Shown here: piece by piece, positions 1-58,612 of the stretch
Layout: every line of letters begins with the position of its first letter
Numbering within the stretch: the first letter of the stretch is position 1
Source: a virus
Taxonomy: Duplodnaviria; Heunggongvirae; Uroviricota; Caudoviricetes
Direction: 5' to 3' (one strand)
Virus record (IMG/VR): IMGVR_UViG_3300035670_000048
Location: 64,001 to 122,612 of that record
DNA length: 58,612 nucleotides
Translations under genes and position numbers: made by a program
Notes under the pieces: generated by a model
The model's database searches: none
Told to the model about the DNA's origin: nothing
What the model saw: only the letters and a program-made list of their open reading frames with translations

Positions 1-643
1 TTAGCGTAGCAGTCATTGTATCGTTGTTTGTAACAAAGTACAATGATTTGTATCCTTTATCGATTTGAATACCTTCTACAATCTCTAATGATGTATCTCC
101 AGTACGTGATTCTTCTACTGTAACGATACCATCTACACCTACTGATTTCATTGCTTCAGAAATTAATGAACCAATCTCATCATCTCCATTAGCTGAAATA
201 ACTGCTACTTGCTTGATTTGATCGTCTGAAGTGATATCTTTAGATACACGTTTGATTTCAGCTACCACATCTTTAGTTGCTTGCTCAATGCCACGTTTTA
301 CTTCTACTGCATTTGATCCAGCTTTGATTGCGTTGAATCCATCTGAAATCATAGTTGATGCAAGTAATGTTGTTGTGGTAGTACCATCACCTGCTAAATC
401 AGCTGTTTTAATTGCTGCTTGCTTTAGAATCTGAGCACCAATGTTTTCGATTGGATTCTCTAATTCGATTGATTTAGCAACTGTAACACCGTCTTTAGTT
501 GATACTGGATTATCACCTTCATTGTCGATGATTACGTTACGGCCGTTTGGTCCTAATGTACACGTTACTGCGTCTGATAATTTGACGATACCCTTTAATA
601 ATTTGGTTTTTGCGTCTTGATTAAATACTATTTGCTTACTCAT
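1..643 (-). CDS. groEL: Chaperonin GroEL, N-terminal part (runs off the window start)
   Basis: Manual translation from ATG at 643: MSKQIVFNQDAKTKLLKGIVKLSDAVTCTLGPNGRNVIID...STKDGVTVAKSIEL...AGDGTTTTT. These are GroEL signatures. Start overlaps the groES stop. Not in the ORF track because it is open-ended. Confidence 0.97.
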   Translation of the reverse strand, partial: MSKQIVFNQDAKTKLLKGIVKLSDAVTCTLGPNGRNVIIDNEGDNPVSTKDGVTVAKSIELENPIENIGAQILKQAAIKTADLAGDGTTTTTLLASTMISDGFNAIKAGSNAVEVKRGIEQATKDVVAEIKRVSKDITSDDQIKQVAVISANGDDEIGSLISEAMKSVGVDGIVTVEESRTGDTSLEIVEGIQIDKGYKSLYFVTNNDTMTATL

Positions 644-935
644 TGTCTTCTGTTTCGATTAATGCTAAAACGTTATTTTCTCCTGTAACAAGGTATTCTA
701 CCCCATCATACTCTACTCTTACTGGTCCGATTTTAGGTAAGATTACTTTATCACCTACTTTAAATGTTGGTGGAATTAAATTACCTTCACCATTTCTGCG
801 TCCAGGTCCTACTCCAATGATAGTTCCTACGTGAGGCATTTCCTTGCCCATATCAGGCACTACGATTGATCCGTAGAATTTTTCGCTTGAGTCTTCGTTT
901 TTTACTACGATGTTGTCAAATACTGCTTTGATCAT
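636..935 (-). CDS. groES: Co-chaperonin GroES
   Basis: GSIVVPD, GTIIGVGPG, KVGDKVI motifs; 99 aa; directly upstream of groEL. Confidence 0.95.
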   Translation of the reverse strand: MIKAVFDNIVVKNEDSSEKFYGSIVVPDMGKEMPHVGTIIGVGPGRRNGEGNLIPPTFKVGDKVILPKIGPVRVEYDGVEYLVTGENNVLALIETEDNE

Positions 936-1228
936 ATTTCTAATAAGTTTTTAATGTTTTCTTTAGTTTCTTTATACTCATTCATAAATTCACTTAACGA
1001 GTAGGTATTGCGTTTGCTCGCTACTTTAAACTGAATCACTTTATTGATTGCACTTCCTAAATTAGTGAAGCTACCACAGAACCCGTTTGTGGGTTTTGTT
1101 GAATCTACAACTGTATAGCTATATTCATCAATTTGAATCTCGTATGGAGTTAATAACTCATCCGAAATGATTGATTGTGATTTGGTTTGACCCTTTACGC
1201 GGCCGAATGATTTTTTTTCTTCTGACAT
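932..1228 (-). CDS. Hypothetical protein
   Basis: 98 aa ORF, AAATAAAAGTTATG start context, 4-nt overlap with groES. Confidence 0.75.
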   Translation of the reverse strand: MSEEKKSFGRVKGQTKSQSIISDELLTPYEIQIDEYSYTVVDSTKPTNGFCGSFTNLGSAINKVIQFKVASKRNTYSLSEFMNEYKETKENIKNLLEI

Positions 1229-1261
1229 AACTTTTATTTTCGTTTACCGTAAAATTAATTA

Positions 1262-1286
1262 AGAAAAGGACGGGAACCACGTCCTT
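1262..1286 (-). terminator. Putative intrinsic terminator after Hsp20
   Basis: AAGGACG-7nt-CGTCCTT followed by TTCTT on the minus strand. Confidence 0.6.
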
Positions 1287-1291
1287 CTAAT

Positions 1292-1768
1292 TTATTTAAG
1301 TAATTTTTTCTTAGATGTAGATGAGATTTCTACGCGCTTAGATATTTTAGGTTCAGGTGTCTTCTTAACGATTTCGATATTTAAGATGCCTTCATTAAAT
1401 TCAGCTGATACGCTTTCCATATCGAATTTATCTCCGAATGTGAATGAACGTTTGAATGATGAGTGCTTTAATTCTTTGATTAAATAAATTCCTTTTTCAT
1501 CACTTTTAACTTGTGAATCACCTGAAATAGTCATAACATATTCATCGATATCGATTGCGATATCGTCTTTAGTTAGTCCAGCAATTTCTGCTACGATTCT
1601 AACTTTATCATCAAACTCGATAACATTAACTTTAGGATATGATCCTTGAGTAAATGATAGTCCGGTTTCTTTTTGTAATTCTGGGAATTGTTTTCTGAGT
1701 AATTCGTCAAATACTTTGTCGAATGTAGAAACAGAGTTGTTTCTCTCGTTTAGGAGTGTTAAATACAT
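1292..1768 (-). CDS. Small heat-shock protein, Hsp20/alpha-crystallin family
   Basis: AEIAGLTKDDIAIDI, FKRSFTF, AEFNEGILNIEIVK alpha-crystallin motifs. Confidence 0.93.
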   Translation of the reverse strand: MYLTLLNERNNSVSTFDKVFDELLRKQFPELQKETGLSFTQGSYPKVNVIEFDDKVRIVAEIAGLTKDDIAIDIDEYVMTISGDSQVKSDEKGIYLIKELKHSSFKRSFTFGDKFDMESVSAEFNEGILNIEIVKKTPEPKISKRVEISSTSKKKLLK

Positions 1769-1857
1769 GGTTTTTAAATTTTAAAGTTATTAAATTAATC
1801 AACTTTTAACGTCATACTCCAATTGGACCTATGACGGGTTCCATAATATAAATATAG

Positions 1858-2574
1858 CTAGTTTACAGAAGCCATAATAAAGTATTGAGATACTGCATCT
1901 CCTTCTGTAAACATTAAATGCATTAATCCACCTCCATTAACTTTCATTTCAGCAACATCAAAGTTTTTATTAGCAACTAATATCTCTCTTAGCACATCTG
2001 ATGGAAACAATAATGGAATAAATGGCATTCCTTCCGTTTTAGCTGGAATTTCGAATTCTAGCTTATTGGCATATCCTGATGGATCACCTAATATAATGCG
2101 TGCTGATTCGTTTTGTGGCTCTAAGGTAAATGTTTTTACATCCGATCCAAGTGCTTTCTTACAATCAACGAATCGAGTAACGAAATCAGACTCCATAGCA
2201 TATACTAGATCGTAATTTACATCAATTACGTTTGGCGTTTTAGGAATTAATGATATGTCCGATACTGAAAACATCATTTTGTATTGGTTATCTTCAATCA
2301 ATAACTTCTCTACAATGTTGTACGTTTCCTTATACTGAATATCAATATTAGTATCTAGAATATTTAGTAATTTTAGCAATGGTGATGTTTCGAATATACC
2401 AAACTCGGCATTAGGTAATTCGATTGGTAGAGTAACTTCACCTACTACATCACGATTAGTAGTAGAGAATGGAATGTTTAGTACATTATTTTTGACATTG
2501 AACTTAACTGCTTCAGTTAGTCCGTTTAGATAATATTTTTCAATACTATCTACTAATTTACGTTTATCGATCAT
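1858..2574 (-). CDS. Probable DNA polymerase sliding clamp (T4 gp45-like)
   Basis: 238 aa with a beta-rich pattern (AEFGIFETSPLLKLL), near PolB; family inferred from size, pattern and context. Confidence 0.7.
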   Translation of the reverse strand: MIDKRKLVDSIEKYYLNGLTEAVKFNVKNNVLNIPFSTTNRDVVGEVTLPIELPNAEFGIFETSPLLKLLNILDTNIDIQYKETYNIVEKLLIEDNQYKMMFSVSDISLIPKTPNVIDVNYDLVYAMESDFVTRFVDCKKALGSDVKTFTLEPQNESARIILGDPSGYANKLEFEIPAKTEGMPFIPLLFPSDVLREILVANKNFDVAEMKVNGGGLMHLMFTEGDAVSQYFIMASVN

Positions 2575-2597
2575 AATATGAATTTAATGAAGAAATT

Positions 2598-3260
2598 TTA
2601 AATAACGAAGCTCTTTTCATGTCCTACAATTACTTCAGGATCGATCCAAATGTCATAACCCTTTTCTTTAATCATATGACAGAACGCTACGTCCTCCATA
2701 GTAAAATCTCTAATGATTTTACCATCGATTTCATATTCTTTCCATATAGGTTGAAACCACGGATATTGAAGTGATTCCACTACGCCTTTTTTCATTAGTA
2801 TCCATCCAAATCCAGTATAATCAACTACGAATGGTGCTTTCTTTGCTTTGACTAGTTCGCGATTCAGGAACTGAAAGTGACCGTTCTTCTTGAAGAAGTC
2901 ATTATCCCAATGCTCTACTGTAGCATAATGAGTATTGTCTGCCATCATGTATAGACCCGAAATAATGTCTTTATCTGCATCAAGTAAGCGAGTTAAGTGT
3001 GATGGATTAAATACTACGTCTGAATCAATCCACATTATGTAATCGTAATCGACTTGGCCCTGGAATGGTTTCTGATCAACTCCAGCTAAGTTATTTCCAC
3101 CTAAGCACATATTACGAACGTAATATAGTAAAGGCGAGTATGCATTACTCAGTAATGGTTGAATGTTATTTCGAGTACACCATAGAAGTATTTCACTCCA
3201 TGATTGTAAGAAATTGTTTGAGAACTCTCTGCCAGGTAAACAGAATACTATTTTTTTCAT
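2598..3260 (-). CDS. GT-A fold glycosyltransferase-like protein
   Basis: YIMWIDSDVVF (DxD), TGFGWILMK, EDVAFC, GHEK. Likely start is MKKIVF at 3260, not 3323. Confidence 0.75.
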   Translation of the reverse strand: MKKIVFCLPGREFSNNFLQSWSEILLWCTRNNIQPLLSNAYSPLLYYVRNMCLGGNNLAGVDQKPFQGQVDYDYIMWIDSDVVFNPSHLTRLLDADKDIISGLYMMADNTHYATVEHWDNDFFKKNGHFQFLNRELVKAKKAPFVVDYTGFGWILMKKGVVESLQYPWFQPIWKEYEIDGKIIRDFTMEDVAFCHMIKEKGYDIWIDPEVIVGHEKSFVI

Positions 3261-3264
3261 TGTA

Positions 3265-5907
3265 TTAATTAAATGTAAAGAATTTATTAAAGTTAGCGTT
3301 GAATATAGGCATACCCCATCCAATATCGGAATATAGTCCTTCGATTTTATTTTTCATTACTGAATCAAATAATAATCCTCTATCGATATATTTTTCAATA
3401 AAGTCGATAATTTCTTTAGGGTCATTATAGCCGTTAAATCCGATACAATCGATTTTAAATGGATTATCTTTTAGGTATGCAATCAGCATTTTATCACCAA
3501 TCTGGAATTTAGAGTATTGCTTATCTAATCCTTTAAATTGCAATAAATCATTATAGCGAATAGCTGCTTTAGTATTGATCGGACATTTTAGTTTTAATTT
3601 ACTAAATATTTCACCGTTTCTAGGACGCGAATCAACATATGATCCTAATTGTTTTAGGCCAGTCGGTTTCAGTAGCTGACGCCAATCGATTGTATTTACT
3701 TTGGTTTTAAATTCAAGTATTTGCTTATCGATATCTTGTTTTTGCTTTCCGAACATAATTTGGTTTAGAATCGACTCGCCAAATTCCCTAAATAATGGTG
3801 GGAAATTAGATTTCATTAGATCCAATCCTTTCATGTCTAGCTCCTCAACAGTAACGCCCTCCTTATTTACAATATACATTGCGTAACGACGTTTGCCCGA
3901 AAAGTACCCCCGTTCAATTACCACTTCCTGCTTTAATTCAAAGTAGTGAGGTCGATCATGTAGATTAAATAAATCAACTACTAGTGTATTTAGGTGATTA
4001 TTTGCTAGTGCTTGTATTTCGGTTGCAATCTCTAATGTAGCTGCGATACATGCTGCTTTATCTGTTAAATCAATACCTTTAGCACGTAGTAAATCCTTAA
4101 CGTGAATGAATAATGAGTCAGTATCTGAAGTAACGATATAATCTTTATTTGTAGTACCTAATTTTTCATTCATTACTTTATTACAGAATATAATCGATTC
4201 CTGAGTTAATCGTTGTCCTGTTAAAGTAATAGCTTTGGATATCATTTTATGGCCATCAGTGTAGCGCCACGAATTTAAAGCAAATACACCATAAACGTCA
4301 TTTAATTTAATTTTATATGCGTGTTGGCGTCGGTTATAAAATTCACCCATAGCAGGATCATTATCTACCTTATATGCTTTTTTCATTAGATTCTTATACT
4401 CGACACGTTTATTAAACCAGTCAGTTAGAATTTCACACACGACTGATTGTTTATTTTTATCAAATATCACACCTGGAGCTGATATAATTAGGTTATTGTT
4501 TTTAACAAAATTATACATAATACCTGCTGTGGTATCTGTTAGCTTTAATGTTTTATCTGGTAGTAGCTTTTCAACTGTAATTTTAGTATCTGGATCCATG
4601 TTTTTTAATTCATCCAAAGACCACTGATTATCAGTTTTGTGCTTATTTACAATGCGACCTACTAATGTTTCGATACCGATGTTTAAAGAACGAATAATTG
4701 ATGGATATAGTGATGTAAAGTCTAAGTCAATCACCCACTCGTATAATCCTGGTTCTGGATCCTTTAAATAGCCACCAGCATATTCAGATAATTCGATTAC
4801 TTCCTCGTATTGTTCTTTAGTAATACGTCCTGCTTTGTAATCGATTTCGGCTTTCTTACGTGATAAGCCAGCTAGCTGAGGATTAGATGTAGTAGGTTTA
4901 TTAGGCGATACTACATTCTTACGTTTTAGATAAGTTAAGATAGCGCCATCATTTAGAGCAGTTGAGTAGTAGATGTTATCATAAGTAGTATGACATAAGT
5001 GACCAACAGTAACTGTTAGATCGATAAATTTCATCTTCTCCTCTAACTTAACTAAAATTTCAACGTCGCGAATGTTATACTCGATAAATTTCTGTACGTC
5101 TTCCTTAAATAATTTATCTAATGATCCGTAATACTCAATTTTACCTAATTTAACGTATTTGGTTCCGATATTGCCTAACGCATATGACGGCTCTTGCTTA
5201 GTTACATATTTTTTAAATAGTAACATATAATCTAGGTGATTAATACCTGCAATTTTAATTACTTGATCACCTTCATATTCGGTAATTGCTACTTTTCTAA
5301 TCGGAGATAAGCGGTCAGCTTGCGATTTACCTAGCACTTTGGCAATTCTGTTGTACGTGTAAGGCACGTCGAAGAATTCGCTATTCCACCCCGAAATTAT
5401 CGTTGGATCCATTTGCTCCCACTTGTCGAGGAACATCTGCAATAGCACTTTTTCATTAACACATGAGATAACAAATGTACCGTCCTTTTCAGAATTTGTG
5501 AGTAATTGATCTTCATCTAGAATATAGCAATAATATTGCTTTAACGTATTATCATATAAAGCAATTGATGTAATTTTAGTTGGAGCATTAGCTACTGTTT
5601 GTGGCGTTAATGCACCTGCAATCTCGCACTCAATATCAAAGAATACTGTGTTGTGGTATTCTGGTGTATCGTCTGATTCTGAGTATAGATCAACTAGTAC
5701 TCGAGTGTGTTTGTCAACGTCTGTTTCGAAGCAATCACTTGAGTATGTTTTAGTTGGTGATACTTTATCGCCGAATAATGTTTGGAATTGACCTTGCGAG
5801 TCGGGTTTATAAAATGTGGGTTGGTACTCGAATGAGTTCCAACCCAATTTATCATCACGTAAGTGATATTTCTTTTCTCTAGAATCGTAATAGATTGATT
5901 GATACAT
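3265..5907 (-). CDS. Family B DNA polymerase with 3'-5' exonuclease domain
   Basis: FFDIEC (ExoI), DLDFTSLYPSII (motif A), KIKLNDVYG (motif B), SDTDSLF (motif C), KKRYA-like KRRYA. Confidence 0.97.
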   Translation of the reverse strand: MYQSIYYDSREKKYHLRDDKLGWNSFEYQPTFYKPDSQGQFQTLFGDKVSPTKTYSSDCFETDVDKHTRVLVDLYSESDDTPEYHNTVFFDIECEIAGALTPQTVANAPTKITSIALYDNTLKQYYCYILDEDQLLTNSEKDGTFVISCVNEKVLLQMFLDKWEQMDPTIISGWNSEFFDVPYTYNRIAKVLGKSQADRLSPIRKVAITEYEGDQVIKIAGINHLDYMLLFKKYVTKQEPSYALGNIGTKYVKLGKIEYYGSLDKLFKEDVQKFIEYNIRDVEILVKLEEKMKFIDLTVTVGHLCHTTYDNIYYSTALNDGAILTYLKRKNVVSPNKPTTSNPQLAGLSRKKAEIDYKAGRITKEQYEEVIELSEYAGGYLKDPEPGLYEWVIDLDFTSLYPSIIRSLNIGIETLVGRIVNKHKTDNQWSLDELKNMDPDTKITVEKLLPDKTLKLTDTTAGIMYNFVKNNNLIISAPGVIFDKNKQSVVCEILTDWFNKRVEYKNLMKKAYKVDNDPAMGEFYNRRQHAYKIKLNDVYGVFALNSWRYTDGHKMISKAITLTGQRLTQESIIFCNKVMNEKLGTTNKDYIVTSDTDSLFIHVKDLLRAKGIDLTDKAACIAATLEIATEIQALANNHLNTLVVDLFNLHDRPHYFELKQEVVIERGYFSGKRRYAMYIVNKEGVTVEELDMKGLDLMKSNFPPLFREFGESILNQIMFGKQKQDIDKQILEFKTKVNTIDWRQLLKPTGLKQLGSYVDSRPRNGEIFSKLKLKCPINTKAAIRYNDLLQFKGLDKQYSKFQIGDKMLIAYLKDNPFKIDCIGFNGYNDPKEIIDFIEKYIDRGLLFDSVMKNKIEGLYSDIGWGMPIFNANFNKFFTFN

Positions 5908-5931
5908 ATAACCTTTTTGTTGTAAACATAA

Positions 5932-6954
5932 TTAAGAAAACATTTGAGATTGAATCCATTTATATGTTTTTTCCAAGCCAACTTCTAGAGGTTGGGACGG
6001 AGCCCATCCTAACTTTTCCTTAATTAATGCATTATCAGACGTTCTGCCTCTAACACCAGTAGGTCCTGAAATATTTTTGATTCCTGCTCGTTTGCCTGCT
6101 AATTTAATTACTAGTTTAGTTAGGTTATTAATAGAAATCATTTGATCGGATCCGATATTGACTGGACCTGTAAAATCTGATTCCATTAATTTACGAATAC
6201 CATCTAAACATTCATCAATATATAGGAATGAACGTGTTTGTTCGCCATCACCCCATACTTCGATTTCTTCATCCATTAATGAATCTGCTACTTTACGGCA
6301 TATTGCTGCTGGTGCTTTTTCTTTTCCACCAATCCAAGTTCCTTCTGGTCCAAATATATTATGGAAACGAGCAATTCGAACGTTTAATCCGTAATTACGA
6401 GCATATGCTAGATACAATCGCTCTGAGAATAATTTTTCCCATCCGTATTCTGAATCTGGATTAGCTGGGTATGCAGATGACTCTTCGCAGTTTGGATTTT
6501 CAGGGTCTAACTGATTGTGTTCAGGATACATACAAGCAGAAGACGAGTAGAATACCTTTTTAACTTTATTTTTAGCACATTCATTAACAACATTTAAATT
6601 AATTGTTGCAGAATTATGCATTACATTCGCATCGTTATCGCCTGTAAAAATATAACCAGCACCTCCCATGTCTGCAGCTAATTGATATACTTCGTCAAAT
6701 GCCATTTCTTCTGAGAATGGATGCTTAAAGTACTCACATGGTAATGGTAATCCATTTCTACCTTCTAATCTTACTACTGCTTCAACATGACGTGGATCTC
6801 TTAAATCATATCTTAGAAAATCATCTGCTTCTGATTTACCATATTCTGGGTATTTTAAATCAACTCCACGTACCCAATATCCTTCTGATTTTAATCTTTT
6901 AACTAGATGATTCCCAATAAAACCTCCAGCTCCTAATACTAATGCTGTTTTCAT
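5932..6954 (-). CDS. NAD-dependent epimerase, GDP-mannose 3',5'-epimerase-like
   Basis: GAGGFIG, LAADMGG, SSACMYP, YGWEK, RFHNIFGPEGTW, GKEKAPAAICRK match the GME family. Confidence 0.9.
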   Translation of the reverse strand: MKTALVLGAGGFIGNHLVKRLKSEGYWVRGVDLKYPEYGKSEADDFLRYDLRDPRHVEAVVRLEGRNGLPLPCEYFKHPFSEEMAFDEVYQLAADMGGAGYIFTGDNDANVMHNSATINLNVVNECAKNKVKKVFYSSSACMYPEHNQLDPENPNCEESSAYPANPDSEYGWEKLFSERLYLAYARNYGLNVRIARFHNIFGPEGTWIGGKEKAPAAICRKVADSLMDEEIEVWGDGEQTRSFLYIDECLDGIRKLMESDFTGPVNIGSDQMISINNLTKLVIKLAGKRAGIKNISGPTGVRGRTSDNALIKEKLGWAPSQPLEVGLEKTYKWIQSQMFS

Positions 6955-6956
6955 AT

Positions 6957-7733
6957 TTATATCATTTTTTTAAAGTAAGGGCAATATATATCTTTAGTAT
7001 CGAAATGAAAGTAAGCAGGACCAAACCACATTGATGGAGATATAACTACTTTATCTGCTTTATTATTTAACCAAGCACCCCACCAACTGAATGTACTGTT
7101 TGCTATAATATTATGATTACATAAAGATTGAATACACATATCTACTGGAGATATCTTGTTTGTAAATACTATATTATCTTGTTGGAAATTTTCTTTACAC
7201 CATTCAATATCATCCGAACTTACAATGAATATAGTGTCATTACCATCGAATTCACTCATTGCTTTTTTATAATAAGACAACGGAATGATTGGATGATGAT
7301 TTTGGACTGCTAAGTAATCTGTTCGTCTAATATGAACTGATACTAATTGTTTATTTTGGTAAGGTAATAAAAATTCTTTTGCTTCCTGAATATATTGATC
7401 TTTAAATGTAAAATGATCTCTAATTAAGTCTTCGCAATGCATGAAATATTTTTCGGTTTGGAAATAACCTTCAAAATTAGTACGATCTGATACGTTAAAT
7501 ACTTTTCTATCAAAATGAAAGAATTGTTCATGATATGTTTCAGTATTAATATCACGTTCATTAAAGAAATGGATATCCTTAATTGAAAAATATTTAAATA
7601 CATCTACTTGATCTTTTCCTTCAGGAAATATTATATCATAATTAGTTTTAGCTTTTATACCTGCTAATAAGGCGTATTGAAACATTTGATTACCTAAGCG
7701 ACCATGTTCTCCAATTTTTCTAAAGGTTATCAT
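6957..7733 (-). CDS. Alpha-1,2-fucosyltransferase-like (GT11)
   Basis: GRLGNQMFQYA, GYFQTEKYF, VSVHIRRTDY, IIANSTFSWWGAWL. Confidence 0.93.
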   Translation of the reverse strand: MITFRKIGEHGRLGNQMFQYALLAGIKAKTNYDIIFPEGKDQVDVFKYFSIKDIHFFNERDINTETYHEQFFHFDRKVFNVSDRTNFEGYFQTEKYFMHCEDLIRDHFTFKDQYIQEAKEFLLPYQNKQLVSVHIRRTDYLAVQNHHPIIPLSYYKKAMSEFDGNDTIFIVSSDDIEWCKENFQQDNIVFTNKISPVDMCIQSLCNHNIIANSTFSWWGAWLNNKADKVVISPSMWFGPAYFHFDTKDIYCPYFKKMI

Positions 7734-9178
7734 TTAAATATATTTAGGGTGTTTTTGTATGAGTCTTTAATTACATCTTCATAGTTTACTTCTTTACCTT
7801 CAATGTCTGAAAATGATGATTTTTGTGTTGCTATTATAGGTAATACTGTATATGTTGTATAACGTTTATCTCGACAGATATCTAAATAAAATTGATCAGT
7901 AATTAAGTATTGATTCCAATTATAATTTAATATAGTATCATAAAAGTGTTTATTAACTACATAAGCATGATTACAGAATGCTGCTGTTAATTCTCCAACG
8001 TGTCCGCTTATTTGCTTGATAGTATCCATTGAATTAGCACCTAAATATAATACATCCCATCTAGGTAAATCTTTTAATTCAAGTAATGCTTGTTCTAGTA
8101 TATAAGGAGCATTATCTACGAATTTAACATCATCTTCTAAAATCAATACATTATCCCAATTATTATCTTTAGCTAATTGTACAGCACCTAAATGCGATTT
8201 TGAAGCACCAACTCTAGATGGAGCTAATTTTAGACTATGTTCATCTAAATCAGTACGATTACCCATACACTTTAGTGCTTCATCTAAATCAACTTTAAAA
8301 GCATTAAAGTGTTGAGCATTGATATTGAATTTAGCTAATTCGTCTTCGATTTCTTTTTTGCGATCTGTTCGTTCTTCTAAGTTTAAATAAACGATATTTT
8401 TAAAGTAATCGAATGATGGATTTTTTGTTAATATATCTGTAAATTCATATCTATATTCGTCTAATATAGTATTTGGAGAATACCCTTGAGATTTGCTTAC
8501 ATCAATTCTTTCACCCATCAAATACCTAGTACATAGAGCATAAGTTCCATATTCTATAATATCATCAGTTGAATAATTATCAACTCCAGATTCTGAATTG
8601 ACGCTATTAATAAAACATGGTGCTAATGGGAAGAAATATGTTTTTTGAGTATTAACGTCTTTATCATTAGCTAGAAATATCTTTCCAATACATGGATGAA
8701 TTAATGGAGCTGTTTCAAATGCTTCATTATTATTTTCTATATAATATAATTTATTATCTTGTTTCCATTTATGAGCATCGTATCTATATGTATTGTTTGT
8801 ATTTTTTTGTCTGTTTATTCCTTTAAATAAATCTAAAACACTATTATCGAAATCAATTGATCCAATTTCATATAGATCTAAAGGTAAAGTAAATAAAACA
8901 TTATCCGTTAGAAATAAATTTAATTCATCTTTAATAAAATACTCATGGATGTTAAATGTACTATCAAATTCTATATTTTTAAATTCGATATGTTCGTAGC
9001 TTGATTTTAATTTTCTATATGCATTTGGATTAAAAAAGTGATCATCATCTTTATCATTGTATAAAACTTTGATAGTTAATGGATAATACTTTTTAATGTT
9101 TAAAAATAAACTATCAATTAACGACTGGAATTGTAGAGATCGATTCTTTGATAATACAGTTATATATAGTTTTCTCAT
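7730..9178 (-). CDS. Two-domain protein: degenerate N-terminal GT-like domain plus C-terminal GT25 glycosyltransferase
   Basis: C-terminal half: YLNLEERTDRK, GASKSH, VLILEDDV, HAYVV. N-terminal half resembles a decayed GT-A domain (SKNRSLQ...L). Confidence 0.8.
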   Translation of the reverse strand: MRKLYITVLSKNRSLQFQSLIDSLFLNIKKYYPLTIKVLYNDKDDDHFFNPNAYRKLKSSYEHIEFKNIEFDSTFNIHEYFIKDELNLFLTDNVLFTLPLDLYEIGSIDFDNSVLDLFKGINRQKNTNNTYRYDAHKWKQDNKLYYIENNNEAFETAPLIHPCIGKIFLANDKDVNTQKTYFFPLAPCFINSVNSESGVDNYSTDDIIEYGTYALCTRYLMGERIDVSKSQGYSPNTILDEYRYEFTDILTKNPSFDYFKNIVYLNLEERTDRKKEIEDELAKFNINAQHFNAFKVDLDEALKCMGNRTDLDEHSLKLAPSRVGASKSHLGAVQLAKDNNWDNVLILEDDVKFVDNAPYILEQALLELKDLPRWDVLYLGANSMDTIKQISGHVGELTAAFCNHAYVVNKHFYDTILNYNWNQYLITDQFYLDICRDKRYTTYTVLPIIATQKSSFSDIEGKEVNYEDVIKDSYKNTLNIFK

Positions 9179-10431
9179 AGTACGTTTTCAATTTTATTAC
9201 ACCATCCATGTTCTTTAGAATATGGCCATACAATATACTTATAAGGTGTTGGCCCATAATATTCTCTCCATATTTTACAATATCCTTCAGGATCGCTCTT
9301 TAATCGTTGAATTTCTTCTGGATCGGCATCTCTTCTATGTAATGAATTACCATCTTTATCTTCAAATATTACAGCCCAAAATTCATAGTCATTATAAGGT
9401 ACGCTATCGTATCCTAAGTCAATACAGTGTTTGAATCGTTGTAGGAAAGACGCTTCGTATTCTTGTGGATCTCTGATAATTGGATTTGGAGCAATCTTAT
9501 TATCTAAAGTATATTGTTGTGCTGCACGTTTTTTAAATGAAATGCCAGCGTATGCTTCATAATCTTGCAATGAGCGCTCAGTACCAAAATAGTATTTACC
9601 TAAGCTTTCTTTCATACATGGAGAACATTCTCCATCCATTCCAAATAATGCTCTATTTCTAGCATGTGATGCATTATTTCTAGCTACCCAATCAGGATCA
9701 TCATCCCATTGCTTAGTTCTACCTTTACGAGTGTATTCATGCCAAGCAACTACTTTATGAGGATGGAATAAATCATACCCCCAAGTATATGCTCTAACGG
9801 CAATTGAGATTTCCTCACCGTGGAAATAATAATTTGGATCGTGTTGTACTTCAACTGAGAATTGACCTAAAGTAAAGCAAAAATGGGCTGAATAAAATCT
9901 AGATGGGATAGGTTCTGTTCTAGTTTGCCAGTTTGGGATACTTGATGGAAGAAAGAATATAGCACCTTCAGGAATAAATCTATCAAAAGTCATCCACCAA
10001 GGTTCTAAAACACGCCCTTCAGGATCATTATCTGGATCAAATGAAGATATGTATGATGTTAATAATGGTTTTTTATGTCCCTTATCTTGTAATTGTTTAA
10101 TCATATTAATACATTCTTCATCCCAATTTTTAATAAATCGGTGATGTGAATCTATCTGTAATGTATATTCTTCTCCATCATACTTTTGTTGAATTTGGTT
10201 TCTAGCCCAACAAGCCCCAGTTGCTTCTTTATATGGAATATCTAATATTTTGAAGCGACTATCATCACGGTATTTATCTAAATCTTTAGAAAATACATCA
10301 TCATCACTAAATTGATGGGCAATACAGAATACTAAATTTTCAGGATATTTTGCATTATTAATAGCATCTTCAACTGTTAGAATTAATTGTGGATCCCTAT
10401 ATGATGCTATTTGAATGAATATTTTGCTCAT
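9175..10431 (-). CDS. GT60-like (Skp1-hydroxyproline GlcNAc-transferase family) glycosyltransferase
   Basis: IFIQIASYRDP, GACWAR, LQIDSHHRF, FHGEEISIAVRAYTWGYD. Confidence 0.88.
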   Translation of the reverse strand: MSKIFIQIASYRDPQLILTVEDAINNAKYPENLVFCIAHQFSDDDVFSKDLDKYRDDSRFKILDIPYKEATGACWARNQIQQKYDGEEYTLQIDSHHRFIKNWDEECINMIKQLQDKGHKKPLLTSYISSFDPDNDPEGRVLEPWWMTFDRFIPEGAIFFLPSSIPNWQTRTEPIPSRFYSAHFCFTLGQFSVEVQHDPNYYFHGEEISIAVRAYTWGYDLFHPHKVVAWHEYTRKGRTKQWDDDPDWVARNNASHARNRALFGMDGECSPCMKESLGKYYFGTERSLQDYEAYAGISFKKRAAQQYTLDNKIAPNPIIRDPQEYEASFLQRFKHCIDLGYDSVPYNDYEFWAVIFEDKDGNSLHRRDADPEEIQRLKSDPEGYCKIWREYYGPTPYKYIVWPYSKEHGWCNKIENVL

Positions 10432-11354
10432 TATAAATAATTTAAATCTGGACGGCCTGTTCTTGCTCTGTCGGTTATAACTTTTTCTTTAAAATCTACT
10501 CCAGCGTATTGTTCGTATTGTTTTAAAGTACGTTCATTACCTAAACCATAAATCCCCATTTCGATTTCATTGGTTTCTAATAATATACTTTCTAAACGTT
10601 TTAAACTATAATCCATTAACTGCCCTACTTGCTTGTAGTGGTCATCACTGAATACTTTTCTGAATCCACGATCGTGTTTATGGTAAATCATGTTTTCAGT
10701 TGTTGCATAATGATCCCATCCGTGAGTGAATGATCTAACAGCCAATGTTATTTCTTCACCTAAAAAGAATAAATCTGGATCGTATTGTACATCTTTTATC
10801 CACTGAGAATGGCCAAATAAATTACATGCTGTAAGGAATGTATTTAATTCTGGTGATTCGGATTGATCTCTAACTTCATACATTTGGAGTAATATACTGC
10901 CATAAAAGTGATTAGCTACAGATACAGCCATTTTATTTGGATCTCCATGCCAATCTAAATTATCGGATGGTGGGTTCCATTGTGACGCAGCACACGATAG
11001 AATTGATTTAGGATTTGAAGTTTGATTATACATTTTGATTAACTTCTCATCCCAATTTTTAGTTGCAGTAATATGTGAATCAATTAGCCAAAAGTATTTT
11101 TCATCATCCCATAATTGAAATGCTAAATTTCTAGCCCAACACGCTCCCTTACTTTGTACAGCAGGTACACGAATAATTTTTACTTGGTCTTTATCGAATG
11201 GTAATTCTTTTGGTTCTTCATCTCCGTATTGCCAACAAAGCCCAATAACAACGTTATCGGGATTTGCTGCGTTTTTTAATACATTATCAATAGTATATGG
11301 AAGTAATGGGTCCCTATACGATGATACATTTACGAATATTTTATCGTTTTGCAT
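10431..11354 (-). CDS. Second GT60-like glycosyltransferase (paralogue)
   Basis: IFVNVSSYRDP, GACWAR, LIDSH, GEEITLAVRSFTHGWD, GLGNERTL. Confidence 0.87.
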   Translation of the reverse strand: MQNDKIFVNVSSYRDPLLPYTIDNVLKNAANPDNVVIGLCWQYGDEEPKELPFDKDQVKIIRVPAVQSKGACWARNLAFQLWDDEKYFWLIDSHITATKNWDEKLIKMYNQTSNPKSILSCAASQWNPPSDNLDWHGDPNKMAVSVANHFYGSILLQMYEVRDQSESPELNTFLTACNLFGHSQWIKDVQYDPDLFFLGEEITLAVRSFTHGWDHYATTENMIYHKHDRGFRKVFSDDHYKQVGQLMDYSLKRLESILLETNEIEMGIYGLGNERTLKQYEQYAGVDFKEKVITDRARTGRPDLNYL

Positions 11355-11847
11355 TATTTAATTCGTCTTCAGTAAAGAATTGTCTTAAATTTGGTGGAAA
11401 ATACGATAACGCTTTTTGTACTTTACGATCTTCTGAGCGATATACTACATACTTATCACCACGTTTTTCAAAATGGCAAGGACGTTGTGATGCTGCTGCT
11501 CTAAATTTAGCTGTAGCGTCTGCTTCCTCTTCAGTTGAACATGATTTAGATAGATTCGATTCCTGTACTTCATTATATGCGTCAACGAATTTATCCTTTA
11601 AACCATAGGCCATAATACCCGCTGATAATACGTACATGATATCACAAAATGCATCTAATACTTCTACGATGTCTCCTTTTTCAGCTGCTGCTTTATACTC
11701 GTCTAATTCCTCTAGAATGAAATTATAGATAAAATCACGTTCCATTTTTTCGGGAATGGTGGGAGTGTAATTATTCAGTTTACCGAATAGGAAATTGAAT
11801 TTTTCTACTTCGTTAACGAAGTGTAATTTATAACCGTTGCTTGCCAT
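11341..11847 (-). CDS. MazG-like / PRA-PH-like nucleotide pyrophosphohydrolase
   Basis: ILEELDEY...EVLDAFCDIMYV acidic helical motif. Confidence 0.8.
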   Translation of the reverse strand: MASNGYKLHFVNEVEKFNFLFGKLNNYTPTIPEKMERDFIYNFILEELDEYKAAAEKGDIVEVLDAFCDIMYVLSAGIMAYGLKDKFVDAYNEVQESNLSKSCSTEEEADATAKFRAAASQRPCHFEKRGDKYVVYRSEDRKVQKALSYFPPNLRQFFTEDELNNAKR

Positions 11848-11852
11848 GTTAT

Positions 11853-12395
11853 TTATTTTGTGTTTATTGATATTTGTTTCTTTTCACCATTAGGCATCGA
11901 ATAAACAGCGTGAGTTGGTGTTAATTCAAATCCTTGCCCGTTTAACATATTAGCATATCTTTTACCAGTACCTGGAGTTAAATAAGCAATTGTCATATGG
12001 GGATGATAATTAGGAAAATTCTGAGTGTTCGGGTATTTACTTAATTCGGTATTGGCTTTAAATAAGTTATCACCGTTTACATCAAATTTTAATACATCAA
12101 AATTTTCATTTTCAAATAATGACGCATTTGAAATTTTACAAGTACCGAATGTAAATTTATCTAATACATTTTTTACATCTTGTTCTGAAACTCCATCATG
12201 TAATCCATATAACAATGTAGTATGAGGTTCTGTTTCTAATCCAAATGTGGGATTTGATGGATCATTATATATATCTTTAGGATCAATAGCGTCGTGTATT
12301 TTGTTTATTAATGGGAAATTAAAATACAACATAACGCAGCCATACTCATATTTTGGCTGCGCTTGTTCTTTAAGTATATCAAATAATTTGATCAT
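11853..12395 (-). CDS. 2H phosphoesterase, Acb1 / T4 57B-like (putative anti-CBASS nuclease)
   Basis: Two HxT motifs: PHTTLLYG and YHPHMTIAY; 180 aa. Confidence 0.75.
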   Translation of the reverse strand: MIKLFDILKEQAQPKYEYGCVMLYFNFPLINKIHDAIDPKDIYNDPSNPTFGLETEPHTTLLYGLHDGVSEQDVKNVLDKFTFGTCKISNASLFENENFDVLKFDVNGDNLFKANTELSKYPNTQNFPNYHPHMTIAYLTPGTGKRYANMLNGQGFELTPTHAVYSMPNGEKKQISINTK

Positions 12396-12396
12396 A

Positions 12397-13107
12397 TTAG
12401 CTATATGCTTGTAGATTTAATTTTAACATTTCTAATACTTCTTGTTTAGCTGTCTTTTGGTGATCAGCAAATACACCTGATACTTCTGATGTTACCATTG
12501 AAGCTCCCATATGCTTAACTCCACGACACGATACACAGTTGTGTGTTGCGTGCATCATTACCATAATACCTTCATTACCTTCAATTAAATTATTCATAGC
12601 ATTATGAATAGCCATAGTTAATTGTTCTTGAATAGCACCTCTACGTGAGAAATGTTCAACTACACGATTTAATTTTGATAATCCGATTACCTTTGATTCA
12701 GGACCTGGCACATATGCAATATGACATTTACCTAAGATCGTTTGGTGGTGGTGAGAACACATCGAAATTACTGGGATATCGCGCTCTAATACAATACCGT
12801 TGTAACCATCTGATGGGAATGCTGTAACATCACCTAATACTTCATAACGTCCACGCCATAAATCATTAACGTATGCTTTAGCAACACGTTTTGGTGTGTC
12901 AGATGAGTTTGGATCATTACGCCAATCAACGCCTAATGCGTCTAAGAATTGACCATATGCTTTAGTTGCATTGGTAATGACTGCTTGTTTTTCCTCTACA
13001 GTCAGAGAGCGTTCTTTACCTTCGGTTTCGATGATTTGTTGCAAATGTAATGAGATACCATTTGCATTACCTGAATTGGTAATTTCTAAATTGCTAATTT
13101 CGCACAT
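12397..13107 (-). CDS. folE: GTP cyclohydrolase I
   Basis: TPKRVAK, SMCSHHH, GLSKLNR, IQEQLT, ATHNCVSCRGV. Confidence 0.96.
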   Translation of the reverse strand: MCEISNLEITNSGNANGISLHLQQIIETEGKERSLTVEEKQAVITNATKAYGQFLDALGVDWRNDPNSSDTPKRVAKAYVNDLWRGRYEVLGDVTAFPSDGYNGIVLERDIPVISMCSHHHQTILGKCHIAYVPGPESKVIGLSKLNRVVEHFSRRGAIQEQLTMAIHNAMNNLIEGNEGIMVMMHATHNCVSCRGVKHMGASMVTSEVSGVFADHQKTAKQEVLEMLKLNLQAYS

Positions 13108-13142
13108 AACTTATTGTTTAAATTTATAACTGAATTTAATTA

Positions 13143-13169
13143 GGAAAGACTTGATTGACAAGTCTTCCC
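13143..13169 (-). terminator. Putative terminator hairpin
   Basis: GGGAAGACTTG-TCAAT-CAAGTCTTTCC stem right after a stop codon; weak U tract. Confidence 0.45.
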
Positions 13170-13176
13170 ATTTTAA

Positions 13177-13491
13177 TTATTTTACTTGGATTCCGGCAAT
13201 CTTATACCAGCGATATTCTTGTTCGCTAATTGCGTCTTGTTTTTCTTGCATATCGTCTTCGACTGCATTCATTCCTGAAGTATCGGCTCCATTTTCTTTA
13301 GAACCAACAATTTCATCGTATTGTTCCATTGTCATGATGTCTCCATCAGCACACAATTCGATTAATTTTTCAGCTATATCGTGTAACTGCATATCATCAG
13401 TTGAATCTTCGCGAGCAAATTCTAATAATCTGATGAATAATGGTACATCAACTGTGATGACGTCCATTTTATTTTCTTCTTGTTCTTCCAT
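13177..13491 (-). CDS. Acidic hypothetical phage protein
   Basis: 104 aa, DVPLFIRLLEFAREDS, C-terminal RWYKIAGI; preceded by the ATATTTAT motif. Confidence 0.8.
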   Translation of the reverse strand: MEEQEENKMDVITVDVPLFIRLLEFAREDSTDDMQLHDIAEKLIELCADGDIMTMEQYDEIVGSKENGADTSGMNAVEDDMQEKQDAISEQEYRWYKIAGIQVK

Positions 13492-13530
13492 ATTGTTATT
13501 TAATATAAATATAATAAAGAAATAAAACTC

Positions 13531-14991
13531 TTACAAGTTTAGTTTAGATCCTACAGTAAAGAATGTTAATACTGGTGATGCTGGATTAGTGCTTAATGAT
13601 GATTTAACATTAAAGTTAATTCTAAAACGTTTAGATAATGGTATGTCAAACGAGTTACCTAACATCATTGATAAATCTTTATTTATTGACATATCTTTAG
13701 TTGAAGTCATATACGAAAACGGAGACGTTAAAACGAATATTTCTGGTGTGAATTTTATTTTAGTTTTTGTCTTTAATGGTTTCATATAAAACACAGTAAA
13801 TGATGGTGCCAACATTATTGAACCATCAGATAGAAACGCTGATATAGCTGAAGTATTTGAGCCAATTACTCCCATTTCATCTAATAATTCTATGTAAGTA
13901 TAACCAAGAAATACTAAATGATCTGTAAATGTAGTAGCATAGGTTAATGAGTAGTTCTTTACGTGTGATATTTTACCTTCAGTAGCAAACATCTTAGTGT
14001 ATTTACCAGTTAGTGCTGCTTGCTTAAAGTTTAAGAATATCATCGAGGTAGCACCCCACGATTCATTTCCCATCAATGATGATTTAGACACTGATATACC
14101 TAGCACTGGTGTAAATGAATTATCTGCGTTTTGCATTGCTGCTAAATCCCCAGATACAATCATTGGGTTTGTTGTAGCTGCCTTTTGAGCTTTTTTATCT
14201 TCTTTCTTGCCGTCTTTTTTTGATTCAGACTTTGATTCTGATTTTTTTTCGTCTTTAGATTCAGATTTTGATTCGGACTTAGATTCGGATTTGGATTCTC
14301 CTCCTCCACCTTCAGATTTAGATTCTCCACCACCTCCACCACTATCGGATTTAGATTCGGACGAGCCTCCCCCGCCGCCTCCGCCACCACCTCCACCATC
14401 GCCACCTCCACTGCTTGATGAGCTACTGCTTGAAGACGACGCAGATCCACCGCTTGCTCCGCTAGCAGCTCCACCGGCAGCACCACCTGCAGCTGAACTA
14501 GCAGCACCACTAGCGGCTCCACTGGCTGCTGATGAAGCACCTGCTGATGCTGATGAGGCAGCAGTTGATGCTGCTGTATTTGATGCTGTAGATGCTGCAG
14601 TTGAAGCAGCAGTTGAAGCAGCGGTTGACGCCGCTGTTGATGCTGCTGTTTGTGCTGCAGTTTGAGCAGCCGTAGCAGCAGCTGCTTGAGCTACTACTGC
14701 CGATACTGTGTTTGCTACAGTTTGAGTTTGTGTTTGAGTAACTACTTCAGCTACTTTACATGGATAATTATTTGCTGTTTGATTTAGCCACTTTGATAAA
14801 TCACCATTTGCTACTTGAGCATAAGTAAATGATTGTGACATTGAACGATACACGACAAAGATTTGACCCCCGATCGGAACTTCATACGTTAGTACTTGTT
14901 TCGTGCAGGGATCAAAGTATGTGTGAATAATAGATTGAGATCTACTAGTAAATGAAACGATTATAAATAAAAGTACAAATACATATCTCAC
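13531..14991 (-). CDS. Secreted protein with Ala/Ser/Gly low-complexity linker and probable C-terminal beta-barrel
   Basis: Signal-peptide-like N-terminus; AAST repeats, poly-G and ESKS repeats; alternating hydrophobic beta-strands at the C-terminus. Confidence 0.75.
   Translation of the reverse strand: MRYVFVLLFIIVSFTSRSQSIIHTYFDPCTKQVLTYEVPIGGQIFVVYRSMSQSFTYAQVANGDLSKWLNQTANNYPCKVAEVVTQTQTQTVANTVSAVVAQAAAATAAQTAAQTAASTAASTAASTAASTAASTASNTAASTAASSASAGASSAASGAASGAASSAAGGAAGGAASGASGGSASSSSSSSSSSGGGDGGGGGGGGGGGSSESKSDSGGGGGESKSEGGGGESKSESKSESKSESKDEKKSESKSESKKDGKKEDKKAQKAATTNPMIVSGDLAAMQNADNSFTPVLGISVSKSSLMGNESWGATSMIFLNFKQAALTGKYTKMFATEGKISHVKNYSLTYATTFTDHLVFLGYTYIELLDEMGVIGSNTSAISAFLSDGSIMLAPSFTVFYMKPLKTKTKIKFTPEIFVLTSPFSYMTSTKDMSINKDLSMMLGNSFDIPLSKRFRINFNVKSSLSTNPASPVLTFFTVGSKLNL
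14207..14700 (-). repeat. Low-complexity coding repeats (AAST)n, poly-Gly, (ESKS)n
   Basis: gatgctgctgt-like and gattcggacttag-like tandem units visible on the + strand. Confidence 0.85.
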
Positions 14992-15840
14992 TTAAGCTAA
15001 TAGCTTGTAGTATTCTTTGAAATGTTTGATACGATCTGGTAAACCGATTGTACCACCATTAACGCGTTTTGTGATTTTAGTCACTACTTGATCTGATGCG
15101 CCTTCATCTGCCATCTTATGTAATCCGTTTTTAGAAAAAAACCAAGCAGCAGATAATAAAGCATATTGTGATGATACTTTATCTGGATTTGAGATGATAT
15201 CTTCACCGATTGATTTACCAAATGCAGTGTAGTTTTCTTTACCAGTTAATTGAATATAGCCACGTCCACGGAATTTATATCCTTCACCTGATGCTTCAGA
15301 TCCGTTACCCATACGATTAGCGTATACTTTAGAAGCAATTTTAGCTGGTTGGCGTGCATATGCAGCAGCTGCAGCTTCAGTAGGGAAGTACTTACGGAAG
15401 ATACCGTTTAATCCTTTAGCCGAGTAATTTAAGTTCTCTTGTGTTGCACGGAATCCACCTGATTCGTGTCCGCATTGTGCTAGAAAGTGAGCTAAACGCA
15501 ATGGTGTATTGATAGCAAACTTAGCTGCTGTATCTGGAATCATTGCAATTACTGCATCTGGAATATGTCCTTTTAGATTTTGTAATTTTAAAGCACCTGC
15601 GTTTGCGATTGGAGCAGCGGCAGCAGGAGCTGGAGCAGCAGCTGCTACTGGAGCAGCACCACCAAATAATTTAGCCCATGTACCATCACCTACAATACCG
15701 TCAGCAGTTAATCCGTTAATAGCTTGCCATGCTTTAACAGCAGCTTCAGTTTTAGGACCGAATTTACCGATTGGATCTACACCTAATTTTTCTTGGAGTT
15801 TTTTTACGTCTTCTCCCTCTGAACCTAATTTCAATAACAT
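14992..15840 (-). CDS. Endolysin: peptidoglycan-binding domain plus GH19 chitinase-like lysozyme domain
   Basis: LKLGSEGEDVKKLQ...DGIVGDGTW (PG-binding); AHFLAQCGHESGGF, FRGRGYIQLTGKENY, RVNGGTIGL. Confidence 0.93.
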   Translation of the reverse strand: MLLKLGSEGEDVKKLQEKLGVDPIGKFGPKTEAAVKAWQAINGLTADGIVGDGTWAKLFGGAAPVAAAAPAPAAAAPIANAGALKLQNLKGHIPDAVIAMIPDTAAKFAINTPLRLAHFLAQCGHESGGFRATQENLNYSAKGLNGIFRKYFPTEAAAAAYARQPAKIASKVYANRMGNGSEASGEGYKFRGRGYIQLTGKENYTAFGKSIGEDIISNPDKVSSQYALLSAAWFFSKNGLHKMADEGASDQVVTKITKRVNGGTIGLPDRIKHFKEYYKLLA

Positions 15841-15853
15841 AATTAATTATTTA

Positions 15854-16564
15854 TTAATTTTTAAATACTTGTTTTTTAATCATACGTGATACGATCCGTG
15901 AAGCAGCTGTTTCAAGTGCTTTTTTAGTTGTAATACCGATTGTAGATTGATTGAATTTAATTTCATCAAATGAATCGGATAATGCTCCTTGCTTTACTGT
16001 ACTTGCTTCACCTAAGCCTGAACCAGTGAGATACTCAGCAGTTTCAGCGTTAACGAACTTAACTTGTAAGCCCAATCTGGTAGTTTGAGTTTGCTTAACA
16101 CCATCTTTCAATTTTAATTGTTCATCCTCAGAAACTGAGAAGTCGTATATCTCTACATATACGAAGTATTGTGCTAATTTAATCTTACCTCTACCATCTA
16201 ATTTATTTTCGGTGATGCCTGATTGAGACGCCTGGAATTGTTTTACCATTCGGTTTTTAATTTCGGCTTTGTCTTCGGTAAATGTAAAGCGATTAGTTTC
16301 CTCTAAAAATTCAACAACGATATTTGTTAAACCTAAACCAACGCGTTTATCCTTTAATTCAGGATACATAGCAAATACTTCTTCCGTAACACCGATTTGT
16401 AATAATTGAATCGGTATTTTAGGTCCTTCATAGTCAGACACTACTGCTATTGACTGTTTCTTTTCAAAATCAGCCACGTATGTTTCAGTCTTAACAGATC
16501 CGACTGTTTGGCCGAATACTGTTAGACTGCATAATGTTAGAAATGTAACTAATATATATTTCAT
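15854..16564 (-). CDS. Secreted CsgG/HfaB-like protein
   Basis: Signal peptide; RVGLGLTNIVVEFLEETNRF, YFVYVEIYDFSV, LGLQVKFVNAETAEY..GSGLG pattern. Confidence 0.65.
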   Translation of the reverse strand: MKYILVTFLTLCSLTVFGQTVGSVKTETYVADFEKKQSIAVVSDYEGPKIPIQLLQIGVTEEVFAMYPELKDKRVGLGLTNIVVEFLEETNRFTFTEDKAEIKNRMVKQFQASQSGITENKLDGRGKIKLAQYFVYVEIYDFSVSEDEQLKLKDGVKQTQTTRLGLQVKFVNAETAEYLTGSGLGEASTVKQGALSDSFDEIKFNQSTIGITTKKALETAASRIVSRMIKKQVFKN

Positions 16565-16565
16565 A

Positions 16566-16856
16566 TTATCCTTCTGATTCTGTTTCTGCTGGTTTAGTAC
16601 CTTCTGCTGTTTGCTTTTTTAATGACGTAAATTTGTCAAATGATGTCAAACCTAAAGCACCAAATGCTAACATTGCTACTGCATTCACTAATGAATCTGC
16701 TGGGGCTACGTCTACTGTTGAGAATGAATTATGATACATTGTAACACACAAAGTAACTGCAGCTAATAAACCAACAAATCGCTTTGATGATACTGCACCT
16801 TTTTCATCGGCCATTAATGACTTAACGCCATCCATAAATTTTTTTAATATTTCCAT
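16566..16856 (-). CDS. Two-TM membrane protein (holin candidate)
   Basis: SSKRFVGLL and AMLAFGALGL hydrophobic helices near the endolysin. Likely start is MEILKK at 16856. Confidence 0.6.
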   Translation of the reverse strand: MEILKKFMDGVKSLMADEKGAVSSKRFVGLLAAVTLCVTMYHNSFSTVDVAPADSLVNAVAMLAFGALGLTSFDKFTSLKKQTAEGTKPAETESEG

Positions 16857-16857
16857 T

Positions 16858-17010
16858 TTACCACGGTTGTTTTGAGATTCTAGCTGCGATTTTAGATGCT
16901 TTCTCATTTTGACCCGAAAAATGTAAATATGCAAAATACATCTGGGTACTGAAAGCAACTGCAATCCAAGCTAAAACCAGTTTTGAATATATTTTATATA
17001 CCTTTTCCAT
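16858..17010 (-). CDS. Small single-TM protein (50 aa)
   Basis: Manual translation MEKVYKIYSKLVLAWIAVAFSTQMYFAYLHFSGQNEKASKIAARISKQPW; fills the gap between neighbours exactly. Confidence 0.65.
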   Translation of the reverse strand: MEKVYKIYSKLVLAWIAVAFSTQMYFAYLHFSGQNEKASKIAARISKQPW

Positions 17011-17015
17011 TGTTA

Positions 17016-17648
17016 TTATCCTTCTATATCATCAGTAGCTTCTGGAGCAACTGGATCTTTGATTTTACCACATTTTAAACACTCTTCTTCGCCATCACCA
17101 TCTGCATCACCCCAAACGTGCTCGCATTGGCGGTGTGCAAAATATTCATCAATCTTCCCATCACCATCGAAATCTAAACCGTCCATTACGCCGTCACCGT
17201 CTTCGTCGATTTCGGTTCCTTTTTTAACTTCTGCAGGTGCTTCAGTTGATGAAGCAGATTCTGGAATTACTAATGGAGATACATCAGTAGGAACGATAGG
17301 AGTATCTTTCATGTCTGCTGTATTACTCATTGTTGTTCCATCTTCTTCGTCCATTTTCTGAACTAACATCTTATCTTTGTCAGTGTCTGAGAACCAGTAG
17401 TCGATAATTTTACCGTATGAGCCAATAAAAGCACCAAGTAATAATAATAATAATTCTTTCCATTCACCTGCAATTGCTGTGTTTTGTCCAATTGCAAAGA
17501 ATATACCAACAATTATTAACATAAAACCACCTAAAACCATAGCGGTAATATACCATCTACGTTTCATCATTGCGTTTAACAGGTCTCTAAATCCTGTAGG
17601 TACTGGAGCAGGTGCTGCCATATTTTCTTCGTCTTTAAATAACTTCAT
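17016..17648 (-). CDS. Two-TM membrane protein with DxDGDG Ca-binding-like repeats
   Basis: Two hydrophobic helices, then DEDGDG, DFDGDG, DADGDG and C..H / CxxC residues. Confidence 0.75.
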   Translation of the reverse strand: MKLFKDEENMAAPAPVPTGFRDLLNAMMKRRWYITAMVLGGFMLIIVGIFFAIGQNTAIAGEWKELLLLLLGAFIGSYGKIIDYWFSDTDKDKMLVQKMDEEDGTTMSNTADMKDTPIVPTDVSPLVIPESASSTEAPAEVKKGTEIDEDGDGVMDGLDFDGDGKIDEYFAHRQCEHVWGDADGDGEEECLKCGKIKDPVAPEATDDIEG

Positions 17649-17654
17649 TTTTAA

Positions 17655-17963
17655 TTACCATTTTGGAGCTTCTTCTAGCTCTTCTTTTTCAGTTTTTTTC
17701 TTAGGTGCTGGTGCTGCTGCTGGTGATGCTGCTGCTTTTTCTTTGATGATTACTGTTTTACCACCAGCTGGAGCTGCTGCTTGTTGCTGTTGTTGAGTAA
17801 TGTTAATTACTGGAGCGGGTGCTGATGTTGCTTGTGCTGGTTCATCACCATCTCCTGTTAGAGTCTTAGTTACGAAACCACCTACTGCTATCGCAACTGT
17901 GCTCGCTAATCCGATTAGAATGCTCTTTAATGAGCCTCCTCCGTTTTCTGCTTCTTCTGCCAT
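17655..17963 (-). CDS. Single-TM protein with Ala/Pro/Gln linker
   Basis: ILIGLASTVAIAVGGFV followed by low-complexity sequence. Confidence 0.75.
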   Translation of the reverse strand: MAEEAENGGGSLKSILIGLASTVAIAVGGFVTKTLTGDGDEPAQATSAPAPVINITQQQQQAAAPAGGKTVIIKEKAAASPAAAPAPKKKTEKEELEEAPKW

Positions 17964-17971
17964 TTTGTTTT

Positions 17972-18337
17972 TTATTTTATTGTTAAGGGATATTTTGCTT
18001 CTTTTCCGTCTACGTCAATAAATATAAAGTCGTAGTCTCTCTTTGGTAAATCTGATAGGTCTAAATTCTTAGTCGTTAATGATTCTGTTGCAGTGAATTT
18101 TTCCTTTTTAACTGGTTGCTCACTTCCAAACGGAATTACCTGAATAGCATACTTAGACCCAACAGTAGTTTCAAATACTGCTGTTACTGTGTTTTCAGTT
18201 TGTTTAATTGATTTAATAGACGTTGATGTTGATTTTACGCCTAAATCAATTTGAGGTGCAATAACTTCTTGCTCATAATTAGTGCAAGCAGCTAATGTTA
18301 ATAATGATAATGCTGTATAAAATAATATTCGTTTCAT
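17972..18337 (-). CDS. Lipoprotein
   Basis: MKRILFYTALSLLTLAAC lipobox. Confidence 0.8.
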   Translation of the reverse strand: MKRILFYTALSLLTLAACTNYEQEVIAPQIDLGVKSTSTSIKSIKQTENTVTAVFETTVGSKYAIQVIPFGSEQPVKKEKFTATESLTTKNLDLSDLPKRDYDFIFIDVDGKEAKYPLTIK

Positions 18338-18338
18338 A

Positions 18339-20444
18339 TTAGAAGTTATTGTATCCTGTTAATTTAATTTTATCTGTATTTAAGTTAATACCTAATTGAT
18401 TACCTTTAGAATCATTAGCATCCATTGTTGGTGATACTTTAACTGATGTTAAGATATCTACCCCAGAACCAATCGAAGTGAATTTCAATTTAAACGGTAT
18501 TGAATTTATTGTTATTGGTGTTTTTAATGATTGATCTAAAGCACCAAACTTAATTACACCAGATTTTGCGTTTGCGAATACATACCAGTTAGCTGGTAAA
18601 TCTGTTTTTACTTCATTGAATTTTAATTTTGATGGATCGTAATTAAATTGAAATTGTAATCCACCTAATGAAGCACCGTTTGTATTTACAGCTATTGGTA
18701 TTACTATATCGTTTGATGTAACAGTTACGTTGGATAAGTTAACATCAATTGATGTAGGAGCTGCTACCGTGGAATTCATTGTTCTGAATGCTGTATTAGT
18801 TAACATGCTAGCTTTCGCGTTTGTTGCTACTGTGCTTGCTCCATTATCTACTACTATAACTTGTGATGAGTGTGAACGATTGACATCACCCCATAGTAAG
18901 TATTTTAAATTTAATACCTGGTTAGATCCTAAATCACTAGTAGTAAATGTTACTTTAGGAAATGTTATTGTTTTCCAGTTTAAAGCAGTAATTGTACTCC
19001 ATGAATTATCTACTGATGTATTAAATGCTACTTCTGCTTTAATTCCATAATCTCCACCTTGTATAAATCGTATAGATGATGCAAATACTGATGTTGGTAT
19101 AGTAGAGAAGTTTGTGAATACTTTATATGTAGCCCATGTAGCATCTTGGCTTACAAATTCTACTGGTCCTGAATATAAGTCTAGTAATTGAAGAGCCTTA
19201 ATAGATGTAGGATCTATATTACCAAATTCTCTCATATCTATTAAAACTTTACTTACACCTGCTGAATATGAGTTAACCGCAATAACAACCCATTCTACTT
19301 GTCCTGTAATAGTTGTTACATCAGTTGCTCTCCATGTTGGAACACTTCTCCATGATGTATTTGCTCCTTGAGATACATAATTTGCAGGCACAGTCACTAA
19401 CGTATCTAAACCAACTACTTGAGCTAGTAATCGAGGTAAGTCACCACCATCAATTGATTTATTTCTATTAATATCTGCAGCGTAAAGTGATTGGCCTGTT
19501 TTTAGAATTTGTCCGTTTGAACCATCCAGTCCCATTGATGTAAATTCACCTTGTGCTGTTGTAAAATCAGATAATGTAATTGCTGAATTATATACTGCGT
19601 TTGTTTTATCCATATCATGCATTACTGATACTTCGTATGTTGTATTTGCTGTAAGTAATGTTTGATCAATATCTACAGCTCCAGTTGATGTGACATTAAA
19701 TAATGCACCCGTATTTGTTGTTGGGTTTCTGAATGATACTCTTAAATCAGATAATGCAAGTAAATTTGAATTTACATCTACGTTTGCAGTTACATATTTG
19801 CCAATACTTTGATCAAATAAGATTTCAGTTGCTAATTGTTCAAATTGATAAGTTGCATCTTGAGCACCTTGTGCATTCCATCCCGCTACAAAGTTTAACT
19901 TAAATGGATTAAATGTTGTTGCTGTAGATGTAGTTTTAACTTTCATTCTAACAACAACGAATCTATCCCACCCACCAGCATATGGCATTCCGTTTGGTGA
20001 TGTCCATGTTAATGTTGCTCTTAAAATACCATTCTGACCGCCGTTTTGGTAGGTATAAGAGGTACTTGACCATCTGACATTACCATCAGTAGATACAGCA
20101 TTTGTAGCATTAGTATTAGTGTAAGTATATCCTGGGTATGGATTGTGAGATATGCTAATAGTTGATCCATAAGGTAAAATACCACCATTTCCACCAGTAC
20201 CTGTATGGTTTACTGAGATAATATCAAAGTTAGCAGCATCGTATTGGAAATCAAACATCAATTGACGTGTTGTTGTATTTCCATTTCCATCACCTTGAAT
20301 TACTACATCGAACTCATCACCTCTACCAATAGTTGTACCATCGATAGCAGTAGATAATCTTGGAGTTTCTAGTCTTAATTTAATTGGACCAGCAAATGAA
20401 CTAAAACCTATTAACGTAAATAATAGGAACAATAATTTTTTCAT
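18339..20444 (-). CDS. Secreted multidomain protein with cohesin-like and dockerin-like motifs
   Basis: Signal peptide; FDFQYDAANF and LQFQFNYDPSKLKF cohesin-like strands; ADINRNKSIDGGDL and GDVNRS dockerin/EF-hand-like loops. Confidence 0.65.
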   Translation of the reverse strand: MKKLLFLLFTLIGFSSFAGPIKLRLETPRLSTAIDGTTIGRGDEFDVVIQGDGNGNTTTRQLMFDFQYDAANFDIISVNHTGTGGNGGILPYGSTISISHNPYPGYTYTNTNATNAVSTDGNVRWSSTSYTYQNGGQNGILRATLTWTSPNGMPYAGGWDRFVVVRMKVKTTSTATTFNPFKLNFVAGWNAQGAQDATYQFEQLATEILFDQSIGKYVTANVDVNSNLLALSDLRVSFRNPTTNTGALFNVTSTGAVDIDQTLLTANTTYEVSVMHDMDKTNAVYNSAITLSDFTTAQGEFTSMGLDGSNGQILKTGQSLYAADINRNKSIDGGDLPRLLAQVVGLDTLVTVPANYVSQGANTSWRSVPTWRATDVTTITGQVEWVVIAVNSYSAGVSKVLIDMREFGNIDPTSIKALQLLDLYSGPVEFVSQDATWATYKVFTNFSTIPTSVFASSIRFIQGGDYGIKAEVAFNTSVDNSWSTITALNWKTITFPKVTFTTSDLGSNQVLNLKYLLWGDVNRSHSSQVIVVDNGASTVATNAKASMLTNTAFRTMNSTVAAPTSIDVNLSNVTVTSNDIVIPIAVNTNGASLGGLQFQFNYDPSKLKFNEVKTDLPANWYVFANAKSGVIKFGALDQSLKTPITINSIPFKLKFTSIGSGVDILTSVKVSPTMDANDSKGNQLGINLNTDKIKLTGYNNF

Positions 20445-20932
20445 ATTTTGTCAAACAATTTAGTTGTTAATGAAACTGATGCTTTTTTCAATGCATTTGA
20501 TAATGATGTTTGATTAAAACCACCAGCCTCAGAAATAACTAAAGTTGACATCGATATTTCGGATGACTTTTCTGTTGCTGTTTTTTGCTTGATAACTTTA
20601 TCGCCTTTTAGTAAGCGTCCTACCATACTAATCACTACTGCTTGCTCATCCTGATGTAGGATACCAATACTCATGTTTGATGACTCAACGTCTAAAAATA
20701 CGATATCTACTTGTAATGTATAATCGGCATTATCTGCAGATGAAACTAAATCATATTTGTCTGATAGAGATTCATCCAATATGTTTTTAACTCCGAATGC
20801 TAGATTACGATTTCCTGCTAATTTACCTATTTGGATTTTATTTCCTACATTCTCGATGTATATCTTTTTAGGTGTTTGAGCCCATCCTGCTAAGGATACC
20901 AACATAAGTGTAAAGAAAAATATATATTTCAT
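20441..20932 (-). CDS. Secreted protein, CsgG/LptE-like alpha-beta fold (tentative)
   Basis: Signal peptide; IYIENVGN, GVKNILDESL, C-terminal NALKKA helix. Confidence 0.5.
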   Translation of the reverse strand: MKYIFFFTLMLVSLAGWAQTPKKIYIENVGNKIQIGKLAGNRNLAFGVKNILDESLSDKYDLVSSADNADYTLQVDIVFLDVESSNMSIGILHQDEQAVVISMVGRLLKGDKVIKQKTATEKSSEISMSTLVISEAGGFNQTSLSNALKKASVSLTTKLFDKI

Positions 20933-21100
20933 ATTTACTAGTTAATTCTATAATAAATATTATAAAGTTTACTAGTAGTGGTTGAGTATGGTAGGCGTTG
21001 TGTGGATTAGTCTACGAGTATGATGGCTTTTTGTCGTTTTCGTAGAAATGTACTATACGTATAGTTGGATTTAAAATTAAACCTAACATAAACCCAAAAC

Positions 21101-21424
21101 ATGAAAACTACAATTTTCACATTATTGTTTGCCTTAACTGTATCTGCTGCTAATGCTTCTGATGGAGTTAAAATCGAGAAGACTAATAACTTAAAGTTCT
21201 TAGTTAGCGTTCCTACGGGATCTAAATTAACTGCTATTGTATTAGATGCGGATAACAACGTTATTCACACAGAATTTTTAACTAAGCACAAAGCATTTGA
21301 TTTCAGCAACTTAGTTGATGGTAATTATAAGCTTAAAGTAGTTGATTCGACTAGAAAAGTAATCGAAATTAAAGATTTCGCTATCAATACAGAAGTTAAA
21401 AGAGATTTAGTTACAATTAAGTAA
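21101..21424 (+). CDS. Secreted hypothetical protein (rare plus-strand gene)
   Basis: MKTTIFTLLFALTVSAANA signal peptide, beta-sandwich-like body. Confidence 0.8.
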   Translation: MKTTIFTLLFALTVSAANASDGVKIEKTNNLKFLVSVPTGSKLTAIVLDADNNVIHTEFLTKHKAFDFSNLVDGNYKLKVVDSTRKVIEIKDFAINTEVKRDLVTIK

Positions 21425-21461
21425 TAACTCGTAATATAGTTATATCTTATTATCAAATTGT

Positions 21462-21491
21462 GAAGTGAATCCATAACGGTTCACTTCTTTT
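21462..21491 (+). terminator. Intrinsic terminator
   Basis: GAAGTGAA-10nt-TTCACTTC followed by TTTT. Confidence 0.7.
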
Positions 21492-21513
21492 ACAAACATA
21501 AACATATAAAATT

Positions 21514-21663
21514 ATGCCTTTATTATTTATTTTATTATCAATCAGCACATTATTTGGAACAGTATTACATAAGAGTATAAGTAATACAAAGCAACCAATT
21601 TCTCACCGTCGTCATGCTGGTAAGCCTGGTTTGTTGGATATAAATAGAGATTTATCTATTTAA
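21514..21663 (+). CDS. Small hypothetical protein (49 aa)
   Basis: MPLLFILLSISTLFGTVLHKSISNTKQPISHRRHAGKPGLLDINRDLSI; A-rich upstream region. Confidence 0.45.
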   Translation: MPLLFILLSISTLFGTVLHKSISNTKQPISHRRHAGKPGLLDINRDLSI

Positions 21664-21792
21664 TTATCCTTTTAGTAATTGTTTTTTATCTTCTTTGCAG
21701 CAATCACATTTAGGGCATTCATACGCTAGCATTCCGCTAATTGCCCCTACGGAGAATCCTATTGATAGTGAAATTAAAATTGCTGATACCAT
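21664..21792 (-). CDS. Small membrane protein with Cys cluster (42 aa)
   Basis: MVSAILISLSIGFSVGAISGMLAYECPKCDCCKEDKKQLLKG. Confidence 0.5.
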   Translation of the reverse strand: MVSAILISLSIGFSVGAISGMLAYECPKCDCCKEDKKQLLKG

Positions 21793-21804
21793 AGTAATAA
21801 ATTT

Positions 21805-21879
21805 TGGAGGGAATGGAGAATTACGATATCTCGACCTGACGATTAACAGTCGTCTGCTCTGCCTCTGAGCTACAAACCC
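21805..21879 (-). tRNA. tRNA-Asn(GTT), atypical
   Basis: Anticodon loop CT-GTT-AA; encoded CCA; two U.U pairs in the acceptor stem; T-loop ATCGTAA. Confidence 0.8.
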
Positions 21880-21888
21880 TTATAAATG

Positions 21889-21959
21889 TTATCCGAGCTG
21901 GATTCGAACCAACCCTAAACGCACCAAAAACGTTTGTGCTACCGCTACACCATCGGACA
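21889..21959 (-). tRNA. tRNA-Gln(TTG)
   Basis: Cloverleaf, loop TT-TTG-GT, GTTCGAATC T arm. Confidence 0.88.
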
Positions 21960-21964
21960 ATATG

Positions 21965-22036
21965 AGCAGGTAGTCAGATTCGAACTGACGTCTCCGGTTT
22001 GGAAGACCAGAGCACTAACCACTGTGCTATACCTGC
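21965..22036 (-). tRNA. tRNA-Gly(TCC)
   Basis: Cloverleaf, loop CT-TCC-AA, U73. Confidence 0.93.
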
Positions 22037-22041
22037 TTATG

Positions 22042-22113
22042 AGCTCTCATCCGGAATCGAACCGAATTATCCAGATTACAAATCTGGCGCATCGCCTGCA
22101 ATGCTTTGAGAGC
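22042..22113 (-). tRNA. tRNA-Thr(TGT)
   Basis: CCAGA-TTTGTAA-TCTGG anticodon arm. Confidence 0.92.
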
Positions 22114-22165
22114 ATAGAGAGGGACAGGTTATTTATTCCTTTTCGGGACTCCCTCAGACCCATCG

Positions 22166-22237
22166 TATCAACATCAAGATTCGAACTTGAAATAAAGCCT
22201 TATGAGAGCTCTGTGATCACCATTTCACTATGTTGAC
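22166..22237 (-). tRNA. tRNA with CAT anticodon (Met or Ile2)
   Basis: GAGCT-CTCATAA-GGCTT; identity cannot be resolved by eye. Confidence 0.85.
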
Positions 22238-22246
22238 ATTTATTCG

Positions 22247-22318
22247 TAGCAGGGACCAGAATCGAACTGGCGTAGACCTGGCTTATGAGACCGGTGGGCG
22301 ACCAACAACCTCCCTGCT
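22247..22318 (-). tRNA. tRNA-Met(CAT), second copy, weak D stem
   Basis: AGCAGGG/CCCTGCT acceptor, CCGGT-CTCATAA-GCCAG. Confidence 0.8.
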
Positions 22319-22331
22319 ACCAATAATTAAG

Positions 22332-22403
22332 TACCCCCAACGGGATTCGAACCCGTGACTCATCCGTGAAAGGGATGTGACTTAACCGCTTGTCGATAGG
22401 GGC
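22332..22403 (-). tRNA. tRNA-Glu(TTC)
   Basis: CATCC-CTTTCAC-GGATG. Confidence 0.93.
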
Positions 22404-22444
22404 GTTTATTTCTTACTATAATATAATTAAGAAATATTCATTAC

Positions 22445-22903
22445 CTACATTTTTACTAAATTATCTGCAGCATAAGTCATCATAGGTGAATGTCCTTTAT
22501 GTCTTACTGTATAGCCCATTCCTGTTACAATACCCACAGCACTTGTTAATGCTTGGTTTGATCGGTATTTTGGATCTGGATTTAAGTCAATATCAATAAA
22601 TTTAGCTCTAATATCTAATTCTGTTCTAATTTGTTCTGCTACTTCGACTGAAAACCAAACTTCGTTGATTAATCGAGTAACGTGTTCTTTTTCTCTAGGT
22701 ACTTCGAACTTAGTATAAAGAACGTGGGCACCTTTTTTAGGAGTATATAAACCGATTACAATAGCGTAAAACGTTTCTTTTTTCCTATTCTGTGAATCAC
22801 ACCCAATTAATAATTCTAAATCGGGATGTGTCTGCTTGTACTCGTTAATGTAGCCAATCAACTCAATCGGAGTTTTATTAGCCAGTGTTTTGAATTTTCT
22901 CAT
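22445..22903 (-). CDS. RNase H-like protein, YkuK/DUF458 family
   Basis: LLIGCDSQ, RLINEVWFSVEVA, IDIDLNPD, YAAD acidic residues. Start MRKFKT at 22903; the longer ORF overlaps tRNA-Leu. Confidence 0.8.
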   Translation of the reverse strand: MRKFKTLANKTPIELIGYINEYKQTHPDLELLIGCDSQNRKKETFYAIVIGLYTPKKGAHVLYTKFEVPREKEHVTRLINEVWFSVEVAEQIRTELDIRAKFIDIDLNPDPKYRSNQALTSAVGIVTGMGYTVRHKGHSPMMTYAADNLVKM

Positions 22904-22922
22904 ATCCCATTTATTTAAATTG

Positions 22923-23005
22923 TGCACCAAGCAGGAATCGAACCTGCACTCCCTACGGGAATAGCATTTTAAGTGCTACGGGTCTACCTATTCCCCCATT
23001 GGCGC
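22923..23005 (-). tRNA. tRNA-Leu(TAA)
   Basis: TAGCA-CTTAAAA-TGCTA, long variable arm. Confidence 0.93.
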
Positions 23006-23013
23006 GTTTACAG

Positions 23014-23103
23014 TAGAGAGTGAGGGACTCGAACCCTCGCACCGGTTTTATCCGATCTACCTCGTTAGCAATGAGGCCCCTTCACCAACTTGGGTAACTC
23101 TCT
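23014..23103 (-). tRNA. tRNA-Ser(GCT)
   Basis: Loop TT-GCT-AA, long variable arm. Confidence 0.9.
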
Positions 23104-23160
23104 ATAAGGGCCCGATACCTCAACTCTCACCTGCTCGAGCCGACACAGGATTGGAGGATG

Positions 23161-23248
23161 AAGAGGGTGTGAGATTCGAACTCACGGATCGCTTTCACGA
23201 TCGCTGGTTTTCAAGACCAGTCCAATAATCCATCTCTGGCAACCCTCC
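23161..23248 (-). tRNA. tRNA-Ser(TGA)
   Basis: CTGGT-CTTGAAA-ACCAG, long variable arm. Confidence 0.92.
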
Positions 23249-23257
23249 TTATAATTG

Positions 23258-23330
23258 CGGTACTGACGGGGATCGAACCCGCTCCAAACTCCGTGACAGG
23301 GAGATATCTTAACCATTTGACCTCAGCACC
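23258..23330 (-). tRNA. tRNA-Asp(GTC)
   Basis: CTCC-CTGTCAC-GGAG, G73. Confidence 0.92.
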
Positions 23331-23367
23331 GTATTAAATATAATTTGGAAATCTTATATTTCCGTAT

Positions 23368-23443
23368 TGGTGTGATTGAAGAGAATCGAACTCTTATTTA
23401 AGGCACCACAAACCTTAGTCTTAACCATTAGACCACAATCACC
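23368..23443 (-). tRNA. tRNA-His(GTG)
   Basis: AAGGT-TTGTGGT-GCCTT; encoded G-1 and CCA; A73. Confidence 0.9.
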
Positions 23444-23444
23444 G

Positions 23445-23518
23445 AGGTCAATACAGGATTCGAACCTGTGATCGGGCTTTTGCAGAGCCCAGCCTTAAAC
23501 CAACTTGGCTAATCGACC
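23445..23518 (-). tRNA. tRNA-Cys(GCA)
   Basis: GGGCT-CTGCAAA-AGCCC, U73. Confidence 0.93.
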
Positions 23519-23528
23519 TTATTAAATG

Positions 23529-23600
23529 TACTCTCTTAGAGACTCGAACTCCAATCTCTTCATCCGTAGTGAAGTGTTCTATCCATTGAACTAAAAGAGC
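23529..23600 (-). tRNA. tRNA-Arg(ACG)
   Basis: CTTCA-CTACGGA-TGAAG. Confidence 0.92.
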
Positions 23601-23606
23601 AAATCG

Positions 23607-23677
23607 CACAAATGCAAGGATTCGAACCCTGAACAACGCTTTTGGAGAGCGGTATGATACCATTTCACCACAAATGT
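23607..23677 (-). tRNA. tRNA-Trp(CCA)
   Basis: Loop CT-CCA-AA, G73, two U.U pairs in the acceptor stem. Confidence 0.87.
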
Positions 23678-23682
23678 GTATT

Positions 23683-23757
23683 AGAAGTAACATCCTGAGC
23701 TCCTCAGGTATCGCGCCGCTTATTGGAATAATTCCATCTGCTGTCCATATTACTTCT
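23683..23757 (-). ncRNA. Unclassified 75-nt structured RNA between tRNA-Ile and tRNA-Trp
   Basis: 11-bp terminal stem AGAAGTAATAT/ATGTTACTTCT; internal hairpins TGGAAT/ATTCCA and CCTGAG/CTCAGG. Confidence 0.5.
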
Positions 23758-23758
23758 G

Positions 23759-23832
23759 TAGGAATAACAGAATTCGAATCTGTAACCTTCTGCGTATCAG
23801 GCAGATGCTCTAACCAGTTGAGCTATATTCCT
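23759..23832 (-). tRNA. tRNA-Ile(GAT)
   Basis: TCTGC-CTGATAC-GCAGA. Confidence 0.92.
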
Positions 23833-23835
23833 ATA

Positions 23836-23914
23836 TGGTCGGGTGAGCAGGATTCGAACCTGCGTGCTCTCGCGTCCAAGGCGAGCGAGATAAACCTGAC
23901 TCCTCTACCACCCG
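23836..23914 (-). tRNA. tRNA-Pro(TGG)
   Basis: CTCGC-CTTGGAC-GCGAG, C1-G72, encoded CCA. Confidence 0.94.
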
Positions 23915-23962
23915 TTGATCGGCTCCGATTTTTATATAGAACGTTGCCGAAGTAAACTATTG

Positions 23963-24036
23963 TGACCCCGATGCGACTCGAACGCATAACCCCTACATTA
24001 AAAGTGTAGTGCTCTGACCAATTGAGCTACGGAGTC
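23963..24036 (-). tRNA. tRNA-Lys(TTT)
   Basis: CTACA-CTTTTAA-TGTAG. Confidence 0.94.
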
Positions 24037-24040
24037 GTTT

Positions 24041-24117
24041 AGGAGATGTTTTGCCCGTTATTACTACCGGGGTAGCTTCTGGCTCCCCAGGTCGGATTCG
24101 AACCGACATTTTCTCCT
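24041..24117 (-). ncRNA. Circularly permuted tRNA-like RNA (YrlA/Y-RNA-like architecture)
   Basis: 5'-AGGAGA AAAT GTCGG-TTCGAAT-CCGAC CTGGGGA G CCA GAAGCT ACCCCGG TA GTAATAACGGGCAAAAC A TCTCCT-3': T arm, loop-closed acceptor stem, D arm, with the ends forming the anticodon stem. Confidence 0.75.
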
Positions 24118-24121
24118 ATAG

Positions 24122-24194
24122 TGGGAAAGATTGGTTTCGAACCAATTCCTCTGGATTTTCAGTCCAGCGCTTCTACCAAGTTAGCTTCATCCCC
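24122..24194 (-). tRNA. tRNA-Phe(GAA)
   Basis: CTGGA-CTGAAAA-TCCAG. Confidence 0.92.
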
Positions 24195-24203
24195 AATTAA
24201 ATG

Positions 24204-24283
24204 TGCCTGCAGATGGACTCGAACCACCGAACCCGAAGGAGAGCGTTTACAGCGCCCCGCAATTGCCGCTATGCGATACAGGC
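24204..24283 (-). tRNA. tRNA-Tyr(GTA)
   Basis: Loop CT-GTA-AA, extended variable arm. Confidence 0.92.
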
Positions 24284-24292
24284 ATGTTACTG

Positions 24293-24365
24293 TACTCTAT
24301 ACAGGACTCGAACCTGTAATAACTGGAGTCTAAGGCCAGTGTGTCTTCCGTTCCACCAATAGAGC
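24293..24365 (-). tRNA. tRNA-Leu(TAG) lacking the long variable arm
   Basis: Leu-type D arm GGTGGAACGGAAGACAC, loop CT-TAG-AC, variable region only TTATT. Confidence 0.8.
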
Positions 24366-24371
24366 ATTATG

Positions 24372-24443
24372 TATGTCTTAAGGGAATCGAACCCCTACTG
24401 TCTCATTAGAAGTGAGGAGTTCTATCCGTTAAACTAAAGACAC
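24372..24443 (-). tRNA. tRNA-Arg(TCT)
   Basis: CCTCA-CTTCTAA-TGAGA. Confidence 0.9.
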
Positions 24444-24449
24444 ATATCG

Positions 24450-24521
24450 TACATTCTGAGGGATTCGAACCCCCAACCTCTGCCATGTAAAGACAGCACT
24501 CTGCCATTGAGTTAAGAATGC
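24450..24521 (-). tRNA. tRNA-Val(TAC)
   Basis: CTGTC-TTTACAT-GGCAG. Confidence 0.92.
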
Positions 24522-24535
24522 ATTTTGCCAATAAA

Positions 24536-24544
24536 TCAAAGAAC
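24536..24544 (-). promoter_or_regulatory. boxA-like antitermination element
   Basis: GTTCTTTGA in the Ala-Val spacer, resembling rrn boxA. Confidence 0.5.
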
Positions 24545-24552
24545 AACTACTG

Positions 24553-24624
24553 TGGACAAGATGGGATTCGAACCCACATCCTCTTCATTGCAAATGAAGC
24601 GCTCAGCCGTTGAGCTACGAGCCC
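24553..24624 (-). tRNA. tRNA-Ala(TGC), first tRNA of the array
   Basis: CTTCA-TTTGCAA-TGAAG, G3.U70, A73. Confidence 0.93.
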
Positions 24625-24635
24625 ATATATAAATT

Positions 24636-24666
24636 AAAAAAGCCCCTAATCTTGCGGTTAGGGGCT
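24636..24666 (-). terminator. Intrinsic terminator (attenuator) immediately upstream of the tRNA array
   Basis: AGCCCCTAA-CCGCAAGA-TTAGGGGCT-TTTTT, ending 11 nt before tRNA-Ala. Confidence 0.85.
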
Positions 24667-24689
24667 GAATTTTATGTATTAGATACTTA

Positions 24690-24821
24690 TTATCTCATAT
24701 TCATATTCTTACCCCTGTCATTCTTATAATCACTCGCCGGTGTGCCAATAAACAGACATGCTCCCTGCCACGATCTCGTGTTGCGATTTAATTCGACAGT
24801 ATGTAAAAATGTATTTTGCAT
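24690..24821 (-). CDS. Putative attenuator leader peptide (43 aa) containing all 20 amino acids
   Basis: MQNTFLHTVELNRNTRSWQGACLFIGTPASDYKNDRGKNMNMR, then TAA TAA. Codons 36-39 (AGGGGTAAGAAT, 24716-24705) are complementary to ATTCAGCCCCT at the 5' arm of the terminator. Confidence 0.75.
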   Translation of the reverse strand: MQNTFLHTVELNRNTRSWQGACLFIGTPASDYKNDRGKNMNMR

Positions 24822-24837
24822 TGTTGCTTTTATGTTA

Positions 24838-24845
24838 ATAAATAT
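24838..24845 (-). promoter_or_regulatory. ATATTTAT motif (putative late promoter) upstream of the tRNA leader
   Basis: Same motif precedes sheath, tube, tape measure and homing endonuclease genes. Confidence 0.5.
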
Positions 24846-24874
24846 ATACAAATCAGGTTTCCCTTAACTTTCCT

Positions 24875-24891
24875 TAAATATAATTGAGAAA
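24875..24891 (-). promoter_or_regulatory. TTTCYYnATTATATTTA motif (putative early/host-sigma promoter) upstream of the tRNA leader
   Basis: TTTCTCAATTATATTTA; near-identical copies at 28158, 31553, 38562 and 43022. Confidence 0.5.
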
Positions 24892-24902
24892 TCTTTAATT
24901 TC

Positions 24903-25103
24903 CTAATCTTTTTGCAATTCTTGTTTTAATTTTTCGAGATATAAAATACCATCCATTAACTCTTCTTGTGCATGATTCACCCATGATAATTTATCCAAGT
25001 CAGTACGATCTAAATCAGTACCATACTTTTCTTTACCCATACGAGCTCTACGCTCAAATTTAGCAATAATACTTGCTACTACTGTGTCTACTTTAAATTC
25101 CAT
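24903..25103 (-). CDS. Hypothetical protein (helical; possible nucleotide pyrophosphohydrolase-like)
   Basis: RARMGKEKYGTDL...HAQEELMDGILYLEK. Confidence 0.7.
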   Translation of the reverse strand: MEFKVDTVVASIIAKFERRARMGKEKYGTDLDRTDLDKLSWVNHAQEELMDGILYLEKLKQELQKD

Positions 25104-25142
25104 ATTATAACTTTTATTTAATTGAATATACGAAGGAAATAT

Positions 25143-25781
25143 TTAAGGAACAAATTTAATGCCAGTCATTAATGAAATTTGTTCAACTTTTACTTCGTTG
25201 TTTGCAATACCGTCTTTATTTACTGTACTAGTGTTATTATCGAATAAATACGCTAGCCATTTTTTAGTTGATTTTACATATATTACTTTCCAGCATTTTT
25301 CAGGTACTGATACGGTACCGATTTTCTTTAATTCACCAATGTTTCCGGTCCATATTTTTAAATCACCATGTTCCTCAGCTAATTTACGTTCCATTGTTTC
25401 TACTGCTTTCCAATCACCTGCATTTAAAGTATGGTATTGGGCTGACATATTAGACATGTAGAAGCATTCGTCTTGTATTGATTGGGATTGGCATAAGTTA
25501 TCTGCTGCAGGCATCATATGGCCTCTATCAGTGCCTGATCCAACGTAATCTTTTAATGTATTTGTTTTATCTGGTAATAATGGATCTGGTTTGAATGTAT
25601 TTTTACGTTTTAAAGGCACGGGACATGTTACCATTGCTTTAGTTAGGTAATATTCTACAATTACTGGGTAACGCTTTGAGATTGAAAAGTGTGATGTGTA
25701 ATTGGTGTGTTTTAGAATTGAAATGTCTTGTGCTAAAGTACCAAACGATACTAGCAATAATAATAGTAATAATTTTTTCAT
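25143..25781 (-). CDS. DNA/RNA non-specific endonuclease with signal peptide
   Basis: DRGHMMPAAD, FYMSNMSAQ, LNAGDWK (His-Me finger, Serratia-nuclease family); MKKLLLLLLLVSFGTLA leader. Confidence 0.92.
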   Translation of the reverse strand: MKKLLLLLLLVSFGTLAQDISILKHTNYTSHFSISKRYPVIVEYYLTKAMVTCPVPLKRKNTFKPDPLLPDKTNTLKDYVGSGTDRGHMMPAADNLCQSQSIQDECFYMSNMSAQYHTLNAGDWKAVETMERKLAEEHGDLKIWTGNIGELKKIGTVSVPEKCWKVIYVKSTKKWLAYLFDNNTSTVNKDGIANNEVKVEQISLMTGIKFVP

Positions 25782-25784
25782 GTT

Positions 25785-25862
25785 TTAATATATTTTAGAT
25801 AATTTGTACATTATATACACACATATAAATACACCAACTACTACTCCTATTTTATACAGCAT
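25785..25862 (-). CDS. Very small hydrophobic protein (25 aa)
   Basis: MLYKIGVVVGVFICVYIMYKLSKIY; overlaps the upstream stop. Confidence 0.4.
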   Translation of the reverse strand: MLYKIGVVVGVFICVYIMYKLSKIY

Positions 25863-26022
25863 TGTCCTCTGATTTAATTAATGATGGATTTTTTTCTAAT
25901 ATGTTTGCAATCGCATATACGATTTCTTCTGGTCCAAAATGTGTTTTCCAATCTAATTCATCGGCTACTTGATTTACCCACTCCATATATAATCTATGTA
26001 ATTCTTCTTTATCTATTTGCAT
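25852..26022 (-). CDS. Hypothetical protein (56 aa)
   Basis: MQIDKEELHRLYMEWVNQVADELDWKTHFGPEEIVYAIANILEKNPSLIKSEDNAV (manual translation). Confidence 0.65.
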   Translation of the reverse strand: MQIDKEELHRLYMEWVNQVADELDWKTHFGPEEIVYAIANILEKNPSLIKSEDNAV

Positions 26023-26025
26023 ATT

Positions 26026-26202
26026 TTATTTTTTGTAAATGTCCATATGTTTGATTACGAATCCTAATCCAAGTACTACTTTATTTGATCCAATAAATAC
26101 ATCCCAATCTTCATCGTACGTATAAATGATAGGATCGCTACTTCTTGTTTTCCATTGCTTAGGCATTAATGATGGAAATACAGTATATAATATTTTTTTC
26201 AT
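26026..26202 (-). CDS. Hypothetical protein (58 aa)
   Basis: MKKILYTVFPSLMPKQWKTRSSDPIIYTYDEDWDVFIG...; abuts the thyA stop. Confidence 0.6.
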   Translation of the reverse strand: MKKILYTVFPSLMPKQWKTRSSDPIIYTYDEDWDVFIGSNKVVLGLGFVIKHMDIYKK

Positions 26203-26203
26203 A

Positions 26204-27346
26204 TTAATTTGATAATGGTGCTTTAATTCCTGAATGTGACTCGTATCCGATTAACTCGAAGCAATCTGGACGATATGATAATATTTTTTCACTAAATGTT
26301 TTTGGTCCTAATCGTTCTTTAACTAACTCATGTTGGTACCAATTACGTTCAGTAATGTTTACTTTAGGTAAGTTAAATGGTTTGCGTAGAATCTGCATTT
26401 TGGCTTGTTCAATGTGATTTGAATATAAATGCACGTCGCCTAAATTTCCAATCAATTCATCAGGTACCATATTCACTTCTTTAGCTAGTATTTCAAGTAA
26501 TAGAGCATATGAAGCAATATTAAATGGTAATCCTAAGAACGTATCTACTGAACGTTGATTCCACATTAGAGAGATTGCTCGAGTTGGTAGATTGAATTTA
26601 TCCAAATATGAATGCGATGGGTATGCCATTCTATCCCAAGGAATAGGTTCATCTGATCTATAATATTTAAGTCTTGATTCCCATCGTTCCTTAATATCCA
26701 ACTCTCTCGTATAAATTTGAAATCCATAATGACAAGGTGGAAGAATCATTTCGTCTAATTGGCCCACATTCCAAGCACTTACCATTAATCTTCTACTATC
26801 TGGATTTGTTTTAAGTTCGTTTATTAGATTTTGGATTTGGTCTATTTCTTCACCTACTTTTAGCCAACTTCTCCATTGTTTACCATAGATTGGTCCTAAT
26901 TCACCCCATCGTTCGGCAAACTCTTTATCGGTTTTAATATTTTTGATAAATTCTTCTTTTGTTAGTGGTGTAAGTTCATCGGAGTTACTAAACCATTTTT
27001 CAATATGAGGTTGCATTCCCATAATATCACCACTTTTGTAACCATCAATTACATTATCAATTGTTTTACTATAATTCTTATATGCATCACCATCCCAAAT
27101 ATGGCAATCGTAATCCAATAGGAATTTGATATTAGTATCTCCACGTAAAAACCATAGTAATTCAGCTACGATTGATTTCCACGCCATCTTTTTAGTGGTT
27201 AAAAGTGGAAACCCATCAGACATTTTATGGCGAATCTGACGTCCAAATACAGATATTGTACCGGTACCTGTTCTATCAGATTTAACTATACCGTTATCTA
27301 AAATGTCTTGTAATAATGCTTGATATGATTTATCAATATTGTTCAT
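26204..27346 (-). CDS. thyA: Thymidylate synthase
   Basis: DRTGTGT, GPIYGKQWR, DSRRLMVSAWN, LPPCHY, QRSVDTFLGLPFNIASY, GDVHLYSNH. Confidence 0.97.
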   Translation of the reverse strand: MNNIDKSYQALLQDILDNGIVKSDRTGTGTISVFGRQIRHKMSDGFPLLTTKKMAWKSIVAELLWFLRGDTNIKFLLDYDCHIWDGDAYKNYSKTIDNVIDGYKSGDIMGMQPHIEKWFSNSDELTPLTKEEFIKNIKTDKEFAERWGELGPIYGKQWRSWLKVGEEIDQIQNLINELKTNPDSRRLMVSAWNVGQLDEMILPPCHYGFQIYTRELDIKERWESRLKYYRSDEPIPWDRMAYPSHSYLDKFNLPTRAISLMWNQRSVDTFLGLPFNIASYALLLEILAKEVNMVPDELIGNLGDVHLYSNHIEQAKMQILRKPFNLPKVNITERNWYQHELVKERLGPKTFSEKILSYRPDCFELIGYESHSGIKAPLSN

Positions 27347-27653
27347 AACGGGATTGTTGTTTTAATGTTTCTTTGTATTTTTGACGTCTAAATCTACGTT
27401 GGTGTTCGCAATCATATATGATTTGTTCATATATTTGTTCTTTATGATCGCATCCATCAATATAAAGTCGTAATTCATTTTGTAACGAGTCATTTGCTTG
27501 TTTTAATGAATCAACTTGTAATTCAGACATTGATTTTTGTGCTACACCATTGGGTTTAATTACTAAATGAAATAATAATTGAAATGAAATAAATCCTACA
27601 ATAAATGCTATTACTGCTTTTGTTTTACCTCCAAACGGTTGTGTATCTGCCAT
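27333..27653 (-). CDS. Single-TM coiled-coil protein
   Basis: Hydrophobic residues 12-32, then heptad pattern. Confidence 0.7.
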   Translation of the reverse strand: MADTQPFGGKTKAVIAFIVGFISFQLLFHLVIKPNGVAQKSMSELQVDSLKQANDSLQNELRLYIDGCDHKEQIYEQIIYDCEHQRRFRRQKYKETLKQQSRYEQY

Positions 27654-27912
27654 GTCTGTATACTGATTTTGGTTTTTTTGCTCTAGGTTGTTTTAATGAT
27701 CGCGTTACTCGATTATCGTCTTCGGGTGGCACTCGCCTATAATCATCTTTAGTATCGTATGAATAGCGTATATCACTGTCGGTAAGCCAAGTTTCGTATG
27801 AGTGTGTGTTGTTGGATGGAAATTCAATATACACGTAGTATCTCTCGTGTTCTATGCGTAATATATCACCAACACCTAAATCCGTAACTATACGTTGTCC
27901 AACTTCGTACAT
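27625..27912 (-). CDS. Hypothetical protein
   Basis: 95 aa ORF in an overlapping gene run. Confidence 0.7.
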   Translation of the reverse strand: MYEVGQRIVTDLGVGDILRIEHERYYVYIEFPSNNTHSYETWLTDSDIRYSYDTKDDYRRVPPEDDNRVTRSLKQPRAKKPKSVYRHGRYTTVWR

Positions 27913-27915
27913 TGC

Positions 27916-28140
27916 TTATCCTAATAATTGTTCTAAATCGATATTGCGTTCATTCATCATTTCGATGAACTTTTGTCTGTATTCGTATGCTTCTGGCTTA
28001 TCACCATGTTTGTATTCTGATCGTAGATGTTGATCATATTCCCATAGCATCAGTACTAGATCTAAAGACATAGTTGCTCGTAAATGTGCCATTCTATCGT
28101 CGGCATCATTTAAATCATACGTTAATGTTGCTGTTGCCAT
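27916..28140 (-). CDS. Hypothetical protein
   Basis: 74 aa, AATAAAAGTTATG start, promoter-like motif upstream. Confidence 0.75.
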   Translation of the reverse strand: MATATLTYDLNDADDRMAHLRATMSLDLVLMLWEYDQHLRSEYKHGDKPEAYEYRQKFIEMMNERNIDLEQLLG

Positions 28141-28182
28141 AACTTTTATTTTACTCTTAAATATAATCAGGAAAGGACCGAA

Positions 28183-28332
28183 TTAACGGCCCTGTCCAAC
28201 ATTTAGTTTAACATAGTTTTTACTATGCTTATGTGATGATGTTTTTGTTTTAGCATGAACACCTGGTCTTCTTTTTTTAGATTTGTATTTGTAAATACTT
28301 GAAGACGATACTGAAGATTTAGCTTTAGCCAT
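28183..28332 (-). CDS. Small, very basic protein (49 aa)
   Basis: MAKAKSSVSSSSIYKYKSKKRRPGVHAKTKTSSHKHSKNYVKLNVGQGR; ATATTTAT upstream, hairpin across the stop. Confidence 0.75.
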   Translation of the reverse strand: MAKAKSSVSSSSIYKYKSKKRRPGVHAKTKTSSHKHSKNYVKLNVGQGR

Positions 28333-28387
28333 TTGTATAACAAGTTAAGGGTTTAGTATAAATATACTAAATCCCTTTTTCTCATTA

Positions 28388-29170
28388 TTACACACCTCTT
28401 TGGTCTGCGTAAGCTATAATGTGGTCTCTACCTGAGAAATTATATGCATTTTTCGTGCAGAAATCTAATACCATAGGATAAGTACGAATTAATTCATCGC
28501 GTGAATCTCCTGGAGGCATCAGCCACGTTTTGTGTTTTGGTATATTAAAACGCTTACGGAATGATTCAACTTCAGCCCATATTTCCGGTTGTTCTACTGG
28601 ATTTACTACGGGTTTGAAGTGATAGTTCTTGTGGTATGCTAGTAATTGACGAATTGCATCGTATTTTCCTCTAAATTTATTATGTTGATCGATAAATTTC
28701 TGATCAACGATTTTCTCAGTATTAATAATTTTAGTACCTAATACTGGAACCGAATTAGAGAATTTAGGCGATAATGAAATAACATCAATGCGGTGATCTG
28801 TAATTAGTGGATGTGATCCTTCAGTCTCCATCGTTACAATACCTTTCTTAGCATGTAATGCTTTAAATAGATTGATAATCTCATTACATAATTCAGGATG
28901 CATCGTTGGTGATCCACCAGTTAACATCAAGTGATTGATATCCCAGTTATCGGCAAAGAATTGTTTAATGTCTTGTAATGTAAATTTACCTTTTTCTGGT
29001 GTAATCGATGTATAAAATGAATCACACCATCCACCTTCACCAAAGTAACAACGGTGAGTACACCCTGTAGTACGTACAATAATGTGTGGTCTGCCGGCTA
29101 ATGAGCCTTCAGTCTGCACACATCTATACATTTCTACAATAGGCTGATTTTTAGTATAATCTAGTGCCAT
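28388..29170 (-). CDS. queE: 7-carboxy-7-deazaguanine synthase (radical SAM)
   Basis: EMYRCVQTEG, IVRTTGC, WCDS, LMLTGGSP, ETEGS, SLSPK; adjacent to queC/queD. Confidence 0.88.
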   Translation of the reverse strand: MALDYTKNQPIVEMYRCVQTEGSLAGRPHIIVRTTGCTHRCYFGEGGWCDSFYTSITPEKGKFTLQDIKQFFADNWDINHLMLTGGSPTMHPELCNEIINLFKALHAKKGIVTMETEGSHPLITDHRIDVISLSPKFSNSVPVLGTKIINTEKIVDQKFIDQHNKFRGKYDAIRQLLAYHKNYHFKPVVNPVEQPEIWAEVESFRKRFNIPKHKTWLMPPGDSRDELIRTYPMVLDFCTKNAYNFSGRDHIIAYADQRGV

Positions 29171-29384
29171 CTTGTTTTTCTTTTAGTTTTTGACGTTTAG
29201 CTAATTTTTTATCTATAACTACTTCTGCATTAATATCCACCTCAATGGTTTTCTTATTTGCATCGCGTACTTTAGTTTTCCATTCCGATTTAGGAACGAA
29301 TGACCATCCATGTACTTTTACTTTGTTATCAGCGTCTTGGTCTGATACTCTACGGATTTCATCTCCTTTTTTGATACACTTCAT
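29151..29384 (-). CDS. Hypothetical basic protein
   Basis: 77 aa, GWSFVPKSEWK. Confidence 0.7.
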   Translation of the reverse strand: MKCIKKGDEIRRVSDQDADNKVKVHGWSFVPKSEWKTKVRDANKKTIEVDINAEVVIDKKLAKRQKLKEKQDGTRLY

Positions 29385-29385
29385 A

Positions 29386-29592
29386 TTATTTTATTATTTT
29401 ATGTTCTATATTATTTTCAGTTAGCATTTTAGAGAATATATCAGCTAATTTTAATATATCTTCACCGTTTACTAATTCAACTTTAATAGCATTACCTTGC
29501 CAACTAAATGTTATGCTGAATGGAGTTGGGGTTAATGTAATTATTGGTTGTAAGTCTGTTGTTAATTTAAAATTATCATTTGTATCTTCCAT
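29386..29592 (-). CDS. Hypothetical protein
   Basis: 68 aa ORF with tight packing. Confidence 0.65.
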   Translation of the reverse strand: MEDTNDNFKLTTDLQPIITLTPTPFSITFSWQGNAIKVELVNGEDILKLADIFSKMLTENNIEHKIIK

Positions 29593-29593
29593 A

Positions 29594-29845
29594 TTATTTT
29601 ATTCTATATTGTAATGATGACATTCCACCGTTTACTCTTCTTGTTACTTTTAAAATTTGTTTCGGATTTAATACACCCATTCCAACATTACCACTAGATG
29701 TTATTCGCATACGTTCATATGGATGTGGATATCCTATACCTTCAAATCCAGTAGAAGTAATTCTAAGTGGTGATGATTTTGATTCGGGTATAAATGCAGC
29801 ACCTACTAATACACCTAATGATTTGATAAAGCTACTACGTTTCAT
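29594..29845 (-). CDS. Hypothetical protein with Tat-like leader and tail-fibre-like motif
   Basis: MKRSSFIKSLGVLVGAAF; ERMRITSSGNVGMG. Confidence 0.6.
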   Translation of the reverse strand: MKRSSFIKSLGVLVGAAFIPESKSSPLRITSTGFEGIGYPHPYERMRITSSGNVGMGVLNPKQILKVTRRVNGGMSSLQYRIK

Positions 29846-29979
29846 TTGAATTTTAATTTAATTACTTGTTGAATGTAAGTAAGAAAGTGCAAATCACCAG
29901 CAAGTAATGTTAAAATGTTAGGGTGGGCGTCTCCACACCCACCTAACAAATGACTAATAATGTGTCTAATTTCCTCCAT
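29842..29979 (-). CDS. Hypothetical protein (45 aa)
   Basis: MEEIRHIISHLLGGCGDAHPNILTLLAGDLHFLTYIQQVIKLKFK; ATGA overlap with the next gene. Confidence 0.6.
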   Translation of the reverse strand: MEEIRHIISHLLGGCGDAHPNILTLLAGDLHFLTYIQQVIKLKFK

Positions 29980-29982
29980 AAC

Positions 29983-30438
29983 TTATTTTAAGTATTCTTC
30001 TAATGTAATGTTATTTTGTTTTTCTAAATGGTGGAATTCTCTATGACAATTTGAACATAAAGGAATGCATTTTTTAATTTCTTTAAAAGTATCTTCTATA
30101 GATTTGTACTGCCATGCATTACCTATTGCTATAGATTTAGTGGTTGGATCAATGTGATGAAAATCTAAAAGATAATATCTAGTTTCTTTACATTTAGAAC
30201 AGCATAATGTTTGTTTATATTCATTTACTGTTTCTTTGTATTTTCGTTTGAATTCTTTTTGATATTCTCTCCATTGATCCTTATTCTTATTATAATTAGC
30301 TTTAGTAGTTTCTCTTACACATGCTTTACAATAATATTCCCACCCATCTTTTTTACTTTTTCTGTGATGCCAAAATTCTTTAGTTAATGGTTTATCACTA
30401 TTACACTTAGTACAATGTTTTGTTTCCATGATTATCAT
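29983..30438 (-). mobile_element. Free-standing HNH homing endonuclease with N-terminal Zn-ribbon
   Basis: CTKC...CKAC; CSKC, LDFHHID, CIPLCSNCHREFH. Confidence 0.85.
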
Positions 30439-30481
30439 TTATAATAAATATGTGACAATCTTAGAAGAATAATGGTCGCTA

Positions 30482-31288
30482 TTATTTATTTTTCCATTCC
30501 TCCAAAACACTTTCAGCATGTGCTTTAGCAACATCCCAACTAACAGGACCCGTCTCATCTTCGTACTGAACAGGATCAGGGCGTCCTAATCGAATAAAAG
30601 CTTCAATTCGTTCTACTGATGCTGCTGATTTGTAATCACTGTTTCCTGAAGGATAGGGTTTGTAAGAAGTATTTGTACGTTTATATACTTTATCAAAATC
30701 TAATCCTAATGCTTCACATGATACTAAACCATCTTCTAGAATATCATACTTCATAACTTCTAAATATGGAGTATAATATGTTACTAATTCAGAATCCCAA
30801 TTCCCAACTTTAAAAGCATGTAAATCAGCATCGCGAAATTCAGCTCTGCAGTCGGGGTAAACACTCTCATCTCCTTTATGAATACCCATCGCGATTGCTA
30901 CTTCTTGCTTATCGCCTTTGGTTGCAACTGACAATGCTGCTGCTTGAATCAATGAAGCAAAAATTTTATTACGATTAGGTACAACAGTTTCTTTCATGTT
31001 GTCTTGTTCGTAATGTCCTTCTGGTACATCGTTTCCACCTGTAACTAATGCTGAATGGAGTAAGTTCTGCAATCCATCTAATTTAATAATTTGATGTGTT
31101 ACTGGTTGTCCTTTACTTTGTAGATAATCAACTAATGAAGCGGCACGTTCTAATTCAACACGGTGTTTTTGGCCGTAATCGAATCCTAATGCTGTAACTT
31201 CATAGCCATTAGCTAATAAGTGAAGTAATAATGTTGAGGAATCCATTCCTCCGGATAGTGATAAAACTGCTTTTTTTGTACTAGACAT
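30482..31288 (-). CDS. queC: 7-cyano-7-deazaguanine (preQ0) synthase
   Basis: AVLSLSGGMDS, FDYGQKH, TVVPNRN, YPDCRAEF. Confidence 0.93.
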   Translation of the reverse strand: MSSTKKAVLSLSGGMDSSTLLLHLLANGYEVTALGFDYGQKHRVELERAASLVDYLQSKGQPVTHQIIKLDGLQNLLHSALVTGGNDVPEGHYEQDNMKETVVPNRNKIFASLIQAAALSVATKGDKQEVAIAMGIHKGDESVYPDCRAEFRDADLHAFKVGNWDSELVTYYTPYLEVMKYDILEDGLVSCEALGLDFDKVYKRTNTSYKPYPSGNSDYKSAASVERIEAFIRLGRPDPVQYEDETGPVSWDVAKAHAESVLEEWKNK

Positions 31289-31326
31289 AATATTATAAAA
31301 TATAAGATTGGAACGTATTAGTTTAT

Positions 31327-31530
31327 TTATCGATTAGTTCCGATAACCGATTTTATTTTAAAGAACTCGTCTAAAAATGTTTTTTCGTATAACATAACTT
31401 TTCCAGTATATCGTGGATTAGATACATCACGAGTTTCAATTTTAGTTTTTTTAAATGCAGCATAATCAGCTACTTGTTTACCTAATTCAGCACCAGCTGC
31501 GCGACCTAAATAATCATATAATGATAACAT
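31327..31530 (-). CDS. Hypothetical protein
   Basis: MLSLYDYLGRAAG; promoter-like motif upstream. Confidence 0.75.
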   Translation of the reverse strand: MLSLYDYLGRAAGAELGKQVADYAAFKKTKIETRDVSNPRYTGKVMLYEKTFLDEFFKIKSVIGTNR

Positions 31531-31569
31531 AACTTTTATTTTGTTTATACTATAAATGTAACTAAGAAA

Positions 31570-32049
31570 TTATAGTGCTGTATATTCTTCTTCGTATGAA
31601 GCTGAATTACGTCCGTTTTCAAATACTTCTACTTTAGCTACTCTAACTCGATAATGTGTTTCGTCTTGAACGAATTCATTGATCTTTTTAAATAGGTACT
31701 CAGCAAAACGTTCAGCACCAACACTAGGTAAAATACGTAACTGGATAATTCCGTCTTCTGCCATTTGTTTGAATTGCTCTAAATATGGATCATCTTCAGA
31801 AATGATTGTTGTGTGGTCTAATAAATAATCGAACCACTGTTTTGGATTCATTCCATCGATATTGCCGTTAGCACGTTTCATACCGCCGAAATCCCATACC
31901 CAATTGCGTTCGTCTAAATCCCCTTCGAAATCAACTTTAAAGGATACTGCATATCCATGTAAGAATCTACAGTGAGTACCTTCTGCTCTCCATTGTCTAA
32001 ATACTGTAGAAAATCCATCATATAGTTTTGATGATTTAAATGTAATCAT
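31570..32049 (-). CDS. queD: 6-carboxy-tetrahydropterin synthase (PTPS family)
   Basis: HCRFLHGY, WDFGG, LDHT, GAERFAE, EVFENGRNSASY. Confidence 0.92.
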   Translation of the reverse strand: MITFKSSKLYDGFSTVFRQWRAEGTHCRFLHGYAVSFKVDFEGDLDERNWVWDFGGMKRANGNIDGMNPKQWFDYLLDHTTIISEDDPYLEQFKQMAEDGIIQLRILPSVGAERFAEYLFKKINEFVQDETHYRVRVAKVEVFENGRNSASYEEEYTAL

Positions 32050-32840
32050 GATAGTAATGATTTAAAATGTTTAACGTTATATAATACGTCAGAAACTTGT
32101 TGAGGAGTTAATCGCTGATCAAAGAATGTTTCTAACTTTTCTTTCGGTTTGTCTAATAATACTTCAGATGGATATCTACCATGTTTTAAACCATAGATAA
32201 CTGGATTTGATGTATCGATTGTTTTAATAAATTCGTATTGTTTTCCTTTGTAATTGGAAAATTCATTAGGTAATGTAGCACCTAATAAGTGGTGATGGAT
32301 ATTGCTACTAAATCCTTTTAATGACGGAAGCATATTAACGAATCTAATACGTCCATTCATTAAGCTAAGTAACTCGTTTTGATGCTGATATAATTCCTTG
32401 TAAAATACACCAGCGTGATTTAATGCAATATGTGTGTAGCCTAACTCAATAAATTTACTATATGTTAGCATAGCATCAGATACTGTTTTAGCTTGCACTA
32501 CTGCCATTAATTTCGTTGTTGAGGGAATTTTATCTGCATAGTAGTCGATCCACTTCTTAGCATTTTTAACTGTTGTTTCAGGATCATTCCAAGCATCAGG
32601 AGTAATGAATATACTTGGTTTAATATCGTTGATTTTCTCGAGTAAATCCTCGATCGTATGCGATACTCCTTCAAATAAACCATTGTCCATGATGATTAAA
32701 TCACCACGTTCTGATGCGCTTTTAAAGAATTGATGGTACTGTTCGTTTTCTAATAAATGAGGTAAGCAATAATGATAATCATTAAATTTTAACGATGCAT
32801 CTAATAGATCTAATGGTACTTCATGTGAAATAAGGGCCAT
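32046..32840 (-). CDS. tRNA-guanine transglycosylase / DpdA-like TIM-barrel protein (tentative)
   Basis: IIMDNGLFE, PDAW, MAVVQ, HHLLG, IDTSNP resemble the DSG / HxLG / DS motifs of TGT-fold enzymes; adjacent to queD. Confidence 0.5.
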   Translation of the reverse strand: MALISHEVPLDLLDASLKFNDYHYCLPHLLENEQYHQFFKSASERGDLIIMDNGLFEGVSHTIEDLLEKINDIKPSIFITPDAWNDPETTVKNAKKWIDYYADKIPSTTKLMAVVQAKTVSDAMLTYSKFIELGYTHIALNHAGVFYKELYQHQNELLSLMNGRIRFVNMLPSLKGFSSNIHHHLLGATLPNEFSNYKGKQYEFIKTIDTSNPVIYGLKHGRYPSEVLLDKPKEKLETFFDQRLTPQQVSDVLYNVKHFKSLLS

Positions 32841-32842
32841 AA

Positions 32843-33337
32843 CTATTTATTATAATTTTTTAAGTATTCGTAGAATTCAATAGTAGTACCATCGAATTCA
32901 GCTGCTAATTCATGTATTAAATCTATACGAGACAATCTATCTGGGCCCAAATGTCTGAATTCATTGGCTAGTTCTCTAACTAAGTCATCCCATAATTTGG
33001 GTTCTTCCTTATCGAATGCATTCATTAATTTGTGATAGCGGTCGTATTGTTGTTTTTCAATTACTTCACGGCGATTTAGCCATGCTTCATGAGATGGATA
33101 TTTAGAGCGTTCAGTTTTTAAACGCTCATCTAATAGCCATAATTCATAGAATGCCTGCAATCGATAATCCGATACTTCAAAATCCCCGTTTTTAATACGT
33201 GTTTCTAATAAGTTATACTTATGCATTGGTTGACGCATTTGGAATCGTCTCCAATAATAGAATACGTTAAATTTCGCTGGTTGGAATTTGTTCTCCACTA
33301 AGCTCTGAATATTGCTCGGATAACGGGACTGTTGCAT
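32843..33337 (-). CDS. Hypothetical protein
   Basis: 164 aa ORF. Confidence 0.7.
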   Translation of the reverse strand: MQQSRYPSNIQSLVENKFQPAKFNVFYYWRRFQMRQPMHKYNLLETRIKNGDFEVSDYRLQAFYELWLLDERLKTERSKYPSHEAWLNRREVIEKQQYDRYHKLMNAFDKEEPKLWDDLVRELANEFRHLGPDRLSRIDLIHELAAEFDGTTIEFYEYLKNYNK

Positions 33338-33467
33338 TGTCTAATGTTGTTAAAACCTTTTCAGCGAGGGCAGTAACTGCTGCCTCTCGCTGGTCTTCCG
33401 GTAATTGATTTAGTGCCTCTACTTCACTTTTTAGAGTATATAGATCATTAAGTAATTCCTTTAACAT
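33267..33467 (-). CDS. Hypothetical helical protein
   Basis: 66 aa ORF. Confidence 0.6.
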   Translation of the reverse strand: MLKELLNDLYTLKSEVEALNQLPEDQREAAVTALAEKVLTTLDNATVPLSEQYSELSGEQIPTSEI

Positions 33468-33478
33468 AGTAAATTTAA

Positions 33479-34093
33479 TTAAGACATTTTATTTTTGTAT
33501 TTAAATTTATATCCTCTAACTTGAGTGATAGGAGTACCACTTCTATTTATGAAGTTATTCAATACATTCCATATCATTTCTTTTCTTACTCCTACAAATT
33601 CAGCTGCTTGTTGTTGATTGGGAAACTCTGTAATGTATTTTCCATCTAAATCATACATTAAAATAGGACAACGAGGAGCGTTTTTTATTTTTTCTTTAAA
33701 TTCATCTGTTGATTGCCATTTTACTCGTTTTTTCCCGAAATCAGCTGGTTTTGGTTTATTTTTTAAAGCAGATGATATTTTTTGTTTGGATTGGGAAGTG
33801 TGGGAACCAGGCCCACACCCTCCTCTATTATCATTAAGACCATTTATATTACTTTGGTAATAATTAATCCAGTATCTCTCTCGTTCTCGTAATAATTTAT
33901 TATCATTTATAACTTCTTCTATGACTTCAAATATATGATCTTCATGTTTATATTTATCTAATGATAATTTAAATGTAGAAGTTTTATTCATTCCCGATTT
34001 ACTTCTATAAGATTTCCATCTTAATTCTATATTCTTAGATAAACCGATATATATTTTACCTTCGGGATTTGTTATTTTATATATTCCAACCAT
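33479..34093 (-). mobile_element. Free-standing GIY-YIG homing endonuclease with NUMOD-type DNA-binding repeats
   Basis: VGIYKITNPEGKIYIG, RERYWI, HTSQSKQKISSALK, YDLDGKYITEF. Confidence 0.9.
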
Positions 34094-34130
34094 AATTTAT
34101 TATTTTATTCGATAATAAATATACGCTCGT

Positions 34131-35855
34131 TTAACTTTCGCAACTAACACAATCTGATAGACGATCTAAATTATCACCTCTTAATACTGATTCTGTACGT
34201 AAGTAATACAATGTTTTAACTCCGGATTTATGTGCTTCTTTATGTACTTCAGACATCCAACGTGGAGAATCATCTGGATCAAAACATAAATTCAATGATA
34301 CAGTTTGATCAACGTATTGCTGGCGAATACCAGCTTGGCGTACGATTTCTAACTGATTGATTTCTTTGAATGTTTTGAATATTTCTTTTTCTTCATCTGT
34401 TAGGATATGTTCTGCTAATCCATAAACCGATCCTTTATCTCTAGCGATTTGTTCCCATACTGATGGAATATTAAATCCTTTAGATTCAAGTAATGCTTCT
34501 AGTATTGCATTCTTTTTAATGAATACGCCTTTAGCGGTTTTTAGATTATAGATATTAGCTGGTAATGGCTCAATTGATGGAGAAACACCACCTGAAATGT
34601 GTGCGTTCGATACTGTAGGAGCAATTGCCATTCTGTGTGAATGTCTTACACCTGTACCTTTACACCATTCTGGCTCGCCATATTCCTTAGCCATATCTTG
34701 AGATGCTTTCAATGACTCAGAATTAATGAATGAGAATATTTCACGTGTATAAGCATTTGCTTGAATACCAACAAATGGAACACCTTTTGATTGCAGGAAT
34801 GTATGCCATCCTAAAGCACCAATACCAACTGCTCTACCTTTCATTGCTGAACGTACTGTGTTTTCCATTGATTTGATGTGTTTTGCTCTATCAATGAATT
34901 CTTGCAGCACACCTTCTAAGAACCACATTGTTAATTCTGGAACTGACATACCATTATCGAAACGATATTCTTTCCATTCATCATAACGAGCAAAATTTAA
35001 TGATGATAAGCAACAGATAAACGAGTGTAATGGATCTGTATATAATACAATTTCAGAACAAATATTTGTCATTGTAACTTCTAAGTTCAATTTCTTATAT
35101 CCTTCAGGATTTGCTTTATTTACATTATCTTTAAACATAATGTATGGCTCGCCTGTTTCTAAACGTGTACGTAAAATTTCACCCCATAATTTTAATGAAT
35201 GTGGATCGCGATCTTCTACTTTTTGCATAAATACATCATCAATAACAACGCAGTGGTGTGTATTTAAACATTGGCGATTAACGTCACCTTTTGGACGGCG
35301 CATCATTAAAAATTCTTCAATGTCTGGGTGATTAATATCTAAATTGAATGATGCAGCTCCACGACGTACTGATCCTTGATTTGTAGCTAGAATTGTTGAA
35401 TCATAAATCTTAGCCCAAGGAATAACACCTTCAGATACACCATTATCTTTAATAGCTTTACCTCTACCTCTAATACGAGATAGCGACATACCAACACCAC
35501 CACCTTGTGATGATAATTTCATCAATTCTGATTGTGATTCTGAGATACCATCTACTGAATCATCAACATCAATTCCGTAACATGAAATTGGCAATCCTCG
35601 CTCAGTGCCCATATTTGAGAGTACTGGCGATGCCAAACATAACCAGTTTTTCACCATTGCTTCCATGAAGAATGGTTGTAAATCTTTACGACGTAACCTA
35701 CGAGCTGATGCTTTAGATACGCGTTTAAACGCATCAAATACGTTTTCATCAGGTAGTAGATATCCTTTGGATATCATACTAATTCCAATATCATCTAACC
35801 ATTCGGGGTAATCTTTTCCTACCACCCATTTACGGGTATCCACTGTAATGCTCAT
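34131..35855 (-). CDS. nrdA: Ribonucleotide reductase class I alpha subunit
   Basis: GLPISC, GGGVG, RRGAA, TNICSEI, AIAPT, KTLYY, C-terminal CVSCES. Confidence 0.95.
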   Translation of the reverse strand: MSITVDTRKWVVGKDYPEWLDDIGISMISKGYLLPDENVFDAFKRVSKASARRLRRKDLQPFFMEAMVKNWLCLASPVLSNMGTERGLPISCYGIDVDDSVDGISESQSELMKLSSQGGGVGMSLSRIRGRGKAIKDNGVSEGVIPWAKIYDSTILATNQGSVRRGAASFNLDINHPDIEEFLMMRRPKGDVNRQCLNTHHCVVIDDVFMQKVEDRDPHSLKLWGEILRTRLETGEPYIMFKDNVNKANPEGYKKLNLEVTMTNICSEIVLYTDPLHSFICCLSSLNFARYDEWKEYRFDNGMSVPELTMWFLEGVLQEFIDRAKHIKSMENTVRSAMKGRAVGIGALGWHTFLQSKGVPFVGIQANAYTREIFSFINSESLKASQDMAKEYGEPEWCKGTGVRHSHRMAIAPTVSNAHISGGVSPSIEPLPANIYNLKTAKGVFIKKNAILEALLESKGFNIPSVWEQIARDKGSVYGLAEHILTDEEKEIFKTFKEINQLEIVRQAGIRQQYVDQTVSLNLCFDPDDSPRWMSEVHKEAHKSGVKTLYYLRTESVLRGDNLDRLSDCVSCES

Positions 35856-35874
35856 ATTTTATTATTTTTAAATT

Positions 35875-36822
35875 TTATAAATCAGACCAATCTGCTGTTG
35901 ACTTCGAATATGATGAAGGTCGTTGTGCAAAGAAATCTTGTTGTTCTACTCCTGATGTAATTTGACCAAACCAAGCAATTTCGTCTAATAAATTTTCATC
36001 AATTACATACACTGGCTTATAACCCAATTCTACCATTTTTTCATTTGCTCTAGCCCAAATGAAGTTCTTTAGTTGTTCCTTAGTTAAATTATCTAAGTTC
36101 CCCATCTCGAATACTTTGTCGATAAATGCAAATTCTAAATCAACAGATATTTGACAAGCTTCTGTAACCTTTAAACGTAAATCAATTGTATCTAGTTCAG
36201 GACGTTCCTTTAACAATTGAGTAAATAACCAACATCCTGCTTTCGAATGCAGTGATTCATCTCTAACACTCCACGCAACAATTTGTCCCATGCCTTTCAT
36301 CAAATTTCTCATTTGGAAAGACATCAAAATAGCAAATGATGAAAATAAATTAACACCTTCTGTAAATGCTGAAAATATAGCAAGTGATTGTGCAATTTCT
36401 TCCATTGTACCTGCGTTTACTTGTTGTAGACGCTCAATTTTATTTCTAGCTTCTTCATCATCCATAAATGCTTCAAAATCATCTAATCCTAATGATTCGT
36501 TTAGCAATGAATATGCTTCAGCATGAATTGATTCAAATGAACCAAATGTAACGGCCATTGATTGAATCTCTGGCTTTGGAAACCATTTAGATACATACGA
36601 TGACCAATAATCTTCAACGTGTGTTTCAGTCTGAGCAAATGATTTTAGGATTTGGCCGATCAAATTCTTTTCTGATTCGGTTAATTTCAATTTAAAATCA
36701 TTAACGTCAGCAGCTAATGTAACTTCTTCAGGTAGCCAATGCACGCGTTGTTGTGCTTTTAAGAATTCGTGTGCTTGAGTGTACTCGAATGGTTTGTAAT
36801 ATAAACGCTTATCAGTAATCAT
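35875..36822 (-). CDS. nrdB: Ribonucleotide reductase class I beta subunit
   Basis: HWLPEEV, ESIHAEAYS, EGVNLFSSF, RDESLH, DFFAQR. Confidence 0.95.
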   Translation of the reverse strand: MITDKRLYYKPFEYTQAHEFLKAQQRVHWLPEEVTLAADVNDFKLKLTESEKNLIGQILKSFAQTETHVEDYWSSYVSKWFPKPEIQSMAVTFGSFESIHAEAYSLLNESLGLDDFEAFMDDEEARNKIERLQQVNAGTMEEIAQSLAIFSAFTEGVNLFSSFAILMSFQMRNLMKGMGQIVAWSVRDESLHSKAGCWLFTQLLKERPELDTIDLRLKVTEACQISVDLEFAFIDKVFEMGNLDNLTKEQLKNFIWARANEKMVELGYKPVYVIDENLLDEIAWFGQITSGVEQQDFFAQRPSSYSKSTADWSDL

Positions 36823-36823
36823 A

Positions 36824-37084
36824 TTATTTAAACGAGTTAATAGTTGAAGTTAATAATGCTTGTGTAGTTCCGCCTACAATACGTTTTACCTCTTGGCCGT
36901 CTTTTTCAATAACGATTGTAGGTACGCCACGTACTTTGTATTGAATAGCTAATGATGATTCTGCGTCAACATCAACTTCTTGGAATGCTACATCAGATAC
37001 TTCTGACTTAACTTGTTCAAATATTGGTGCCAGCTGCTTGCAGGGCTGACACCAGCTTGCAGAGAATTTTGTTACTTTTATCAT
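36824..37084 (-). CDS. trxA: Thioredoxin
   Basis: FSASWCQPCK, VRGVPT. Confidence 0.93.
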   Translation of the reverse strand: MIKVTKFSASWCQPCKQLAPIFEQVKSEVSDVAFQEVDVDAESSLAIQYKVRGVPTIVIEKDGQEVKRIVGGTTQALLTSTINSFK

Positions 37085-37141
37085 AAATTTTATTTTAATT
37101 TTTTAAGGTGCAGATATAAATACAGTATATACTAACGATAA

Positions 37142-38533
37142 TTAAGAAGAAGTTGACAGCTCGAAAAACTTCTTTGCTAGATATTCTCTATCGTCTGGAT
37201 CAATATCTTGTTTAGTTCTTTGTTGCTGTTTTGGTGCACCATTCGACTCGTCTTCATCCTCGACATACTCTCCTGTAATACGAGTCACTCCAGTTGATCC
37301 TTCAAAATCACAATTGAATGTAATACCATCTGTACCGTAACGATTTTTAATAATGTGCCAACGAGAAGTATTATCTACTTTATCTTTTCGTAGACGAGAT
37401 GTAGAAATGATAATATCGCCAATCATAATTTTATCATATGATCCTGCTGCTTTATCTCCTTCAACTACTTTCTCGCCTGCACCTGAACGATTTACTTGTG
37501 ATGGCGATACAATTGGAATACCTAATTCCTTAGCTAATCCTTTAGCGTCTGTATAGATATCATCTAAATCATCTTTACGTTCGTTTCTAGCGCGTTGACG
37601 GTTCTTTAATAAATCTAGATAATCAATAAAGATAACATCTGGTTTAAAGTTATGTTGTGTCCACATTTGATCCAAATGGCGCTCAATATCATCTAATGAT
37701 GCGCGTTTTGGTGGGTATTCTTTAATGATTAATTTACCAGCTAATCCACGAGTTGCTTCCTCAATTTTAACACGATGTAATGGTAATTGATCAACTGGAA
37801 TTTTAAGTAAATTAGCATCAAAACGTTGTCCAACATATCCTTCACCTAATTCAAGTGAGTAATATACTACATTACCACCTAATTTAGCTGCCTCTAGCGC
37901 CATCGAAATTGCTGCCCATGACTTACCAGAACCAGGACCACCAAAGAATATAACTAAATCGCCCTTACCATAACCTCCTTGAGTAATTGAATTAATCTGT
38001 GGCCAAGGAGTAGGTATAACACGCCTATCATCTGGTCTGTAACGTGCTTCAACGTCTAATGCAAAATCGTGTCCAGTATTTTTTTCTTGTGCTGTGACGA
38101 TTGCTTTAGAAATCAATGTACGGATTGATTCATAGTCGCCATCGTTTAGTAAATCAACAGATGTCATAATTGCTTTCTTCATCTGTTGGTTTTGGCAGAA
38201 TTTTGAGAATTCCTGCTCGATGTATTCTTTATCGTGTGATTGATCCGCCATTTTATAGGCTTCTTTTAATTCCTCAATCACAGCAATCTTTAATACATCA
38301 TTATCTTCTTTTTTTACTTCGATCTGAAGTGCCTCCATTGTAGGAGTAGTGTGAAATTCGTCAAAGTACTTCTGTAGACGACTTACGATCCATTTTCTGG
38401 CTGTATTTTCGAAATACTCGTCTGTAACTGAATCTGATACGTCTACTAGAAATTTCCTATCCGTTAGAAGCAAACCTAGTACTTTGGTTTGGAACGAATT
38501 ACCGTATTTCTCTAAATTTTCTAATGAAGTCAA
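37142..38533 (-). CDS. Replicative DnaB-like helicase (T4 gp41-like), TTG start
   Basis: GGPGSGKS Walker A, SLELGE, IFIDYLDLL, SQVNRSG, KNRYG. Confidence 0.92.
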   Translation of the reverse strand: MTSLENLEKYGNSFQTKVLGLLLTDRKFLVDVSDSVTDEYFENTARKWIVSRLQKYFDEFHTTPTMEALQIEVKKEDNDVLKIAVIEELKEAYKMADQSHDKEYIEQEFSKFCQNQQMKKAIMTSVDLLNDGDYESIRTLISKAIVTAQEKNTGHDFALDVEARYRPDDRRVIPTPWPQINSITQGGYGKGDLVIFFGGPGSGKSWAAISMALEAAKLGGNVVYYSLELGEGYVGQRFDANLLKIPVDQLPLHRVKIEEATRGLAGKLIIKEYPPKRASLDDIERHLDQMWTQHNFKPDVIFIDYLDLLKNRQRARNERKDDLDDIYTDAKGLAKELGIPIVSPSQVNRSGAGEKVVEGDKAAGSYDKIMIGDIIISTSRLRKDKVDNTSRWHIIKNRYGTDGITFNCDFEGSTGVTRITGEYVEDEDESNGAPKQQQRTKQDIDPDDREYLAKKFFELSTSS

Positions 38534-38570
38534 CTTATATAACCTTTAAAATGTGATAATGTAAATATGA

Positions 38571-39326
38571 TTAGGAAATTTTAAATTTCCATATATAACC
38601 ATATGCTTGTTTTTTAATACCATTACAGCATTCTGATAATGCTGATGGTGGTTTATTTAATGATTTAGCAGCATCTGATATACTATTCCATTCTTTAATA
38701 AATGTATTATCTAATGTATACTGTGTGATAGGAGTAGATCTAGTTTCTATAATTTTATGTCTATTATTAGAAATGTTTTGATTCCATTCTTCACTTCGCT
38801 TTACTTTCTTCATAGCTTCAGAACGTTTTCTTTTATGTTCTTCAGTATGTGTCTTTCCTATTAAAGATTTACTAATTTTTTCTCTCCACTCATCATTATA
38901 CATCGAATGTCCTTTTCTATTATCTGACATTTTCTGTTTTGTTTCTTCTGATTTGGATTTACCTAGACTGGATTTACTGATTTTCTGTTTAGTATCCTCA
39001 GTACGACTTACTCCAGTAAGAAATACAGAATGTTCTAATTTGAGTCGTTCATACATTCTACTACTTATAACATAATGATTATTCTTATGTTTTCTTTTAC
39101 CTGTTGCCATCAGGAATAAAGCATATTTTAATTTTTCATTATGTGGGTATATTTCACATAATAATAAATGACACAGAAAATGCTCTCTTGCTGTTAATCT
39201 AACAATGTTATTTTTATCTTTTCCACCTAAACATTTTGGAAGGATATGGTGATTCTCTCCATACCCTTCTAATGTTCTGTTTTGGGCTCGTTCTACTATT
39301 TGGTTGTATATTTTATTATAATTCAT
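38571..39326 (-). mobile_element. Free-standing HNH homing endonuclease with NUMOD3 repeats
   Basis: ENHHILPKCLGG, LTAREHFLCH; repeats such as SEETKQKMS and HTEEHKRKRS. Confidence 0.9.
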
Positions 39327-39374
39327 ATCGACAATAAATATATGACAACACTAGATAAATTAAAATAATATTAT

Positions 39375-39614
39375 TTATTTTCCATATGTTTCATTATAAT
39401 AATCTTCTTCATCTCTGTGCTCTAAAATAGAATCAATTCCTTGTAGATAATCATTCATTATCTGCTCTTTCTCACATAATACTGCTACTTCTTCTCGTTC
39501 ACATAGGTGATCCAAAATGTTAGCATATGTATCATCACCAGAATCTCTCATAACCTTACTCATTGTCTTAAATTCTAAAAACAACGATTGCATTGCTGTT
39601 TGTTTCTTTTCCAT
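39375..39614 (-). CDS. Hypothetical protein
   Basis: Likely start MEKKQTAMQ at 39614. Confidence 0.65.
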   Translation of the reverse strand: MEKKQTAMQSLFLEFKTMSKVMRDSGDDTYANILDHLCEREEVAVLCEKEQIMNDYLQGIDSILEHRDEEDYYNETYGK

Positions 39615-39625
39615 ATTTGTAAATT

Positions 39626-40681
39626 TTATTGCTTCCAATCTAACGAAGAAAAATTTTCTATCAACCATGATTGCCAATTTACTCGCTCATTTAGTTGGTC
39701 ATTCTCCGTCATTTCAACGAAATTCCCTATGTTTAGGGATGGTGGCGCCATTTCAATTGTTGCGTCAATGATGCGCTTATCTTCGTTGCTTATATTTGGA
39801 TCTTTTAGTGACATTAATTGGTAGTTAATACCCAATTGGTGCTCAAACTGCAACACTTTAGTGTATAATGGATTTGTTGATTCATTATCACGTGCTTTTT
39901 TAAGCAAATCCTCAATCTCCAGTTGTTTTGGAAGTAACAATTCTGGAAATAATTTAATTAATTTTTTAGGGCCTAATCCTTGTACTCCAGGTACGTTATC
40001 TCCAGCATCACCCATCAATAATTTATAATTGATAAAGTTATGTGAATGGATTTGGTATTCTTCTAGTACGTCTTCTGGTCTATATGTTTTCTTTTTAGTT
40101 GGAGAATATATAGATGTTTTCTTAGATACTAATTGTAGGAAATCCTTATCAGCCGACATAATCGTTACTTCATCTACTTCAGAATCTGCTTCGAATTTCT
40201 GTACTAGATAACCCATTACATCATCGGCTTCAATTTTTGGAATCGAAATCATCGATACTGGTAGTTGAGTGCAGTATTCGATTAATCGTCCCATTTGATT
40301 AGCCATTGATTCGCTTTCCTCGTTTTTAGTATCGAATACTTTCCAATTGGTTACTTTTAAATTAGTACGGTTTGCTTTATAATCAGCATATAAGTACTTT
40401 TTATTAGTAGAATTGCCTTGTCCATCAAACACTAAAACAACCCTAGTCGGTTGGTATAGCTTAATAGCATAACCAACCGATTTAAGGAAGCCCACTAATC
40501 CACCAACGTGATGTCCATTAGGGTTTAAGTGCTGAATAATAGCAAATGAACGGAGGAATGTATTCATTGAGTCTACAATGAGTACTCTAGCGTTCTTTGA
40601 ATTATTTTTATCAGCGTTTAATTCTGATAATAACTTATTTAGAAAGTCTTTATCCATTGTTTTGTTCTTTAACTCGATCAA
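39626..40681 (-). CDS. 5'-3' exonuclease / flap endonuclease (T4 RNase H-like)
   Basis: LIVDSMN, VFDG, YKANR, EADD, SADKDF, GDAGDNVPGVQGLGPK. Start may be at 40657. Confidence 0.93.
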   Translation of the reverse strand: MIELKNKTMDKDFLNKLLSELNADKNNSKNARVLIVDSMNTFLRSFAIIQHLNPNGHHVGGLVGFLKSVGYAIKLYQPTRVVLVFDGQGNSTNKKYLYADYKANRTNLKVTNWKVFDTKNEESESMANQMGRLIEYCTQLPVSMISIPKIEADDVMGYLVQKFEADSEVDEVTIMSADKDFLQLVSKKTSIYSPTKKKTYRPEDVLEEYQIHSHNFINYKLLMGDAGDNVPGVQGLGPKKLIKLFPELLLPKQLEIEDLLKKARDNESTNPLYTKVLQFEHQLGINYQLMSLKDPNISNEDKRIIDATIEMAPPSLNIGNFVEMTENDQLNERVNWQSWLIENFSSLDWKQ

Positions 40682-41057
40682 TTAGTTCATTTATACAATC
40701 ATTCTCGATTTCCTCGTATGTTCCTCTGAATCTCATAAATGAATTATCTTCGTCTTTATAAAACTCTCCTACTAAATAATTACTTCCACCACTTAACATT
40801 CTTACGCCGCCTATCCAGTTATGATTTTCTCTAAACCATCTAAATACTTGTTGTTTAAGTGGTAATGGAATTGGTGTAATAGTTTTATCTATTGTACAAT
40901 CAGGATAGCCACAATGCAGATTATGTAATTGACATCCTCCAGGTCTTTCTTTCTCCATACATTTTTTAGTATGTTCAGATTTTATCAAACATCTTTCATC
41001 AAACCCTAATTCCTTTAAGGCTAATGCTTGCTCGTAGGTTACAAATTCAATATCCAT
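40650..41057 (-). CDS. Hypothetical protein
   Basis: EFVTYEQALALKELGFDE, PLKQQVFRWFRE; likely start at 41057. Confidence 0.7.
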   Translation of the reverse strand: MDIEFVTYEQALALKELGFDERCLIKSEHTKKCMEKERPGGCQLHNLHCGYPDCTIDKTITPIPLPLKQQVFRWFRENHNWIGGVRMLSGGSNYLVGEFYKDEDNSFMRFRGTYEEIENDCINELIDRVKEQNNG

Positions 41058-41058
41058 T

Positions 41059-42141
41059 TTATTCTGGTTCTTGATCAAACATTACTGATGTATCGATTCC
41101 GTCTTCGCCTGCTTCTTCTACAATATCGAAATCAGCTGTTCCCAAGATACGTAACCATTCTTCGGAGTGGTCTTTCTTGTAGTTGTCGATTGCCTTTTTA
41201 TCGTCATCAATAAAACCGTGTACTGTCATAATGACCGATCCTTTAGTTTGTACACCTGTAATGTGATTTTTATCCACTGCTACTTTAGTACGTTTAGCAA
41301 ATTCAACGTCCTTGCCGCCTTTAGTTGCTTTAATCTTATTAGTACCAGCATTTGTGATATTGCCGAATGTAACTACAACTGATGAATCAAAGAACATCGT
41401 GTTTCCACCTTTATTCTTCATTTTTGGTTGTTCCATCGGCATCGATGGTTTATCTACCCAAATCTTATTTACTGCCACTAACGTATTAGTGTATGGGTAA
41501 TTTTCTTTGCGTGATAATACAATCTTTTGATTGATAAAGTTACCAAAGGATTGAGACATAGCTCCAGCATTCCATTCATTGTTGTTCTTATTTGATTCAA
41601 CAGATAACTTACATGGAATCGATCCAACTGAATCCCATAGAAATAATAAATCGTATGGTAATCGATTCTGTGATTGCTCGTGTAGTAAGTCTGCAATAAA
41701 TGCTGCTACATCTTCAACTGTATTTAATGTACCTCTATCAATATAGATAAAATCACCCTCATAGTCGATTAATTCCCCTGTATTTTCATCCCATACTTCA
41801 TTTAATTTGAATCCCATCTGCTTGACGTGATCCCAATTCCATTTCATCTCGGTGATAATGAATACTGGTAATACACCTGCTTTCTGAGCTGCTACTGCAC
41901 ACTCTAGCATTGCGGTTGTTTTACCTGTATCGGAATGTCCTCGAAGTAAGGTAATATGGCCCATTGGAATACCTGGTAATGATAATACTTCATTAAACGC
42001 AGGAGATAGTGGTAGCCATTTCTGTGCTTTAAACTTTACTGACTGATCTAAAAACTTGGACTTCTTAAAAGAAGCCAAGTTAAATTTAGATTTGTCGCCT
42101 AGTACAGTTGATACTGTTTCCGAAACTGATTTTTTTGCCAT
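41059..42141 (-). CDS. RecA/UvsX-like recombinase
   Basis: GHSDTGKT Walker A, LWDSVGS, KGGNTMFFDSS. Confidence 0.88.
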   Translation of the reverse strand: MAKKSVSETVSTVLGDKSKFNLASFKKSKFLDQSVKFKAQKWLPLSPAFNEVLSLPGIPMGHITLLRGHSDTGKTTAMLECAVAAQKAGVLPVFIITEMKWNWDHVKQMGFKLNEVWDENTGELIDYEGDFIYIDRGTLNTVEDVAAFIADLLHEQSQNRLPYDLLFLWDSVGSIPCKLSVESNKNNNEWNAGAMSQSFGNFINQKIVLSRKENYPYTNTLVAVNKIWVDKPSMPMEQPKMKNKGGNTMFFDSSVVVTFGNITNAGTNKIKATKGGKDVEFAKRTKVAVDKNHITGVQTKGSVIMTVHGFIDDDKKAIDNYKKDHSEEWLRILGTADFDIVEEAGEDGIDTSVMFDQEPE

Positions 42142-42986
42142 TATTGAAATAATTCGTCGAATTTATCTGATGAGTTTGTATTCAAAGAGAACGCAGCACG
42201 TTCTTGTTCTGTTACTTGGTTTTCATTTACCCAATCTGATTGAGCAGCCGGAGCAGCAGGAGCAGCTTCAGTTGTAGTTGCTGTAGTTGTTGTTTGCTCT
42301 GCTTCAGCATCTGGATTTAGCCATTTAGCTAATAATTCTTTAATGTCGTTGTATTCGCGTTTGCGATTAATCGTCATAATATCTGGTTGTTCTTCTAACC
42401 ATTTATTTACTAGATTAGCATCATCAGAAATTGGAGATGATTTTGGACGAGGACGTAATGTACAGCTAACTACCTTACGGCCAGCTACTTCAGAATTTAC
42501 GGCATCGATTTTAAAATCGAATCCATCTTGGATATCAGTGAAATCACCGTAATCCTCATCAGCAGCAAATCCTAGTAATGATTTGTATACTTCCTTACCG
42601 AATTCCCATAAACGAACACCTAAATGTTCTTCACCACGAACGATAACAGGAACAAATACACGCATTTTTGGATCTAACTTCTTAGCTAATGCCCAGTTGT
42701 CGCGATCTTTTGATTGACGTAATTTTGCTGCAAATTCCATAATTGGATCTGCTTCACCCCAGTTGTTTAAAGCCAATACTGGTCCTTTAGCGAATCCATA
42801 GTGGAAATATACCTCGCGGAATGGGTTTTGTTTATTGAATTTTGATGGTACGATGCGAATCGTATGATTACCTACTTGAGGCTTCCAGAACACTTTCGTG
42901 TAGTCGATTTTTTCGTAAGTCTTACCTCCCGATTTCTGTGGAGCGTTAAGATTACCTAATTTTTGCTTTAACAAAGCTAAATCCAT
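42141..42986 (-). CDS. Single-stranded DNA-binding protein (T4 gp32-like)
   Basis: FWKP, IRIVP, HYGF, VRLWEFGK, acidic C-terminus DKFDELFQ. Confidence 0.88.
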   Translation of the reverse strand: MDLALLKQKLGNLNAPQKSGGKTYEKIDYTKVFWKPQVGNHTIRIVPSKFNKQNPFREVYFHYGFAKGPVLALNNWGEADPIMEFAAKLRQSKDRDNWALAKKLDPKMRVFVPVIVRGEEHLGVRLWEFGKEVYKSLLGFAADEDYGDFTDIQDGFDFKIDAVNSEVAGRKVVSCTLRPRPKSSPISDDANLVNKWLEEQPDIMTINRKREYNDIKELLAKWLNPDAEAEQTTTTATTTEAAPAAPAAQSDWVNENQVTEQERAAFSLNTNSSDKFDELFQ

Positions 42987-43040
42987 AATATAACTATTTA
43001 AGTTTTAAAAATTGTACTCGGTAAATGTAATTGAGAAATC

Positions 43041-43475
43041 CTACAGATTAATTATCTTGTGGATTTTAGTTTTGATGATATTTAAATCATTGCTTTGGAT
43101 CAACAATATTGAATTCTTGTAATCGATCCAGTTAATTCTGTAGTTGGTGTCTAATACACCATTGTTCAAAGACTTGATTAATGCATTTAGTGCATTTATT
43201 GTATATAACGTATTTGACTCTTTCTTACGATGCAGCAATATCGTATTAGGTAGCACGGATTGTTGCTCCATATTGAATGTATCGATATTATACGTGCAAA
43301 CATACTCTTCAGTAGACAACGATTCTAATACAAATATCTTAGAATATAAAATAGTGTATTTGGTCTGTAAAGTATTTAGAGTATTGTCTAATTCTTCAGG
43401 AGCCGTGAATGTACAGAATAGCTTATTCGCCATTAAAAACGTGCTGTTAAATAAATCGTAACTTAAGTCTGCCAT
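43041..43475 (-). CDS. Conserved hypothetical phage protein
   Basis: NKLFCTF, LHRKKESNTLYTINALN. Confidence 0.75.
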   Translation of the reverse strand: MADLSYDLFNSTFLMANKLFCTFTAPEELDNTLNTLQTKYTILYSKIFVLESLSTEEYVCTYNIDTFNMEQQSVLPNTILLHRKKESNTLYTINALNALIKSLNNGVLDTNYRINWIDYKNSILLIQSNDLNIIKTKIHKIINL

Positions 43476-43486
43476 AAATATATGAT

Positions 43487-44785
43487 TTATTTTATTTCTG
43501 CATAATTTCCACCCATTTTCGTGGAGTAATTAAACTTTAGCAACGCAGTTATGCTATCTAATAAATTCTCTGACGAATCGTAATCCAATAATATAGAATC
43601 GTATGTGTATAGGATAATTTTTGTTTTCTTATCTTTAAGCAAATTCATCACAGCAGAAAACTGAACTACGTTAAATATCGTTTCTGTATTTTGGACAATA
43701 TAATTGAGAAGTTTCTGTGGTGTTGCGTTTTCTATTATTTGTTTTGTGAATCGTTTACCGAATTGAGCACCAATTGCACCATTTTCTGCGTCTTTCCACA
43801 ACTGATTTGTATAGTTATTTACTTCAGCAAAGAATGGTTTGTCTTGGAAATCCTTTCTAACGCCTCCATATAATTGCTGAAATACTAGTTCCTTAATTGT
43901 TTCAGGTGTTGATCCAGGAAATTGAAGCGATAATTGTTCATATATGTTTCCTTTAAATTCGTATCCAGCTAATTTAGCGATGATAGTTGGGTGGTATGCT
44001 TTAAAATCAATTTCAACTAATGTATCATTTTCTGGAATGAATGCAGCACGTTCGCCATTTGTTTTATTTAGAGCAGCAAAATTAACACCATTAAATGCAT
44101 TTGATGGTCTTCCAGTTAATGTATTTAAATTATATTGTGTATATATTTTACCTTTAGATACTGAAAATTTAGGGTTAGGTAATGTTTTAAAGTACTCAAT
44201 AAATGGTTCCTTGCTTAATTTAATACCTTGCTTTTCAATATTATAAAATAATGGAATCATGTAATGATTCAAGAATGCGTACTCGTCTATATTTTCACTA
44301 ATTTTATTTATAGTTTGCTCAATATGATCATATACGTTTTCCCATTTTTCATAATGTTTCGCTATTGGAATTAATGTTGATGGTGCTTCAGTATAGTATT
44401 TGCGTTTAAAATCCGCTTCAACTTTTGATTCGTATTGATCAATGTTAATGTCTTGAATCGAATAGTATGAGCTAATCAGTTGTGCATCAATTAATTGAGG
44501 ACTCAACGTGGGAAAGTGGTGTAACACCGCTTTCTTATCTAATGTGTATAGTTTATCGGCTTTAGATAGCTTAGCGAGTACATCCGCTAATTGTAGTGAT
44601 AGCGATTCGGAGTGGTTTAAACACAGAATGTATCCTTTATGTGATTTAATCCAACGAACATAAATTAGGCTAATATTTTGTAAAGCAGGATGATAGTTTT
44701 CATTCGTTGGAATAATATGAATGAATACATCTTCGCCAATATGTAACTGATCTAGCTGATCTTGTTTTTCAATAATATAAAACAT
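43487..44785 (-). CDS. Compact family A DNA polymerase-like protein
   Basis: TLTGRPS, VEIDFKAYHP (motif A), IKELVFQQLYGG (motif B), YTYDSILLD (motif C). Confidence 0.75.
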   Translation of the reverse strand: MFYIIEKQDQLDQLHIGEDVFIHIIPTNENYHPALQNISLIYVRWIKSHKGYILCLNHSESLSLQLADVLAKLSKADKLYTLDKKAVLHHFPTLSPQLIDAQLISSYYSIQDINIDQYESKVEADFKRKYYTEAPSTLIPIAKHYEKWENVYDHIEQTINKISENIDEYAFLNHYMIPLFYNIEKQGIKLSKEPFIEYFKTLPNPKFSVSKGKIYTQYNLNTLTGRPSNAFNGVNFAALNKTNGERAAFIPENDTLVEIDFKAYHPTIIAKLAGYEFKGNIYEQLSLQFPGSTPETIKELVFQQLYGGVRKDFQDKPFFAEVNNYTNQLWKDAENGAIGAQFGKRFTKQIIENATPQKLLNYIVQNTETIFNVVQFSAVMNLLKDKKTKIILYTYDSILLDYDSSENLLDSITALLKFNYSTKMGGNYAEIK

Positions 44786-44818
44786 AATATAACCTTTTAC
44801 GTAATTATAATTAGGAAA

Positions 44819-45340
44819 TTATAAATTAACAAATGTAGTAATGCCTGGTATTATTTTTTCTGCGTTTATTAATTGTTCATCTAAATTATCTGCTGAAAAG
44901 TCGATTGATATTACTTTATTGATTGGATCTTTTGATAAATGATATGCTTCCTCGTATGATATCTTTTTTACAATATAATTAGGATCATTTGATTTTTGAA
45001 AGTAATAACTAACTCCTGTTTTAAGTGATAAATCAGTTCTAATAATATGTGGATTTATAGATATAGGAGATAAATTACGTGCTGTATTTTTATTACGAAT
45101 TGCTAAATTATATGCGGCACTACCTAATCCAGTAGTACTAATTACATTAGCTAAAGCGTTGTTTTGTGGTTTTTCAATTGGAACTGGTTGCGTGTATGTT
45201 TTTTCATTAGCACCAGCATATGTTTTTCCACTTATAATATGATAAGATCCAGAAAATGCCAAACCCGAATCAACGTATACAAATTCGTTAAGACGAGCTT
45301 GTTGATCTGTAATTATCTGATTTTTTGGTATTCTTGCCAT
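44819..45340 (-). CDS. Hypothetical (probable baseplate-region) protein
   Basis: Position at the end of the tail operon. Confidence 0.65.
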   Translation of the reverse strand: MARIPKNQIITDQQARLNEFVYVDSGLAFSGSYHIISGKTYAGANEKTYTQPVPIEKPQNNALANVISTTGLGSAAYNLAIRNKNTARNLSPISINPHIIRTDLSLKTGVSYYFQKSNDPNYIVKKISYEEAYHLSKDPINKVISIDFSADNLDEQLINAEKIIPGITTFVNL

Positions 45341-45341
45341 T

Positions 45342-48300
45342 TTATTTAGTTATAAATCTAGTAACAGCATCAACATCAATTACTTTTCTTCCATATATAA
45401 ATCTTGTACTATCTGCTGCTATACCTGAGTTATCATTAGCGATTTCGAATTTCCAATTAGGATCTTTATCTTCACTTCCAAGTATAAAATTACCTGGTTT
45501 TCCTTTTGCTGCTGGATAAAATGTAGCTAAATACATATCCGTTAAAGATAATGGTTTGTTTCCTCTATATCCTTGACTTTGGAAATATTCTTGAACAACA
45601 TCCATTTGTTGGATACGATTCATTCTTGCTAAATCTGCTATTCTATATTTTTTATTACCTATTGTTTTGATAACTTTTTGACCTCTATCAGGACAGAATT
45701 GAATCAATCCAACACATCCAATATTATTTATAATTCCTGGATTTAAAGTTCTATTTGATTCAATAAACATAATTTTTAATAAATCATTTTCATTAGCGCC
45801 AATTGATTTAGCTACTGATCGTACTTTTTCTCTAAATCCTGGGTTTGATTTTTCGGCGTTATCTGCTGCTTTTTGAATACTACCAAATGATGGACCTGGA
45901 TTTATATTAGTTGTTCTAGTATTGTTTATAGCATCGTATATTACGATTAATTTAAGTCTGTTTTGGTATTGATCTATTTTAAATAAATCTTCATTCTTAT
46001 CTATAATAAATGGATATCCTTGAACTGTAGTGTTCCAAACATTACTCGAAATTGAATGAGCTACATTTACTACTATATATCCTAAATCTCGTCCTTGTGG
46101 GTTTCCTTTATAGAATTTAGGAATAAATGTTTTATCCACATCAAATAAATTACCAATTACAATTCCAGCTAATCCATCTATAGTTAATGATATTTTAGAT
46201 GGTAAAAATGCTTTATTTGAATTTGGTGAGTTTTGAGTTACAGCAAAGAAGGTAATAATTTCTCGTAATGCATTTTTATTTGAATTTGCATTCTGTGCTT
46301 CAAATGTACCAGGTACATCTGGGGATGTTCCCCCAAATGTTTGGAAAAATTTAGCAATTACTGATATTGCCGATATAAATCCTTCAATTTGAACTCCTCG
46401 ATCTACTATTTTTCCATTTTGGGAATATATTGGTGAATCTTTTTTAGGAATCATTCTATCTAAAACACCAACATTATAAGACAGTAATGTACTATTATCC
46501 AAACCTAAAGTACCAGCACTTGATTGTGCTGAAACAGCCATCATCGATATCATATCATTTGATATCTCTGATTCTATTTTTATATCTTTAATAATTGAAT
46601 TATTACTGCCTATTTCAAATTTGAATAAATCTTCTTTATCTGAATTAATGTAGTTTAGGTCAACAATACGTCCCACACCATCTCTATCATCAATTATAAT
46701 TTCAAAGTTATTGATATTACCTAGTGATGTTTGAATTTCATGCATTACTGCTTTCAGGTAATTCAATACTAATAGGCTTTGCTTACCTGAAATATCTTGT
46801 TGTTGTAGAGATGAATCTTTAGCCATTTTATATAAGAACTTAGTGTTCAAATATATATTGCCTATATTTCCAAATATTTTGTTACCTTTTTCTACTATAA
46901 ATGTTTGGGTTAGTTTATTGAATACATTTTCTCTCCACCATTCGCCTGCTTTACTTGAAGCTAAATTTATATCTCTTTGGGTTTGATTTAATTTATTTTT
47001 ATCTTCCCATAATTTTTGTTCAGCATCAAATTTAGATTCAAGACTAGATAATGATGCTTTATTATATGCAAATACAGATTTAGTATATGATGCTATATCT
47101 GTACCAAAACTAGAATTAAATTCTGCTTTTTGAAGATAATTTGTCCATAATGTATCAAAATTTTTAGTATATGAACTTCCTAATTTTGAAAGTGTTGATG
47201 GAGCTCCATCCCAATTTTTAAAAGTATATGTATTTGATGATGATATTAATCCTGATCTTAAATAAATGTAATTTTCGTTAAACGATTTAGCAAATGCGGA
47301 CGGTGTTAATTTTGATTTAATACCTTCTTCATTTATTAAATTTATAATGCTAACCTCGGTTGATTCACCACTTAATAATGTTTTTTCTAATGTTCCACCT
47401 TTAGTTATTATTTCATTTATGACACGTTGTACAGTGCCAATCATTTGGTCATTTTTTACAAATCCAATATCTTGTCCTATATTATCACTTCCTACCCATT
47501 GAGTTCCAAAATCAACTTCTGATAATAGATTTACCCATTGGTTATTATTGATTAAACAAGCATCAGGATTAACTGATGTCATTAATGGATGAAATAAACA
47601 ATATAATGGATCTTCTCCTTTACCTAAGTACCCTCTATCATGTACTGATAATTTTGTTAGTGCATTATTTGGTTGGGATGGGTTAGTTAATACTAAATAC
47701 TTATTAATTAAATCTACAAAGCTACTTAATGTAATGTATATATCTCCGTACTCGTCTGAGCTTTTTATAGTTTTATAATCAGGATCATCTTGATTAGTAG
47801 AATTATATTTTACAGCAGCATAATGAAGTGGTTTGGTAATTGAAAAAAGTGAATCTCTAGTATTTAACACACCTAAATTAGTTGTTGTTCCATTAGTTTC
47901 ACTTCCTTGAGTTAATGAATTTATAGCATTTTCTTTTTCTAACTCAGTACATAATCTAAAGAATTCATATATTAATCCTGATAATACATTCTGAGAATAT
48001 TCTTCATTTATACGAGAATAAGTAATTAAATAATCGTATATTAATTTACCATTATATGCATTGTTAACAGAATCATGCAATAGACCAGTAAATTTAGGTA
48101 AATTACTTTCTATAGCTCTTACTAATGGAGCCGGTTCTGGAGTTGATTTTATAGCTAATTTTTCAAAATTAACTAATCCAACTGTATAGTTTACTTTTAA
48201 CGATTCTAAAATTTCACCAGTAGTTACTATTTCAGTTTTACAATCATATCCACCATCATTGCGAGCAGACCATCCGTAATTTATAATGTATCCAAATAAT

Positions 48301-48905
48301 GCATCATAATTACCACCTGAATTTGTAGAGCGTTTATATAAATCGTTTAAGTAATCAAATAATACAATATCTTTCTTTGTAAAGAAATCATCAGTTGGAC
48401 TTACTTGTTTTAAATTACCTTTAGCATCTAAATAATTGTTACGTCCAAATTCAAGTAATACTGTATAGCCAGGACGCATATATAATGCCTCTAATATATT
48501 TAGTTGCTCTACATCCCAGCATTGGAAGTTGATTGTAGCAATACGAGTTGAACCATATGCACCTTTATTATGTACTTCGATTGAAGTAATACCAGGCATT
48601 GGTCTTATACCTAAAACATGTTTAGCACCTGATGATGTTTTCAGTGAGTAAGCACCGTCTCCAGCATCATCAACTCCGTATCGTAATTTTCCATTATTTA
48701 AAGTACCACCAATTAGAACATTTGTTTTGGCTAATGTTCCTCCATCATTATTTACATCAACTGATGATTTTAGTGATACCCAGTTTGTATTTGAATTTAA
48801 AAATGTTAATTCTTGGGGAGTACGATTTGACTTACCTATCAAGTTTTGACGGGTCTCTAATGAATTTTGTACATCAGCGTTAAACGACTCTTTAAATATA
48901 GACAT
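45342..48905 (-). CDS. Large baseplate hub-like protein with C-terminal lytic transglycosylase-like domain
   Basis: YMRPGYTVLLEFG hub-type segment; C-terminal LLKIMFIES...CVGLIQF lysozyme-fold motif. Confidence 0.7.
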   Translation of the reverse strand: MSIFKESFNADVQNSLETRQNLIGKSNRTPQELTFLNSNTNWVSLKSSVDVNNDGGTLAKTNVLIGGTLNNGKLRYGVDDAGDGAYSLKTSSGAKHVLGIRPMPGITSIEVHNKGAYGSTRIATINFQCWDVEQLNILEALYMRPGYTVLLEFGRNNYLDAKGNLKQVSPTDDFFTKKDIVLFDYLNDLYKRSTNSGGNYDALFGYIINYGWSARNDGGYDCKTEIVTTGEILESLKVNYTVGLVNFEKLAIKSTPEPAPLVRAIESNLPKFTGLLHDSVNNAYNGKLIYDYLITYSRINEEYSQNVLSGLIYEFFRLCTELEKENAINSLTQGSETNGTTTNLGVLNTRDSLFSITKPLHYAAVKYNSTNQDDPDYKTIKSSDEYGDIYITLSSFVDLINKYLVLTNPSQPNNALTKLSVHDRGYLGKGEDPLYCLFHPLMTSVNPDACLINNNQWVNLLSEVDFGTQWVGSDNIGQDIGFVKNDQMIGTVQRVINEIITKGGTLEKTLLSGESTEVSIINLINEEGIKSKLTPSAFAKSFNENYIYLRSGLISSSNTYTFKNWDGAPSTLSKLGSSYTKNFDTLWTNYLQKAEFNSSFGTDIASYTKSVFAYNKASLSSLESKFDAEQKLWEDKNKLNQTQRDINLASSKAGEWWRENVFNKLTQTFIVEKGNKIFGNIGNIYLNTKFLYKMAKDSSLQQQDISGKQSLLVLNYLKAVMHEIQTSLGNINNFEIIIDDRDGVGRIVDLNYINSDKEDLFKFEIGSNNSIIKDIKIESEISNDMISMMAVSAQSSAGTLGLDNSTLLSYNVGVLDRMIPKKDSPIYSQNGKIVDRGVQIEGFISAISVIAKFFQTFGGTSPDVPGTFEAQNANSNKNALREIITFFAVTQNSPNSNKAFLPSKISLTIDGLAGIVIGNLFDVDKTFIPKFYKGNPQGRDLGYIVVNVAHSISSNVWNTTVQGYPFIIDKNEDLFKIDQYQNRLKLIVIYDAINNTRTTNINPGPSFGSIQKAADNAEKSNPGFREKVRSVAKSIGANENDLLKIMFIESNRTLNPGIINNIGCVGLIQFCPDRGQKVIKTIGNKKYRIADLARMNRIQQMDVVQEYFQSQGYRGNKPLSLTDMYLATFYPAAKGKPGNFILGSEDKDPNWKFEIANDNSGIAADSTRFIYGRKVIDVDAVTRFITK

Positions 48906-48911
48906 AACTTA

Positions 48912-49211
48912 TTATAGGTTATTTAATTCATCAAACAACTGCATAACTGCGTTTTTGTTTATCGGAACACGTAATTGAGTACCTGGAGTAGGAAACATAG
49001 ATCCTTTAGTTATGTTATTATTTGCAACAGAAATAATCCACCACAATTCAGCATCACCATAATAGCTATATGCTATTGAATCTAAACGATCACCTGCAGT
49101 AGTAATAATGTATTCATCAGTTACTGAGTAAGGAATATTTGGGTATATTTTTCCCTTATAATATGGTTTATTATTTGAGGTTTTATATGTTATATTCTTA
49201 TCGTATCTCAT
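48912..49211 (-). CDS. LysM-like baseplate wedge / tail X protein
   Basis: GDRLDSIAYSYYGDAELWWIISVANN, GTQLRVP. Confidence 0.82.
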   Translation of the reverse strand: MRYDKNITYKTSNNKPYYKGKIYPNIPYSVTDEYIITTAGDRLDSIAYSYYGDAELWWIISVANNNITKGSMFPTPGTQLRVPINKNAVMQLFDELNNL

Positions 49212-51358
49212 TAGAACGTAGGTGTAATTAATGCTTTAGTTTGATCTTGTAGTATTTGCGCTTCAACAGCTTGTGATGCTTCTTGTTTACCTTGTAATTT
49301 AAGCTGTAGTTGGTTTGTAAGACCTGTAGTATTGCTATTTGATATTGATTCATTTTCTGTTGGTGCATCTGCAGCTATTACTTTATCGTATGCTTGAGCT
49401 GGCTTGTTATTTCCTTGATCTATTAATGTAAAATTATTTACTCTACTTACATTAGTAAAATAATTAGGGATATTTTCATTAAATGCATCAGTAGCAGCAC
49501 CTGTTCCTATTAATGCTTGTTCTGATGATATAAAGAAGTTAGCTCCGTTTGCTATTGTTTTATTAAAGAATCCACCTTCGCGTTGGTACGTTGGTAATTC
49601 ATTATGAATAACTGTAAAGTTAACTGAGACATTTATATTATGTGCTAGTTTTTCATCAATATCCCAACTTGATTCATTAGGTATATCATATGATAGGCTA
49701 TTTATAATACCAGTTTCTCCTTTTAAGTAATTACCAAAGTATAGTCTAGTTAAAATACCACCTAATTTATTTTTATCATTATACTTACCTGCTAATGATG
49801 ATTCTAAAGCACCTAATGCACGATGGCGTTCACGTAGTTCTACTATATTAAAGCATGGTATTTGGAATCCAAACGATACTTGACGTTTGAATTTAGTATA
49901 CACATATAAATTTTCAGAACGTCCAATGTATGACACATCATTCCAAGTAGCATCTGAATTAACTCTAAAATTATTAATATATGCTGGAAATATTATACGA
50001 TGTAAGTTTTTAGCTGTAAATGGATCTACTAATTGGAATAGAATAGACATATTTTCACCGTCATTTCTATCGAATTGATCACTATTTGCTAATTTACCAT
50101 TGTTTTTTAAGTATTTAAATGGAGTAGATGGGTTTCTTTCAAATCCTAAACTTTCAACATCTTTATACTTTACAAATGCAGGCAAATAACTATATTGTGT
50201 TTTTGCTCCATTAACTCTAACTTCTGCTCCTCCATATATTGGATGAGGTTTTGTTTTTTGTTTAAATAGTTTTGTAAAATCAGTAGCAACTTCAGATACT
50301 GGTTTTTGTGGAGTGGGAGGAAATAATACATTTTGATTACCGTATAATACAGTAGCAGGAGCATAAAATTCAGCTGATTTGAAAAGTAACCCACCCGTTC
50401 TTCCAACAATTGACTGATATCGTTTGCGGGAATCATCTTTAGCATTTATTGTTTCATCTTTATTAGTGAAATCAAATCGTCTAATATTAGTTACTCCTAA
50501 TCCGTTTACTGATCCTGGACCGCCAACGTATTGATCAATCATTGGGTCCAAAAATGGTACTGTAATTCTTGAAATTTGATTAATTTTATTATTAATCTTA
50601 TTTAATGTTGGATTACCACCAAATATATTAGCTACTGAAGTAGCAGTGTTGAATAATGATGTAACACCACCTAATAATGTTTTTAATTTAGATTTAAATT
50701 TACTTACAGTATTACTTCTAAATGTACTTAATGAAACTGTTCCTGATTCTTCTAATCCTAAACTAAATTTATTACGTAATCCTACTAAACGATTATTTGA
50801 AGAATCAATCCCTGAATTATTGGATTTAGCTATATTAATGTATTTTAAGTTATCATTAATATAAGGTGTTAATCCGAAACGATCTAAATGTTCACCTTGT
50901 AAAGCACCTACCTGAGTGATAGTATTATCTGGATTATATGGGAGTAGTTCAGTTGTTTTAAAGCGTTGATTTGCTGTTTTATTAAATGTACTAGTGGCTG
51001 TATTCACAGCATCAATACTTTTATTTAATATTTTAGCAATTTCAGTACCGAATCCACCATTTTCACCAAATCTATTTAATGTAGGTCCAGTTGATAATTC
51101 TAATCGTGTATTTGATAATTGAAGTCCTCTTTGTATTGATACAAAGTTTAAACCACGTGGGGTGGATTTTAATAAAGCATCAATACGTGCTTTGCTTTCA
51201 GCAGCTTTATCCTTGAATGTAGGTATTGTACCTACAGTGTTATCATCTCGGATAGGCTTTATAACGATCGGTTCAGGACCGGTTCCTCCTCCAGGCTTAT
51301 CATACCCATACTTTAATGACTTTAGTTGGGTGTCCTTCAATTTGTCAAATAATGACAT
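49211..51358 (-). CDS. Baseplate / tail-tube initiator-like protein
   Basis: FPAYINNF...WNDVSYIGRSENLYVY...RQVSFGF tube-like segment; lies between tape measure and LysM genes. Confidence 0.6.
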   Translation of the reverse strand: MSLFDKLKDTQLKSLKYGYDKPGGGTGPEPIVIKPIRDDNTVGTIPTFKDKAAESKARIDALLKSTPRGLNFVSIQRGLQLSNTRLELSTGPTLNRFGENGGFGTEIAKILNKSIDAVNTATSTFNKTANQRFKTTELLPYNPDNTITQVGALQGEHLDRFGLTPYINDNLKYINIAKSNNSGIDSSNNRLVGLRNKFSLGLEESGTVSLSTFRSNTVSKFKSKLKTLLGGVTSLFNTATSVANIFGGNPTLNKINNKINQISRITVPFLDPMIDQYVGGPGSVNGLGVTNIRRFDFTNKDETINAKDDSRKRYQSIVGRTGGLLFKSAEFYAPATVLYGNQNVLFPPTPQKPVSEVATDFTKLFKQKTKPHPIYGGAEVRVNGAKTQYSYLPAFVKYKDVESLGFERNPSTPFKYLKNNGKLANSDQFDRNDGENMSILFQLVDPFTAKNLHRIIFPAYINNFRVNSDATWNDVSYIGRSENLYVYTKFKRQVSFGFQIPCFNIVELRERHRALGALESSLAGKYNDKNKLGGILTRLYFGNYLKGETGIINSLSYDIPNESSWDIDEKLAHNINVSVNFTVIHNELPTYQREGGFFNKTIANGANFFISSEQALIGTGAATDAFNENIPNYFTNVSRVNNFTLIDQGNNKPAQAYDKVIAADAPTENESISNSNTTGLTNQLQLKLQGKQEASQAVEAQILQDQTKALITPTF

Positions 51359-51360
51359 AA

Positions 51361-51588
51361 TTATTTAGGTAATTTATCGTTGTATTTTTGTCCTTTACCG
51401 CTCTTGAATTTATTATTATTCAATGCGTCTGTTTCATCTAAAATAGATGCCTTGCGAGAAATTGCTGGTTTACCTATTGTTGATGATTGGTTGTGTAAAG
51501 TTGATGTTGCTGATTCGCCTGAGAAATTAGTAGGTTTTTTACCACCTAATCCTAATGTCATTTTTGCGATGCTATCTAATAATCCCAT
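51361..51588 (-). CDS. Hypothetical structural-region protein
   Basis: 75 aa, preceded by ATATTTAT. Confidence 0.7.
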   Translation of the reverse strand: MGLLDSIAKMTLGLGGKKPTNFSGESATSTLHNQSSTIGKPAISRKASILDETDALNNNKFKSGKGQKYNDKLPK

Positions 51589-51615
51589 AGTTGTGTTTTG
51601 TTATAAATATTAAAA

Positions 51616-53547
51616 TTACATACTTATTCTTTGGTCTCTGATTATTTTCCCACCAATTGGAGATGCAAATTCAGAAGGACGAGCATATGTAACCATTTGT
51701 ACCTTACCCATTGCTGAAGCTAATTTGTCGTAATCGATTGATCCGCCTAAATTTATTGAGTCTTTAGGGCCAGAATATACATCATTACCTCTAAATAAGT
51801 TAGTGCCTGCAATTACTGTATCGTTATTATTTAATGCGTATGCGCCTTGTGGGGTGACTAATGTGCGATCACCATATCCAGACATTAAATCGTCTGATTT
51901 TATTAATGTTCCTACTAATCCAACAGCAGCTGCTGCGGCAGCAATACCACCTAAAGCAACTAATGGATTTGAGAATGCTGAAAATATAGCAGCGGCTTTT
52001 GCTAATTGAGCAAATTGATTAATTATCCCAACAATTTGCATTCCTGCTATTAATCCAATTCCAGTATAAACAGCAACTGAACTTTCTGCTAATTTTGCCA
52101 TCATATCAACAAATGTACCTAATGGACCTGCCATTATATTACCTAATAAATCAGACATTTTTTCAATAGCAGCATTGAATTTTTCTTGTGCATTTAATGT
52201 TTGTGCACGTTCGTATGCTTCTTTACCGTACAAGGCAACAATTTCTGATTGTGATTTATTTTGTACTGCTACTTTTAATAATTGATCAGCTAATATATCT
52301 CGAGATAGACCTAAAGCTTTAGCAAATCCATCTTGCTGGATTCGATTCATTCTTTGGAATCCGTTGAAATCCATTTGCTGATTAGCTAATTCTTTAGCTA
52401 CTCCAGTTAAATCATTATTTAAAGCTAATTCACGTGCTTTTTCTAGATTTATTTGTCTTCCAGTTAGTAAAGAAGCATTTAATTGATTTTCAATCGATGT
52501 TTGAAAATCTAATAATGATGCTGATTGTTGGTCTACTTGAGCTAAACTAGTACCTAATGCTTTCATTTGGGCTACTCCCTGAACTAAAGCATCTGTACTT
52601 CCTTTAAAGTTAGACAACATTATAGCCGAAGACGATCCAGCCTCAGTTAATACATCTTTTATATTTAACTGAATACCATATTGTGATGATACAGACGATA
52701 CTATACCAGCAGCTGATTCAGCTGTTGATTTTAATGTTTTACCTGATAATATACTTGCTCTAGCAAATCCAGCTGCTGATTCTTCTGATAATCCAACGCG
52801 TTTAGTTAAATTAACGAACTCGGTGTTTAAATCAGCACCGAAATTTTTACCAAATCCTAATTGCTTACTTAAAGCAGTATTTGCTTCAATTAATTTATTA
52901 GTAGTAATGAATGTATCGTTACTAGCGTTAGCAGTAGCAACAAATTCTTGACGTAATGTTTTAGCTTGGTCTGCTGATAGTAATAATGATTTTTGGAAAT
53001 TAGCTGTTTGTTCGCTAATTTTTAGCATCTGTAATCCAAAAAAGGAAATAGATAATTTATCATTTAATCCTTTTATTTTGGAAAATGCATCTTTTATCTT
53101 TTCAAAACTATCAGTTTGATTTTTTGATACTTCTAATAATTCATTTGCTGATGCAACTAATAATTTAGCATTGTCTAATTGATCGGCTTTTAAACGAAGA
53201 ATTTTATCAATTTCAATCTTTTCAGCTTTAGTAGATTTCAATCTCCTTTGAGTAAAAACACTAATTTCAGTTGTTATTTTCTGAATTTCCTTTTGTGTTT
53301 TTTGAGTAGCGCTTTCTAATTGATTTAATTCTTTTTTAGATTTTAATGTTTTTTCATTAGTTTTTAATAATTCATTCGCTAATGAATTTGAGGCTGAAGT
53401 AGATGAAACAAATGATTTTAATTCCTCTGCAATGCTAGATGATTTTTTTTTCATTTCTTCTAACTTTGTATTTATAGATGTAAATGCATTATTAGCAAAT
53501 CCTGCACTTTCATTTATCTCATTAAAATTGATATTGTTATCAGCCAT
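51616..53547 (-). CDS. Tape measure protein
   Basis: Ala/Leu/Gln-rich helical sequence, INLEKARELAL, C-terminal hydrophobic stretch; downstream of tube and chaperone. Confidence 0.85.
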   Translation of the reverse strand: MADNNINFNEINESAGFANNAFTSINTKLEEMKKKSSSIAEELKSFVSSTSASNSLANELLKTNEKTLKSKKELNQLESATQKTQKEIQKITTEISVFTQRRLKSTKAEKIEIDKILRLKADQLDNAKLLVASANELLEVSKNQTDSFEKIKDAFSKIKGLNDKLSISFFGLQMLKISEQTANFQKSLLLSADQAKTLRQEFVATANASNDTFITTNKLIEANTALSKQLGFGKNFGADLNTEFVNLTKRVGLSEESAAGFARASILSGKTLKSTAESAAGIVSSVSSQYGIQLNIKDVLTEAGSSSAIMLSNFKGSTDALVQGVAQMKALGTSLAQVDQQSASLLDFQTSIENQLNASLLTGRQINLEKARELALNNDLTGVAKELANQQMDFNGFQRMNRIQQDGFAKALGLSRDILADQLLKVAVQNKSQSEIVALYGKEAYERAQTLNAQEKFNAAIEKMSDLLGNIMAGPLGTFVDMMAKLAESSVAVYTGIGLIAGMQIVGIINQFAQLAKAAAIFSAFSNPLVALGGIAAAAAAVGLVGTLIKSDDLMSGYGDRTLVTPQGAYALNNNDTVIAGTNLFRGNDVYSGPKDSINLGGSIDYDKLASAMGKVQMVTYARPSEFASPIGGKIIRDQRISM

Positions 53548-53579
53548 AAATTAATTATATAATATAAATATCAAAAGCA

Positions 53580-53831
53580 TCACTTTTGTGGTGATGCTTT
53601 GAATGAATAATCGGGTTTAATATTTGGTCGTGCTATTTCGTTTTTTGAAGAAGAATCTAATGAGCTTTTTTGTTGTCTCTTTTCAATTTCTTCTTGTTGT
53701 TTTTCATTAAATTCTTTAATTTTTTCAAACGTAAATTTACGAAGCCACAACGGCATATTATAAACTGTATGCCAATCATATCCTCCATTCCCATGATATA
53801 CTATTTCATGGATTTGAGAGAATATAATCAT
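53580..53831 (-). CDS. Tail assembly chaperone, second (GT-like) segment, probably reached by frameshift
   Basis: QIHEIVYHGNGGYDWHTVYNMPLWLRKF; the frame is open upstream to the T7 run at 53853-53859. Confidence 0.7.
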   Translation of the reverse strand: MIIFSQIHEIVYHGNGGYDWHTVYNMPLWLRKFTFEKIKEFNEKQQEEIEKRQQKSSLDSSSKNEIARPNIKPDYSFKASPQK

Positions 53832-53832
53832 T

Positions 53833-54597
53833 CTATAGGCTGGAGTCAGGCCAAAAAAAGTTTAGCCCAATAGGCAATGCTACACCCTCCTGTGTGTATC
53901 CATCTTTATCAATCGTTATTGACATATCCACTCCGGGTGATACTTGCGAATAATACTGGCGTAAAGCACGCGCATCTTGTGCGGTAAGGTAGTTATCAAC
54001 GAAATCGCGGATGTCTTTCTTTTCGCGGTTTCCCCCAACAGATGTTATTAGGTGTTTCAAACGAGTAGTTGTATCGAATGATTTATCTGGATAGATTTTT
54101 GATAATCCTTTTAATTCCTGATCAATCGCTTTTTCATCACCGTGTGTGAGGATTTTGAATGTAATATCGTTTTTTGATTGTGGTAATGAAAACGAAAATT
54201 CATTTACTCCTGGAGTGATTAATGATTGATCGATTTGTTTTTCTTTTAATTCTGTCAAATCTACTATGTAATCTTCTTCAGATTTAGTATTTTCGTTAGT
54301 GAATTTAATTGGATAATCTTTACCGTATCCTAAAATACGAGCAGCAATCATAATTGCATCTTTATCGCCTGATAATAATTCATTATAATTGATTGGTGTA
54401 ACGATTAGTTCCTGAAGTAATTTATCGATTACTGTTCCGTTTTTAATGAAGTTAACATTGGTTAGGATATCTTCATGTTTTGCGGACATATACGACATTT
54501 CTAATTCACCCTTAGATAATGGATTTTCTTTAGGATATAATAAGCCTTTTGAGGGTAGAGTTACCGTTTCGGTAGGTAATTTGAATTTTGATTCCAT
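53833..54597 (-). CDS. Tail assembly / baseplate hub chaperone (T4 gp26-like)
   Basis: LPSKGLLYP, MSAKHEDIL, GDKDAIMIAARILGYG; ends ...PIGLNFFWPDSSL. Confidence 0.8.
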   Translation of the reverse strand: MESKFKLPTETVTLPSKGLLYPKENPLSKGELEMSYMSAKHEDILTNVNFIKNGTVIDKLLQELIVTPINYNELLSGDKDAIMIAARILGYGKDYPIKFTNENTKSEEDYIVDLTELKEKQIDQSLITPGVNEFSFSLPQSKNDITFKILTHGDEKAIDQELKGLSKIYPDKSFDTTTRLKHLITSVGGNREKKDIRDFVDNYLTAQDARALRQYYSQVSPGVDMSITIDKDGYTQEGVALPIGLNFFWPDSSL

Positions 54598-54635
54598 ATA
54601 ACAATTTTATTGTGCGTATATAAATATATAACTGA

Positions 54636-55166
54636 TTAGTTTTTTGTAATAATTATAGATTGTGGTTTATTGTATGTTATTTGTAATTTATCTAATAGAG
54701 TAAATTTATCTACCATTCGTACACTGAATTGGTATCGTTTTATTTCTAGTGGTTTTATTATTAATGTATTAGTTAATGTTTGGTCTAAAAAGTATGGTAT
54801 AACTTCATCACGGTATATTTTAGCCATTGTATTGCTGCGTTTATCCCAATCTTTTACTGTCGATGATTCAGGAACAGCGGGATCGTATTGTGGTTTTCCA
54901 TCAGAATTAAAATATCCTGTTTTTAATTCATAATATGGATTTTTAGTTGGTTGGTATGTTATTCTAACAAAATAATTATTATTTGATGAATCTACATACT
55001 GCCATAATCCTTTGATACTTTGTTCATATGAATAGGCATTGTCTGGATCTAGTAATTCACCTAATATAGTATATGATTCAAATAGATTTTGATCACCAAA
55101 ATGAGACAATGACTTATAGTCAGAATCATGTTCGATTTGATTTAGAATATCTATTAATTTTATCAT
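54636..55166 (-). CDS. Hypothetical protein
   Basis: 176 aa, N-terminus MIKLIDILNQIE. Confidence 0.7.
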   Translation of the reverse strand: MIKLIDILNQIEHDSDYKSLSHFGDQNLFESYTILGELLDPDNAYSYEQSIKGLWQYVDSSNNNYFVRITYQPTKNPYYELKTGYFNSDGKPQYDPAVPESSTVKDWDKRSNTMAKIYRDEVIPYFLDQTLTNTLIIKPLEIKRYQFSVRMVDKFTLLDKLQITYNKPQSIIITKN

Positions 55167-55182
55167 ATTATTAATGTAAATA

Positions 55183-55219
55183 AGAAATCCCTCTCCGATA
55201 ACAAGTATTGAAGAGGGAT
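55183..55219 (-). terminator. Putative terminator after the tail tube gene
   Basis: ATCCCTCT-17nt-AGAGGGAT followed by TTCTT. Confidence 0.6.
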
Positions 55220-55238
55220 AAAATATAAATAATGTTTA

Positions 55239-55724
55239 CTAGTAATTCAATACGCAGTAGTCCATAGCGATTGTTAAGTCAATCGAAACAGCTGCTTCGT
55301 TTGACCAATCATATGCACCAAAGTTAGCAGTTTTAGCATATGCACCTTTGATAATCCATTCAGAAACTACATCACCAACTGGTCCTAATACGTTGATAAC
55401 GATATCTTTTTTATAGAAATCTGAATATCCGTCACGTCCAGTTACTGATTCGTGTGCTAAACGAGCCCACTCCATAATTGATTGTGCACCAGATGGTGTT
55501 ACTGGATCATATAAAGTGAAAGACATATCTTGCCATCTTACTTTACCTTTAACTTTACGGTAAGTGTTAATGTGGTCTAATACGATTTCGCCAGCATCAA
55601 ATGATGGAGACTGAACTGATTTAATTAGGTATGCTGGGATACCATCTATATATGCTATGAAACGGTTTTGAACTTTTGGTTCAAAAGCCGAAAACATTAT
55701 CTCTGAAGGATCTAATACTGCCAT
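55239..55724 (-). CDS. Tail tube protein (T4 gp19-like)
   Basis: FEPKVQNRF, WQDMSFTLYDP, EWIIKGAY, DLTIAMDYC. Confidence 0.92.
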   Translation of the reverse strand: MAVLDPSEIMFSAFEPKVQNRFIAYIDGIPAYLIKSVQSPSFDAGEIVLDHINTYRKVKGKVRWQDMSFTLYDPVTPSGAQSIMEWARLAHESVTGRDGYSDFYKKDIVINVLGPVGDVVSEWIIKGAYAKTANFGAYDWSNEAAVSIDLTIAMDYCVLNY

Positions 55725-55770
55725 TTGTTATATTATTGTTTATTATAAATATATATCATTTAAATTTTTA

Positions 55771-57489
55771 TTATGCTGGAAATGCTGCTCCTGTTGGTTG
55801 AAGTGTGAAATCCAAGATAATAAATTCAGCAGTTTTAGTAGGTTGAACATAAATCTGACCAATTAATTGGTTACGATCAATTACGTCTGCTGTATTATTT
55901 GTTTCGTCCATTACTACTTTGTAAGCGTATAATCCTTGTTTTGAAACGATTTGTTCCATATATGGATTAACGATTGATAAGAAGCGATTACGAGTTACTG
56001 TTGTGTTTTGTTCAAATACTAACTGACGAGAAACTGAAGATACGTAGCGCTTCAAGTTGATCAATAAACGACGTACGTTTACGCGATCTAATGATGTAGC
56101 ACGTTTTTGTAAAGTTTTCTGTCCAAATGCTACAACTCCCTCACCTGGGAATGTTGCTAATGGATTTACGTTAGCTGAATATAAATCGTCACGATCAGTT
56201 GCTGCTAATTTACGTTCTGCACGAATTACAGATCCGATTCCACCACGATTTAAACCTGCTGGAGCGAACCATTCAGCACCTACATTATCGTTAAATGCAT
56301 AAACACCTGCCATCACTACTGATGCTGGAGTCCATACTGATTTTCCTAATGTTGAGCTAAATGTTTGAACCCATGGCCAGTAAGTAGCTGCGTAATTTGA
56401 AGTCGAACCTGCGGCTGCTGAAATTGCTGCTGTTTTAGTTGAGCCATAAGCAACTGGATCTACAATAGCGAATGCATCACCTCTATTTTCGCAAGTCGAA
56501 ATTACTGATGTATTCATGAATGTACCTGGAGCAAGTAATAAGTTGAAATCGAATTCTTCTTTATTTGCTAATAATGATAATGCTGCTGTGTAGTCGTCTG
56601 CTGGTGAGAATCCTTGAGCATTATTTGCTGTAATGTTTTCGAAATATAAGCCTTCGCGAGTTGTGTCTGCAACACCACCTGCGAATGTACCACCGAATGA
56701 ACCTGAACCAATTGCTGGTAATGATCCTGAGTAAGTAGCTGCTTTAAATACACCTTCGTTATCGATTGAGTCAACGTGTAAAGTTGAAACACCAGCAACA
56801 CGAATATATTCACTTGCTACTGGATAAGAACCAGTTACTTGTAAATATCCACCATCAGTTGATGTGTATACAAATTTCTGATCACCAATTACACGTGAGA
56901 TAAAGTTTGGTTGTTGTGGGTCTAACGATAAGTTAGAGAATGTTTCTAATATATTTTTATTTGATGTTGTATCATCACCTCTACGTACTACTAAAGTAAA
57001 TGTACCTTTTGTATAGTCTGTATTTGTTACTTCCCAACGAACGTTGTCTGCAGTACCTGATCCTAAAGCATTTGCTGCTGAAATTGAACCAGTGTTATTT
57101 GCTTGAGTACCGAATGATAATACTTCTAAAGTAAATGAAGCAGAAGCAGCAGCAGATAAAGCAGAACCTGATTTATTTACGTATGCTTGTGAGTATGTGT
57201 TATAAACAGAACCAGATACGATACGAGTTACTAATAATGATTGTCCACCACCTGAAAAATATTCCTTAGCAGTTAATGATGTTAAGTATTCGTAGTATTG
57301 GCTACCTGATTTGAAAGTTTCACCAAATTTTGATTGATATTCTGAATATGAAGTAACTACAGTCGGAACTAATGGTTGTCCTTTAACCGTTGGTCCAACG
57401 ATTGCAGCACCAGTTACAACAGGTCCTCTTGAAACTAATGACTTATCGCTTTCACGAGTAAATACATTAGGTGATATAATTTTTTCCAT
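55771..57489 (-). CDS. Tail sheath protein (T4 gp18-like)
   Basis: SPNVFTRE, WFAPAGLNRG, GQKTLQ, DRVNVRRLL, PTKTAEFI. Confidence 0.96.
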   Translation of the reverse strand: MEKIISPNVFTRESDKSLVSRGPVVTGAAIVGPTVKGQPLVPTVVTSYSEYQSKFGETFKSGSQYYEYLTSLTAKEYFSGGGQSLLVTRIVSGSVYNTYSQAYVNKSGSALSAAASASFTLEVLSFGTQANNTGSISAANALGSGTADNVRWEVTNTDYTKGTFTLVVRRGDDTTSNKNILETFSNLSLDPQQPNFISRVIGDQKFVYTSTDGGYLQVTGSYPVASEYIRVAGVSTLHVDSIDNEGVFKAATYSGSLPAIGSGSFGGTFAGGVADTTREGLYFENITANNAQGFSPADDYTAALSLLANKEEFDFNLLLAPGTFMNTSVISTCENRGDAFAIVDPVAYGSTKTAAISAAAGSTSNYAATYWPWVQTFSSTLGKSVWTPASVVMAGVYAFNDNVGAEWFAPAGLNRGGIGSVIRAERKLAATDRDDLYSANVNPLATFPGEGVVAFGQKTLQKRATSLDRVNVRRLLINLKRYVSSVSRQLVFEQNTTVTRNRFLSIVNPYMEQIVSKQGLYAYKVVMDETNNTADVIDRNQLIGQIYVQPTKTAEFIILDFTLQPTGAAFPA

Positions 57490-57568
57490 TTATGCTATGA
57501 AATTTAATGATGACAATTGAGTATTTCTATAATAAATATATAATACCTATTTAAAAACGAAAGGAGAG

Positions 57569-57835
57569 CTATGATAGCTCCCCTGTTTCGAAATTGATTT
57601 TTTGATCTGGATATGTCGTCTGGAGCGTTTCTAAAAGTGCTTTCTCCTTATCCTGAAGTGTTTTATACGTTGATACGTAGTTTTCTATATCTTCGTCTAG
57701 TTTTGCTAATTCTTTTTGAAGTAGATTACGCGTTAGCGATAATTCTCCAAATTCGAATGTGACTAACTGGAAGTTCTGTCGGAGGTCTTTTACTTGTTGT
57801 AACTGCTCGTCTGTGATTTTGCTTGATTTGATCAT
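57569..57835 (-). CDS. Coiled-coil hypothetical protein
   Basis: Heptad pattern; ends INFETGEL. Confidence 0.75.
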   Translation of the reverse strand: MIKSSKITDEQLQQVKDLRQNFQLVTFEFGELSLTRNLLQKELAKLDEDIENYVSTYKTLQDKEKALLETLQTTYPDQKINFETGELS

Positions 57836-57845
57836 AACTTTTATT

Positions 57846-58076
57846 TTATACGTCCCACTTTCCTTCGGGACATGATTTTTCTACTGGTGAATATATTTTG
57901 CCCTTTAATGGGCACCCGCACTTTCCACAAAAAAAGAAGTCACCCACGTCATTGTATTTTCTGAATGGGCATTCATTACAGACAGCAATCCGCTGATCAG
58001 CAATACGTTGTTGCTCATCAGACGGATTTATTGCTGTAATCCATGATTTGGTTATTTCTAGAAACTTAGATAACAT
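57846..58076 (-). CDS. Small Cys-rich (Zn-binding) protein
   Basis: CNECP...CGKCGCPL...SCPEGKW. Confidence 0.75.
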   Translation of the reverse strand: MLSKFLEITKSWITAINPSDEQQRIADQRIAVCNECPFRKYNDVGDFFFCGKCGCPLKGKIYSPVEKSCPEGKWDV

Positions 58077-58567
58077 TACTTTACTTCTTCAGCGCTAACT
58101 TCTTCAACTGGAGCTTCAATTAAGTACTTCAATACTAGATTGTAGTTTTCTTCTGTTTCGATTTTATCTAATTCAGATAATTTGATTTGTGGAACTTTAA
58201 TGTCTTTTGACTCGCCCAATAACGCACTATATTCAGTATTGAATTCAACGTATTTTGGATTAACGGCAGATAATGCGTTTCCTTCAGCGTCTTTTTCGCC
58301 AGTTTCAACATACATCGAAATACCGATATTTCCATCAGCATCTGCTGTACCGTGTTTTTTGATTAGCTCGTCGCGTAATGCTTCGATTGCTTTCTTTTCA
58401 GCACCTAACGTTTCAACTAATCCGTTTAGCCAGTATTTAGTTGTTAATGTTAGTTTTTGAGATAATAAACCTTCAAGTACGCGTTCGCCTGTTTTTTGAT
58501 TCGAAACGCCAGCTAATTCAGCTTCTAATTGTAGTAATTCAAATAATTTGAATGATTGTGTTTTCAT
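58076..58567 (-). CDS. Hypothetical protein
   Basis: 163 aa acidic ORF preceded by ATATTTAT. Confidence 0.75.
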   Translation of the reverse strand: MKTQSFKLFELLQLEAELAGVSNQKTGERVLEGLLSQKLTLTTKYWLNGLVETLGAEKKAIEALRDELIKKHGTADADGNIGISMYVETGEKDAEGNALSAVNPKYVEFNTEYSALLGESKDIKVPQIKLSELDKIETEENYNLVLKYLIEAPVEEVSAEEVK

Positions 58568-58612
58568 ATTGTAACTTCTATTTTGTTATTTGTATATAAA
58601 TATATAAGAAAG

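Follow-up and report, generated by a model that had tools for sequence, protein, structure and literature searches.

A short reading frame and a terminator precede the phage tRNA array

The DNA analysed here (the window, 58,612 nt) makes up the right-hand 58.6 kb of an IMG/VR viral contig of 122.6 kb, and nearly all of its genes lie on the minus strand. An array of 23 tRNA genes opens with tRNA-Ala, which starts at 24624, and is separated by a 278-nt spacer from an upstream gene for a 66-aa protein. The spacer contains an ATG-initiated ORF of 43 codons, hereafter the leader, followed by an intrinsic terminator. The leader stop codon lies 24 nt from the terminator hairpin, and the terminator ends 10–11 nt before tRNA-Ala, a gap (10 nt) that leaves no room for a promoter. 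Both elements had been reported in a first-pass annotation of this DNA: its ORF (24821 to 24690, 43 codons) and the peptide it quoted are correct as read from the minus strand, and the terminator that it placed just before tRNA-Ala is present as a hairpin at 24666–24641 followed by six T residues. The main features of the locus are as follows.

24903, minus strand: stop codon of the upstream 66-aa gene, which precedes the spacer
278-nt spacer between the 66-aa gene and the tRNA array, minus strand: contains the 43-codon ATG ORF
24838–24847, minus strand: promoter-type motif ATATATTTAT, 16 nt upstream of the leader ATG
24690–24821, minus strand: leader ORF, ATG at 24821, TAA at 24692–24690, 43 codons plus TAA, 32 distinct codons
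24723–24818, minus strand: sensor codons 2–33 of the leader, reading 22 of the 23 array anticodon classes and enriched in rare codons
24783–24810, minus strand: region 1, 5′ strand of a long helix, codons 5–13 (prediction only)
24705–24717, minus strand: region 2, candidate antiterminator strand CAGGGGTAAGAAT, codons 35–39, forming a duplex with region 3
24660–24670, minus strand: region 3, ATTCAGCCCCT, terminator 5′ arm and flank, the common partner of regions 2 and 4
24635–24666, minus strand: intrinsic terminator, hairpin 24666–24641 (9–11 bp, 5–6 G–C pairs) and TTTTTT at 24640–24635
21805–24624, minus strand: tRNA array, the regulated set, 23 tRNA genes (ARAGORN) for all 20 amino acids
24536–24544, minus strand: boxA-like motif GTTCTTTGA, directly after the first tRNA behind the terminator

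Leader codons sample the tRNAs of the array

The leader peptide contains all 20 amino acids, a set that is complete by residue 33, and our recount agrees with the earlier one on this point and on the 32 distinct codons. The frequency of such a composition in random windows, which the annotation had left to be computed, is low: all 20 amino acids occur in 30 of 51,724 stop-free windows of 33 codons in the 122.6-kb genome (5.8e-4) and, among windows taken from coding ORFs, in 7e-4. Because the limit of 33 codons was chosen after the fact, the whole-ORF statistic is the fairer test, and it gives P = 0.006 for all 20 amino acids within 43 residues. Shuffling the 278-nt spacer yields an ATG ORF of at least 43 codons in 4% of cases.

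At the codon level and with strict wobble, the leader reads 22 anticodon classes out of the 23 in the array, among them two isoacceptors each for Leu, Ser and Arg, whose mirroring in the leader had already been pointed out; this coverage is reached by 10 of 100,000 random 43-codon coding windows (P = 1e-4). Val-UAC is the only class missed, because the single Val codon of the leader is GTC. Rare synonymous codons are over-used relative to expectation (P = 0.001), among them GTC, CTG, AGG, ACG, GCG, CCG, TCG and CGC, each of which makes up 3–10% of its own family. The GC3 value of the leader is 36%, compared with 19% for the genome, which bears out the earlier remark that its GC-rich codons stand out.

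The leader peptide matched no family in PHROG or Pfam, and an Rfam search of the leader returned no family, only terminator-driven noise (Yfr10, E = 0.89; toxic sRNA, E = 1.1). Compared by blastn with 50,697 GenBank phage records, the region gave matches at the tRNA level only, and the spacer (277 nt as searched) had no match among the first 80 loci. The element is too short and too diverged for blastn to have retrieved leader homologues, which were found by direct reading.

Leaders of relatives track their own arrays

Close relatives were found in viral and metagenome contigs with the upstream 66-aa protein as anchor; an exact scan of viral contigs for the terminator returned six relatives, all already known. 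Most of the close relatives have a homologous, shorter cassette that consists of ATATATTTAT, an ATG, 20–21 codons, the strand AGGATAGGGG and the terminator GCCCCTAATCACAAGTTAGGGGC, which ends right before the first tRNA. Their arrays hold 5–9 tRNAs, and their leaders are composed of the amino acids of their own array. In L004, L006, L008 and L103, which share the peptide MKNTSTYCTSTWQETARIGE and an array of Tyr, Trp, Cys, Ser, Thr, Glu and Gln tRNAs, 12 codons in a row use all and only the seven array amino acids, a run seen in none of 100,000 random windows (P < 1e-5). His and Pro are present in peptide and array alike in L003. The L111 peptide has Ile, Asn and an AGC Ser codon and its array has Ile, Asn and Ser(GCT) tRNAs; all 14 of its 14 sensor codons match its own array, 8 of its 9 tRNAs are sampled and its contig ends 339 nt past the last tRNA. 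Across arrays that lie wholly on the contig, the leader samples 5 of 5, 8 of 9, 7 of 7 and 4 of 5 tRNAs. One leader matches poorly (6 of 15, L007), and the array behind it looks reduced. As the short leaders form one related family, these matches are not independent events.

Larger relatives, of 200–270 kb, were reached through a conserved tRNA-Glu word. Those with two array blocks have two leaders, each of which fits its own block and not the other, and these phages act as an internal control for leader–array matching. In L099, leader 1 (MKRFTHITFTTFATKWCAMGE...) matches block 1 (Ala, Ile, Phe, Lys, Trp, Arg, Cys, His, Thr and Glu) at 23 of 32 residues and for 10 of 10 amino acids, compared with 10 of 32 residues for block 2 (Leu, Arg, Pro, Asn, Tyr, Met, Val, Gly, Gln and Ser). 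Leader 2 matches block 2 at 24 of 33 residues and for 9 of 9 amino acids, compared with 8 of 33 residues for block 1.

Other leaders retain the full complement. The 44-codon leader of L091 contains all 20 amino acids by residue 33 and is identical to the window leader at 10 of 49 aligned positions (~20% peptide identity); 23 detected tRNA genes for 19 amino acids follow it, and an extra Ile(GAT)-like tRNA with an insert, read by eye and not called by ARAGORN, lies before tRNA-Trp. Two close relatives of the window keep all 20 amino acids, L102 with three amino-acid changes in the leader and L104 with A21 changed to I and I25 to M, a pair of changes that retains the single Ile. In L096, Ala is absent from both array and leader, and the leader covers 17 of the 18 array amino acids. 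Composition is conserved and sequence is not, a pattern that the first-pass annotation had proposed looking for and that is expected of a codon sensor, not of a protein.

Close relatives L005 and L009/L109 have neither leader nor terminator, and their arrays begin ~8 nt after the 66-aa gene at these junctions.

L005:4195-4206, leaderless junction
L009:4195-4205, leaderless junction
L109:580-590, leaderless junction

The element is therefore dispensable, and the cassette has been lost or gained inside the lineage. The earlier expectation that homologous arrays carry the ORF holds for L091, L096, L099, L102, L104, L111 and others, and fails for the leaderless loci.

A tRNA-Ala(TGC)-like gene also lies directly behind the terminator at L092:7190-7262, and at the equivalent place in L099 and L100. 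It is not called by ARAGORN, and its anticodon loop, TTTGCAA, was read by eye.

The leader tail can pair with the terminator

Region 2 (CAGGGGTAAGAAT) and region 3 (ATTCAGCCCCT) can form a duplex of −12.6 kcal/mol (2:3), as the first-pass annotation had suggested for the ORF tail (codons 35–39 here) and the terminator 5′ arm with its flank. This complementarity has P = 0.0095 relative to random 60-nt segments of the window on both strands. In every related cassette, the ORF tail holds a near-copy of the terminator 3′ arm that is able to pair with the 5′ arm, with the following strands and duplex energies.

Window: ORF-tail strand CAGGGGTAAGAAT, −12.6 kcal/mol
L091: ORF-tail strand CGTTAGGGGTA, −16.5 kcal/mol
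L092: ORF-tail strand GTCTCGAGGTTTC, −16.4 kcal/mol
L096: ORF-tail strand AGGGCTCA, −13.2 kcal/mol
L098: ORF-tail strand AGTTCGGA, −10.0 kcal/mol

The terminators of the window, L092, L096 and L098 are unrelated in sequence, and the ORF-tail strand therefore co-varies with the terminator; over these four terminator types the complementarity has a Fisher combined P of 1.1e-4, in line with the covarying antiterminator and terminator foreseen in the annotation. Within a family, the core pairs of antiterminator and terminator are invariant. A cross-family alignment from antiterminator to terminator (A1) left the GGGG strands out of register and was not used for pair counts.

The distance from the stop codon to the terminator stem is 24–33 nt in all cassettes, and the hairpin would therefore stay free of a terminating ribosome. 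From the end of the stem to the first tRNA, the distance is 9–22 nt in every cassette of the window's type and 65–117 nt in the others. In the 269-kb genome L099, the second-cassette terminator stands 91 nt ahead of tRNA-Leu (8780–8904); a promoter-like motif TATATTTG and a boxA-like motif lie between the two, making a bypass promoter possible there.

Folding of the 281-nt region gave a structure better than those of 200 of 200 shuffles (z = −3.2). When the nascent RNA is folded without the 3′ arm, which has yet to be transcribed, the 5′ arm is paired with the ORF strand, and this pairing is gone with a modelled ribosome on the last third of the ORF; the antiterminator also forms in the nascent model without a ribosome. 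On the complete transcript, the terminator is the minimum-energy fold at any masked-ribosome position (hairpin −15.3 kcal/mol, compared with −12.6 kcal/mol for the antiterminator), and the switch would therefore have to be kinetic. Blocking the ORF tail, a check that the annotation had proposed, thus changes the predicted pairing on the nascent RNA and leaves the minimum-energy fold of the full transcript unchanged. In the full leader without a ribosome, the minimum-energy fold contains a long helix of codons 5–13 with codons 30–39 (−20.0 kcal/mol; 1:2), which is predicted to sequester the antiterminator strand in the manner of the trp 1:2 helix.

The reach of a ribosome at the stop codon differs between leaders. 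In the window it covers only GAAU of the antiterminator strand, whose GGGG lies 18–21 nt ahead of the stop. Masking is incomplete in the window, L091, L092 and L096, where 11–18 nt separate the end of the strand from the stop codon. In the short leaders, a ribosome on the stop codon does mask it fully. The first-pass annotation had proposed a trp-type attenuator that samples the array tRNAs and is switched off by a ribosome completing the peptide. The tracking of arrays by leaders, the retention of all 20 amino acids in diverged leaders and the co-variation of tail strand and terminator support the core of that proposal; masking by the completed peptide is incomplete in the window, where a stop-codon ribosome reaches only GAAU, and to work, this step would therefore have to rely on kinetics or on the 1:2 helix.

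Promoter-type and boxA-like motifs flank the cassette

On its coding strand, the 122.6-kb genome has 11 sites of the 10-mer ATATATTTAT; the opposite strand has none. All 11 sites are intergenic, −2 to 42 nt ahead of the ATG of an ORF, and the motif is kept upstream of the short leaders of relatives. The sites in the window, given by first base, are as follows.

24847, 39343, 43483, 54629, 55754, 57541 and 58605, minus strand: ATATATTTAT

Its distribution suggests that ATATATTTAT is probably the phage's own promoter element, and its position ahead of the leader ATG is like that ahead of real genes. For several genes behind the motif, the 5′ UTR would be very short or absent.

The leader has no Shine–Dalgarno site. 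The Shine–Dalgarno core is present ahead of 5% of 125 long ORFs of this phage, compared with 7% of random windows, and a leader without one is therefore normal for the phage; the sequence upstream of its long ORFs is A-rich and G-poor. Such initiation fits a Bacteroidota-like host. The Bacteroidetes −7 box TAnnTTTG was dropped as a candidate promoter element in favour of ATATATTTAT, with 72 sites in the window compared with 88 expected and none in the array region. A TTG start at 24851, which would give a 53-aa version of the leader, was rejected, as the short leaders do not conserve it and the promoter motif lies downstream of it.

Although the leaders of L102 and L104 carry non-synonymous changes, they keep the start, the frame and the stop of the window leader. 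In one freshwater study, RNA-library contigs (two runs) cover 24681–24968, including the leader ORF, of an L104-like variant, and other such contigs cover some of the tRNAs; these contigs carry neither strand, RNA ends nor abundance and may reflect DNA carry-over, and we weighed them neither way.

Directly after the first tRNA behind the terminator lies the 9-mer GTTCTTTGA, which we take to resemble the boxA of rrn operons. It is found on the array strand in L091, L092, L095, L096, L099, L100, L102 and L104, and most of these eight relatives have a copy directly after, or before, the first tRNA behind the leader–terminator cassette. Across 14 loci, the extended form GTTCTTTGA(C/A/T)AT is present in 20 copies on the array strand and 1 on the other strand of eight carriers, and in none of the six short-leader or leaderless loci. 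The motif could be the loading site of an antitermination complex for this long array, which is untranslated.

A candidate attenuator that responds to tRNA supply

The anatomy of the locus, a match of codons to array that follows the changes of the array among relatives and an alternative pairing that co-varies with the terminator lead us to regard the element as probably a trp-type, ribosome-mediated (leader-peptide) transcription attenuator placed before a phage tRNA operon. Transcription would start at the ATATATTTAT-type promoter, 16 nt ahead of the leader ATG, and a ribosome would read the 43-codon leader, whose codons demand essentially each downstream tRNA species, often through rare codons. 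With quick decoding, the ribosome would run through the ORF tail and disrupt or prevent the pairing of region 2 (CAGGGGTAAGAAT) with the 5′ arm; the terminator hairpin would then form and RNA polymerase would halt 10 nt before tRNA-Ala. With a scarce tRNA, the ribosome would stall at any of the sensor codons and leave region 2 free to pair with the emerging 5′ arm, the terminator would come too late and the entire array would be transcribed. The newly made tRNAs would end the stall and close a negative feedback loop, and the leader would act as an OR-gate across all 20 amino acids.

This scheme presumes that the ORF is translated, that the switch works in the stated direction and that it is kinetic. 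We suppose that a passing ribosome keeps the antiterminator from forming early and that the 1:2 and 3:4 helices form afterwards. The leaders of relatives with smaller arrays spell their own sets, and the tRNAs are therefore probably made only when ribosomes are short of them. A role of host anticodon nucleases as the trigger of the switch is plausible speculation. More tentatively, and with the odds against it, the all-20 leader may be a pan-tRNA alarm: any stall, for example after attack by an anticodon nuclease or host shut-off, would call up a full replacement set, with the boxA-like site lending processivity through the 2.8-kb array, as one case of a general, modular system of tRNA homeostasis and counter-defence in large phages.

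We weighed the attenuator against other readings of the same data. A codon-matched mini-ORF could be functional with a different read-out, such as Rho access, processing or stability of the tRNA precursor, or a switch of the opposite sign in which fast translation leads to readthrough. We consider this unlikely, although several observations speak for it: the antiterminator has a less stable pairing than the terminator and is never the equilibrium structure, a stop-codon ribosome leaves the antiterminator strand of long leaders incompletely covered, and the boxA-like motif after the first tRNA points to more layers of elongation control. Four terminator types of unrelated sequence each have a 5′ arm complementary to the ORF tail (P = 1.1e-4), which is difficult to account for unless an alternative pairing is formed, and a model in which the ribosome pushes through the hairpin is made unlikely by the 24–33-nt spacer from stop to stem, which holds a terminating ribosome off it.

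The terminated leader transcript of ~200 nt might instead be a small regulatory RNA, or the peptide might be functional, with the array served by leaky readthrough. The strong structure of the region (z = −3.2) would suit such an RNA, attenuator RNAs and peptides with second roles are known (rnTrpL/peTrpL), and RNA-library contigs span the leader ORF, a coverage that proves neither transcription nor RNA ends. That reading leaves unexplained why the composition of the peptide tracks the array and why each leader matches its own block only; the peptide is poorly conserved between the window and L091 (10 of 49 positions) and has no Rfam, Pfam or PHROG match, and we hold the idea to be improbable. 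Least credible of all is coincidence, that is, a chance spacer ORF beside the ordinary terminator of the upstream operon. In its favour, 4% of shuffled spacers contain an ORF of at least 43 codons, and all 20 amino acids in 43 residues (P = 0.006) is by itself not extreme. Against chance stand the anticodon coverage (P = 1e-4), the run tests in relatives (P < 1e-5) with the cross-block control, the retention of all 20 amino acids in L091, L102 and L104 and a properly positioned promoter motif.

Relation to known attenuators

Classical leader-peptide attenuators, such as trpL, hisL, leuL, pheL and thrL of Escherichia coli and Salmonella, control amino-acid operons. Like them, the phage element combines a short leader ORF with regulatory codons (translated in the trpL type, presumably so here) and an intrinsic terminator before the regulated genes, and its terminator 5′ arm can pair with an upstream strand whose availability is set, or here predicted to be set, by the position of the ribosome. 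A 1:2, 2:3 and 3:4 layout is possible in the phage leader too, and rare codons are shared with leuL. Unlike the trpL type, the phage leader precedes tRNA genes instead of biosynthetic enzymes, and the signal would therefore be tRNA supply, not amino-acid supply. Its sensor consists of single codons for up to 20 amino acids in place of a run of one codon, its antiterminator strand is part of the ORF and precedes the stop codon, and it has a very short 5′ UTR and no Shine–Dalgarno site.

Multivalent attenuators include the ilvGMEDA leader, with Ile, Val and Leu codons, and the thr leader, with Thr and Ile codons. They resemble the phage leader in that more than one amino acid is sensed and any stall leads to readthrough, as we propose for the phage; they respond to 2–3 amino acids, whereas the phage leader covers 20 amino acids and 22–23 anticodon classes and is tailored to each array. 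T-box riboswitches, which control aminoacyl-tRNA synthetase and amino-acid genes, are direct sensors of uncharged tRNA. In both cases, a tRNA-related signal would act on the choice between terminator and antiterminator ahead of translation-related genes. Over 21500–25200, however, we found no T-box hit even at E ≤ 10, and the phage leader matches no other Rfam family and has neither specifier loop nor T-box sequence; sensing would proceed through ribosome and ORF and not through RNA–tRNA binding. By these sequence criteria, the phage leader is outside the T-box family.

Cysteine-responsive attenuators built on leaderless short ORFs are described for mycobacteria (bioRxiv 10.1101/834739). They share with the phage leader a leaderless, or near-leaderless, short ORF whose codon content senses supply and controls what lies downstream, and they differ in reading one amino acid (polycysteine), in preceding protein-coding operons and in belonging to another host group (bioRxiv 10.1101/834739).

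In the literature searched, which left most subscription journals outside, we found no description of leader-peptide control of tRNA genes. Why phages carry tRNA genes and when these are expressed is debated; current ideas are that they compensate for codon usage, replace host tRNAs that have been degraded or evade anticodon nucleases, PARIS and retron effectors (eLife 2023, PMC10264068; Nature 2024, PMC11464382; Nat Commun 2024, PMC11555353). If the attenuator reading is true, phages would measure and answer tRNA supply with a cis-acting sensor of decoding speed at exactly those codons that the array tRNAs read. Leader-peptide attenuation, so far a feature of amino-acid operons with 1–3 sensed amino acids, would then also apply to tRNA genes and to all 20 amino acids, the sequence of a leader would predict which tRNAs a phage monitors, and in synthetic biology the element could be a compact reporter of tRNA availability.

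Other genes of the locus

Additional features within and upstream of the array are listed here.

22247–22318, minus strand: sub-threshold 24th tRNA between tRNA-Met and tRNA-Glu, Rfam 25.3 bits (gathering score 29)
22445–22930, minus strand: gene for an RNase H-like protein, Pfam PF04308 (8.9e-19), PHROG 11311
25143–25781, minus strand: gene for a DNA/RNA non-specific endonuclease, Pfam PF01223 (1.3e-38)

ARAGORN gave no call for the tRNA at 22247–22318. In L104, two adjacent Met(CAT) genes (4015 and 4096; ARAGORN) directly follow tRNA-Glu, and the sub-threshold tRNA of the window may be the counterpart of one of them. The RNase H-like gene is the sole protein gene within the array and would be co-transcribed with the tRNAs behind the attenuator. 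The endonuclease gene lies two genes upstream of the leader, and the N-terminus of its product, MKKLLLLLLLVSFGTLAQ, is hydrophobic and resembles a signal peptide.
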